A stretch of 64,000 nt of DNA from Auanema rhodensis. Taxonomy: Eukaryota; Animalia; Nematoda. The notes under the pieces were generated by a model. That model saw nothing but the letters and a program-made list of their open reading frames with translations. It was not told where the DNA came from and made no database searches. The translations under genes were made by a program, and so were the position numbers. Of this stretch, positions 1-64,000 are shown piece by piece (position 1 is the stretch's first letter; every line of letters starts with the position of its first letter). The stretch covers positions 14,260,001 through 14,324,000 of the forward strand of contig OZ059894.1 in assembly GCA_964057225.1 (NCBI GenBank), read 5' to 3'.

Positions 1-293
1 TTTTTATTTTCTTTCTCTATTTAAAAACATCTCTCTGTATCTCTGTTTCTCTCTCTCTCTATAATTCCCTCTTACGCTTTCCCTTCTTAATTCCTAAATC
101 AGAACCTTTTTAACTAACCTGTTCCTCAGTTTCCCTTTCCTCAGAAATCATTTAACGTGCGTGTAGTCAAGGCTGTTTAACCCCCTGAAGGCATATTATG
201 TATTCTGACAAGCGCGTCAATTCTCTCTCACATAGCGAAAAAGCATGGCTATTCCACCAAAAAACCAGCAACTTTATCGTTTTTTCAGCATTT

Positions 294-447
294 CACGTGC
301 GAAGTTCGGCTTACATTATGCAAATCTTTCTGATTAAAACTATTAAAGTTGATCTTATGCCTTTTCCGGACACGTGATATATCCTATACTGACTCTTTAA
401 AGTGGGCGGAGCCTTTTCTGTCACCCAGCCTGGCAAGCCACGCCTCC
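294..447 (+). promoter_or_regulatory. Cluster of candidate transcription-factor sites upstream of the microprotein gene
   Basis: CACGTG E-boxes at 294 and 371, octamer ATGCAAAT near 318, GC-box GTGGGCGGAG at 402, and GCCACGCC near 437, all in otherwise AT-rich DNA. Confidence 0.35.
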
Positions 448-1077
448 ATTCGGTAGTATTATTGGAATCAGACACTGAACAACACGCTCTTCAGTCATTC
501 TTTCATTTCAGTCTGTCTCCCTCTTTCTTCAAATATCACCTTCAAAATTCCCATTTTTCAATTCTTGTTTTATTTTTTAAAATATTTTCTTTTTTCATTT
601 GGAAATTATATCAAATGTTTACTGTATTGCAACAATCGTTTATGCTGGTTGTTACTCTCTTACTGACTGACAGACATCTAGTTATTCGCTTTAGTGGGAG
701 GGGTAGTTGGCCTATACTGCTTACCTTTCCCCGTATTAAGACGATAATCATCCATATTTCTTTCTTGAACATTCCAAACGTTTCCATATCCTTCGCTTTC
801 TTCGTCGTCTTTTTTGTCAAAATCAAATCATTCCCGAATATTGTTGTTAATGAATTAGACCAACAAAAGTACTATTTTTCTAATTTTTTTCGATTTTTCG
901 TGTATTGTATTGAATTTTCTTGTTTATTATCTTTTCTATTATTCTTAGAGTATTATCTAATTTCTTTAAATATATAGAAATCAAATTTATCGACGTGGTC
1001 ACGTCAATTCATCTACTACTCACAACTACCTACTCTACTTCTTCACTTAAATTCACTACTTTTCCTCAATTCTCAAC

Positions 1078-4000
1078 ATGTCTATGAAAAAGAGAAGCCT
1101 ATTTGGAAAACTGTTGAAGCTTGTCGGAAAAGGAAGTAAGTTACTATTTTTGTTTTACTAAATAATCAAAGCAAAAACTATTTCTTTACATTGATTTTTA
1201 GAATTTATAATCATTAATTACGTAGATATATCTATATTTCTTCTTTTTTTTCCTCTTTCAATCAAATTTCCTATATGAAAAAATGTTTTTCTTTATTTAT
1301 TTTTTAAAACAATATCTTCTTTTCAAAACAAAAGTTGATTCTTTTCCGTTGTCTATGCTATCTTAGTTGTCCATGTGGCAGCAAGAGCTTATCTTGAAAT
1401 TTCGTTCATAAAGACATCTGATACTGATGTCTGGCTGGTTATAAGCCATTCAATTTCTAAGCTCATCTAACACATTTTTCTTCAAACATATTGTCTTTTG
1501 ACAGTTTTAAGCTGATTGTTGGGAAAAAAAAAAGAAAAAGAAAATGAAAATGAAAGAAGATGAATAACAAGAAGTACCACGTGTTTTTAATAACGACCTA
1601 TCACAGCTTGGAAGCTGTTGTGCTTAGCTTGAAAACTTTTATTCAGCTTGTTTCCACTTTTTTGCTGACCAACATACTCTCATCATCTTTATTACATCTT
1701 TGTTTCTCACTCAATATCACGGATAATCCAACATACTTGTCACAGCATTCGTTTTGTTTTTGCGGTTTTTCAATCAAATTACTCTTCTGGTTCAAGCATA
1801 TTATGACCAGCATAATGATTGTCAGCTCTTCCGATGAGCATGAACATCCTGTTTCGCATCTGTCTTATCACCAAAAGATTTTTTTTGTTTTTCATCTCTT
1901 TTGGAATGATCTTTACGATCCACACCCTTTTGATTCGTAATATTTCATCATCTGACAAGTCTGAGTAGCTTCTGTTTCTCCTTTTTCGAACTATTTTTAT
2001 ATTTTCCTGACACCAAAACTATACCTTTCATGTCATGACAATACGAATAGGGGAATACTTGTATCACAAAAAAACATCTTCTGGAAAATTATTTGAGAAT
2101 ATGAGAATAAAGAAGTCAGAGAATCAGAGAAAGATACAAAGATCAGTTCATAGTTCAAAGAAATTTATTTTTATTCTTCATTCATATGCAACAACAATCA
2201 TATCTGAGCATCTGTTTTGAACGATTAATGGTCATTTCAATGTTCATAGCTTTATGCAGGAGGCATAATACGAAGAAGAAGATGAAGTTTTCAAGTTTGT
2301 TCCATGAGCAGCGAACCAATTTTCGAACTCTCGTACTTGCTCAGTCACACTCTCTTTCTCTCTCACTCCCTCCGCTGCCAGTATCAGCACGCCACAGCTT
2401 CTCCTTCAACAAATACACAAAAATCTGGTCTTCTGGCTGGCAAAGTATAACAGAAAAACTTTATGTTTAGGGTTCTTCTCATGTTCCCTTTATATCTGAA
2501 GTAGAAATAGGGAAGGCGCAAGAAAGCGCTTTCAGTTTTTTGAATTATTCATCTGACCACTGACCATTTAATATCCAATACTCTACGAAAACATCACATT
2601 TTCTCTGAATAGTGGTATTCTATTTTTCTCGGCCAAAAATAATTGTTCAGCAATTAATTGTCTCGAAGTTTTCATCACGAAAACCTTTCATCATTTTCGT
2701 CATTTTGTCTCATCATCGTACCAATCCCTCTCATGTTCAAATGACCTTTGTAGTGGTCTTGTATGATACGAAACGAAAACTCATGAAATTCAGAAGAATT
2801 CAGAGAAAAAAGCGGATGAAACTATAGAATCTGTTGAAAATTGAATAAAATACATTTGATGTTTAAACTGAAGATGCGGAACAAAGTCCAAGATAATTTC
2901 CCAATATAGTCCGTTCCTTACGTCGTCGTCGATGATCAAATCGTTCCCATCATTTAGAATTTGAAGGTCTTTAAAATCTTGCTTTTTTGATTTTTCAACC
3001 TGTTTCATGGATTCCTTTTTGTTTTTTTGTGTTTCTGACTGAAATATATAAAATAGAAAATTAACTTTTTCTACTAATAGTCAGTAAACGATGAAAGGTT
3101 AAAGAAACATAAAAATAGAAATATTCCATATTTAGAATATAAATTTTAATTTTGATTGATATATATTTGAAAATACAACACTTTCTATATTTATTATACA
3201 TTTATCATCTATTGTCTCTATTGAAATGTACTAAATTTACTTATAATTATATTCAATTAATTAATTCTGATCAATCATAAATCATTCCCATTTTGCAATT
3301 TTTTTCCGTTTTATCTTTAAAGTGAAATATAAATTTTGGTAAATTCATTAAAGCGGAAGAATAGAAAAGTTAATTCTTTGATAAACAATGAAGATCAATT
3401 ACGTTTTGTAGCATTATCATAGAAATCATTAGACTACAATCTAGGCTTAAATGTCTATTGTCAAGTTTTGATATGCATTATTTACTATGAAAATATCAAT
3501 GTTCTTCTATGATTTCTTTCTTTCTTTTTTTCATTTCTCTCATCTATCTCTCTCAATCATATGAACAATCGTCTGGTTTGGCTTCAAATTTGAAAAAAAA
3601 CCAGCTGAAGGGTCATCTATGGATTAGCAACAATTCAAGCACGTGATTGTAAAATAAACGAGCAGAAGTATTAAAACTAAAAATCAAATATCAATTTTCC
3701 ATATTTTTCTTTCTTTTTTTCTTGTTTCTCGAGATGCAAAATCAAAAAAAAACTTCGAGAAATATAAGTTCTAGAAGCTATGGAACATTTAATCTTATTT
3801 GATATTGTTTTTTTTATTCATTGTCTTCATCCATAAATTGATTACTCTCTCTCTCTCTCTCTTTCTCTTTTTCTTGGCATCAAGTAGACATAGAGGGAGT
3901 TTGCCGACTCTCCAATAGCATTTTTCGTTTTGTTCCCTTTTTCTCTTTCCAAGCTCTCCGATCTCTTGAACTGAGAATTCACAGGCCAACAACAATAACA

Positions 4001-7000
4001 ACAACATCACACAGGAACAGAAAGCTTCTACATAGTATTTGGTGGAACTGGCCATCACCAGAATCATCATCGTCGTCATCATCACCGTCATCTTCATAGT
4101 TAAGAGAGAGAGAATACACATGACAAGTAGAGGACTTTACTGAAAGAATGTAAGATAGAATAGTAAAAAGAAGAGAGAAAGAAAAGAAAAAAATAATAAT
4201 ATTAAAAGAATAGAGAAGAATCATACACCATCATCATATTACTATGTTGCTTCTAACGACTTCCCCCACTGTTAAACATCAAAAAGTTATAATTGTCAAC
4301 GGCTGTTTGACCGTTTCAAATATGAAATGTTTGACGTTGATTACTATTTACGTATTACTGAACTGATGTCATTATCGATATTAGCCTCAACGGGCAAGAT
4401 TGTCAAACGTGTATCACATGCACTATCTGACCAGCATGGGCAACCTCATGATTGAAGAAAGGACATCAGATGATGAAGATAATAATGACAGACTGTAGTC
4501 ATATTGCTCCTAAATTAATCTTTTTTGGTCTCCCAGCTAATGAATTTCGAAAAAGATGCGCGAAATTGACGTGAAAGATAATTAGTGCGTATTCTTAAGA
4601 AGTCACAAATCAAGAAGAGAAGTTTCATCTTTCTGTTTCTCTCCTCCAATGTTTCCACCTGTGTGACGAGTTTGATATTGTGACATTCTTTTCTTGTCAA
4701 TCACAATATTTGCCAGACTTTATCAATTACATTTACTATATTAATAACTAAGTTTTAGTGTTCATATTATACTCATAAATAGAAATTGTATTTGATACGA
4801 ATAGTTATCATGAGTTTAACTAGCAAACAGAGCACAATTATATAGTTTCTTATTTGAATTTCAGTAGTTGAAAATCAAATTATTTTGTTTCTAATTGTAA
4901 AAATATATTTTCATTCATTCTATTCTAACCCCTACACTTTTTTCGTATAAAAGGTGAGAAAGATAAACGATGAGAGCTCAATTTGACAAGAACTATTAGA
5001 AATATTCATATCTTTCCGTTTTGTTTTCATCATCAAGTTCTAATAATAAGGATTTGCTTCCGCCTCATATTTTACTCTTTACATTATCATCTTCAAACTC
5101 TTCTACGAACTATTATTAAAATATTATTCTTGGAAAGTTTCATGAAGATCTCTCGTATGAAGGAAACTAAAAAAGAAATAGAGAGAAGAAGTAAAGGAAG
5201 GATGGACACGAAAATTGGGTCAGAAGATTGAAAAAGGAAATGGAATCAGAGAAGTGAGATTGGCATCAAAGTATGCATTATATCCGTTGCCAAACGAAAA
5301 AGCATCTTACTTTTGCCTTTGAGAAAATAGAATCGAACAGAAACGATGACGTGATTCAAATGTGGATTTCATGCTTTCTTCGTACAGTAGAATTGGAGAC
5401 GAAACATGTAGAAGTGCTCGAAAAGGCAATTTTTCCTTCTCCTTCTCTCGATCATCAACATTCTCTCGCGCAATTGGACAGCTCATGCTTTCATTTTTGA
5501 AATAAGGTCCTTTTGTTTACTGAGGACTCTGTGCAATCCACTTGGTATGCTTCTCTCTTGGCCGAGAGACGAGCCATTGTATTGGAGCGGAACAAGGAGA
5601 TTGACTCAAACCTTTTCTATTTTCTCTTCTTCTTTTTTCGTCAACTGTTACATACAGGCTTCCGTATTTTGTTGGGACAACACATTTCCAATCGGCATTT
5701 CCGGATTCAGATGTGAGCCAAAAATAGGAGGATTCGTCAATCGTCCTGAATAAGTCAGCTCAGTGTGCTATTTCCGCTGACATCATCATAATGATTCTGA
5801 TCATCGTTTTTGTCACATTTGGTTTTCTGTCTCCAAACAGAATACAAGAATAGAATACGAAGGCTGCAGAAGGGCGGGGGAGGCGGGAGAAAGGGAGAGA
5901 AAAGGAGAAACAGTGGGAAAAATAGAGAACAGAGGGAGGACGAAAGGGGAGATTGGAAAAACATATTAATCAGCACTTTCACACCCAGGCATGATTCATT
6001 CAGAAGTACCTAAAGTACTTGAAAAGAAGGCAAATTTATGATTTTATTCGCTCAAACGGAAAAGGGACATCAATATCATTCATATCAATTAATCAGATCC
6101 AATTCAGATTATACTTTTACGATGTATTTACATAATTAAATGATCTAAAAGTATAATTATTACACTTTTTACCCTATTTTTATTATTATTTTTTGATATG
6201 ATAATTCATTATAAGGACATATTTACTATTAGTATATCAACCAATACATCATATTTTTCTAATTTTCATCGTGATTTTCTTCGAAAACACATGAGAAACG
6301 ATAAGTTTATTCTTGGAATGTTGGAAATTAAACTTCTTTAAACTGCCATTTTCCTCTATTACTCCCAGAAGTGAAGGAAAAACTTTTTTTTTTCTTTCAA
6401 GCGAGCTGTTGTCCTTTGAGAAATTCATAAATATATGTAATACATTTAAAAGTAAGATTTATGAATCGAATGAAAAAATAATTTTTCTTTCTGGGACATT
6501 CTCTTGTCTAATTTTATAATTTTCATTCAAATTATCAATAGTAAGCAATAAGCAATTTCGACTTTAACCTGTTGACTTTAAATATTTCTTTTCACGTGCT
6601 CTTACTTAATATTCTTTTTTTCTTTTCTTTTTCTCTCCCTCTCTATCTATCCCTCTCTCTCTCTCTCCCTCTCTCTCTCCCTCTCTCTCTCATACCCTAA
6701 ATATTTATCCGAAATTATTCTGTTCTTTCTTTTAGATTCAAATTTAGATGTTATGAATAACAAGGCAATACCAATTAAATAAATTCTATTAGAATTACAC
6801 TGATAATATAATAAATGAAATGGTCATTTTTGTAAATTAACAATTAGCAAGTTGAAGTACTAGTATATTGTTATATATTTACTTTGAAACAACGTCATCA
6901 CTTCGGAAGCGTGTGATTTTCACTGTAACATTGAAAGGGAGTGAAGATAATGTAAAACTAAAGAATGCTCGTCTGTACAAAGAATACATGCTTAAGAGAT

Positions 7001-9637
7001 GTATACACAAGCTTTTCTTTGATTTCGCTTTTCTTTCGACAGTCTTGACCTTCTTGACACACGTACAAAGAGAACATCTCCCACAATTCATTCGTGTTCT
7101 TTGCTTGCGTGATTTTTCTTATCACAAGGATAAAAACGAGTATGTCAACGTGTAGCTCTGTCTGTTTAGATTTGGTAGAACTTGAGCTGTAAAATACGAT
7201 TGACGGCTTGCCGATCAAAAGCTTGTCAAATGCGACAACTGGCCCGAAGGGACAAGCAATTGCTGATGAGACGTGAATGCTCACACATATCATCATAATA
7301 TTCAGACAGATTGTCATAACTATTTTATGATAAATGAAAAATAGACAGCTGTTTTTTAACATTGAGATGAGGATTACTTAGTCAGACTTTTTGAACTCAG
7401 CTGTGGGGGGGGAATCGATCCCAGGAGAAGTGCAAACATAACATTAACACGTGTGAGGCTATAACATTTCTGATTGTCCATCCGTCAAAACAACAGATAC
7501 GCTATGATAAGCAGTCTAAGATGATCAAAAATTGATTCAAACAACGGACAATAAGCCGAAGTATAGAATGAGAGGGAATATGGAGTACAAGGGAATATAT
7601 TAGCTACTGAAACAACATGTCGAGCTTTTTGGTGAAAAATAGATCAAAGCTATAGTTTAATTTGTAATTATGTTTCTAACAAAAACATTTTTTTGGTATA
7701 TGTATGTATGTATGTTTTTTGATCCACAATAGTTCCTATAGTCATATTCCAAGAAAGTTAATAGTGACGACATTGAGCAAACAACATGAGCAAAAAACCT
7801 GATTATCATATAGAAAAGTTCTAACAAATCTCTCAAGTTAGCTGAGCAAACTAATTAAGTTTGTTTTTTGAATTCTTCTTCTACACCCTGAGGGATCTTT
7901 GTCATTTTTCTTTCATTTTCAATTCATATTCTTTAAGTAAAAAACTTGAAACAAACATTGAAGAAAATTCTTTCTAAATAATATATCTTTTCAGATCAAG
8001 TTCAATCTTCTAAGCCATGCCTTGCACAGATATACGAGGAGCGTAAGAAGCAACGTCAACGGTATGTTTATTAACTTTTTTGGTTCTTACGTGATTACAA
8101 AAACTGAAATCCTTCAACAAATTGAAAATTGAAAACTACCACATGTTTCTACTTATGCTAATTTTTCCCATTCCTTTACGTCACACACGTACATTTCTAT
8201 TTTTTTCCAAACAAGAACGGTTGTGGCTAGTTTACTTGATACTATTTATCTGTTTCCTTTTTTTCAAATATAGCGTTGGGGTCAAATAATGTTTTGCGGA
8301 AGTTTGTGAGGAAATTGAGTGTCATGAGTTTTACTCTTAACTGTAATTTTTTAAACTTATTATCGAATCCGAACATTAATATTAATTTTTTTAAATTTAA
8401 AATATACATCATATGAGCTCAAAATCATATCTATACGAGCTTAATCTACATGTGAGTGTGTACATAATATAATAAAATGAAAAGATAAAAATATAATCTT
8501 TCATTTTATTTTTCTCTCCATTTAATCAAATGATTTTAATTAAATTTTTTTGAAATAAAAATTGAAATATTTTATAATATGTATATATAGTTATATACTA
8601 TATATTCCTATTCTAGTAAAACTATTAAAGGGGGAGAGTAACATCATTTGTATGAAATATGATTTAATCATCTTTCATGCAAAATTTTGCATTGACTTGC
8701 GTTGACTTTTTATTCATAATTCTTAGAAAACGAATGACCAAAAGTGAAGAAAGTTATGATGGATGCTAGGAACTTGAAGCTAATTAGAAATTTGTAATTA
8801 CATAAAAGATGCATTCATTGCATAGATGTATATGTACACATACATATATAAAGCAACTTCTATGTATTTTTCTGATATTTTCAAGAGAATCCTGATGAGA
8901 TTGCAGGAACATGAATACGACATCATGTGAAATCTTCTTCTTTTGAACATTGTCAATAAACTATTACAAATGAACAGCATGGTGATAATATTAGATTAAA
9001 TTTTATGTGATTTTGAACGAGGTTGATAGATAAAAATTGATAAAATCGAAAACCAGTTCGAAAACGTGAGTTGCGAGTTGAAAATAAGATTTTATAATAG
9101 GGAAAATAACTATACGGTAAATAGTCACATATAATCCGTCAAAGTTTGAATAAAAAATATAAAAAACAAGTGATTTTTGAATTTTATAACGTTTGAGCTT
9201 GCACTTTTCTTTATCATTTTCATTCGTTTTATCTTTTATAATGTAAAGTATATCTTTTTTTTACAAAAGAATTAACTGATAATTGATAACGAGTTGCAAG
9301 AAAAGTAATATTCTCGAACATCTTTCAAAAATCAACGATTTTGTGAAGATGATGAACAGTACTTGTGAAACATCAACGAACATATAATTGCAAAAATATT
9401 ATTCTTGGAATCTCAAAGACCACAATGTTTTCTTAAGCGCATCATATTTCTATAATTTTTCATGCTTTTTTGATGTCCGTAAGAACATTCATTTGTCACA
9501 AAAACCAAAACTTGAACAAAACATTTCATCAAACTTTACAACATTTGAGTTAATGTTTTTCTTTCAGATCATCTCTTTCATCTCATCTTTCACACATCGA
9601 ACCTATGCCAACTATTCAAGAAGAAGATGAAGATAAC
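1078..9637 (+). CDS. Uncharacterised 64-aa microprotein, 3 exons (1078-1135, 7995-8061, 9568-9637): MSMKKRSLFGKLLKLVGKGNQVQSSKPCLAQIYEERKKQRQRSSLSSHLSHIEPMPTIQEEDEE
   Basis: Consensus splice sites (GGAA|GTAAGT, TTTTCAG|, CG|GTATGT, CTTTCAG|) join in matching phases (1, then 2) into one open frame ending in TAA at 9635-9637. Not in the ORF track because each exon is under 60 codons. Confidence 0.75.
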
Positions 9638-11445
9638 CTCTTTGTGGTGGAAGACATGGTCCAAGTCTAAACTATGTTGTCGTCATTGTCGTCCTCCTCG
9701 TCGTCACAAACTCAACAACGCTATCATCAAAATCGGAAATTTTCTATGCAATTATAGTCTCTAGAACTACGTCTCCTTTCATCTGCCTTTCCTGAATTAC
9801 TATTTCCTTATCGTCATTCATATACTTGTCGTAATAGTCGAAATCGTGAACGCCATTGCTTCTTCAACTGCCTTTAAGAGCATACAGAACAACAACGAAG
9901 ATGAAGGCTTCTTAGATTCTTGTTGCTGAGGAGAAAGAAAGGGATGGACAAAAAAAAGAAGGAAAGGAAGAAGAAGAAGCTATGACGTTTGTTTGTTCAT
10001 ACCAAGCCTTCATTAACAATATGCGAATGTTTACAATTATATGGATTTGACAACTCCGGGCTGATGGCTGGTCATCAGTCATTATAAAGGCAGATTCCTC
10101 ATCGATTCGACAAACTTTCATTCTATTCCATGTGTAAAATAATACTTTTTGCTATTTTGCAACTTAATTATCTCAGAAAAAAACCATTCACCGTTAGCAG
10201 GTGAAAATTGAGATATATTTTTTCTTGCAACAGACCATTAACAAGAATTTATATTTATTGTATCGGGTTCCTCTGGTTTTCTAGTTGTTCTGCTGCTTTG
10301 CACATATTACGGGTATTTTTCTTGTTGTTTAATAAAGAAATTTGAATAATAAATAAAGAATTTATATAGACTAATAAAATTATCACAATTGATTTCGACG
10401 ATGTAGCTAAATGAACAACACTAAGAAGAAACTCAAAAAATGTACTATAAGACCATATCGAACAGACTAAGGCGGTTTTTACCTGAATAATAAAAACGGA
10501 AACACTAATAATACACAACTGATGAAATAAACAGGCAAGTGGTTCATCTACCAATATCAAGAATGATTTGTTCTATACTGTATTTTACTTTCCATAACAG
10601 AAGTTGGATTAACTCAAGAATATCCCATATTATTCTCTAATTGCAGTTAAAGGAAAGATATATAAAATTGTGAAGAACTCGAACATGGATTTTAGTAGAA
10701 GTTGGTTAACAAGATTTCTGTACAAAGAATAAAAGCAAAGGCAACCCGTGCTGGAACACCTGTAAATAGAACGATCAATCTATTATTGTATTCAACAATT
10801 CGTGGAAAAGTTGAAAAAATAAGAAAATAAAAGAGCACAATTCATCTGACGTTCAATGTATTTAAACATTCCTTTATCTATCTATGTTATACTGAGGACT
10901 GTAGGAAAACATTATGAATTTACTCGAAAGGGCATGCAAATGTATAATAGGTGAGTAAATTGTCATAAACAAAATTACAAAAATGTCTTTTTGAATTGAA
11001 TCTAGAACTGTGGCGTACATATAAAAGTAAATATCATAAGGTAGAATTGATAACCTCATTCTTAAGTGAACTTTGCTCACGAATTTTACCAAAACATCTT
11101 TTGTTCACTATACATACCAGTTAAACTCTCAAGTACTGGTTCTTCCACCCCACCTCCCATCCACGTTTTCAGACAAGAATTTTGTCTTCAACAAAAAGGG
11201 TAAGATAGATGAATCCCGCAATTTAAACTATGTTCAAGATATAAGTCAAAAATTCAAATTCATGCTTCAACTTTTCAATCTTGAAAATCTATAAGACGAG
11301 AATGCCATCATCCAAAGCACTTCAGTGTATGAAAGTTGCAGTGCTAATCATAATTTTTGAAAGAAAAGATGAAAATAGCAACTAGATTAAAGAAAGAATA
11401 GTGGACAAAAAAATAAAGTGAAATTGAGTACATGTTCACTTACAA

Positions 11446-11944
11446 TTAAGAGCTCTTGCTTACAATACTGAGGGGTCCCTCAAGGTAAGTAGCAAGAGTC
11501 TGCAACTTCTTACGAACTAAGCCTAAATTGGCATTCGGTGTTGCCTGAAATATTATTTTTCAGATTAATCGCAAAAGTAGAATAACCTTCAAAGCAATAA
11601 GCATTGTGGAGACTTTCGTGCAGGCGAGAATGCCATCATCCAAAGTTAGGATGGCTTCACGTAATTCATCCTTACCTAAAATCAAGAATTAGGGAAATAT
11701 TAATAGAAAAAATACCTTTTCGATCGAAAGAATCCCATATGCTTGATATAAGAGCAGCAGTGACATTAGAACTATCTTTACCTTCTTTATCACCACTATA
11801 AGCTAACAACAATCCTGAAATAAACCATATTTGAAAAATAAAATGATAAGATAACCTACCCTCACGGTTAAAAAGAAGAGCTCCGGTAACCTCAGCAGTA
11901 TTTACCTGACCTAACACACCCACTAAAGCTTTTTGCCGCAGCAT
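11446..11944 (-). CDS. lmtr-2: Ragulator complex subunit LAMTOR2 (roadblock/LC7), 4 exons
   Basis: Spliced translation MLRQKALVGVLGQVNTAEVTGALLFNREGLLLAYSG...VTAALISSIWDSFDR...LDDGILACTKVSTMLIAL...LGLVRKKLQTLATYLEGPLSIV matches the LAMTOR2 pattern. TTTTTAAG acceptor just before the ATG. Confidence 0.93.
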
Positions 11945-12134
11945 TTCTTAAAAAAAAACATTTAACATAACACAGTGAATTGAAATATCTGGTAGGAGGA
12001 GAACCCCATTACAAACAAAGAAAACTAAATAGTTAGTTTAGTTTGAAACACGTAGAAATGATGATCATAGTAACAACCATGTACAATTGATAAACGAAAA
12101 CATTACGAACAACAATAATAATATATTTGGAGAT

Positions 12135-12678
12135 TTATTCTGTCCATCTATGACCACAGGACGAATTCATACAAACATAATATAACCTCATCTCTTCCTG
12201 AAAAAAAAAGATTTTACAGAAAGCAATTTAATCAACGGTACCTCAGCTCTTCTAGTTTGAGCTTGGAAGAAAACTGCCAAATTATGGTTGCATTTCGGGC
12301 ATGGATGATCTTCTGTCTTAGGTAGCGTAGGATCATACACTACATCAGCGCATATTTGAGTCAATTCACTGAAAGTATCATGAAACATTTTAACCTCCAA
12401 ATTTGTAATCATACTCGACTTCGTGCATAAGTTTGTTAACATAAATACAAGGATTTTCCGCTAATTGTTTATGTTCACAATTTCTGAAAATACAATTTGT
12501 TGTATAAATATAAAAAAACAAAACATACCTACAGGAATACATCAACTGTCTATGTTCCTTATCTTCTCTCGGATAGAGCATATTATTGCTTAAAAATGTA
12601 TAAATTATAAATTGACAATGAAACGATAATTTACCATTCTGGACAAAATTTAATACCAACGAATCCTTGGTTGCTCAT
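12135..12678 (-). CDS. rpb-9: RNA polymerase II subunit RPB9 (POLR2I)
   Basis: [26 protein letters not shown]...CRNC...[15 protein letters not shown]...[32 protein letters not shown], with two Zn ribbons. Confidence 0.97.
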
Positions 12679-13969
12679 CCTATCTGTAAGTCAGAATTTA
12701 TTTTAGAAATTTCCGTTCACCATTAGTATTAAAATAATTTACGAGTGAAAACTTCAAAATATTCAAAAAAAAGTCGAACTTCATCTCGAAAATAGTTAAA
12801 CAAGCTCCAAATTTTTGGATCGCATTTGGTTACGTACGTTGCACCATTTATTTTTGTTTTCACGTCTAATGCTCTTTTTTGAGAAGACAAAATATAATTA
12901 TAATATGTTATTTTCAGTTTGGTTATAATGAAAATATGATATCAACAATAGTAAAATAAAGAATAAGCTATTTTTCATATTTGAAAAATAGTATTTTTCC
13001 AAGTATTTCTGTAATCATATAGGTCTTGAGGTCATGTTGAACGAAAACCTCTGATGTTTGGTGTGCGTGATGATGAACATATTTTTGGAGTCTTAGCTCT
13101 TTCTTATTATAAATTCTCTAAATTCGAAGTAAAACATTAAAAAAATAAAATTTTTGATGTTTATAACATAAATTCTCTCAATCAGTTGACTTTTATAATT
13201 TCAATGTTTTATTTTAGTTAAGTTCCTTTTGCCAGACATACAACATCCTATTTCTTCTAGGTTTAAAGAACAGAAAACATATTTGGTATTTATCAGACGG
13301 TGAAAGATAGTTTCATAACTTAAAAAAGAAGACAAAAGTTTAAAAGATGAAAAGATAAATTATTTAAAAAAGTTGTGTGACGGTGAGGGCCAAAATTCCA
13401 AATAGAGAAAAATGTGGAAACGCAAGAAAAAATGATTTTCGCTTCTATTTTTAATAAAATTATCATACTAAACTTTTTTCTTATTACTGCAAAAAGATTG
13501 TATTAATTGATTTCTTGTAAGTGTTTTCATGTTCACTGCACACCTAATATTTATCGAAGCATTGATATAACATACAAGCTCATACACAATTTTATATAAA
13601 CAAACGTGAATAGGATTAATACTTTATATATATTTTTAATTAAAAAATTGGAGAAGGAAACGTTAAAAGTTATGCAGCTAGTATTCAGATATGAACTCTA
13701 CTTTATTTTATATGAACATATTCAATTTGTACACACCCAAACTGCGAATCCCGATATATACACTATGGTTAGTCTCACAAAAAAGGCAATAATCACAGCT
13801 CTATGTCATAAAATCATCAATTGGGGAAGAATTTAGAATTTAGAAATTGATTTCGAAGTCATCTTGAGAAATTAAACAATTATTAAAAAGGGAATGCGTT
13901 AGACGTTTACATGGAAAACAATATAAAATCAGTTATAAAAATTAAAGCAGCTATAACATGAGACTTTCT

Positions 13970-15472
13970 TTATTCATCCCAATCAACCCATCCGTCTTCC
14001 TTCTTTTTTGATTCAGAATCTGAGGGCTTTGGAGTAACTGGACCAGCCTCGCCATCTTCGGAATTATTGGCAGTCTAAACGTAAAACATATTTGAAAACG
14101 TGATTTTTCTAATTGTTACTTCTTCATTTTTTTCGCTACACATACTCCAATCATCAGATTTCTCTGGGCTAGTAGGCTCTTCAACAATAGCTAAAGAGCT
14201 ATCAGATCCTGGAGAGTCATTCTTTTCAATGACATTTTTTCCTACAAAATCATTACTACATGCACAGGAGGAATACCAAAACCTCGAGAATCGGTCTTAA
14301 TGTTGAGCTCCTTGAGAGTGAATGTAGAGTTCATTTCATTATCAACTTCTGCCATCTCTACGGCAAAGAAGTAACGAGTCCAGAAAACTTCGGCCTTAAT
14401 GATTCCTGGGACCTTGAAAACGGTTTTGTAATAGGAAAAGTAATAAGATCACCAACCAGATTAGCATATATTTGTCTGATTGGTGGATTATTAGCCAAAA
14501 GGATGTTAATTTCTCCATCGTACTCACTCATATTAAATCGAGTTGCCCAACTCTCAAAGGCCTACAAGATTGATTTGAAAACAGAAAACAAAAATTCTAT
14601 TCGGGCATATAAAGCATGTGCACACAAACACATCGTCAAAATAAGGCCTTACTTCTTTATTTTTCGGCTCTTCCAAATACGTGCTTTCGCTAGTCTGAAT
14701 TTCCTGAAGTTTAATCTAAACATACGGATATTAAGAAGCTCGATAAAATTAGATAAGAACAAACCTGTGTGATCTTTGTATTTCTCATAACACGAGGCTT
14801 AATAGGTTCAGTGAAAGCTTCTTCGCCTTTCATACTTTCTTCAATTCCCAAATTTTTGACGGTGTCAGTTACAGTATCTACAAACGATTTCATCCAACCG
14901 AAACCCATTGAAGCACTTTTCTCCATCTATGAATATCATAACTTAATAATACCTATGATAGACAAACCTTGGTGATAACATCATCTTTCATTTCAGCAGA
15001 TGCCACATCTTCTTTCTCAGCAACAAATTCTTTTTCTTCTTCATCTGGAGTCACTAAACGTTCCAAATACTGAGCTTGTTGTTTAACTGCAGTAACCGTG
15101 CTATCAATACCTATAATAATACAATAAAAATAGTTAACAATAAAAACATGTCCTTACCTCCCTTTGCAGCTGATGTCAATTCAGCAACTTCAGTTGTCAT
15201 AGCTTCCGAAAATTCGCTCAAATCTTTTCTAACCATATCTAGAGTCTTCATTGTCTAAAAAATACAAGTTAATAATATTAAAATATATGCATGTATACAA
15301 CCTTCTCTCTAGCGGAAGAGAACCATGTGCTCCCGGCATCAAGCCAATTGGAAGCCCCCGGAAATAGTTCAATAGCAGGCTCTTCTTCAGATTTTGTTGA
15401 ATCAACAGCATCTTTTAAATCAGAAATAGGTTCAGCAGTTACCCGAGCGTCTTTTGCAACTTCGTCGCCCAT
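13970..15472 (-). CDS. BSD domain-containing protein (BSDC1-like), about 9 exons
   Basis: N-terminal W..SAREKTMKTLDMVRKDLSEF, BSD core LLANNPPIRQIYANLVPGIIKAEVFWTRYFF, SDDWS motif, and C-terminal DGWVDWDE*. All introns are GT-AG and in frame. Confidence 0.88.
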
Positions 15473-15851
15473 TGCTTAATCTTAAATGACAATGCTGAGA
15501 AAGACAATACTCTGCTCACGTGTTATGGCAAAACTATTAAATTAAACGAAAATTATTAATAAAAAATTACGAAACTAAAAAATTAAAGAACTAAAAAAAT
15601 TCAAATTAAATTTGAATAGAATTCAAAAAAAAAAAGTTTAAACGCTTCCCAACAAATGTTTTAAGCTGCTATCAAACAAAACAAAAAAGCTTGACAGACT
15701 TAAAACGTGATCGTGAACGAGAAGTTACGTATGCGCAATATTGCGTACATTTAATAATAAATTTTTTTTGAATTCATTTCAATAATATATATTAATATTA
15801 ATATACGATATTATAGTGTCGATCTTCTGTGACAATTTGCAAAAGAGAAAA
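15473..15851. promoter_or_regulatory. Probable bidirectional promoter between BSDC1-like (-) and dcs-1 (+)
   Basis: 379 bp between divergent ATGs. Contains poly(A) tracts, CACGTG at 15517, GTTACGTA at 15724, and the perfect palindrome CGCAATATTGCG at 15734-15745. Confidence 0.6.
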
Positions 15852-17014
15852 ATGGTACAATCCGACAATTCTAGCATATCCTGTGAATCTATTAACTCAG
15901 ACAATAAAAGAGCTCTAGCCTATTTGAGTAACTGTACTGTAAAAGAAGTGTTAGGTGCCAATTCTTCTGAAAAAGTGGGCTATATTCTAATAATACTATT
16001 AATGTGAAATCTTCAGGCCGTATTCTTGCTTCTCGAAAAAGAATCTGAGGGCCAGGCTATTCTAATTTTGAATAAAACTGCTTTTAGTGAAGTTGTAGAT
16101 GATATCACACAACTTGTTCACAACATTCATTTGACCACAAACTCGAAAAATGATATTTTTGCTAATTATTCTGTCACCGTGCCTCCTGAGATGAACAGTA
16201 AGATTATACTATAATATTTTAAGTTTAGTAATTTAGCTCTCAAAAGCCAACTGATACATCCAGTAACAGAGAATTTGATTGCCAAATACCGTACAGAGGA
16301 GAAATATGTTGTGCAAGAGACTCCTGAAGATTATGAAACGATTACTAAAGCTTACATAGAAAAATATCAGAATAGCTTACAGGTTTCGGAGTTGTGAATC
16401 TTCTTTTACTATTTTATTTTTCAGTGGGTTTACAATATTCTTGACAAAATGGCTGAGAAAGACAGAATGATCTACAACTATCCTGATCCTCAGAATGGCT
16501 TTATTCTACTTCAAGATATCAAATGGGATGGTAAAAGGATAGAATGCATGTACTGTTTAGCAATCGTTCATCGTCGTGGAATTAAGAGCGTTAGGTTTAG
16601 CATACAAACTAATATTTCATTGTTTATTTATTTTGAAGGGATTTGACAGGTGATGATATTCCTATGTTGAAAGATTTGAAAGAAAAATGTTTTGATGCTC
16701 TTAACAGTCAATTCGGAATTAGGAAAGACCAAATCAAAGCATATTTCCATTATCAACCATCGTTCTATCATCTTCACGTTCATATGGTTAAGTAAGTTTT
16801 TTTGTCGGATGGACAATATACATCTTTGACTCATTTCAGTCTCAAATATGATGCTCCAGGAAGCACAACTCTTAGTGCAATTTTATTTGATGACGTTGTT
16901 AATAATCTCAGCATTGACTCAGATTATTACAAAAAAGCCACAATTAGTTTTACAAGGAAAAAGAATGATAATCTTATCAAAATGTTCCAAGAAGCAAATC
17001 GAATTGAACAATAA
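15852..17014 (+). CDS. dcs-1: m7GpppX scavenger decapping enzyme DcpS (HIT family)
   Basis: KSQLIHP, ETPEDYETITKAYI, WVYNILDKMAEKDR, GFILLQDIKWDG, LAIVHRRGIKSVRDL, and the HIT motif YFHYQPSFYHLHVH. Confidence 0.96.
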
Positions 17015-17194
17015 TCTTTATATTTTTTTCTGTTTTACTGTACAAGAATCCATTGAATGATCTGCATAATACTACGGATAAAAATTTTCTCAACTATTTT
17101 TTGATAATTGTTTGTCTGTCTATTAGCATCGGAGTTATTTATACTGTATCTATATTATTTCATACATTACTAGAAGAGTCCTGCTCTTTTAAGA

Positions 17195-20060
17195 ATGTCT
17201 CTACTCATTTTATATGGAAGTGAGACTGGTACAGCACAAGATACAGCTGAGACTTTACGTAGGGAAGGAATTCTTCAGGGATTGTCGGTTAGGCTACAAG
17301 GATTAGATGAATATGATGTTGACGTTTGTATTTTTGTACTATAGGGTTACCTATTTTCTTATTCAGCAACTACCAAACGAACGCTTGGTATTATTTGTTG
17401 TTGCTACTACTGGGCAAGGTGAATTACCTCCAAATATGAGATCATCTTGGAGAAAGCTTCTCCGAAGATCTTTACCAAATTCCTGGTTGACGCAGGTTCA
17501 GCTTCTTGCGATATCATCGCTTTACAATTTTTTTAAAGACTATGATTGCTGTGTTTGGCTTGGGAGATTCATCATATCAAAAATATAATTTTGCTGGAAA
17601 AAAGCTTTATCGCCGTTTACTTCAATTAGGAGCATCTGAAGTTATACCACTAGGATTAGGAGATGATCAACACGAAATTGGGTTAGATGGTGCTTTCACT
17701 CCATGGAAACAATCACTTTGGGAAGTTGTATATCAGAAGAAAATATTTGAAGTAAACTCAAATTGTTAAGCTCCTGTCATTAATTTCTTTTTAGAATATG
17801 AAAGATGGTTTTGATCCTGCAACTCCACTACCTCCTCGCTTTGTACTTACTGATGTTCCCATCTCAAAAACTGTTTCGGGTACTTCTTATGATCGTTTTT
17901 ATGAACTTCCTTTACTCAGAAATGAAAGATGCACGTCTCTTGAACATTTTCAAGTAAGTGAATGGCCTAGTTATATAATTAGAAATAACATATTATAGGA
18001 TACTAGACTTTTCGAATTTGAAATACCATCTGATTATTCAACACAATTCATGTTCGTTCTATACATCAGTTTTATAAGTAAATAATACGGTATTTTTATA
18101 GTTATAAACCAGGAGATGTTTTGATGGTTAGACCATATAATCTACCAGAAACAATAGACATAGCTATTAATGCAATGGGATTTACTGATGAGGTTTTGGA
18201 CAATGAATTCTATATTCATCCTAATGACCCATTCTTACGTACTCCTCCAACTTGGCTCATTGGAGGTTTTGTTAAATTTCGTTCAGTTAAACCGTATTCC
18301 TTTCAGAGAAAACTACTATCCGTACATGTCTTACTCGTTTATTTGATTTACAAATGATTCCACGTAAATCTTTCTTCGAAACTCTAGGAAGTATCTCTAC
18401 AAATGAAATGGAAAAAGAAAGACTTCTAGAACTAGGCAGTCCTCAAGGAATAGTTGGGATTTTTTTTGTTATTCTTCAAGTTGTACGTATTACAGGATGA
18501 TTTGCTCGACTATTGTGTTAGATGTAAACGAACTGTAGCTGAAACTCTGAGAGATTTCCCAGCAACAGCAAAGAATATAACACCTGATCGTCTCTTTGAT
18601 ATTTTCTCTTATATAAGACCACGTGCTTTTAGTATTGCCTCAAATTTAAGAACTCAACCAAACCGTATCGAATTGCTAGTTGCTAGGGTAAGATTTCTAT
18701 ATTTAGATATTTTAGTTATAAGTCATCATGTCTGTATTTCTATAGAGCTTTAATTGAATTGCTCATTTCAGGTGGAATATAAATCTCGCATATCTGTCCC
18801 TCGTCGAGGACTATGTAGTAACTTTTTAAGCTCAATTCAGCCAGGTCAAAAGGTCTCATAAAACAATGCTCTTTCTTAAGAATCAAGTTTTCTATTTTAA
18901 TTCTGTTTGCTTTTATAAGAACTGTCCAATTCTTAGTCATTGTATCATCATAAACTTTTTCCAGGTATTTGCCCGTGTGCGTGTTGGGACATTTAACTTC
19001 CCTTCTAACCCCGAAGTTCCTGTGCTTTGTGTTGGCCCAGGAACAGGCGTAGCACCTTTCAGAAGCTATTTGAACTGGCGGTAAGGAATAATGAAGAAAT
19101 ACAGGCATATTTTATTCTTAAATATTAGTATAGAAAATATAGAAAGAGTTAAGAGGCGATTTTACATAAAACTACTATTCTGACACAATGTTCAAATACC
19201 AAAATTTTAAATCAATACTGCTAACTGTACTTCTGATTTCAAAGTGGAATTTTCAGTGATGATACACCTTCATCTTCAATTCTTTTCTTTGGTGCGCGTG
19301 GCTCTACAAAAGATTTTTATTTTGCCGACGAATGGCCTAAGATGTCTTACACGAAGCTTTTCACAGCTTTCAGTCGCGATCAGGAGAAAAAAGTATGAAC
19401 TTTATGTTTTGAGAATGAGATGACTCCCTACCACCATCACTTTATCCCAACTTTAAGTTTGCTTCTTGCAAATAAATGTGCTCAGTAAGCTCACGCAAAC
19501 AACAAGCGTGAAAATCAAAACTTATCATTCGATGGCAAAATGACGTTTTCCGATTCTAGATCTCATCCTCCTTAAACTAAATATTGTATTTAGATATATG
19601 TGCAGAACGTTATGGCTCAAAATGCCGCAGAAATTTGGAAATTAATTGGAGCAAATACTAACGGTAGTTCTATAGATTGTATTTATTTTGCTGTTTTCTT
19701 TCTTCTTTTGTTTAAAACTTTTTCTTTTGAGTGTTTAGTTTGAACTTTTCTACTATATCTTATGGAATCACATTATCTATTTGTCTTTGTTCTGTTAGAT
19801 TATTTGAATTTATGAACTGAACAGTAATCATTGAAACTGTGATCTTCTCACCTACCCTATGTTCTGATTTCTGATCAAACTTTTATTTCTTTTTGAACAA
19901 TTTACGTTTAGGTATGGTATTTGTGGCTGGCAGCTCGGGAGATATGCCGGAAGCTGTAGCTGATGTTTTGAACAAAATCGCGGAAAAATACGGTTTTGAA
20001 GGATCATATGTTCAGCTTCTTGAAGGCAAAGGACGTCTTCAGTATGAGACATGGTCCTAG
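17195..20060 (+). CDS. fre-1: NADPH-dependent diflavin oxidoreductase 1 (NDOR1/Tah18)
   Basis: [107 protein letters not shown], and C-terminal YETWS*. Confidence 0.96.
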
Positions 20061-20322
20061 AGAACAAAAGATATTTACTTTTCAAGAAAGTTTCAAATTC
20101 TAGTTTTTAAGCTTATTTCTATTTACTTGTACATTGGTGATTGTAAACATCTATATTTCGTGTGAGAAAAAGATTAATTTAGAAAAAATTTTATTTTTAA
20201 TATTTCTTCAAATTTATTGCAAGCATTTGTATTACACAAAGGATGAATGGACAAGACAATGGACCGGATATGAAGTATTTCTGAGAGACAGTTGAAAGAG
20301 AATCCAACGGATAACAATTCTC

Positions 20323-21234
20323 TTAGAGGGCAAAGGCAACCAAAGTAGCAGTTAAAGCTACAACGGAAGAAACTGTGGAAATTCCGTTGAATTGCTGATC
20401 GAACATTCTGTTGTTCAAGTATGATGGGGTGGTTGATCCTGAAAGAAAACGCATATGAAGTTAATTCTTAAATCTTCAATTCAATGTGTAAGTTCATGTT
20501 TCATTTGCATTGTAATCTCGCAGTTGCAACTGAATGACATGTGATTGTGCTACAAGTTTGAGGACATGATGTCTGCCATCATCAACCTTCTGAAGCATAA
20601 TTCAGCTATTTGTTGACATTTCCATTGACTAACTGTTGCGTCGCTTTTCCTCTCAACTTCTATATTTCTAAGTCACACTCTATTAACTAAGCAAATAAAC
20701 GCACAAACAAAAAAACTTAGTTATTTCCACTTTTCACGTATCTTTTTCTTTTATAATGACAAGGAACTAGAGTATAGTTCATGCAAAAATTGATTACTAA
20801 CCGTATTGTCCATATTGAGTGTTGTAACCGTTGTTACTGTTGGAAGCATATCCGTTAGTAGTATATCCAGTGTTTGAGTTGGCAGCATATCCATTGTTAC
20901 TGTAGCTTGGCTGATTATAAGTCTGTCCATAGCTAGATTGTCCATATTGGTTGTTACTGTAACCAATGTTAGATTAATCATCATGATCAAGAAATATGTG
21001 CAAGTTTCTTACCTATATTGGCTGAATCTCATTGGCTGATTGTTGGATGGAGTTGGAGCCTGCTGTTGGGAAACAAAGCCATTAGTTTGTTGAGGCTAAA
21101 ACATTAATTTTTCTTTGATTCAAGATATTCATTGTGTTGATGAGCAGAAGTTTTGAATTACTCACGTTATAATATTGTTGCGCTACGGAAAACCAGAAGA
21201 CGGCAACAAAGAGAACAACAATAGATCTTTGCAT
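20323..21234 (-). CDS. Secreted Q/N/Y/G-rich low-complexity (prion-like, PQN-type) protein, probably GPI-anchored, 4 exons
   Basis: Signal peptide MQRSIVVLFVAVFWFSVAQ, repeats such as QYGQ, SNNGY and NGYASNS, and hydrophobic C-terminus NGISTVSSVVALTATLVAFAL*. Canonical splice sites. TATA-like TATATAAG at 21639-21646 on the minus strand. Confidence 0.8.
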
Positions 21235-23604
21235 GATTTTCTAAAAAAAAGGAAAATTAATTTTTAAATTTAATAAATGAATGTTAAGATTGATTATAAA
21301 ATGAAGAAAAAATATTTTAATTTCAAGATATAAATACAGTATATTCCAAAATAAAATACTGTAGGACAGATCATGTGAGAGAATTGTTTTGTATGAAATA
21401 TTTACATTTGATAAAGTAAATTGTTCTTGAATCAAGAAAGTACGTGTGGAAGTTTACTAAGTATATGATGAATTAGAAATAGATTTGAATGTCAAAATCT
21501 AAAAGAAATTGAAGAAAGTAGGTTATAGACCGATAATTAAAGTTATAATACATATTGCAATTGAAATCTCAAATTCTTGCTTCTTAAAGTAATTAAAGAA
21601 AAAAGCTCGAGATAATGCTTCTGAAATCGTTCAGTAGTCTTATATACCGCGAGGTCACGATGGGAGGAGTCCAAAGCTCTGAGATAGAAGAGTGAAGGGG
21701 TGGAGCATGAGATGCCATTCCAGCCTTTTCTCTATTTACCTCTCAAATTATACAGGAACAACACGTAAAATAGTGAGAGATCACTAGCTTTCAAGAGAGA
21801 AAAAAACGGCAAAATGAAGTTAGAAGAGAGAAAATTACTGACAAGAAGAAGCCGTAAGATTATAATTTGTGGATCAATATTGACAAGAAATCAGTAACTA
21901 CTAACGTGAAAACGAACTGGATGAAGAAGACAAAAAGAAGAATAAGACGCTTTGAAATCATCTTTGGATTACTAGTAGTAGACAAGTCTTGTATCATCAA
22001 CTAAATAAATGAAGAGAAAACAGTACATGTATAGTTGAAAAATGAGTTAAATGATGCAATTGATACAACACAACAGCAAGTAATCTGTTTTCAAATAGAA
22101 TTCTTCAATTGAAATGATATCATTCAACCAAATAAACGACGATTAGAGTTAGCTATTCAAAGCATTGTGATTTCGTTGAATTCAGTTTTCAGCATTTTTT
22201 TCTTTCTTAAACCATATGTATACTTTAGAGTTAAGAGCACTCAAATGTGCTGGTACAGCCAATATACAATGTGTAGGTGTAGATGAAACCAGTGACAAAA
22301 CGTTGGAAGGAAGAGCCAAATTGAACTTCCTTTTCATTTGTGAATGTTGTCCGATCAAATGGCAATACCCATTTTAGGTTATTTCAGGTTATAGTTCCGT
22401 TATATTTACTTTATTCTTTCTTCTTAGCTCTTAACAAGAATCTGAATATTTGTTTTGATATTCACTTCCGAAAACGTGGTGGTGAACTAGATGCTTTCAA
22501 TTATTTTTCTTCTTCTGCTCCTTGTACATTTCGTTTTTTTTGTTCAAAAAGTAATTGTAGAAAAACATTTATATTTTAACAATATATAATTATATTTATA
22601 TAGTTAAAATATAAATAATATATGTCTTTAAAGTATAAAATATATATTATATATGTATATATTAACATGTAGGTGTTACTATTAACTTTTTCTTTTATTT
22701 TCATGAAACAATCTTGTATTCAATACTTCACAATTTTTTTCATGACTTCATATCTGTTAAACTAGAATCTCTTTCTCTTTCAAGTATATAGAAATAACTT
22801 AAACATAATCCAAAGTGCACGTGTTTGAATTCAAGAATTTAATTTTTATCAAAAAGTTAACAAACATTTTGAAAAAATGAAGAGAAGTGAATATGATAGA
22901 CAAAGAGAGTTGAAGACATTTGATGTTAGAAATGTTAGAATAAGAAGAACAACATGACATCAAATTGAATCAATTACAGTATTGAAGAGATAACGATGCG
23001 GCAGCGTAAGCTCATGATACCCGTGATAAGTAAATAGCAAAAAATTGAAAAAGATGAGATTGAAGCGGTCCTTAACATGAGAAATTAAATTTTTTTGTTT
23101 TATTAAATATTTGAAAAGCAGACGAATTTACCTATTTGCATGCATGTAATCTTCTTTTTTTTCATTTAAATCTAAAATGTCTGTGATACTGTAAAATATT
23201 TTACTTATTTCTTTAATATATTTATACTATATATATATAGTATATATCTAACTATTAAATAGTAAAGATACATGTTGATCATCTATAGTTTGAATATAAG
23301 AATGTTTGAGTAAGTATAATACTATTTATAATATAATCATCATACTAACTATATATACTATATACATATAAGTATTTGTTGACGAATATAAGAAATACAA
23401 ATACTATTTTAGAAACATGAGTCAACTGTTAAATAAGGAAAACAAGTAACAAACAGTTAGAAAGAACATTTTCCTATTAATATAATGATTCATTCAATTT
23501 TGAGTTATATCTATAAATTTTCTTGAATTATAATAGATATTAATATAATTTTAATTAACTATAGAATGACAAAATAAAAAATAAATAAAAATAAATTGAA
23601 AATG

Positions 23605-24949
23605 TTATATTCGTTCACTCTTTATCAAACTTGCAACCTGAAAAATAAACTTTGTGAAAAGTTAAAGAAGGTTTTTGATTTACTTTATGAGTATAAGGTA
23701 CATCTTTTAACCATTCAGAAGCACAGATTTGATTACAATCTGGTCTTTCATTTGGTTTTGGATGAAGAATAGCCAAAATTAATTTTTTCAATTGTTTTGT
23801 TAAATTAAATTTAGATGAAAATCTTAAAATATTTTAAATTTAATAAATTTAATAAATATTATATATTATAATATTATATTATTATGTATTAAAGTATAAT
23901 TACTTGATTTTTGCTTTAATTTGTTGCTCAATCAGATCAGCTTCATCAGTAAAAGGCATTAGACCAGTAACCATAATGTATAAAACAACTCCAGCACTCC
24001 ATATATCAGACTAAAACTTTATGTATTTATATTCTTTTTTGCTTTTGGATAGAGGGAGTAAATAACAGAATGAGAATTTTGCTTAACAAAGTGTCTTGAA
24101 ATTTGAAAATATTTTTTCTCAAAAAATCATACACTTTGGCCTTTATACTTCTGTCTCATTAGAATTTCAGGAGCACAATATGGTTTACTTCCACACCATG
24201 ATGTTGCTTCTTCTTCCTAAATTTGATCCGAATACTAGTATAATCATATTTCTAAGATGATACATACATTTGATAAATAACGAGAAAATCCAAAATCTCC
24301 TAATTTTATATTTTCATTTTGATCCAAAAATATATTTTCACATTTAAGATCTCTATGAATTAAATTTTTGTTATTTAAATACTGAAATTAATTTCAAAAA
24401 CAATACAAAAATATATAAAAATGATAGTAAACATACCAGTAAAGCTTCCATTAATTGTCTAAAAGTGATTTTGGCTTCAGGTTCTTTCATGACTTGTCGT
24501 TGAATTTTTTCCAACAAATCACCCGAAGAACAGTATTCTTGTACAAAAATAATTTTATTTCCAGAATTAATAACCTTTAAAGAAATAATTTGGATAAACT
24601 ATGTGAATATAATTAAAAATTTTTACCCTCATAGTTTTAATAATACTTGGATGATCTAATGTTTCAACAATACTTGTTTCACGTTTAACAAATTTTAAAC
24701 TTATATCAGATAATTCTCTAAAATAAAATTATATTTAATAAAATATTTAAACATACTTGATATTAATAACTTTTAATGCAACATTCTTATTTTCATATAT
24801 TCCTAGATAAACTTTAGAAAATGTTCCACGTCCTATATACTTATGAAATACAATTCCAAAATTCTTTTTTAAACTTTCCCTGTTAGTTTCAACTTAAATA
24901 TATATTTCTTCATTATTATTTTTTTATTAGAAATAATACCACAACTCAT
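23605..24949 (-). CDS. Testis-specific serine/threonine kinase-like (TSSK family), about 9 exons
   Basis: [67 protein letters not shown], and [28 protein letters not shown] is typical of TSSKs. Confidence 0.85.
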
Positions 24950-25192
24950 TATGACCGCTCTGTTCCAAAATATTTCAAAAACATATTTTGAATTTGTTTT
25001 TTTTTCATTTTTTGTACAAAAATATTTAAGATCGGTCGTCCTTTTTTTCAAAACTAAATATATTTAAACAGCTTTATTATCAACAAATGCTATATACATA
25101 TAAAATAAAATTAATTTACGAAATATATCTAAAATGGCTTGTTTTATGTATTAATTTGTAGTTTTACATAAATAAAAAAATAATATTAAATA

Positions 25193-25749
25193 TTAGGTGT
25201 GCGCAAAAGTTTCTGGCCCTCCTCCCGCCCACACGCACCCACCTCATATTTTTTAAACGTGTGTCCAGAAACTTTTAAAAATAATTCTCCTCATTCTCCA
25301 AGGTTTTCTGCCAGTTCTGAAGCAATTTTCTTATTCCTTTTTTGAAAAAGACCTTTGGTTTTGATTCAAAAAAGTTTTTCAAGAAGGCGTCGACCTCCTC
25401 TTTATTTCTGAAGATTTTACCCTTCAAAAAATGCTCCATCGATCTGAATAAATGATAATCAGATGGAGCAAGGTCTGGCGAGTACGGTGGATGCTTCAGG
25501 AGCTCCCATCCATTTTCCTCCACAACTAGACACAAGACTTTGTGTTACGCACGTGTTGCTTGTCAAAAGCCATTTCAGAAAACAAGAGCAAAAACGAAAT
25601 TAAAAGTGAAAAAAGAAGATTTTTTTCATAATTTAAATTTAAAACAATTTTTAAAATATAATTTTGAATTTGGTTTATGCTAATTTTCAAATTCAAAATA
25701 TTTATTCGAATTTAAATGTGGGTGGCCAAAAACATTTTCGCACATCTAA
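25193..25749 (-). mobile_element. Internally deleted (non-autonomous) mariner element
   Basis: Imperfect TIRs TTAGGTGTGCGCAAAAGTTTCTGGCC / TTAGATGTGCGAAAATGTTTTTGGCC flanked by TA. Only the C-terminal transposase fragment GWELLKHPPYSPDLAPSDYHLFRSM...GIRKLLQNWQK (25275-25535) is retained. Confidence 0.93.
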
Positions 25750-26313
25750 TATAAAATTAACTTAAGTTCACTTTGTTTTTTTTTTTTATGTTTTAAACTT
25801 TTAATCTAATAGGATGAATATAGAAAAAAACATCAATTTATGGAAATAATAGACAATAGTAATCAGCAAATGGTATTCATCATGTTTTTTTCTGAATTTT
25901 GACAACTTATGTATAGTTCGTTACTTGCTCTTGTATCCGTTACGATGAGTTTCTTTTTTTTTTCTGCAAACTAATGAAAAATCTTTTTTTTTTCAAGTCG
26001 GCCTTGACTGAAAATGAACTTACACAAGAATAAATATTCAGCTTTAACAAACTAGAAGTATTGCCAAAAGAAGTCTGATATATTCACAGATTCTTTTTTG
26101 ATTCCTTTTTCAAAATTATTATTTTATATGTTAATTGAATAATAATATTAAATTAAAATAATTTATATTTATTAAACAACAAAAATAAATACATATACAT
26201 ATACACATGCATATGACTCGTACAATTTGAAATAATTTAAAAAACAAATTAACCATCTTATAAAAAATTTAATTATTTATAACTTAAGAATATTCTATAA
26301 ATAAAAAAAACTC

Positions 26314-27874
26314 TTATTCGCTCGAAGAACTAGATTCCAAGTTTGCCGGAATTTCTGTGTTTTCAGTGTTTTCTGCAATTTCCGCAATTTCCGTAGATTC
26401 CACATTTGTACAATTTTCTTTTAAATCCATTAACTCCCATGTTGAAGGGAGGACTTGAAGTTGGCTTAATCTGGAGGCATATTCACAAATTGTTTCTTTA
26501 ATGTCATCATTCAAATCATTATATTCTTTTTGTTGAATCATTTTGTTGTATAATTCCATTTTATTTTCATTTTCCGCTTTTGACCATATAGCAAACTAAA
26601 ATATAATTTTTAAATTATAATTAATATAATATAAATATATTTACCTTTGATAATCCTTTATCATATTTCCACAAAAGTAGAATACGATTCAAAATAGGTA
26701 ACTTTGACGATTCGAGTAGATAATCTACCCCAGTTTCTATAATGCGTAGTGATTCTAAAGATTCGCCGAAGAAGAGAATATCAGAAACATGTTCATCTGA
26801 AAGAAAAATCTTATTAAATGATTTTTAACTATATAAATACCTTTAATAACATATCTATTTCCATATAGAATATTCAAAGCATTTAAAAAGCTTAGAAAAG
26901 AATATTTGTTATCACGTTTTTTGAAATTGAATTGTATTGTTCCTAATTTCTTAAAACATTTTTCAATTAATAATAATATATAAATTATTATGAAATTTAC
27001 CTTTTCTACTTCTGTATTCTCTGAAAGTTCCATTTCTTCTTCTGACTTTATAAATTGAACAAAATCAAATGTTTCCCCTTAAGATATATAGTTAAGAATA
27101 TATTTATTATAATAATACCATCCAGCAATCTTCTCAATACAGGAGATTTCAAACGTAACATCTGAAATTTGATGATAAAAACCAAAGAAATTGAAGAATT
27201 TACTTACCTGACTATGACAATAGAAAGTTTCATCTTCTTGTTTGATAATTATATCAGATGATTCAGTTGTATGTTGCATTAATTGATAATCTGTGAACCA
27301 ACTATAACAATACAATTATGATTTAAGATATAAGTTTTTTAATAATTTACTTATCCTTCTCAATATCAATTATAATGATTTCGGCAGAAATTGAATCAGT
27401 TGGTTGTATCTCAGCTATTTCAATATAATGACTTGCATCACGAAATGTAAATTCTTTTTCAAGAACAGGCTCCTAAACACAAAATATTAAAAATAACTGA
27501 AATATTCGTTAATTTTCAAAAATTACTTGATTAACTGATAATTTAACAACAACTTTAAGGTTGTAATATACGCTATTCACACCATTTTGCCTACATGATA
27601 AAGCAAGGCCATAGTTTGGACTTCCTGTTAAATCTATAACAACAAAGAAAATTTCATTAAAATTATATATTATAACTATATACATATATATATATTCTAA
27701 AAAGTTAAAAACATACTAAATAAGCGAAGTTTTCGAAAACGCCTGAAATAACAAAAAAAAAGTTAAATATTCAATAAACTATACTAACCATGTCATGAAT
27801 TTATTACTGAAATCAGGTGAAGTCTCGACAGTCTCATTACTATCGGTAAATGTATAGTTAATAATACTTGTCAT
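26314..27874 (-). CDS. Divergent MATH-like/BTB (POZ) domain protein, about 10 exons
   Basis: Spliced frame includes ESSDIIIKQEDETFYCHSQMLRLKSPVLRRLL and FLSFLNALNILYG...DEHVSDILFFGESLESLRIIETGVDYLL (BTB), preceded by a MATH-like W...YGLALSC segment. TTCAG acceptor before the ATG. Confidence 0.75.
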
Positions 27875-29289
27875 ATTATTAGATTCTGAATATTTATAAA
27901 TAAAATATTTCAAATAAAACAAAATACATTTGGTAATGATGATGTATTTAAGAATAATATAGTAACAGCAAACGATTTAACAATAATTTGATAAAGTTTG
28001 AGACATGTAAGGAACAAATTATTTGATTAATGACGTCATATAAGTATATAAAATTTTATTTTACATAAAATTGGTTGTATTTTTAAATATATTTTACAAA
28101 GATTATAATTAAAAGTTAATAAATATATTTATTATATAAATATAAAAAGATATTTACTAATCAATGAGGTAATGAAACCATTCACTATAAAATGAATTCT
28201 TTATCACAAATCAAGTATGTCAAGGACTGAAACTATTATTTTCTTTACAAGTAGAACATATTATTCATTTATCATTTAATTTTATATAATATATAATAAC
28301 ATTTCAATTTATTATAATAAATATATATAAAATATAACAAAGAAATAGTTATTTTCATATATTTTATATCAAAATATTTGACATGTTCTATTGTAATCAT
28401 CTATACCCCCCCTACCCCTCTTCTAATACTATTTGGCTTGTTTATTGATTATATGAAAGAATGAGTCATCACTTATTCTCAAACATTTTTTTTTCATTTT
28501 TATGTATTAAAATAACAAATTATATCAAATAAACATTTTTCTTTAATTAAATATTAATTTATAAATAAAATATTATTATAGAAAATGCATTTAAGAAAGA
28601 ATTTATAGAAAAATTGAATAAAAAGAAAAAGAAAAGTCAATGAATAACAGTAAAAATAGTAAAATGACAAAAGTTAATTTAAGTTTTACATTCACATTTA
28701 TTGATATTATGAATTGAAAAATCGAATTATAAGTTTTGAACATGATTAACGGTTGTTTATTCAATTGAATGACTCTTATCATATTGAAGTACAGAGAGTA
28801 GTTATTGAATTATAAAATATAATTATTAATGTATAATTTAGATACAATAACCATATATATTCACATGTATACAATCATTTTCACCTGTTTTTGCTGATAT
28901 TCAAGGGTTTAATAAAAGGATAAAAGGATTATTATAGATGATGATGATACCATAATAAACAACATTGATTGAAAACTTTATTGTTTTTTTTTTGTGTTAA
29001 ATTAAAGAATATATTTCATATTTAACTCATATACTATAATGATATTAAGAGAATATTTTTGATCTTTCATGATATTGTGGAAGTAAATGATCTAATTTGT
29101 AGATAAAACATGATGTATGTATCTAGTTTACAACTATGAATCTCTATTTCCTTATTTGATTAGATAAAACCTTTTAATTGTTTTTTTTTCTTTTTAATAT
29201 TAAGTTATATTTGATTGTGAAATATTTAATAAATAAAGATATTATGAATATGTTTTTTTAAACTTTTAATCTTCAAATAAAACAAATAA

Positions 29290-29530
29290 ATGATAATTAT
29301 AACATTGAAATGAATTAATCAGATGAAGACAAAAGGAAAAAATTTTATTCTATGAAGTTATCTTGTAAGAATAACTGATTAGTTTTCCGTATATCATTTA
29401 ACCAGAATATACAAATATATATCTTTTGTGAAAAAAAACTTTCTTTTCCTGATAATGAGGATTTTAAAAACTACAGTTAATCATTATTAACGGATCATAA
29501 GAAACTATAAAAGGCATTTTCTTATCATAC
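29290..29530 (+). promoter_or_regulatory. Lipase promoter with TGATAA (GATA) sites and a TATA box
   Basis: TGATAA near 29291 and 29450, TTATCA near 29522, and TATAAAA at 29506-29512. TGATAA is the known intestinal ELT-2-type element. Confidence 0.5.
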
Positions 29531-29638
29531 TTTTGCATATCAGTATAGAATATGATGTCTTCGAGCTTAGCTTGAACTAATACTTTATAGAAGCCTTATT
29601 TTCATTATTAAATATTAAATTTTCTTTTTTTTTTAAGA

Positions 29639-31891
29639 ATGTCTCGTTACGTTCTCCTTCTGGCCATCGTGGCCACGGTAGCTTTGGCCAAGCAGAGCCC
29701 TGATCCGGAAGTTAACATGACTGTCGTAAGTTTTCAATCACACACTAACTGTTGTTATAATTGTTCTTCTTCCTCTTTTAGCCACAAATCATCAACCGTT
29801 GGGGATATCCAGCTGAAGTTCATACCGTCGTTACTAATGATGATTATACTCTTGAAATGCATCGTATTCCCCATGGAAAAGGTAATGAAACAAATCTCAT
29901 AAAAGCATTGTAGTATTCTCATTCACAGGACAGAGCCCCGGGGGTAAGAGACCAGTAGCCTTCCTTCAGCATGGTCTCGAATGCTCCAGCTCATCTTGGG
30001 TCACAAATCTTCCAGAATTTTCATTGGGTAAGGTTTTCAACGTTTTGCAAAGCAGTAAAAATTTTGAGTTCCGGAATTAGTGAATCGAATGACTTCATGA
30101 TAAGAGATTTTCATTTATTCTCTATATTCCACTATTTTGGTCTAATGATAAGAGTTATAAACTAGAATTTTGTCTGTACAAAAACCTGTCGATCTTTTAA
30201 ACTTTTGAAATTTGTTCAGTTAATATTTGTTTTCTACTAACCCCCCCCCCCTTACACTTGCAATAGAAAGAGACAAGGATTTCTTAAACATTTTCAGGTT
30301 TCTCATGTATATTCTAACATTGAATGCGAAATTTTTTTGAAACAAACCTTTATAATTTCAGCTTACCTCCTTGCCGATGCTGGTTATGATGTTTGGCTTG
30401 GAAACAGTCGCGGAAATCTTTATGGAATGAAGTCTCCCTCATTGGATCCCAAGAAGCACGAATTCTGGAAGTTCTCGTGAGTTCCCATGATATTGAAAAA
30501 GACTATTTTCCCAGAAGTAAAAAGAAGCAAAAGTTGATATTTTTTGCGGAAAATGATTATGAAATTTGGATTTTGATAAGATTAAAATTACAAATACTTC
30601 TAATCTTGATCAAACGTTTAAACAGTATATGATAAAAAGCTCACAAGGATCGGATTATACTATCAAATTCCTATCATTTGTTGGTTTTTTATCTGAGCTA
30701 ATACTAAAATATATTTTCAAATCTTTTGAAAATTTCTGTTTTATAAGAAAAGAGAAACAAGATCATTTCAAAGAACAATGATTTAGCTTTGATCAAATGA
30801 TCCGTTATGATATTGAAGCCAGTATCGACTATGCTCTTGAGGCAACTGGAGAACAACAACTTCATTATATTGGACACTCTCAAGGTACATTCACTTCATT
30901 GAATGTACTTTAATCTATTTTTTTTTATTTTAGGAACTCTTATTATGTTCGGAAAACTCGCCACTCGTACTGACTTTGCTAAGAAGGTGGTTGATAGATT
31001 TCAAGATTTTCCAAAGTGAAATTTGAACAAGAATAAATTTTGTTGTTTTTAGATTAAGCAGTTCCATGCTCTTGCTCCAATCGGAACTGTTACCAATGTA
31101 ACTGGATTCCTCCGTTATATTGCTGACGATCTCTATCTTGAGAGTGAGGTTGTAACATGTGATATACATATAGTTGATCATGTTCGTTGTTTCAGGTTCT
31201 TCTTGAGGTTATTGGAAGAGATCAATTCATGCCAGAGTCTGGAATTCTTCACATGGTTGAAAGAAAGTACTGCTATGATGTATGTCTTTCAGTACTTTTT
31301 ACATACATTTTGGAATTATCTTTTTCAGCCTTTCATTGAAGAGGCTTGTGACAACATGCTCTTCGCCCTCTGTGGACCCAACAGCCACCAGCTCAATGCT
31401 GTAAGCTTTTAAGTTTAAACGCATATTTCTTAAAAATTGAATTTCCAGACTAGAACCGAAGTGTTCCTTGTTGACGAACCAGCAGGAACCTCATCTCAAA
31501 ACATCCTTCACTTGGTTCAGATGATTAGATCCGGAAAGGTTCAAATGTACGATTACGGAGAGAAATACTTAAATGAACTTCATTACGAAGGAAAGGTATG
31601 TGAATGTTATCTTGAGAAAAAAACATTGAAATTCATCTGGTTTAGTCTACTCCTCCACTCTACGACTATGGAAAGATCAAAAACGTCCCCATGTTCCTCT
31701 ACTGGTCTGACTATGATTGGATTGCTGATCAGTATGACGTTGAGAACTACCTCTTGAAAACTCTGAACCAACAATGGGTTAAGCAAGTTGTCAAGCTTGA
31801 TGACTTTAATCATTTGGACTTTATCTGGGGAGAACGCGCTGCCGCTGAAATTTACAAGCCAATGATTCAATGGATGAACAGTGCTAACTAA
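29639..31891 (+). CDS. Secreted/lysosomal acid lipase (lipl family, alpha/beta hydrolase)
   Basis: Signal peptide, [43 protein letters not shown], nucleophile GHSQG split by an intron, AGTSSQN, DWIAD, and FNHLDFIWG. Confidence 0.95.
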
Positions 31892-32650
31892 TTAGATGAA
31901 AATTATGTAATAAATATTGATTAATATTATATATTTATTCAGAAAAAATATATAAAATAGAATATTTTAAGAAAATGAACGATAAAGTCATATCATTATG
32001 ATTTTATAGTTTTAAGTATTTCATTAGGCTTTGTCCTTTGCTACATCATACATTTGACTACTATTCTACTTCTAAAGCTTGCATGATAATCCTTTTTTAC
32101 AAACATTTTTTCCACAAAAAATATTGAAATTCGAATATTTAGACGAAAATCTGTGTTATTATGCCAAACAAGATGAAAATGAACATTTGAAATGTAATTT
32201 CTTGGAAAATACATCATCATAGATTTTCAGCCATGATAGTTTCAAAATGATTTTTTTTCTTCAAATCATGAATTCATATTTCGAACAATGTGAGAGAAAT
32301 CAAAGAAAATGTGAATATTTGAATGAAATGTGTCATTGCATTTGAAATGGATACTAGGTCATTTTCATATTTCTTTTGGTTCAATATAGCATTTGAGCTC
32401 ATTCTATTCATTTAGTGAATGTATAGAGTAGCTCAATATGAATTTTTACAGCGGAAAACAATAAAAAAACATAAAAATGCTGATGATGATGATGTAAAAT
32501 CAATATTATAGTCTTAAAAATATTTTATAAGAAAGAAAAAGAAAAAAAAAGAAATAAAACCGACAAAAAGATATGAATATTTGTAACTTGACTAAAATTC
32601 TACATTGTCTCCTCCTATTTCGCTTCACCCTTCAAATCTTAAAGCAACCA

Positions 32651-32679
32651 TACACACACACACACACACATACACACAG
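32651..32679. repeat. (CA)n microsatellite
   Basis: tacacacacacacacacacatacacacag. Confidence 0.85.
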
Positions 32680-34880
32680 ATATAGAGGGAGTTTTCAACA
32701 TCTTCAGCTTGTTATGCTGTTCCATCCTCTCCAATTATTTGTTTCCACTAAATGCTTCAAGCTATGTATGCATTCAGATGCCATCTGAATCTCGTTGTCA
32801 TGTTTCCTGATCTCAGATTACTTTCTCTGTTGCTCTTTTTTCACTTCTATAGTAACGTGACGTTTCATCTGAAATTGACATCCGTCCTCCTATGTTCTAC
32901 CACCCCCACATCCACTCTCAGCTTCATTTTCTTATTTTACTAACTGAAGAAAGAATGCCGGATTTCTGTTGAGCTCATAGGGCATTTTGTTTGATCTGAA
33001 AGCCTATGTCAATGTCCTTTAAAAAAGGAAATCGTCATATGAGCTAGAGACTCCAAACAACAACTTTGGCCAAGTCGTCTCCATATATGACCTTTAATGC
33101 TTGATTTTTTTTAAAATTTTAGCTCAATTACAGCATTGTCTGTGACACGAATTTTCATTTTTTTTCCTAGACAACTACTTTTCATCCAATTTCCAACTTA
33201 GTTTCAGTGACTAGCTTAGGTTTTCATATTTCATTCATGGAATTTATTTTCGAAAGAGTTCAATATATCTGAGCAACTTTAACAATGAAATGGAAGTAAG
33301 CTGAAGAAATATTGTCAAACAAGCCTTTCCTTTATTTATATTTCCTTATATATATATATCTATAAACATATATTCAATCTTATTTCATGTTAATTAACAA
33401 TATAATATTATAAAATCTTAATATTATATTCAAGAATTTTTGTTTTTACATGAAAAATGTAGTCAAACTTTTCTTTGCTCTTGTTCAATTGTTATCTGTT
33501 ATTGCTATTTCAAGATAATATATTTCTAGCAAATTACATATACATACTACATATGTTGTATACTATACTCATACCTATAACAGTTGATTACTATATATAT
33601 AGTAAAGAAATAGAATAATATAATAGTTATAGTATTATACTATATGTATATTGGATATACTATACATATCACATAGTATTCATACATATATCCACCTTCA
33701 ATACTAAATCATCTCAATAAAATTCTTAACTTAAAAGGAATATCAAACACATAATCACATACATGTATGAATGAATACCTATAAAACAATTCCTTTTTTA
33801 ATCTTTTTATAATCAAAGAAAGGTAAGATATGTATTTATACGATGTAATAATCTAACATGAAAACAAAGAAAATATATGGAAACAGTCCAATTGTGTTTT
33901 CTTTTCTTTTTCTTTGAGTTTCCCATAATCTTATAATTCTATTTACATCAATCCTAATAAGCTGCCATATATATAAGCTTTCTATTGCTGCAAAGATTCA
34001 ATAAATATTTCTTTTCTCCTTTTTTAAACTTTTCATTTTTTGACTTCTTCTCTTTTAAGTTTTATCTATCTCGTCATAGGTTCATCAAAAAGAATTCTTC
34101 TTTGTTTTTCTTCATTCAAATGTTAAAATATAATATTTTCATGAAAATACTGTAATCATTGGATGGAAAATCATCCATTTTATATCGACAATTTCTTTTT
34201 TTATTATCATTTCTTAGGGACGAAAGATCATTATGCATTAAAGTTTGAAAAACAACCGTCAACGAGTTCAGGAAATGAGACCAAAGAGGTCGTTACCAGT
34301 ATGAGGTCTACTTGTCTACTCGTTTACGACTTCTACACTTGGACTTCAAGTAGACAATTAGAAACATCAGCTCGTTGTCGTTCTGGACATCATGCTTTGC
34401 GGTCATGTAGTCACCTCTGTAACATCTCTTCATCTCTACTTTGTCTCCTTTCTTCATGTAATTTTCAACGTTTTTCTTCACTTTTCCATCCTTCCCCCTC
34501 TATTTTATGTATTTAGTCATATACTTACACGTTTTCTATTTGTCCTTTTAAAATACTTCCGTAAAACTAAGGATAAACTATATTTTCATTCGATTTTGGA
34601 TGAAAAATATTTGAAAGTAGACGTTGTCATAGCTGTTCATAGTCAAATTAGGTTTTGACATGAAAATGCTTCAATTTCCTTGCTCGATGCCATTACCACT
34701 TCCTCTTTTAGATTTCAATTTTGTTTCAGGTTTTCAACTTAAGTTGGAATATGTTACAAACTTTCTCAGTTGTTCTTCTACCTGTAGTGGCTTTATAATT
34801 GGTATATCCGTACGATTTATAATCAATCAGCTCAGCATTGATTTGTATTTTCCTAATCTCCAATCATGATAATCATAACT

Positions 34881-35275
34881 TGTTTGTTTTTTTTCTCACA
34901 CTCATTCTCTCTCTCTCTCTATCTCTCTCTCTATTTTTCTCTTTCTCTCTCTTCTTCCCTTCCTCAATATATTTCATTCCCTCTAACCCTTTCTTTTTTT
35001 CTCCCTCTCTCTTTCTCTCTCTCTCTCCTTTTTTCTTTTTTTCACTCCTTCACTCTCTATCATTCATTCCTTCCCTCACTCTTTTTCTCCCTCTCAGTTT
35101 CCTTCCCTCCATTTCTTTCTCTCTCTACCTCCCTCTATCTTTTATTCCTTCCCTTCCTCTTTCTCTTCCTCCATCTTTCTTTCCCTCCATTTTCTCTCTC
35201 TATCTCCCTCCCTCTTTGATATCTTTCTTTCTCTCAGTATTTGCCTTCCTTCTACGTCTTTCTTTCCGCTATGTC
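34881..35275. repeat. Long CT-rich polypyrimidine low-complexity tract
   Basis: About 400 bp of near-continuous C/T. It produces the spurious F/S/L-rich ORFs in the track. Confidence 0.85.
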
Positions 35276-35400
35276 TTTAATTGGTAAAGACATTATCTTG
35301 AAGTTTATATATGAAAGCTAGGGATGATTGTCAAGATTATATGTGCAGGTGTCAGATGCAGATCCTTGAATCTGATATGAAATTGGAAAAAATTAAATAA

Positions 35401-35817
35401 AGCAGAGAAAGGAAGAAAAGAAGATCTAAAAGGTAGAGGAGAGAAAGAGATGAAGAAAAGTGAATTAAGACCGTGAAGGAAAGAGCAACAAAAAAAAAGA
35501 AGAAAAGTGGGGGTGGGTAGTAGAGAAGAGATGAAAGCGCAACATATGTCCAATTTCTGGATAATAGGAATAGAGTATTATCTAACGAGTAAAACATTGA
35601 AATAAGAAAAGTAAGTATAGAGTAAGAAACATTACGAGAGAAAAAGACATATAGAGAGAGAGAATGAAAGAGAGACAGAGGAGAAAGAGAGAGAGAGGAG
35701 AGAGATACGGTGGAAATATTATAGATAAAGATATAGAGAGATAGAAGAAGAGAAAAGGTAGAAAAAGGAGAAAAAGAAAATGAAACAAGAGAGTATATGA
35801 GTAAAAAGAGAGAGAGC
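35401..35817. repeat. Long GA-rich polypurine low-complexity tract
   Basis: About 400 bp of near-continuous A/G. Confidence 0.8.
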
Positions 35818-37028
35818 CATGATTAATAATTGATAGACGACACACTGTCGTCGGTCGCAACGCTCAGTTCTTCGTTCTTGTCTCGTTTTCTGAAGCAGCG
35901 TTGTCGTTGAATCCATTAGTTTCATTACAGCTTCGCAGCTTAATGACTCTAATTGTCATACATTTCCATTTTTGGTCTTTGTTGTTACACTTCATTCCTT
36001 TACTCATTATATTCCACAACATTATCCTGTCATTTTCTATCAGTCTTATCCCGCCTACTTCCTTCTCCTATTAAATATCCACAAATCGTGTCTATATTTG
36101 ATTCTATTTTCATGTTAACGATGAATAATTATTCAAAAAATTAATAAAAATGAATAAATACATATGATAACTGATTAAATTCCGTATAATATGTATTATA
36201 TTAACAAATAATATTTGTGCATTTGCACATGGAAATGTACTTGGATAATGAACATTTTACATGAATGGCTCGCCACGTGTGAATTTTCTTTTGCAAACAC
36301 AATGAAAGTTTATTGTCTTGTTTATTCATTTTTTTAACTTCATCTCAAAAGCAGAAGTTAAAATTTAAAAAAAAACTCTTTTGTATATATTTTTTAGACT
36401 CATATTACTTATAAAACTTTGAGTCAAGTGAAGCGAAACAAAGAAATTTTCTTTTTTTTTTGCGGTTGTGCAAAAACGATCAGTATATGCATAGTGATTT
36501 TGAAAAAAAATTTAATATTGTAAACTTAAATCTTTATTTAATTTTATAAAAATTTATTAAAATTATAAATAATATACAAAAAAAAAGGAAAAACCTAATA
36601 GATGAATCATATGAACCACGTGGAAATGCGTGACATTTACGTTTTTTAAGCTTTTATACATACATAAACTAAGAAGATAATGACAGAATTAAATTAAAAA
36701 TAATAATATTTCAAAAAGAAAAGAAGAAGAACCTCATCTTTGAAAAGTCAACTCATATTCTGGAGAAGAGCAAAATATATTGAAAACTATTGGTACTTCT
36801 TCCTAATTAGGAAACATTCTATGTACATATACATATCTTCTTTTTGAAACTTGGTTCATGGTTTATTATATTTTTTTATCAAATTATACTTCTTTTCAAG
36901 TTTTAAATTTTTATAGTTTAAACTTTAAAGTTTTTGAAAATGATTAGAAAGGTTTTAAAACTTAGTTAAGCATATACCTACATGTAGATACTTGTATATG
37001 AGGTCATCAATATATCATTATAATTATG

Positions 37029-37030
<2 letters not shown>

Positions 37031-37062
<32 letters not shown>
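37031..37062. repeat. (TA)n microsatellite
   Basis: Uninterrupted ATATAT... run. Confidence 0.9.
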
Positions 37063-37066
<4 letters not shown>

Positions 37067-39585
37067 GTAATAATTTCTCAAAATTTTAAAATATTATAAT
37101 ATTTTTTAGAAAATAACTTTAATTATAAATTTATTTTTCAAATATTTAATCTTTATTTTTATCTGTGATTGTTATTATTTTGATGATTACTTTCCGTTAT
37201 ATAGGAAAAAAAAACTTTTTTTTCAACGAAAATCAACCTATGAAAAGATATTTTAAAACCTTTTAAAACTTTTTTTTCTCCATTTAATACTTATATACTA
37301 TACTATATATACTATTTTCTCTTTTTGTTTTATTTCTTACGCATTCTCAGGCTTTCCTGGAAATTTAAGCTTTCCAAAAGCTAAAAAAAGTTTACTTTTT
37401 CAACAAAAAAAATGAAATTAATAGTGTTTGATGCGGTAAAAACTTATGACTAGATATCTAGACGACTCCGGTTGCGTTCATCAGTATTTCAAGGCATAAA
37501 TAATTAAATAATATTGTTCCATCACAGACATTACAATGCCCTTTTTATGGTCTATTGGGGCCGGTCGTTCTCGAAATAACGAGAGCTGCTCGGGTGGTTT
37601 TCCTGCACTTTTCCTTCCGGGGCCAATTGAGCTTGAGGCAACAATTTTGTATTTGCCGCTTGGCTAGATCTTAAATACGCTTATCGCTATTCCTCAATTA
37701 TTCTTATTACAAATAGTTTATATAATCTTTAAGATTTCCTTTTTTTCTTGTTCTCTTTGAACTTAGTATTTGCTATATAATCTATGATATACATGTAAAC
37801 GGATATAGTTACATATATAGTTAACTACAGAATATTTCAGAATGTCTTCTCGACTTCATGTTCAACGACATCCATTGCGTTATCAGGTACAGTCCTTTTT
37901 TTTTCATTTTTTCCCCTTTTTTATTATATTTCTCACTAACTTGGTACATCTTGATATATGGTTATCGGTCCTTAACCTATAGAATATATGTCAAAATAGC
38001 TTAACTTAGCGCTTAATAATCCTTCACCTTCTAACCTCCGTTAAGAATTTTGTAAGAACAATGAAGCAAAGTGCAAGAGAGTAAGAGAGAGAAATAGAAA
38101 TAGAGAGAGATGGATTTAAAAAAACTGATTATAATCCACTAAAACTCATTTTCAATGTATATTATTCGGCTAGAAAATCTTTTGTAATCCCTTGTAACTT
38201 GTCATTTTTCTTTTGGTTCATTTGATGTTTAAGGACAAGTTTATGATAATCCATATGTGTATGTACATATATGTATATATGTAACTATTTATATATAAAT
38301 ATTAAATATAAATAATTTTTTAATTATAAAATTTCCTTTTGATGGTTTTAAAAGAATTTTATTATGTGTAATTAGTAATAATTAAATAGAAATTAGCATA
38401 TATCTAGCTCTAATTTATACTTTTTTAACCAAAAAAATTATTTTTTTTAACCAAATTGCTCATATATACATACATTTATGTATGTTGAACTATAAGAAAG
38501 GACTTGCTTCTACGACACATTCAAATTTTCGTCGATTAAGATTTTTTCTGAAAAGACATTAAGTGAATGTTGGATATGTATAGCTTTTTCGTTCTGAGTT
38601 CTTTCTAAATTTGATTTTGACCATTGGTCATGAAAGATGAGAGCAGAATAAAAGTAAAACCTTATGTCTGCTTTGAATGAAGCTTGAACCTGAAGTAATT
38701 GTAGAGCTTAAGTTTCATTTTACTATATCAAAACTTGAAATATACATATAATTCAATTTAGTATACAATGCTATGCTGTGAAAGCGGCAAACAAAAGAGA
38801 AATATATTCAAAAACGAAGAATAAGGACAAGCGACTAGAAAGTCTATGCATTTGAGCTCAATTTGGCGTTTTGGTTGGACTTCAGACATGCGTAGACAAC
38901 GAATGCCATCAGTGCTTATTGTGTTAGCCTTGGTCTCAAATAGAAGTTTTAAGCTTTAACTAAAGCCTGGCGTATACGGAATATATAGAAGAATTATATA
39001 TTGATATAACATGATGAGGTAGAACCTATTCATAATGAAATCAGGTTGAAGTATGTTATGAAGAACTGGCAAAGACTTGGAGAGTAATGTTTTTAAAAAT
39101 TCGGAAAAAAATTCATTACGAACCTAAACACCGATTCTTCGGTCAGCCTACAACTTCTCAGAGTTTAAGGATTGTTCCTTCCTTTTTAATTTTCACTCAC
39201 GCTGCGTTGAGCTGATAGCCGATGGCCAAACTCTTGAGACCATCGTTGTAAGAAGGAAAAGGAGAAAAGAGTAATGAAGCGTATGAAAAAGAGCGAGAGA
39301 GAGTTAGAGATAGAGAGAAAGGATACTAATTCCCTTGAGATAGGTCTCTAGTTGTCTAGATACCTCCTTCTACGCACTTCTATCTCAGCATCATTCCCAG
39401 CCATTCCCTATCCATTTAGACTCCCTCCACCCCTTTGCCGAGGACCCACCCTTCTTCCAATTCTCTCTTGCTCTGTCTCTTCCTTATTGGAACTCAAGCT
39501 TAAGGCGATATTCAGATTTTCACGTTATATTCCACGTGAAAATTTTCCACTGTAATCAGTCGAAGACAACGGAAAAACTATTTTA

Positions 39586-42500
39586 ATGGAAGTTTTTCGA
39601 AAGCTGCTACCTCGTCGATCACGCGATGAATATGCTTTTGAGCTTTTAAAAAGTTCATCAGCTCAAGATTTCTTCAACTCATCAACATCGGCTTCTCGTG
39701 GTTCTGAAATACCACGATGTTATTCCAACTATGACCATATTAAGCTGCAAAATGCTGGTAGCTCCGGCTCTAGTCAATCTCGTAGACGTCTTACAGCTGA
39801 CTCTGTAGTTGGAGCAAATCCATTGACACCAAAGGTAGGCGAACAGCCTTTGATTTCCAGCCATTATTAACCTCTTAATACTCTCCTTATTTCAATATTA
39901 ACAGGTTTTTATGAACAATTTATTTGTCTGTTTAAAGAGAATAAAAATAAAAATAAACAAATAAATAAGTTTTTTTGTCATAAAATCTATGTTTCTAGAA
40001 TGTAAAAGCATATTTTTTTTAAAATATGGAATTTATATATTTTTACCTTTCTATTCATATTTAACTTTTCTTTTAGCTTTTCCCGATGCTATTCCAAACC
40101 ATTTTTTTCTTCATTTCCAATGTATATTTGAATTCATCTCTCCTCGACTAGAAGCTATACAGATATAGATAAATATATTATATCCTTTATATATAAATGC
40201 TTGTTAGGCATTTTATATATATTTTTATTAGTAAACAACATCAGAAATATTTTTTATAACATGTTCAAATGTACTCTTTTGGAAGCTTAAAAATATTCGT
40301 TTGTATTCTGGAAATTTGTTGAGCTAAGAATCAGAAGAGCAGACTACATCTCTCTCTCTCTCTCTCTGTGTAGCCTTTTTTTCTCTTTTATCTTCTTTAG
40401 AATAACTAAATGAGATCATTTAAGTTTTTTTTCTTGTCACACAAAATGGGGACAACTCAAAGGACTTCTTACAATATTTATCATTTTTTCCTGTTCTTTT
40501 ATGAAAATGAAGAAAAGGAAGGAAGAGTGAATTCAAAAAAAATGAGCAATTGAGATCAAATCTTCTTTGTTCTAACCTAACCATAGAACTAGTAATAGTA
40601 TTCATATGTATATACATATATCTTATATCTAACTATATATATTTCCCTTTTAAGATATTCGAATAAGATAGTTTTATCATGGTTTTTGGATTAAAATTTG
40701 TTATAACTAAACTAGTTAAATTATTTACTTGGTAAGATACAATGAAATGATCATGAAACTTTTTTTTTCAATAAAAAAAAAGAAAAATAATTGAATCTCA
40801 AAGCTAATTCTGAACTTTGGAGACTTCAAGTGTTGGACTAAAAGAAACAAAAAACTTTATCTGAAAGTATTGAAGCACAGTAGTTTTCATATAACTTTAA
40901 CTATATTTCAAAGCTTTTTAAGGAAAAAATATTTAAATAATGAAATGAAAAGGATGAGTAAATAAACACTTAGTGATCGGAAATTTGAGAAATATTGAAA
41001 GACACTCATTTGAGTGTGTGGGCAATTTTCAATTGTTTAATGAATAGTTCAAAAAAATTGAAAGATTAAGAAATTTTCAAAAAAAAGTAAAACAAGTGGT
41101 GTAAGCAATTCCATGCTTTTTGAGAAAAAATGTTGGGGAAAGGGTGTGTTTAAGAATAAAAATTTGAAATATTTTTGTGTTAACATTGATTACATGCATA
41201 TAAATATTTCGATCAAAAATTCCTTAATTATCATTCTCTCACATACATACTTCAAATATAATTACATGTTTTTATGAAAATCTTCGATTATTATATAGAT
41301 AATTATAATAATAATAATAATAATATGAACTAATATAATATATTAAAAGTTATATTATATATATAAATGATTAGTTAAAGCTTGAATCTTTTTGGAAAGA
41401 TAGAGAGAAAGAGTGTTTCGTAGTTGAAAGACAGAACTAAAAGTCATTATTTGACACCAAACATTAACCACAATCTACTTCTCAATTCCGTTTTTTAACT
41501 TTTTTTTTGTTTAATTTATTCAATTATTTATTTTTGATTTTTTCAATTATACATTTATACTATACTAAACTATGTATAAATAATATTAATTATTTTTACC
41601 TGTAATGACAACAAAAAATCTAATAAGGCGTTAGATACAAGGAAAAATAATTAACAATAGAAATTCTTCTGTTGATTTTTAATGCTCCGAAATTAGGAAA
41701 CACAGAAAATATTAAATAGATCTGATCTATGATTTATTAAGATATTCAGGTTTTCTTAGTTCAAAACATTTTTTGGTTTAAAAATGGAATAAAAAATGAA
41801 ATTATGTGAAACTTCATTATGATATCATTTGTATACAGATTATGTTACTAGATTTAATCTTTTTTAGCTATAATTTATTTTAATCAAAATCACAAATTTA
41901 TAAAATATAATATTATAATATATTCATAATTATTATAGTTATAAACATATTGTTAACATGAGCATATGACCTCATACATTTTTATGATACTAAATGAAAA
42001 AAATAATAAATTTGTTTCTTTTAATTCAAAAAATTTAACTATTTGAATAGTTAAGAACGAACAATATATATATAATTTCAAGTTTAAACTATTGTTTTCT
42101 ATACCAATATCAATTAGCCCAATTTTCCGACAAACAATAGCTTTGAAATACAACCATTTAACACGTATTGAAATCAAAAAATATCTTTTGTATGCTAATC
42201 ATACGTGAAGATTCATTTCTTCTATTTTTTTTTCAAATAATACCGTTAAAGTGCATAAATAAAATTAATTTTCATTTAGAAAAATATTACAAAAAAACAA
42301 TTTTAAATGTTTTTATTTCTAATTTGTTTTGAATATATAATATATATTTATTTACATATAGTATATGTCATACATCTATCGAAATTTTTTTCCTTATGGA
42401 AGGATATCAAAAGTACTTTTCTGACAGTTCTTCAGACATATAGATTGACAACTGAAATTTACACGATTTAAAGGAAAAAATAGTATTTTCATTTTTAGTT

Positions 42501-45500
42501 CCCCTTTTTTCTGCGATGCAAATAAAGCTTGAAAATCTGGAGAATTGGTTTCATTTAACAGACAGCAATTGAAAATGTTTGCAAAAGCTACACTGTGATT
42601 TTAATATTTGATGAGACGTTTTTATATATTTTTTCCTCAAAAAATGCTAAGTTCTCCTCCTACACAATATCCTATTCATCGTCTGGATGATTATCTTGTA
42701 TTTCTACTAGTTAGCATAATCATAGTATTATATATACTATATAGCATATAGTTAAAAAATTCTTTATATAACTGATGCATATGTATATAGTATCAGTCAT
42801 CTGACTATTACTAGTATGTAAAAAAAATTTCTTTCTTTTAAACGTCTTTTTCATCTTCACTTTAAGACAATCTGATCAAATTTCAATATTTCCTTAATAG
42901 GTCAGTCTCGTGAGCTGAGCTGAAAAGAAGATGTAGCCCGTGAATCAAAACATGATCCAAATGAAAATATAATTTCCTTATATACTCATTAACAACATCA
43001 TTTTATTAAAATTTTGATAGTCTTCTTTCACACGTACGTGATATCCATCATAAAACTCGGTTAAACATGTGGAAGAGTAGAGGATTAAGTTGATCTGGAA
43101 GTGGTCGTTCTGACGAAATGCTCCGCCCATAAAGAGCTCCTCCCATCTTGTGCTCCCGATTGCTTCTTGCGAACAGAAGAAGCAAAAAAGAAAGAAGACA
43201 TACAGAACTAAACTTATTCCATTTCAACTTCTACTTCTCTTTATTTTATCTTTTTTTTTCAAATCAATATCTGATTTGATATTTCATATAAAACAATGCC
43301 TGATCTCGACTATTTCTTGGTATGTCTTTAGTTATCATATTATTAATCTTATAATCATTGTATATAACTATAAGGAATTAAAATTCCTTTTTATTCATTT
43401 TGATTATATGAAAATAACTATTATATTCAAATAAAAAACTTTTTTTTATTCATTTCACAAAGTTCCTGTTGAAGTTAGAGGTTTGAAGTCCAAAAAATAA
43501 ATAAAAAATCAAACTGAAAAATTTATATTTCATGACAAAGTATTTGACTTATTTGAAATTATTTCAGAAAAGTGAAGAAGTCATCGACTTCATGAGTGGT
43601 CACCCGGAAATGAGTGATTCGTCGTCACTTCTTGGCTTCATTGCATCTCCTCATAGTCTTGATCCCAGCTGCAGTCATGGGTAGGTGTTTCATTGACTTC
43701 CAAAACAAGTATACGAGTACTTGGGTTAGGGTAGAATTTTGAAGTTTGTTGTTGAACCTTGCAGCACTTTTTGGGAAATTTGTTTTTCATATTTAGAATT
43801 TCAATAGAAATTAATCTTACATGATTATATAAAAACTGGCTTCGTTTAAGACATCGATGAGCATGTCATGTCTGAAGTCTTCACATGCCCCCTGACAGAC
43901 TCCTAGGACGAGTCAAGACTAAAGCAATACATACAAACGAATGAACATTAGATATTCATTCTTCCGTTTCGAGCTTACATCTTGTGTTAGGACGACATTT
44001 TCATTTTCTAATAGAAGTTTATTTCGATGAGTTCCTACTTACTTCATCATAAATCTGCTAAGCATAAACCTCTTAATCTATGAACTTGTGTAAAATCTCA
44101 TGTTTAAAGCTGTGTTATTCAGCATCTATTGCCAAATACGTTGAAAGAGGAATATGAATAGTAAGTAGAAAGTCAAATGACCGAATACTTTATAAAGTAT
44201 TTTCAAAAATAAATGAATTAATAGTCAACATATGTATGTATATAATTATTTCTATATCTTCATTCACTTAATTATATCATATAGCTAAATGTATTATTTT
44301 CATATTTATAAAAGAAAAATGATAATTTGGAAACATCTTTCATTAGTTTTTTCATCAACAAAATGAAAGAAAAACAATACAATATTTAATTAACAATTAA
44401 ATATTCCTTAAAGATCATGAACAATCGATCTATAATTCCTTTTTCTTAAAAATGTATTTCACAACTACACCTGGAATACGAAGCTTCATCATCACCATGA
44501 CACTGAATAGCAAATAGATGTAGCTGTGCCATCTTTGAACCTTCGTTCTCGGAATATCATCATTCTCATCTCATTCGCGTGAAAATTGCAAGAGAATTAG
44601 CTTGTTATTTACATTTAGTTCAACTCTTTGATCATTCAAAGCTTGTCTTTTATAACTGTTAAGGAGAAATTCTAGATGAATGTGGAAGAAAACATACTTT
44701 CTTTTACTTTAAAAGCCTGATGATGATGTTGACTTTAAAGGAATATATGATATTCTCGTTCTGAAAGTCATTTTTCGTGCAACATCTCGATGACATAACC
44801 GGGGCATTTGTCCATCTGAGAATGAGAATATTCACACGCTATCAAGTGTGTCTAAGTCAAAGAAGACACGTAGAAAAGAGTGAATGTCAGTTGATACTAA
44901 GCCTGTTTCCTCTTTACATCACCTCACATCTCATCACGTCTCATCGACACATACATATGACTCAATGACGTAGATCCGCTATGATTATAGCATCTACTTG
45001 TATATAAACTCACAATTCGAAAGTCATCTGATTTTAGCCAAAAATCTATTTTCGGATTAACTTCCATTGAAGATATTCACGAGAACGTTTTACAAGATTT
45101 CTATTACTCTCTCTCCCTCTCTCTTCATCCCAAGAAACTCAATATTGGAAAATCATAGAAATTAGACGAACACGGAAAAAATAAAGAATTTCCCGTTGGC
45201 AAACAAGAAAAAAAAAAGGTTTCTCTCTATTATTGATAATCAAATAGAGAAACATAAAAATATTTTAAATTAGTCTGATTAAGAGACTCCAAACACAAAA
45301 TATCCTTGATGTATGTATATGCATACCGTAGATTTTTTTTGTTGAATTACTACTTCACTTTGTTAAGTAAAAACATACAAAAACCAATTTGAAAACAAAC
45401 AACATTGTGTTTTATTTCAAATTTCCTTTTTTTTTCTTATTAATTAAGAAATAATATTACTTAATTATATATAAATAGATAGTTAAAGAAACTTTTTTCA

Positions 45501-47344
45501 GATTTGATTCAGAAGATAATACATATGAAAAAGCTATAAGTGAATGTCATATATTCCGAGATAGTCCACAGTTTGTAGAGGGTGTTCTACTCAAATGTAC
45601 AGATAAGAAGCGTAAGTTTCTATTACGTTTTTAAACCAAATATATTTTCTTTTGTTTCGTATTTGAAGAATGTTAGTGGGAAAACTCAAGCTATTATTTC
45701 AAGGGCCACATGACCGGAAATGGTCATTTTCAGCTTGAATTTCAGCCTTTTTCTCTTTCATTTTCACTTTATGTTTTGTAATTCTGTCTTCTATTCCTGA
45801 TTGAACATAATTAAAAGATATAGTTAGTTATACAATCAGGATTTTAGTTCAAATTTCTTCAAAAACTAATAGAAAATATGAAAAGATAAAATGATATTTT
45901 CTAAAAGTTCTTTTTTTTTCTTTTTCAAAAGATAAAAAATGAAAAACTGCAAAATCATCTATTTGGCAATGCATAGAAATATTTGAAAAAAAAGAAGAAA
46001 ACTTACTGGAATGACTTACAATATCAGAAAAAACTTAAATAAAACACCAAATATACATTCTTTTTTATCTTAAATTGCCCTGTAATGGTGATGTAACACA
46101 CATAAGTTACAGCTATTCTTGAACTTCCTCATAAACTTAAAACTTTTGAATTCAAATATACTACATAAATTTAGAAGAATTCAGAAAAATATACAAGCAA
46201 TTCGTTTAATTTTTAAATTTTCAGCTTTGTTCCCATACCTACATTTCTGTAATTTTCAATCTCCTGATCTTAGCCAAAGAATCCGTGAAATTAATGATAG
46301 TATACGGATGTGTTCCACAAATAATACAAGCTTATACGGTAAAATTATTGAAAGAGATGTAATTATTCTATATTTTTTGTGTTTTCAGGAAGTTACGACG
46401 AAGTATACTCAATCCAGAAAACAGCTACAGTTTTGGAGCAAAGACTTCCAACTCATCGACACGCTGGCTATATAGTTGTTGGTTTCAAGCTTTTAGATGA
46501 TGCTACAAAGGTAAGATAATCTAATTATATTGTTTTCAACTTTTTTCGATTTTTTTTAGCAACAAAATCTAGAACGCACATGGTTATCGTGGTCAGGAGC
46601 TCGTGAAATATATAAATACTCCCCACGAAGCTGGAATTTACGACGAATATCGCTATTACGTCATCCAACTATGTAAGAACATCAAACATATAAATTTATC
46701 ATTTCCTATAATTTGTAGGTCTCGTAACGATCCTATGAGACCATTCATCTATGTTTTAATGTGTGAATATGGCTCTATTTTACATCCAACAAACACAATT
46801 CAGGTAAATAAAAAAAATAAAATGAATAAATTAAATTAGATTTAAATCAAAAATGAAAAAATATTTTAAATTATTAATAATATGTAATGATTTTAGGCTA
46901 TGGACTTATGTGAACGATTAAGAGTTCGAAATTGTGGTCATATTGCATTATATCAGGTTTGTTTTGTTAGAGCATTTTTTGAAACTTGAATGATAACGTT
47001 TATGTGATGAGTACTCATAACACGAATTACAGGTTCACACTGCTTATAGCTCTAACATTGTTCCTGTTACGTCCTCCGGCCTATCAGATAATGCTGCAGG
47101 CATGAGTCCAGCTTCGTCATCGTCACCATCTCGAAGACCATCAGGCGGACGACTGGTGTCAACAACATCAACATCAAGCCAGCAATCGACGTCAATGAAA
47201 CGTAATCCTATGATGCGTGGATTGTCACAAGATGTTGAAACAGCTCACAGTGTCAATACAATAGAAGCTCGTCGAAATCGCTTGAGATTACGTGAAAAGA
47301 GTTTTCAGTATCCTGATGAGCATTACCACACGTATCATTACTAG
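39586..47344 (+). CDS. Conserved uncharacterised protein (resembles DUF7153-type proteins). Longest isoform shown. Common exons start at 43568, with other first exons at 37842 and possibly 34275.
   Basis: In-phase exons 39586-39834, 43568-43680, 45502-45611 and 46225 onward give ...FVEGVLLKCTDKKPLFPYLHF...GSYDEVYSI...LPTHRHAGYIVVGFKLLD...LERTWLSWSGAREIYKYSPRSWNLRRI...FIYVLMCEYG...CERLRVRNCGHIALYQV, then an S/R-rich tail. The family name is from memory only. Confidence 0.82.
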
Positions 47345-48345
47345 TTTCTAATTATCTGAAAACAAAAATGATCTCCTATTCTCATCCTGTCCTCAACATT
47401 GGTCACTGAAACGAGTTTTAGAATTGCATCAGTATGACGTTATCGAATTATCTAACATATATTAGGCAAAAAATAAAAAAAAGCTATATATTTTGCGATT
47501 ATGAGTTAGGTATTAGCATTTTGATGTGAAACTATTAGTTTCGATGCTCCGAGTTCCGTATTGTTCAAACTTCAATATTGCAAAACCAGGTGATCCATTT
47601 AAAGAGAACGTTATAAATAAATTATCAAAATAGATAATATATTATAGATTATAATAATGTTTTGGACAGTAATTCTCTTGTATTTTAATGGAAAGCAAAC
47701 TCTATACATATTTGCTTATACATATATTCTATATATAATGTATTTTTTTAAATTATAACAAAATATAAATTAACAGATTTTTCTGTTTCTTTTTCATTTA
47801 TTGAAAGAAAATATTTGTATTTCTTCTTCTTCAATTCTCATGATATTCCTGGTCTATGTCAGCATATTCTCATGTATAAGACATCTATTAATCTCCATAT
47901 CAGTTCAAATTGCGATATGAGCTGCTCACAATCATATACGTATAGCCTTCTTAATTATATAATATTTGTATTAAACAAATTTTTATTTTTATAAATTATA
48001 TAATGTTATATTTGGCTTATAATAATTTTTTTTTGTTTTTTTTTCTGTTAAAATAAAATAATTTAGCCATAATTGATTGTGTACATTGTCTTTAGTTTGA
48101 ACTTTTGCAATTTTCAGAATATTTTAGTCATTTTTGCAAAACAAATATTGAATACTATGTAATATATTGAGTGTTATATAGTAAAAATGTAGAAATATAT
48201 AACAAATAATTTATTATTATTATTTTTATTTTTGAATGAAAAACATACAATCGGCTTATATTGAGGAAAGAATTTAATTCGTTTTTTTTTTCAGTTTGAA
48301 AAAAAATCTTAAATTTTTTGAATATGAATTAGTATTTCTAATTCA

Positions 48346-50383
48346 TTAAGCTGATTCTTCCGGAGCTGTTTTCACATCGGAAACGGCATCCTGCTTCGAA
48401 ATCAAGCGTGTAACCAAATAAAAACCAGTTGCTGAGCATATTTGAAGACCTGGAATTTCAAAATATGATTAAATACTTTTTGGTTTTCTAAAATATTACC
48501 TATAAGTAGCATACACCAATGATAGATATTCAAATGCACAGCTAAGAAACAACCCAGACATGTTGACAAAGACTGAAATAAACAAAAAATATTTTTTTTA
48601 ATTAAAAGTTTTAAATAATTAATAAAGTTCTAAAGAAATGCTGTAACCTGGAAAAGCTTTGCTGCCGAATAAAATTGAAGACGTCTCTCTGGTATGGCTA
48701 TGGTACAGATGATTGAACGCATAGTACATGAACAGCAGTCAATCATACCATGTAGTAAACCAGCTAACAAACACATATAAGCTCTGAAAATATAATGAAG
48801 TATTCTTCTATAGATTTCTTTTAGTTTAATGGATACCTAGGGTCTACCAATAAGCCGGAACTATTAGTCGGGTGCATAGTTGAATCTGGTGGAGTGCAAC
48901 TGATTATTAAACAGTACATTATGGATGACAATACAAGTTGAGTGACCATTGTTGGCCTCAATCCAAAGGAAGGATTCTTTTGCGACATAATGTGAATAAA
49001 GAATCCCACTAAAATATGTAAATATTCAAAGTTGTTTTGATTTCTAATATGTTTTGTTTGTTTCAGCTAAATTTAGATAATGTTGCCAGTTTCTATCAAG
49101 TGATTTTCACGTAAAATGAGATAACCACTCAATAAAATTTATACGCAAAAAACGGTTGATTCATGTTTCTTGGTTCAAATAGTAAAGTAGATTCAATTTT
49201 TCAGGCTTACCTGTAATATTTCCAACACCGAGCATTGTACTGTAATATGCAACGGTCATTGGGTTATCAGCTAATGTCTTTGAAAAACTGAATGTTGTCG
49301 GATATATTACACACCAGAATGCTATATGAAATCCGTAAAATATGTAGAATGGAATCAAAAGAAGAAACCGAGGTTTGCATATTGTACTTAAGAGAAGTGC
49401 TAAATAACTTATGATGTTGTTTTAAAAAATTTTTATAGAAATACCTATCTGATTTTTCAAAGTTGAATGTTTATTTGGACTGAGCATTGCTAATGAATCT
49501 TTACTTGGTTGTTTCGGAAGCGTGAAAAAGGTTATATTAGATATAAAGCTAGCTCCAGCAAGTACTCCAAAGATGGTCAATACTTCGGAAGAAGAAAAAT
49601 CTCTAAAACTACTGAATGAAGTATTGATATGAAATCTCAATATAAACCTGTAAAAGCTGCCATCTTCAGATTCAGTACTAAAAGATTTGTTAAACGTGAA
49701 AATAGTAGCTAAAATTAAGCCTCCTAGTAACATACTGTAATAGATTCAGATGTATTTGATTCAAGAAAACTATTAAACCTGCTGTTCCCAACTGCGCTTA
49801 CCAGTACTGAATTTCTGGATATGGTTGAAGAAGTTGAATGCTCGGCGACATAAGCACCTTGCCCACAGTAGTATACTTCAGAATTATTAAACATGTATTA
49901 AAGAAATTGAATCCTCAAACTTACATGCAAAACCTATTCCCATTAATATTTCGGAAAAAAAATAGAAAAATGAATTAATGAAGAAAAAGCCCATCTACAA
50001 AATAAATGATGTTTCAATCTCAATATATGAAGAGGTTAATTTACGAGGTAGATTGTAAATAAAGTTGAACCAAAAAAGAGTGACCATCTTGATCCAAATT
50101 TATAGACAATCCATGGAGCCAGTAATGTTGTTACAGTATATGATGCATATAAAACAGTTTGCCTTCAATGTTTGATAGATACTTGTTGAGCAGTTTTTGG
50201 GTTGAAAACTAACCCGTAATACCCTGAGTGACTATCCATTCCATCAGGATCTCTTCTACTAACAGAGTGTAAAACAGATTCAATGATAAATGCTTGCGTG
50301 TCATATCCTGTGAAAAGAGTAAGAGTAGCAACTCCCAAAAGAATAATATTCAACAATTCGCGTGCTCCATCTGATAGACCCAT
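48346..50383 (-). CDS. UNC-93-like / MFSD11-like major facilitator membrane protein
   Basis: LLNIILLGVATLTLFTGYDTQAFIIESVLHSV, HSGYYGQTVLY, GIGFALYY.GQGAYVAEHSTSSTISRNS, FYGFHIAFWCVIYPTTFSF, and QFYSAAKLFQ, spread over about 12 short-intron exons. Confidence 0.9.
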
Positions 50384-50714
50384 GGGCTTTTACCAGGTTT
50401 GGGATGTCTAATAGTAAAAAGATAACATACGTAAACAAGCAAAGAAAGACGAAAAGAGCAAAATTGGAAGACAAATGGTTTCGTGCATTACTGTCAAGAG
50501 CTCTGCAATTTCTAACCAATTGCACTGGTGAGTGCACTGGGTACTGATATGATGTGCATTGAGTTTGGTGATGCTTATGTAAATCATTTTCGTCGCATAA
50601 TTTAATACTTCATAGTTCAAAAGTGGGAGTAATTCTATTTTATACAATATAAACACACATGTATAAAAAAAACCTTTATGGTCCTCATAGTTCTACAAAT
50701 ACATCTACAATTAT

Positions 50715-51261
50715 CTAATGATGATGAGCATCATGATCATGTCCATGTTGCTTACGGTATTTGTAATGTAGTCGTTTTTCCTCAGGTACAACAGACTCGT
50801 ACAGAACAACTCCAGCCTAAATGATTGTAGTATAATTTTATTTTAACCACTTCAACACTTACCTTGATAATACCGAGAAGAAGAGCTATTCTCCAAATCA
50901 CTTTGAAATATTGACCGTATGGAGACTGAGCAAAAATATCAGAGTTATGGTTCTATAAGAAATGAAACATTGAAATATACAAAATTCAAGTATTAAGCTA
51001 CTAACAATAGCATTGAAAGCAGAATAAGCCTCACGCTTAGCTTGTCCAAACATAAACTTCTTTGGCATATTGTTCACACTGTCCCATTTTCCTTCGCTTG
51101 CTAAACGATTAATAGCACGGAAAGCAGCTAAGGAATCTCTATAATAACATATCATAAAATACTGAGATAACTTTGAAATATTAGAAATACCCTGCGTGTG
51201 AAGATCCATTTCGAGAAACAATTCTGAGCGAGGGAAGCGAGGCCCTTGCAAGATTCGACAT
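50715..51261 (-). CDS. Small (about 130 aa) probable mitochondrial single-pass membrane protein with His-rich C-terminus, 4 exons
   Basis: Presequence-like MSNLARASLPSLRIVSRNGSSHAG, then DSLAAFRAINRLASEGKWDSVNNMPKKFMFG..., TM segment YFKVIWRIALLLGIIKAGVVLY, and tail HGHDHDAHHH*. TTTAG trans-splice acceptor just upstream. Confidence 0.8.
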
Positions 51262-52044
51262 CCTGCGGTTGAACACCCTAAATAGAATATTAAAAAAATA
51301 TTTCAATAAAATTTTGAAGTCATTAACCAACACTAACACATAAAAACAATCAAATAATTAAAAAATAAGCATAAATATCTAACATAAAAGATATAACTTC
51401 GGAAATACGTAACTATTCGTGTGTATTCCAATGTGAATCTACCGTAGTATAAAATATAAAATTTATATAAAATTCAAAATAAAAGTTAATACAAAGTAAT
51501 TAATCAACGAATGATTTAATGAATTTATGAAATTTTATCTGTACTTTAGAACGCTATAAATATATAAGTGAATCTTTTAAATTGAAACTTTTAATATTAG
51601 TATTAAAAAAGACGACCACACTATTTGCTCATTTGCTAATGTAAACTTTTTTTTATGTAAAATAATTCACTGAAATGTTGTTAATTTACTCATAAGAAAT
51701 TGTGTTATTCTTTATTATTATTTTTATATTTCATTTAGTGATCGTTTAAAGTATATCACGAAATCGATTAGTTTAATTTCAATTCTCAACAAATCTTCTG
51801 TTATACAGTTATCCTTAGTTTGTTCTGTCTTTAAAGAATTTATTTGCTAAAGTTAAGCTAATAACATTTATTTTGTTTTTATTGATTCTGGTTAATTGTA
51901 ATGCCTTATCGCCTTTGAATTATTTGTCTTATCAATGTCGCACCAATTTCAATCATTGTAATAAGCAAGCAACACAGCGCCCTGAAAACTGCACATGCTT
52001 CTTTCAACCTTTGATGTATGTTTTAGTTTAAACTTTAATTTCAG

Positions 52045-53812
52045 ATGACTATCTTAACCGTAAGTTCGAGAACAGCTTCGGCATCTATCCGATTGCTGAA
52101 TACTTCAGCCTCTCGTTTTTCAGCGTATGATTGTATTTATTAAAGAAAATCATAATAATATTTATTATTTTTAGAAAGCAGACATGTTTGTATGATTTAC
52201 ATAAAAAACACAATGGAAAGTTGGTACCATTCGCTGGTTATGACATGCCTGTTCAATATCCCGATCTTTCTGTAAAAGATTCAACACTCCATACTCGTAA
52301 ACATCTTAGTATTTTTGATGTCTCTCATATGCTCCAAACACACATTGTCGGAAAAGACAGGTTATAGTTGACCCGATTCACAATTTTTAAAAAATGTTTT
52401 GATGACTTTTGTGCTGTGAACAATTTGATTTTAATATTTAAATCTAGTTATTGCGTTTGTTTTCATAATGTAATGTTTTTAGAGAAAATTTCATAGAAAG
52501 TTTAACTACTGCTGATGTACAGGGTTTGACCCCTAACAGTGGAACACTATCAGGTGTGTTAAAGGAAGGCTACTGGTTTTTTAACTTCCTTTTTGTTTCA
52601 GTATTCACAAATGAGAAAGGAGGTATCAAGGATGATTTGATTGTCACTAAGACTGATCAAGACTTCATCTACATGGTAACCAATGCTGGTTGTATTGATA
52701 AGGATTTACCATATCTTCAAGTACGATACATTATTCAATGTTCTAATTCAGTATTTAATCTCATTTCTTAAACATTTTCAGGAAAATGCTGCTAAGTGGA
52801 GATCACAAGGAAAAGATGTTGAAATCAAAACTCTTGATGGTAGAGGATTAATTGCTGTTCAAGGTTCGTAATGAAAATTTTATTGAAGTTTCCATCTTTT
52901 TCAGGACCTGAAATTGCTAAAGTTCTTCAAAGTGAAACTGATATTGATCTGAGTAAACTGACTTTCATGAAAACAGCTATTGGGAAAGTATTTGGAATTG
53001 AAAACTGTAGAGTAACTCGCTGTGGATACACCGGAGAAGATGGTGTCGAAGTAAGTTCCAAGGGAAATTTATACTAATGAACATGATATCTTCAGATTTC
53101 AGTTGATCCTGCTCAAGCCGCCACTTTGGTTGAACGTCTTCTTGAATCCAAGGTTATAGAATGATATCTCCGTTTAACTCACCTTTGCTTCTTAGAACGG
53201 AAATGTTAAGTTAGCTGGTCTTGGAGCTCGTGATGCCCTTCGCATGGAAGCTGGTTTATGTCTCTATGGCAATGATATTGATGAAGGAACAACTCCTATT
53301 GAAGCTGGTCTTGCTTTTGTTGTCGGTTTGTCTTTCTCTTTTTTAGTTAAAACAAAACAAAAACCCTTGTTTCAAGCTAAGCGTAGACGTGAAGCAATGG
53401 ATTTCCCTGGAGCTGAAAAAATAGTTGGACAATTGAAGAACAAGAATTGGCCAAAGAGAAGAGTTGGACTGATTTCTGATCCAGGCAGAGCTCCAAGAAG
53501 TATATCGTTACTAAGACGGATATCTTGTAATACTATGAATAATTTCAGCTGGACTTCCCCTTATCGACCCTATGGATAAGTGTGCCATTGGTTATGTTAC
53601 TTCTGGTTGCCCATCACCATGCTTAGGTTTGATTTATTTACGAGGGATCATTAAAAATAAATATTTAAGGAAAAAATATTGCTATTGCTTATGTTGATAA
53701 GCCATATTCAAAAGATGGAACTCAATTTATTGTTGATTTTGGAGCTAAACAATCCAAAGTTACGGTAACAAAGATGCCATTCGTAAAGACCAATTATTAT
53801 ACAGGAAAATAG
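52045..53812 (+). CDS. gcst-1: Glycine cleavage system T protein (aminomethyltransferase), mitochondrial
   Basis: [84 protein letters not shown], and VTKMPFV. Confidence 0.97.
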
Positions 53813-53951
53813 ATATAAAAATAGATTTCATAGATTATATTAAATAATTTTCACGTTGTGCCCTTATCTTCAGGATTTTGCTCATGTTCATTGTTTACTT
53901 ATCTGTGATATAGTCTAATAAATTAGTTTATACGATAAATAACCTGTTGAT

Positions 53952-54945
53952 TCAATCATATCTTCTCATATAAGGTCTTTCTTCCATATGCGAATAGCGG
54001 AAGTTGTGATCAGGTGGGCCATATCGGTTATCATATTGTCTTTGAATTGGTTCAAAAGCAAAGGGAAAGTTTGGGAAATGTTGAGCTAATATAAATTTCG
54101 ATTCTTCTCTTAGAATTGATGACATAGCATCTGTCAATTCCTGAAATTATGAAGAAAATGCCACGTGATATGGTACAGTCATTCGCTTACCCTGGTCCTT
54201 TCAGCTGCTTCTTCTCGATTATCAACAGGCTGTTCATCAGACCATTCTTGTCTTCGAAACATTTTGTTATAACGATATTCACGAGGTTCCATTTCACTAC
54301 TCATATCCATATATGGAGGCTATAATAAAGTTTCTTTTCGTTTTCAAAGTTAGTTAAGAAACCTTATTGACGTATTTAGCTGGGGACTTTCTAACATCAT
54401 GAAATTCATTTGGATAAAGTATACCTTCTTTCGATTGTCCATTTATATTATCTATTTTATAAATAATTATATAATTATATAAAATAAAATAATTACCGTA
54501 TTTCCAATGAACTATGGGATTTTTACCTTTTATTGGATCATATTCATATCTGTATTCAATGGTATGCCCAAAAGCTTTTGGTCTTTCCAAAGCTAAATAA
54601 ATAAATTTATATTTTAAATAAAAATATTTTAATTAATATTATAAAATAAAATATTTATATATATATATAAATAAATATTTATTTTTACTATATCATATAA
54701 ATAACAAGATTTATATTAAAATTATAAATTAATGTATATACTATGAATGCATTTGGAAAAACGTTCATTCATCTTAACTATAAATAGCAAAATCAGTAGA
54801 ATTATTTGCAAAAATATGAAGAAAGTATCAACTTTATGTTTTTTTCCCCATATAATACTAAAAATAATACTCAGATAAACTAACCTGTGACAGTAACAGC
54901 CGCTAGAAGAGAAAGACCAAATAGCTGTAGTAGTGAGAGCCACAT
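53952..54945 (-). CDS. Secreted orphan protein (Y/R/E/P-rich), 5 exons
   Basis: TTTTCAG trans-splice acceptor, signal peptide MWLSLLQLFGLSLLAAVTVTA, and in-phase exons through LERPKAFGHTIEYRYEY... to ...EERPYMRRYD*. Confidence 0.75.
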
Positions 54946-55599
54946 AGGCTGATGTTTTGTGGCTTTTTTCCCTGAAAATTCATATTCTTATATACAAGAA
55001 TGATTTGGGTCAGTCAAATGATGGGCCATTACATTAACGAAAAAGTTGTCGCTGATGGAAGGTAGTAGCTTTTAGAATTAAAAAAAAACATTTGAATATC
55101 CAGATGATGGTCAGAATAGTTAAATGTAATTGTATTGAAACTAGCTTGTAGTTTTCATTTTTTATAATTTAAATAAAAGTTTGTTATCTTTAGTATAATA
55201 TATATATGTTGTATATATGTATATAGTTATAAGATATAGCAATAACACTAAGACTTTTACTTGTAGTAACAGTACTACTACTACTATTTATAAAATAATA
55301 ATATTTATATATTATATTTTAATTATTATATATATGTATATACATATAATTATATATATTTATAATTATATACAATAAATAATTAATTATAGGTAATGTT
55401 ATTGAGAAAAAAACGTATTTTTTCATATTTCTTACAATTGTAATTTGAAAATTATTATTATTATATTAACGATTTATTGATGAATATTCATAAAAAATAC
55501 AATTTTTAATGATTAAATGATAAATAAATTTATTTTAAAAGAAAAAAAAAGAAAAATAAAGAACATCTAAGTTATTTTTATTTTGCTTACAATACAAAT

Positions 55600-57629
55600 C
55601 TACATGACTTTAACCTTTTCATTAGATATTGTGGTATTTGATTTTAGTGGCTCAGTTGATGGTAATGTTTGATTGGCCATCTTTGAATCGGTTTCCTCAA
55701 GAACTGGCTGGTTTCCAGATGCTTCTGGCTCTTCTTCCTTGTTGCCTTCTGAGCTTTCAGTGGAATCCCAAGATCCATTCCCCAAATGTTCGCTGTTGTT
55801 TGGATGACGACCATCGGACCCCATATTCTGGAACATACATTTAAATTAGAAAAAAAATAAAAAAGAAAAAAGAAAAAAGAAATGAAACTGGAATATCTTT
55901 CTTAAAAACTATAATAAAACTTTCATTTGAAACATATAATTATAAAGTTGTTAACATACTTTTGAAATGCTGCTATCCTCTTTTCCATTTTTCGCATTGG
56001 CTCGATCATTTCGTCTTCGTAAATCGGACTGTGAATATAGTTTTAGAATAAAAAATTTCAAGTGGAAGAACATAGCTTGATAGAATAAATGGAATGAATT
56101 CAAAAATCTACCTCGTATTGTTGTTGCTGTGTATCGTTAAATCCAGATTTGGAAAGCTCATCATCGGCATCGGACTAAAACAACAAGATATTAATACAAT
56201 TCTTTGTTATTTTTACTATTTTTATCTTTTAAATTCATAAATAGTTTTTCATTAATTTTAATCTTTTAACATTTGTTAAAAAGAAGCACTTACTAAAGAA
56301 ACCTTTCTATTCGGTTCTGGTTTATCCATGAATTTTTTCTCAGCACTTGATTCCTCAAATAAATAAAAAATATTTTTTTTCTTTTCAAACTAAAATTTTA
56401 CATCATGTGTGTCCTGGGTTTCAAATGGTCTGAAGTGCTTGCGGGATAATGGCTAAAGAAAAAAAATTATTTCTTCGATTAAAATTTTTTTTCTTTTCTT
56501 TCCAAAAAAAAAAAAACAAACTCTATGACGTGGTCGGTATGGCCTATGGGAATCAAATTTTTGAGATTTCTCTTGAAATGGGGATTCAAACTAAAAAAAA
56601 TAATTTTTTCTTACATATTCTTGATCAGGAATCTTACACGTTCTGAAGGGAAATCTTCATAATCTTCGTTAGATGATTGCCGTTCAATATTCTCTTCTCG
56701 AAATGGTCGAGCATGACGAGGAGCCCATGGCATCTGATTTCGATGTTGATGCCTATTGATTTTAATTTTATTTCTACAGATTTCATAGATTTTTCTTACT
56801 TTCTTCCATTTTGGCGCTGGGAGTAGTTATCTCTCATAGGAAAACGGAATTCTGGAATTATTTGATGAAAAAGAAAACAGTTTTGAATTGTACCTTCTGG
56901 AATTTCATGCATGAACTCTGGATAAGGCCTTCTTGATCCATGACGATATGGAGTTCGATTACGAGAAGCATTCTCAGTTTCTGAGTCATCAACATCAACA
57001 TTTTCCTTATTTTTTCGTTTTGGGTAAGGATTTCCTAATGAAATTATTTCCTTTTCGGGTTTTTCTGATGATTTTTCTCTGTGATTGTTATCAAAGTCGT
57101 TATCATAGTCTTCATGAGTAGCTTCATCAGATTCAAAACGATCTTCTGGTTGGATTTGTGGCTTTCGTCTTGGTGCCATTCGACGCTTCTCAGGATAGAT
57201 ACCGGCAACCATATGCATATCAACACCTACTATTTTGGCTTTTCGTCCTTGGGGATCTCTTGACTGTTCAGCTCCAGACTGCTCGAATCCACGTCCAACC
57301 GGTCTGGAAGAATCGGTTTCCAATTCCCGATTCCTGATCGGACGTCGTTGAAAATCCTCCTCTTGTCTTTCTTGCTGTTCATCATCTTCGTAATCCTGAG
57401 GACGATCACGGTATGGTCTTCTTTCTTCATATCCATCTAAATGATTTCGAAACGGAGTTCTACTACTATATTTTGGACTAAGATCCGAACGATATCCATC
57501 TATAATATTAAGAATTACATAGAACATTGTTAAATATTTTTATTTTTTATAAATGAACGTACCCAAATTTTGAGCTGAAATGCTCAATACAATAGCATTA
57601 ACAGCCAGAAAAATGATGAAGAATATCAT
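55600..57629 (-). CDS. Secreted, highly charged low-complexity (R/E/D/P/S) orphan protein, about 10 exons
   Basis: Signal peptide MIFFIIFLAVNAIVLSISAQ spliced in frame to the long exon in ORF 56796-57527, then further small exons, ending in ORF 55600-55836. Confidence 0.78.
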
Positions 57630-58919
57630 CGTTAGACAGCAATGTCTGGAGAATTGACCAAGAGATTCTTATGTAGTGCAGAAACCGGAGGAACAACATC
57701 GTTCATCATTATTATGAACATTCGAATAGCCTATGCTGAATGATTTTTTTGTTTTTTCTTTTTAAGAAAATCTGGTTCAACATCACATTTGATGTGCAAC
57801 AAACATCAGGATATTTGATATGAAATAATCTAGAAGGATGCACATTATTCATAGAATATCTATAAATAATATATGATATAGTATATAATGATATTATATT
57901 CTTTATATTAATACTATATATATTAATTTAAATATAGTTAATTCTTATTATATATAATCCATTATATGTTTCTTTTTAAATTTTTTTTTGTTCTAATCAG
58001 ACTATAACAAAAATGGAAATATGAAGTTCTAAATGTAGTTTTCAAAATAGAACCAGGCTTACAAAGCTTCATGTGGTCATAACCAAAGTGTATAGATTAT
58101 ATGAGTAATATCCGATATCTTCATGACACAGCTCTTTGATTATGAAAGCCTTCGTACAATCTCAAGTATGTAAAGCATTAATTTCAGGTTAGATCAAGTT
58201 ATTTTGATAACAATGTATAAATCTGATTCAGGAGAAATTCTGAAACTTTGTTCTCTGATTATAAACTTTTGGATGAAAGTTCTGTGGTATGTAAGCTTAT
58301 AGATGAATTACTTTGGATACATATGTATATGAATTATTTAAAATTATTCACAAATTCAATAAATTGTCGATGTCAATGTTCAAAGTTTAAATAAAAAAAG
58401 TATAATTTTATGAAAAACAAATATAAAATCAATTAAAAAGTTTATTATAATTATTATTTTATATAATTTATAATACAAAGATTATAATGTATTCAATTTC
58501 TATGTGATATATGTATATGATTATACATCTGATCATGTAGTGCTTTAATAAAACAAAAATATGAATATTTATATTAATATTATTAATATAATTAAATAAA
58601 TTATATTAATACAATCGATTAATTATAAAAATATTTAAAGAAATGTTTTCTTGTGATACATCAATATTTTGTTTAATCAATCAGGTATTAAAGATACTAA
58701 TAGTAAAAAAAGTTTATAAAAATTCCAAATAAAATAAAAAGATTGAAGATTAGATAAATTATGAAAAATATATAATTTTATAATTCAAATAATTATAAAT
58801 ATTCAATTATAATAAAGCATAGAAAAATTTATTAGAAAATCAGACATATTTCACCTGGATGTGAAGAAATGAAATTTCATTTTTCATTTTCAAAGTTGTT
58901 AAAACCAAAATCTTAAAAT

Positions 58920-60391
58920 ATGAAATATTATTTCAAGATAACTATACTGTTTATATGTATATCTATAACTTATGCTATTCAATGCTATAGATATTCAAGT
59001 TCTCAACTTATGTATAATGAACCCGCGAATGCTTGTAATGGAGATTACTGTGGCTTAACACGTAGTTTGAATGGAAAAGCAGAAGAGCAAGTACTTAAAA
59101 TATTTTCTTTTTTTAAATTTTTATTAATATTTTATATTTGTAGTTTTGTATAACAGGTATATCTAATATACAATTAGGTTGTGAATCAACATATGATGAT
59201 TCAATATTCTGTATATGCAAGTATAATTATTATTTTTTATTATTTTATTAAAAAAATTATAAATTTTAGAAGTAATTTATGCAATACAGATGGATATGTA
59301 CGTAGTACAACCATAAATGCATTGTCTACTAAGCCATGTTATTACAATGATTTAGTTGGATCAAGAGAAATAACTATAAGAGCTGATTGTTTCTATACAC
59401 ATGAAGAATTTTATGATGAAAAAGTTTAATTATATGAATATAGTTAGTAATTATGAAATTCAATGTTTTAGATGTCAACTGAAAGTTATCCAGATTATAG
59501 AGAATTATTTACTGTAAGTTAACATATACATACATTTACTTGGGCACGATTCTCAATTTCAAAATCAAAATCTTGAAATTATCGAAAGAAAAGCAAAATC
59601 GATAGTCGCGCCCAAGTATGTAAGTATACATATAATTCAAATATTTTATTTTAGCTTCCAATCTATCATAATGACATCTATTTACCTGATATACCATATT
59701 CTGATTCTTGCTATAGTTATTCTTTCAACTCTAATACATATACAATATCCTGTCGATGTTCTTGGGTATAAAATATTTTTATATATAAATTTCAAAATTA
59801 ATATAATTTTAGAAATTATGTAATAATAAACAACCATTTGAAATACAAAAGGGAAAAACTAAATGTTATTTGAATAATATTAATGGAAGTAATCGTAAGA
59901 AATAATTGATTCATTATTTCAATCTTCTATTTCAATTTTTTTTAAAGAACAATATTGTTATGGTAAATACTGTGCTATACTTTTCTATAGTGCACATTCA
60001 ATTCTTGGATGTATTGATAGTCAAGAAGAAGGATTACTTCGTTTAGAAGTAATAAAATATATTTTTTCTTTTATTTCTAAAAATCTTCTTCATAATATTA
60101 GATTGGACTTGTAAGCATGAGAGATAGAAAATTATATTTATGTAATACAGATCTTTGTAATTATGATTCTACTACATCATTACGATCTGTTGACGAATTT
60201 AAAAGATCTTCAAACTATGAGGTTTTATTATAAATTATTATATTTTTACTTATTAATAATAATTATTTTAACAGAGTTATAGACAATCACTTATCTATGT
60301 ACCTAAAGTACGTCATGAAGAAGATTCATATATTGCATCAATACAGTATAATATATTTATTTATATCATTATAATATTATATTTTCTTTAA
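58920..60391 (+). CDS. Cys-rich extracellular protein with about 3 repeated three-finger/Ly6-like modules, probably GPI-anchored
   Basis: Signal peptide MKYYFKITILFICISITYA then IQCY. Modules CNGDYC...CICKSNLCN, CRCSW..CN and CYGKYC...CNTDLCN. Hydrophobic C-terminus YNIFIYIIIILYFL*. Confidence 0.75.
59537..59618. mobile_element. Tiny MITE-like inverted-repeat element inside an intron
   Basis: TACTTGGGCACGA ... TCGCGCCCAAGTA termini, GC-rich within an otherwise almost pure AT intron, with TA at both ends. Confidence 0.6.
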
Positions 60392-60603
60392 ATAAAACTT
60401 TAATTATCTAAATTTATTATATATTTTACCATAAAATATATTTATATATACTTTAGGACTATGATATGAAGTCTTTCAACTATGTTTATTTATTTTTATA
60501 TTCTAAATATTTTTATAAAATAATAATTTATTATTTAAATTCTTAAATCCTATTTTATGAATAAGAATATTATAAATAAGAATATAACCCGTTAAATAAA
60601 TAT

Positions 60604-61957
60604 TTAATTATAATTTAATGATTTTAAAACAGATAAAGCACTTATTTTATTTGTTATATTTGTTGTAGAATAAATACATTTAAGAGCTTCTTTAACCTAT
60701 AATATAATAATAATATTTAAATATATTTAATAAATTAATTATTACCTCTTTATTAAAAATAAAATAAACTGAAGAATTAATAAAACAGTTTATAGATATA
60801 CTTATTGGAGCTAACATAAACCAAACAATTTCAATTGAATCAGTATTGAATAAGTATAAAGATCGAAAGAAAACCCAGCTAAATATACGAGATGCTGAGA
60901 TCAAAAAAAACCGAATAGCATACCTGAAATAGAAAGAATTTGAAAAGTTTTATCTTTCTTTCTAACCCTATTCCCCTCTCTTTCTTAACATGTATGTATA
61001 TATACATATACATACATATGTATACTTACTTATATTCTTTCTTTCTTCGTTTATTACGCTCACGATCACTTAAAGAAGCATTTTTTCCTGTTTTCTGAAT
61101 ATAAATCATAATCTGAAATAAGATGAGAATATAGTAATTATATATTATATATATATATATTATATATAAACATACGGAAGTATAACATATAATACTTATT
61201 ATTGAAGCAAGAATATCATATGGTAAATCAATATATAAATCAGAATAATTAGTAATTCCTTTTATTACAAGATGTGAATAAGAAAATATTTCTTGATCAA
61301 GAACAATCCTTTAAATATTTCTTTATTTCTTAATAATTTATAAAAAATTCTATACCTGCAACATGGCACAAGAGATTGAGCTACAACTGTCAGAACAATA
61401 TTTGCAAAAATTAAAAATAAAGTTGTATTTCTTACAAAAATAAATGTAAAAATATTATATCGAGGAAAACATACTACAAATAATCTGAAATATACTTTAG
61501 AAACTTAAATATAAGTTAATGAATTAACCTATTTATTGCCATAAATATAGTATTTGATTGACCACAATACCAATAACAAACGAACATTTTTGAAATAGCC
61601 AAAAGCAATGAATCATATCGTCCTTCAGAAAATATATAACTCTTGAAAAATATTATTATTTTTTATATTTTAATATTAAATTTTAATAAAAAATAAAATA
61701 CATTTAATATGTAGGATGGTATAATATATGTTAATGCTAAAGTTAAAAAAATAAGATCAACTGTAGTATCACTTAATGATATTATATAGATTGGTGATGT
61801 CTTTTTTCTTAAATATTATTTATTATAATAATAATTTTCAATTTATAACATACTTTAACCCCAAATAGGCTAGAGGATATAATATAATAATATCCAGAAT
61901 TAAAGATATTATAGAAAATAATGTAAATATAAATATAAGAATATATTTAAGTATCAT
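60604..61957 (-). CDS. Nematode 7TM chemoreceptor (srx-like)
   Basis: Hydrophobic exons: ISLILDIIILYPL...KKTSPIYIISLSDTTVDLI, MAINRLFVV, RYAIRFFLISA, and FINSSVYFIFNKE. Splices in frame. Confidence 0.78.
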
Positions 61958-62301
61958 ATTTTATATTAAAAATTTATAATAATAAACTATATTAATAATA
62001 ATAATAATAATAATATAAATAGTTATATAAGGATGTATATTCTTTACTTGTTGCAGTACCGCCTCTTTAAATTTTTATATAATAGATTGTATATGTATGT
62101 AATATATTTTAACTATAATTACATTATATGATTATTTTTTTCATATAAATAGAATATTTTAATTAAAAAAAGATCAAATAGAAAGTATTTTATAACATAT
62201 ATAGAATATTAAATATACAACAAATCAATTTACTTTATAATATTATATTACACTTAAACTGTACAAGATATACGAAATACCTCCCCCCCCCTCTATAAAT
62301 A

Positions 62302-62815
62302 CCGGGTGGGTGAGAAGTATGTGTCGCTCTTTAAATTGAATATTTCAATAAAAAAAAGTTATTTTAACATCAAACTTTTTTATTAAAAAGACTATTATGT
62401 TATAAATAAAGTTTAGAAATTATGCTTAAAATGGTGGTCTTTTTCTTTTAGTTACAGTAATTAATCCCTTTTTGAAATTATTGTGACGGTTGATCACAGG
62501 TACTCTTCTTCTATTCTTTCTATTCCCATGTTTTACACAAAGCTAGCTTCAGAGGTTTCAAAGAAATAATATGTTACTTCTCTATTTTTGATTGAAGTAA
62601 TTCCCAAGCATAATAGTCCATTCAGACGAGCCATACCAACATGGTGTGAAGAAATTCTTAGAATTTGGAAGAGCGATTGATTTAAAACACTTGTTGTATT
62701 TAATTGTATTGAGAACATACATAACTATAATTTTATAAAAATCTGTAATTTTTTAAACTAATAACTCTTATAAAATAATTTTGTAAAAAACGACACATAC
62801 TTCTCACCCACCCTG
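62302..62815 (-). mobile_element. Decayed, internally deleted Tc1/mariner-superfamily element (maT/DD37D-like)
   Basis: 25-bp TIRs C[C/A]GGGTGGGTGAGAAGTATGTGTCG flanked by TA. Stop-riddled C-terminal transposase remnant MDYYAWELLQSK...LKLALCKTWE...EEYL...KEKDHHF. Confidence 0.85.
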
Positions 62816-62821
62816 TATATA

Positions 62822-63015
62822 CAGTCGTGTCCGATGAAAGTCGGATGCTCACTAGAAACCCTTATATCTTTTCATACAAACTACAACTTTTCAGAAAAAA
62901 AGTTTTTTTGAGTATTAAAAACGATAATGAATTCAGAAAAAATTTTAAAAAATCAATTAATCGTTTTGTGGGGCCTTGTGAGTTGTAGGTGTCCAACTTT
63001 CATAGCACATGACTG
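62822..63015. mobile_element. Tc1-like MITE (194 bp)
   Basis: Imperfect TIRs CAGTCGTGTCCGATGAAAGTCGGA / CAGTCATGTGCTATGAAAGTTGGA with CAGT termini and TA flanks. No coding capacity. Confidence 0.8.
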
Positions 63016-64000
63016 TACATAGTTAACCTCATGTTCAATTACAGTAATATTGAATATAATATTGAATAATATTTATATAATTATGTTTTTAATTTAAATT
63101 TATAAGAATATATCTGTTTTTTGATTTTTTATTTTGATAAATATTCAACATGATTCATTGATTCTCTATCCCAGAAGTATTTACTAGCAGTTGATCGATG
63201 TCTTTTCTCTTAAATTTCTAAAAAAATTTAAACAAAAATCAAATAATGAAAATGTAAACAAGTGATTGAAAAAGGAGAAATATTCATTATTCTTAGAATT
63301 TCTTAATTTTCTAGAGATTTGTCCTCTCTTTATCTTTATCCCAACTCGTTTAATTCATAATTGATCATTCTTTGATAAAGATTTATAAGATTAAGACTGA
63401 CTGATGACATAGTTATGTATAGTTATATATCTTAATTAACTAATCATTATTATTTTATTTGTTTATAAAATATAAAAAAAGAAAATAGATAAAACTTTCA
63501 TTTATAATTAATTATGTTAATCTCTTTGAGTTTCAAATTATTTGTTTGTCATTTTAAGAAAATATATAAGAAACCGCATAGTTTGAGCATAGATAATTGA
63601 TACAATATGTAAAAAAGAAAATAAAATAAAGTGAAATAATTGAAATGAGAAACACCAGTATAACATGGAATATTGATGAAAGAAAATGAAAAAAGATTCA
63701 TAATTCATCAGATGACATTGGGAATGACTGTACAAAGGAATTGAATAAATATGTTATATAAAATGTAAAATAACAATACAATCAAAAAAAAAAGAGAAAA
63801 CAGAAAAAAAAGTCTAATTTATACTTTTCTATCTAATATTTAATTATCAAATATTATTGAGAATACCTGAAGTATGAAATAAACTGCGAAAAATTAAGCA
63901 TCACTTGATGACGCTATCCTAGATTTTTTTTTCACTAACTATATATTAACCCATAATTTATGTGATATGCTAGGAAAAAGTTATAGTTATGCATATAGTA

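Follow-up and report, generated by a model that had tools for sequence, protein, structure and literature searches.

The locus examined here raises two questions, namely whether three very short open segments spread over several kilobases of Auanema rhodensis DNA form a genuine gene, and whether the product could dock on the phosphatase PP2A-B56. Substrate choice by PP2A-B56 depends on one conserved pocket, for which the ligands known to date are motifs located within large proteins. The window, that is, the whole stretch of 64,000 nucleotides that was analysed (contig OZ059894.1, forward strand), had been given a sequence-only reading that proposed a hidden microprotein gene with a docking motif at its end. 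All coordinates below refer to this window.

Gene model and transcript

The gene is genuine, and it gives rise to a transcript that is spliced in the proposed way. Its features are as follows:

1078..1135, plus strand: coding exon 1, 58 nt, with the ATG at 1078 and the donor GTAAGT; M1-G19 and the first base of N20
1136..7994, plus strand: intron 1, 6859 nt, GT..AG, phase 1
7995..8061, plus strand: coding exon 2, 67 nt, with the acceptor TTTTCAG and the donor GTATGT; Q21-Q41 and parts of N20 and R42
8062..9567, plus strand: intron 2, 1506 nt, GT..AG, phase 2; its joint is present in contigs from 4/4 runs
9568..9670, plus strand: exon 3 up to and including the stop codon, 103 nt, with the acceptor TTTCAG; S43-V75, TAA at 9668-9670
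9671..10365, plus strand: 3′UTR, about 690 nt, with AATAAA at 10348-10357 and the transcript end at about 10357-10371; covered by contigs from 9567 to 10357-10371 (four runs)

The exon 2/exon 3 joint appears as a GT..AG junction at 8060/8061^9567/9568, in exact agreement with the predicted 8061^9568, in RNA-derived contigs that are about 1 kb long and come from four runs of a single study. At the predicted junction 1135^7995, the loose end of these contigs before 7995 matches the final 30 nt of exon 1 (...GTCGGAAAAGGAA) exactly. The consensus splice sites and the introns given as 6.9 and 1.5 kb stood, and the exons join in frame through the split codons A|AT (N20) and CG|A (R42). The proposed exon lengths of 58 and 67 nt were also correct, whereas the third exon, given as 70 nt, was cut short. 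A stop at 9637 had been assumed, giving a 64-aa product, but the frame reads AAC at 9635-9637 (GAT AAC CTC) and remains open until the TAA at 9668-9670, and the product is a protein of 75 aa with the C-terminal end ...MPTIQEEDEDNLFVVEDMVQV. Exon 1 encodes its basic amphipathic N-terminus, MSMKKRSLFGKLLKLVGKG, and exon 2 its invariant core, SSKxCLAQIYEERKKQRQ. No paralogs of exon 2 or exon 3 were found in the A. rhodensis genome, where the gene is single copy, and a search of the window against Rfam gave no match.

Relationship to C. elegans T27E4.7 and selection on the reading frame

The exons were searched singly, and full-length searches used the protein of a sister species as a proxy for the window product. 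With the 33-aa peptide of exon 3 as the query, a phmmer search of 1.84 billion representatives returned one spurious acidic match, in a protein of 1857 aa; because the family was later found through synteny, we regard this blank as a false negative of the short query. No Pfam family was matched at E<=10, a PDB sequence search yielded only noise at E=2, and the ESM Atlas gave no usable match. The exon peptides had no match in the 10-kb flanks of LAMTOR2 in Ancylostoma ceylanicum, where the ortholog lies farther off on the same contig. The open frame L005:12043-12177(-), consisting of exon 3 and 12 intron-encoded residues, led to the protein P0009 of the sister species Auanema sp. JU1783, which is encoded by a syntenic, annotated 75-aa gene and is identical at 72/75 residues (18/19, 21/21, and 31/33 residues for the three window exons).

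Nucleotide comparison with the sister gene revealed 6 synonymous changes in exon 1 and 8 in exon 2. Summed by exon, there were 29.5 synonymous differences on 45.8 synonymous sites and 4.5 non-synonymous differences on 173 non-synonymous sites, corresponding to a pS of 0.64, at which synonymous sites are close to saturation, a pN of 0.026, and a dN/dS of about 0.02, far below the value of 1 against which the sequence-only reading had suggested comparing it. Since dN/dS is this low while the introns are unalignable, the ORF is translated and constrained, and this substitution pattern indicates strong purifying selection.

A search with P0009 matched proteins of Necator, Cylicocyclus, Parelaphostrongylus, Ancylostoma, and Caenorhabditis, with E values from 1e-28 to 1e-13. 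The orthologous gene in C. elegans is T27E4.7 (NP_505353.1, UniProt Q23055; grouped in the C. brenneri cluster), which is uncharacterised; the window itself comes from a free-living nematode of the Auanema type. The gene can hardly be called hidden, as annotated orthologs, all uncharacterised, were found in more than 14 clade V nematodes, the family extending over Caenorhabditis, hookworms, trichostrongyles, Cylicocyclus, and Parelaphostrongylus. The one paper found to mention T27E4.7 gives it as unannotated. T27E4.7 and its orthologs are 73-75 aa long, T27E4.7 having about 66% full-length identity to the sister proxy, and the blocks GNQVQSSKxCLAQIYE.RKKQRQR and SHIEPMPTIxEEDE are identical. 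Both intron positions and phases (N20 phase 1, R42 phase 2) are common to the family; the three-exon layout was matched in C. brenneri and Auanema sp. JU1783, and Necator yielded the boundaries of exons 2 and 3 only. Across clade V nematodes, protein sequence, intron positions, and phases have been retained, which argues against a chance ORF. By contrast, the last ~12 residues are lineage-specific (...NLFVVEDMVQV here, ...FTTYEEYSRI in strongylids, and ...FSMAAECR in Caenorhabditis). Database entries of 90, 100, and 126 aa contain insertions or extensions unseen in other family members.

The conserved C-terminal block as a candidate PP2A-B56 docking motif

The proposed link to the phosphatase concerns one short segment of exon 3:

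9605..9631, plus strand: candidate PP2A-B56 docking motif, codons M55-E63, MPTIQEEDE; [LM]xx[ILV]xE with acidic P7-P9

The motif had been read as the terminus of the protein, ending in MPTIQEEDEE, but it is followed by 12 further residues. Mutational scanning of B56 ligands gives the motif [LM]xx[ILV]xE (PMC12102759), and M55-P-T-I58-Q-E60 fits this experimentally derived pattern. Conservation was examined in an alignment of 16 sequences, comprising 15 orthologs and the Auanema sister protein in place of the window product. Among them, EP[M/L]PTIxEEDE hardly varies and is the most conserved block of the family; the sequence-only reading had singled out [LM]xxIxE and its acidic residues. Positions P54, P56, T57, I58, E60, E61, D62, and E63 are invariant, M55 is replaced by L in one paralog, and position 59 (P5) is free (Q/L/M/F/V), so that the P1/P4/P6 pattern is kept in all 16 sequences. 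Two loci in this genome match the Pfam B56 family PF01603 above cut-off (PPTR-1/2 type), and in a single-chain AF2 model residues 50-65 are without helix or strand, with a pLDDT of 54-72.

The segment resembles validated B56 ligands. In ADAM17, 759-MDTIQE-764 binds B56alpha with a Kd of 7 uM and the I762A substitution abolishes binding; LDTIQEEE binds at 0.9 uM (PMC7327492). The motif examined here is identical to that of ADAM17 in M at P1 and T-I-Q-E at P3-P6, and its acidic run resembles that of the affinity-improved LDTIQEEE (PMC7327492), whereas P2 is Pro instead of Asp, and ADAM17 is a large transmembrane protease dephosphorylated via its motif, compared with a 75-aa protein without other domain. 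The AXIN1 peptide 235-SGYLPTLNEDEEWKCDQD-252 (...LPTLNEDEE...) is a B56 ligand that also falls within [LM]xx[ILV]xE and shares Pro-Thr at P2-P3, E at P6, and the acidic P7-P9 (PMC12102759); it differs in having L/L at P1/P4 in place of M/I and in belonging to a large scaffold protein. In C. elegans, the B56 SLiM pocket is conserved and is used by BUB-1; the binding of its LxxIxE (residues 282-287) to PPTR-1/PPTR-2 shows that B56 subunits of nematodes recognise this class of motif through that pocket (PMC7787666). The kinase BUB-1 differs in that Cdk1 activates its motif by phosphorylating P2, where the protein described here has no Ser/Thr-Pro.

From these likenesses, binding of the product to PP2A-B56 is plausible, although we would put it slightly short of an even chance. 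By our own estimate from typical residue frequencies, [LM]xxIxE occurs by chance in about 3% of 75-aa proteins, a figure to be read with the fact that the B56 motif class was chosen after the sequence had been seen. Conservation of the motif is unspecific, because residues 1-63 are almost all conserved, and the invariant Pro56 and Thr57, which the B56 motif does not require, hint at additional or different constraints. A further point against binding is that in ADAM17 a Met at P1, as found here, makes a weaker ligand than a Leu.

These points bear on the strongest alternative, that the gene encodes a real T27E4.7-family microprotein the conserved C-terminal block of which serves another partner or purpose, the likeness to B56 ligands being coincidental. 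We consider this a serious contender, with a probability just under one half. The block could, for example, serve sorting adaptors as an acidic cluster phosphorylated by CK2 (T57-x-x-E), or it could contribute, with helix 25-42, to a larger binding surface. The CK2 consensus is S/T-x-x-E, which T57-I-x-E60 with E61, D62, and E63 fits, K37-K38-Q39-R40 fits a monopartite nuclear localisation pattern, and the searches of Pfam, PDB, and the ESM Atlas provided no guiding family, structure, or atlas match; the breadth of the constraint over residues 1-63 and the invariance of P56 and T57 beyond B56 needs are in keeping with the same reading. Against it, an invariant P1, P4, P6, and P7-P9 with a free P5 is exactly the [LM]xx[ILV]xE pattern, the validated ligand from AXIN1 also has Pro-Thr at P2-P3, ADAM17 has M.TIQE, and the alternative motifs that were tried are not conserved.

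Among those motifs, an LC8 (dynein light chain) TQT ligand ([TVI]-Q-[TV]) was rejected, as Gln59 is found only in the Auanema lineage (L/M/F/V elsewhere) and the +1 residue is Glu. A clathrin box, LFVVE (L-phi-x-phi-[DE]), and a C-terminal PDZ ligand, VQV, likewise occur only in the Auanema lineage, in the last ~12 residues, which differ by lineage. TRAF2 [PSAT]x[QE]E, YxxPhi (strongylid tails), GoLoco-like VQSS, calcineurin PxIxIT, and PP1 RVxF were ruled out by the alignment or by the absent Pfam match.

Proposed mode of action

The basic amphipathic N-terminus and helical core suggested by the sequence-only reading are predicted as helices. AF2 on the family alignment places them at residues 4-19 and 25-42, at a moderate mean pLDDT of 68, and the hydrophobic moment of residues 4-19 is 0.41. 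The protein may accordingly be pictured as a small adaptor of two helices, otherwise extended. At residues 4-19, a basic amphipathic helix containing a PKC-type K-[KR]-[KR]-S-[FL] site would anchor the protein to a membrane or other acidic surface, aided by the invariant Cys28, which might be acylated. The MARCKS effector domain is a basic/hydrophobic membrane segment of this general kind. Common to both are a stretch rich in Lys/Arg with Phe/Leu and a PKC-type Ser (K-K-R-S-L-F / K-R-K-S-F-F), the stretch being predicted here as an amphipathic helix; the protein described here differs in having neither an N-terminal Gly for myristoylation nor sequence homology. Both membrane association and phospho-regulation are what we infer from these features. 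The invariant basic helix 25-42 would bind some partner, and for the extended EP[M/L]PTIxEEDE (residues 53-63) the docking site would be the LxxIxE pocket of B56 (PPTR-1/2 type). Docking could then have one of two effects: PP2A-B56 might be brought to where the protein resides and to the neighbouring Ser cluster (RQRSSLSSHLS), or the protein might fill the pocket and act as a competitor. Taken as a whole, the proposal of a T27E4.7 ortholog that acts as a membrane/acidic-surface adaptor docking B56 is tentative, and we rate it marginally below an even prospect.

The competitor outcome resembles the engineered LxxIxE 'B56 inhibitor' peptides (Kruse et al. 2020; WT/3A), which are small polypeptides with pocket occupancy as their sole role ('decoy') and which, unlike the present protein, are artificial. 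No natural microprotein of the decoy kind is documented in the literature searched. If the adaptor proposal is true, PP2A-B56 would have a new kind of regulator in a conserved stand-alone microprotein with a near-optimal motif, acting as localiser or competitive inhibitor, and a function would be assigned to a conserved single-copy nematode gene still unannotated in genome papers, including those of hookworms and Haemonchus. It is conceivable, though less likely than not, that binding the LxxIxE pocket is the dedicated natural role of the T27E4.7 family, each 75-residue member being an anchor or competitor setting where or whether B56 engages its substrates in particular, probably neuronal, cells of clade V nematodes; this would make it the first endogenous small-protein regulator acting via that pocket. 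Even without B56 binding by the motif, a clean annotation would be gained, that of a 75-aa T27E4.7 ortholog with RNA support and evidence of selection.

Extent of the coding region and flanking DNA

Contigs carry 132-169 nt ahead of the exon 1/2 joint, which implies at least 111 nt of 5′UTR or an upstream exon, and a conserved block lies ~600 nt upstream, as might be seen if the three exons were part of a larger gene with more coding exons up- or downstream. We consider this very improbable, as an in-frame TAA lies 27 nt 5′ of the ATG with no intervening earlier ATG, the TAA at 9668-9670 is followed by the 3′UTR and a poly(A) signal where contigs end, and orthologs in the >14 species keep the short length with the same start and end regions. 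A transcript without coding function, or a chance ORF of 75 codons in spliced RNA, might be suspected from an mRNA of ~1 kb in which only 228 nt are coding and the 3′UTR is long, but this is effectively refuted by the excess of synonymous over non-synonymous differences between species with unalignable introns and by the retention of ORF, length, and intron phases from Auanema to Caenorhabditis and strongylids.

Three further features flank the coding region:

364..505, plus strand: conserved upstream block with an E-box CACGTG and GGGCGGAGC, ending ...CTCTTCAGTCA; single copy in the genome
10248..10291, plus strand: 3′UTR element of 44 nt, 43/44 identical in the sister species
10380..11944, minus strand: LAMTOR2/Roadblock (lmtr-2 type) neighbour, convergent, its 3′ end abutting that of the microprotein gene

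The upstream block has 84-91% identity with the sister species, the DNA around it being unalignable, and is a candidate promoter/start region of the gene or upstream non-coding exon. Neither the block nor the 3′UTR element was found in the Caenorhabditis and Necator loci, and the RNA fold of the 44-nt element was nothing unusual (z -0.49). Intron 1 is single copy save for a ~90-nt repeat near 6600-6697. No intronic enhancers conserved with the sister species were detected, small matches between the introns being non-collinear repeats. The complex transcriptional control once suggested for the gene was thus not borne out, as its introns are single copy but unconserved, and the gene, which spans 8.6 kb here, covers only 1.1-1.2 kb in Caenorhabditis.

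The neighbouring ORF at 11675-11944(-) matches LAMTOR2 proteins with PF03259, and a separate RNA contig starts at 10347-10396 on the LAMTOR2 side. LAMTOR2 provided the synteny anchor, and its convergent arrangement is also present in Auanema sp. JU1783; it adjoins the gene in Auanema and strongylids, but not in Caenorhabditis.

Structure and expression of the microprotein gene

The microprotein gene is a real, expressed and strongly constrained gene, a new ortholog in an annotated but unstudied nematode family that we name after C. elegans T27E4.7. The gene and its surroundings comprise the following features.

Features of the locus (window coordinates; the sister species is Auanema sp. JU1783)
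364-505: upstream block, single copy, 84-91% identical to the sister species, surroundings unalignable
1078-1135, plus strand: exon 1, ATG at 1078, donor GTAAGT after 1135, translating to MSMKKRSLFGKLLKLVGKG
7995-8061, plus strand: exon 2, acceptor TTTTCAG before 7995, donor GTATGT after 8061, translating to QVQSSKPCLAQIYEERKKQRQ
From 9568, plus strand: exon 3, acceptor TTTCAG before 9568, translating to SSLSSHLSHIEPMPTIQEEDEDNLFVVEDMVQV, then stop
10248-10291: 3'UTR element, 44 nt, 43/44 identical in the sister species despite saturated synonymous sites
10347-11944, minus strand: LAMTOR2/Roadblock gene, convergent with the microprotein gene, transcript ends abutting within ~25 nt

Codons are split across the two introns as A/AT (Asn20) and CG/A (Arg42), and an in-frame TAA lies 27 nt 5' of the ATG. 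The splice sites proposed in the sequence-only reading agree with the window sequence and the RNA contigs, but its stop at 9637 was a misreading: the frame reads AAC there and closes at TAA 9668-9670, so the protein has 75 aa, not 64, and MPTIQEEDE, taken as terminal, is followed by 12 more residues.

Only four RNA runs were found, all small and all from one 2019 study, amounting to one independent source; every word sampled from 9568-10350 (100%) occurs in them. Placed on window 4700-10699, each run gave a ~1-kb contig that spans 7995-8060, leaves out 1506 nt bounded by GT..AG, and resumes at 9567 to run as far as 10357-10371. In each run, 132-169 extra letters precede 7995, the final 30 being the exact end of exon 1. 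Since the contigs cross the exon 1/2 and 2/3 joints, both predicted junctions (1135 to 7995 and 8061 to 9568) are confirmed in the four runs of this one study, and the runs are RNA-derived, on which their record is silent. The transcript includes at least 111 nt 5' of the ATG and ends just past the AATAAA at 10348-10357, giving a 3'UTR of ~690 nt. RNA contigs of depth 2-4 within intron 2 (8646-9441; two of the four runs) are probably unspliced precursor.

The T27E4.7 family and its genomic neighborhood

The gene had been considered hidden; its family is in fact already annotated in many genomes, that of the sister species among them. Exons were searched singly, and the stored JU1783 protein P0009 ("unnamed protein product"), which gives the same three-exon model and differs from the window product by L13M, M72V, and Q74H, served as full-length query proxy. 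A word search with P0009 returned 73-76-aa proteins in Necator, Cylicocyclus (four paralogs), Parelaphostrongylus, Ancylostoma, and Caenorhabditis brenneri, and a cluster look-up added C. elegans T27E4.7 (NP_505353.1, Q23055), C. remanei/briggsae, C. tropicalis, C. japonica, A. duodenale, Haemonchus contortus/placei, Heligmosomoides, and Nippostrongylus, so that the orthologs sought are present in Caenorhabditis and strongylid genera. All entries are labelled "hypothetical" or carry meaningless automatic names. No match to the family was found in Pfam, PDB, or ESM Atlas; phmmer with the 33-aa exon 3 peptide also returned no family match, a false negative rather than an absence. C. brenneri and Auanema share intron positions and phases; for Necator, where exon 1 was not recovered, the boundaries of exons 2 and 3 agree. 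The sole paper found that names T27E4.7 counts it as one of the conserved single-copy genes that lack functional annotation, and cites WormBase for enrichment in AVF, I2L, XXXL, the anchor cell, and sensory neurons (PMC12193031).

The downstream neighbor (ATG at 11944) has its best database match in JU1783, whose LAMTOR2 gene likewise faces a convergent annotated gene, 6.6 kb long, with a 75-residue product that has no Pfam family; the window exon peptides match it at 18/19, 21/21, and 31/33 residues. Judged by locus tags, the microprotein genes of Haemonchus and Parelaphostrongylus adjoin, or lie three genes from, their own LAMTOR2; in Caenorhabditis, the neighbors differ. In JU1783 and Ancylostoma ceylanicum, LAMTOR2 is immediately preceded upstream by an RPB9-type zinc-ribbon gene; the sister-species region containing this gene is alignable with window 11585-12678.

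Selection and non-coding conservation

Between the window and the sister species, the exons and a few short blocks are alignable and the introns are not. Exon-by-exon Nei-Gojobori counts gave 29.5 synonymous differences over 45.8 sites (pS 0.64) and 4.5 non-synonymous differences over 173.2 sites (pN 0.026). The resulting dN/dS of ~0.02, below 1 as anticipated, is the signature of an ORF that, judged by its substitutions, is translated and constrained, and rules out chance-ORF and non-coding readings of the transcript.

The complex transcriptional control once proposed is not borne out: intron 1 is single copy except for a ~90-nt repeat and shows no conservation with its sister-species counterpart, and the gene is short elsewhere. 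The gene measures 1.1-1.2 kb in Caenorhabditis, against 3.5 kb in Necator, which implies that intron size tracks genome size. The sole repetitive portion of intron 1 (~6600-6697) is a short dispersed repeat, also tandem (period ~34 nt), with dozens of copies on other chromosomes.

Two short non-coding blocks, one upstream and one in the 3'UTR, are conserved in the Auanema lineage only. The upstream block contains TTCCGG-CACGTG, GGGCGGAGC, and GTCACCCAGCCTGGCA, ends in the initiator-like CTCTTCAGTCA, and lies ~580 nt from the ATG in the window and ~280 nt in the sister species; it could be a promoter/start region or an upstream non-coding exon. The 44-nt 3'UTR element shows no special RNA fold (z -0.49) and may be a microRNA or protein binding site, or be tied to the convergent LAMTOR2 3' end, given the AATAAA on its reverse strand. 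A perfect inverted repeat, GACGTG-gt-CACGTC (992-1005, ~75 nt 5' of the ATG), may fall within the 5' region covered by RNA contigs; it has no counterpart in the 560 nt 5' of the sister ATG, where ACGTG/CACGT occurs only in the E-box belonging to the conserved upstream block.

A putative B56 docking site

In an alignment of 16 sequences (15 orthologs, with P0009 standing in for the window product), conservation is high over residues 1-63, and the final ~12 residues are lineage-specific. Invariant positions include V16, Q21, V22, C28, L29, Q31, E34, R36, K37, K38, Q39, S47, S50, P54, P56, T57, I58, E60, E61, D62, and E63. AlphaFold2, run on this alignment (mean pLDDT 68), modelled helices at 4-19, 25-42 (best confidence), and 45-49 (short), with the motif in a non-helical segment (50-65). 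Residues 4-19 are basic (hydrophobic moment 0.41) and include a Ser whose surroundings, K-[KR]-[KR]-S-[FL]-F, fit a PKC-type site.

The EP[M/L]PTIxEEDE block shows the conservation pattern expected for a B56 ligand, with the M/LxxIxE positions kept in all 16 sequences.

Conservation of the motif (P1-P9, M55-E63) in 16 sequences
P1: M; L in one Cylicocyclus paralog
P4: I, invariant
P5: free (Q/L/M/F/V)
P6: E, invariant
P7-P9: EDE, invariant

The [LM]xx[ILV]xE motif was derived by mutationally scanning two B56 ligands, and one of these ligands, AXIN1 (...LPTLNEDEE...), has Pro-Thr at P2-P3 like the microprotein motif (PMC12102759). ADAM17 759-MDTIQE-764 binds B56alpha at 7 uM, binding is abolished by I762A, and an LDTIQEEE variant improves it to 0.9 uM (PMC7327492). 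C. elegans PPTR-1/2 engage BUB-1 via the same pocket, reported to be well conserved (PMC7787666), and B56 is encoded by two genes in the window's genome. From these likenesses in sequence, the block is quite possibly, if far from certainly, a B56 docking site. About equally probable is that it serves another partner or role: conservation is almost total up to residue 63 and hence not motif-specific, P56 and T57 are invariant though B56 does not need them, and the motif class was picked after the fact. B56 docking is nevertheless compatible with every check run, and is a plausible candidate. LC8, TRAF2, clathrin box, PDZ ligand, and YxxPhi readings fail on conservation in the same alignment.

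Other features of the window and genome

An ORF at 53244-53579 (plus strand) contains a stretch characteristic of aminomethyltransferase (glycine cleavage T protein), and is probably an exon of such a gene. Elsewhere in the same genome, SL1-like RNA genes form a large tandem array (G000:C3:6.74-7.10 Mb); the copies scored number at least 51, reach 54-62 bits, and all fall just short of the Rfam gathering score of 75.
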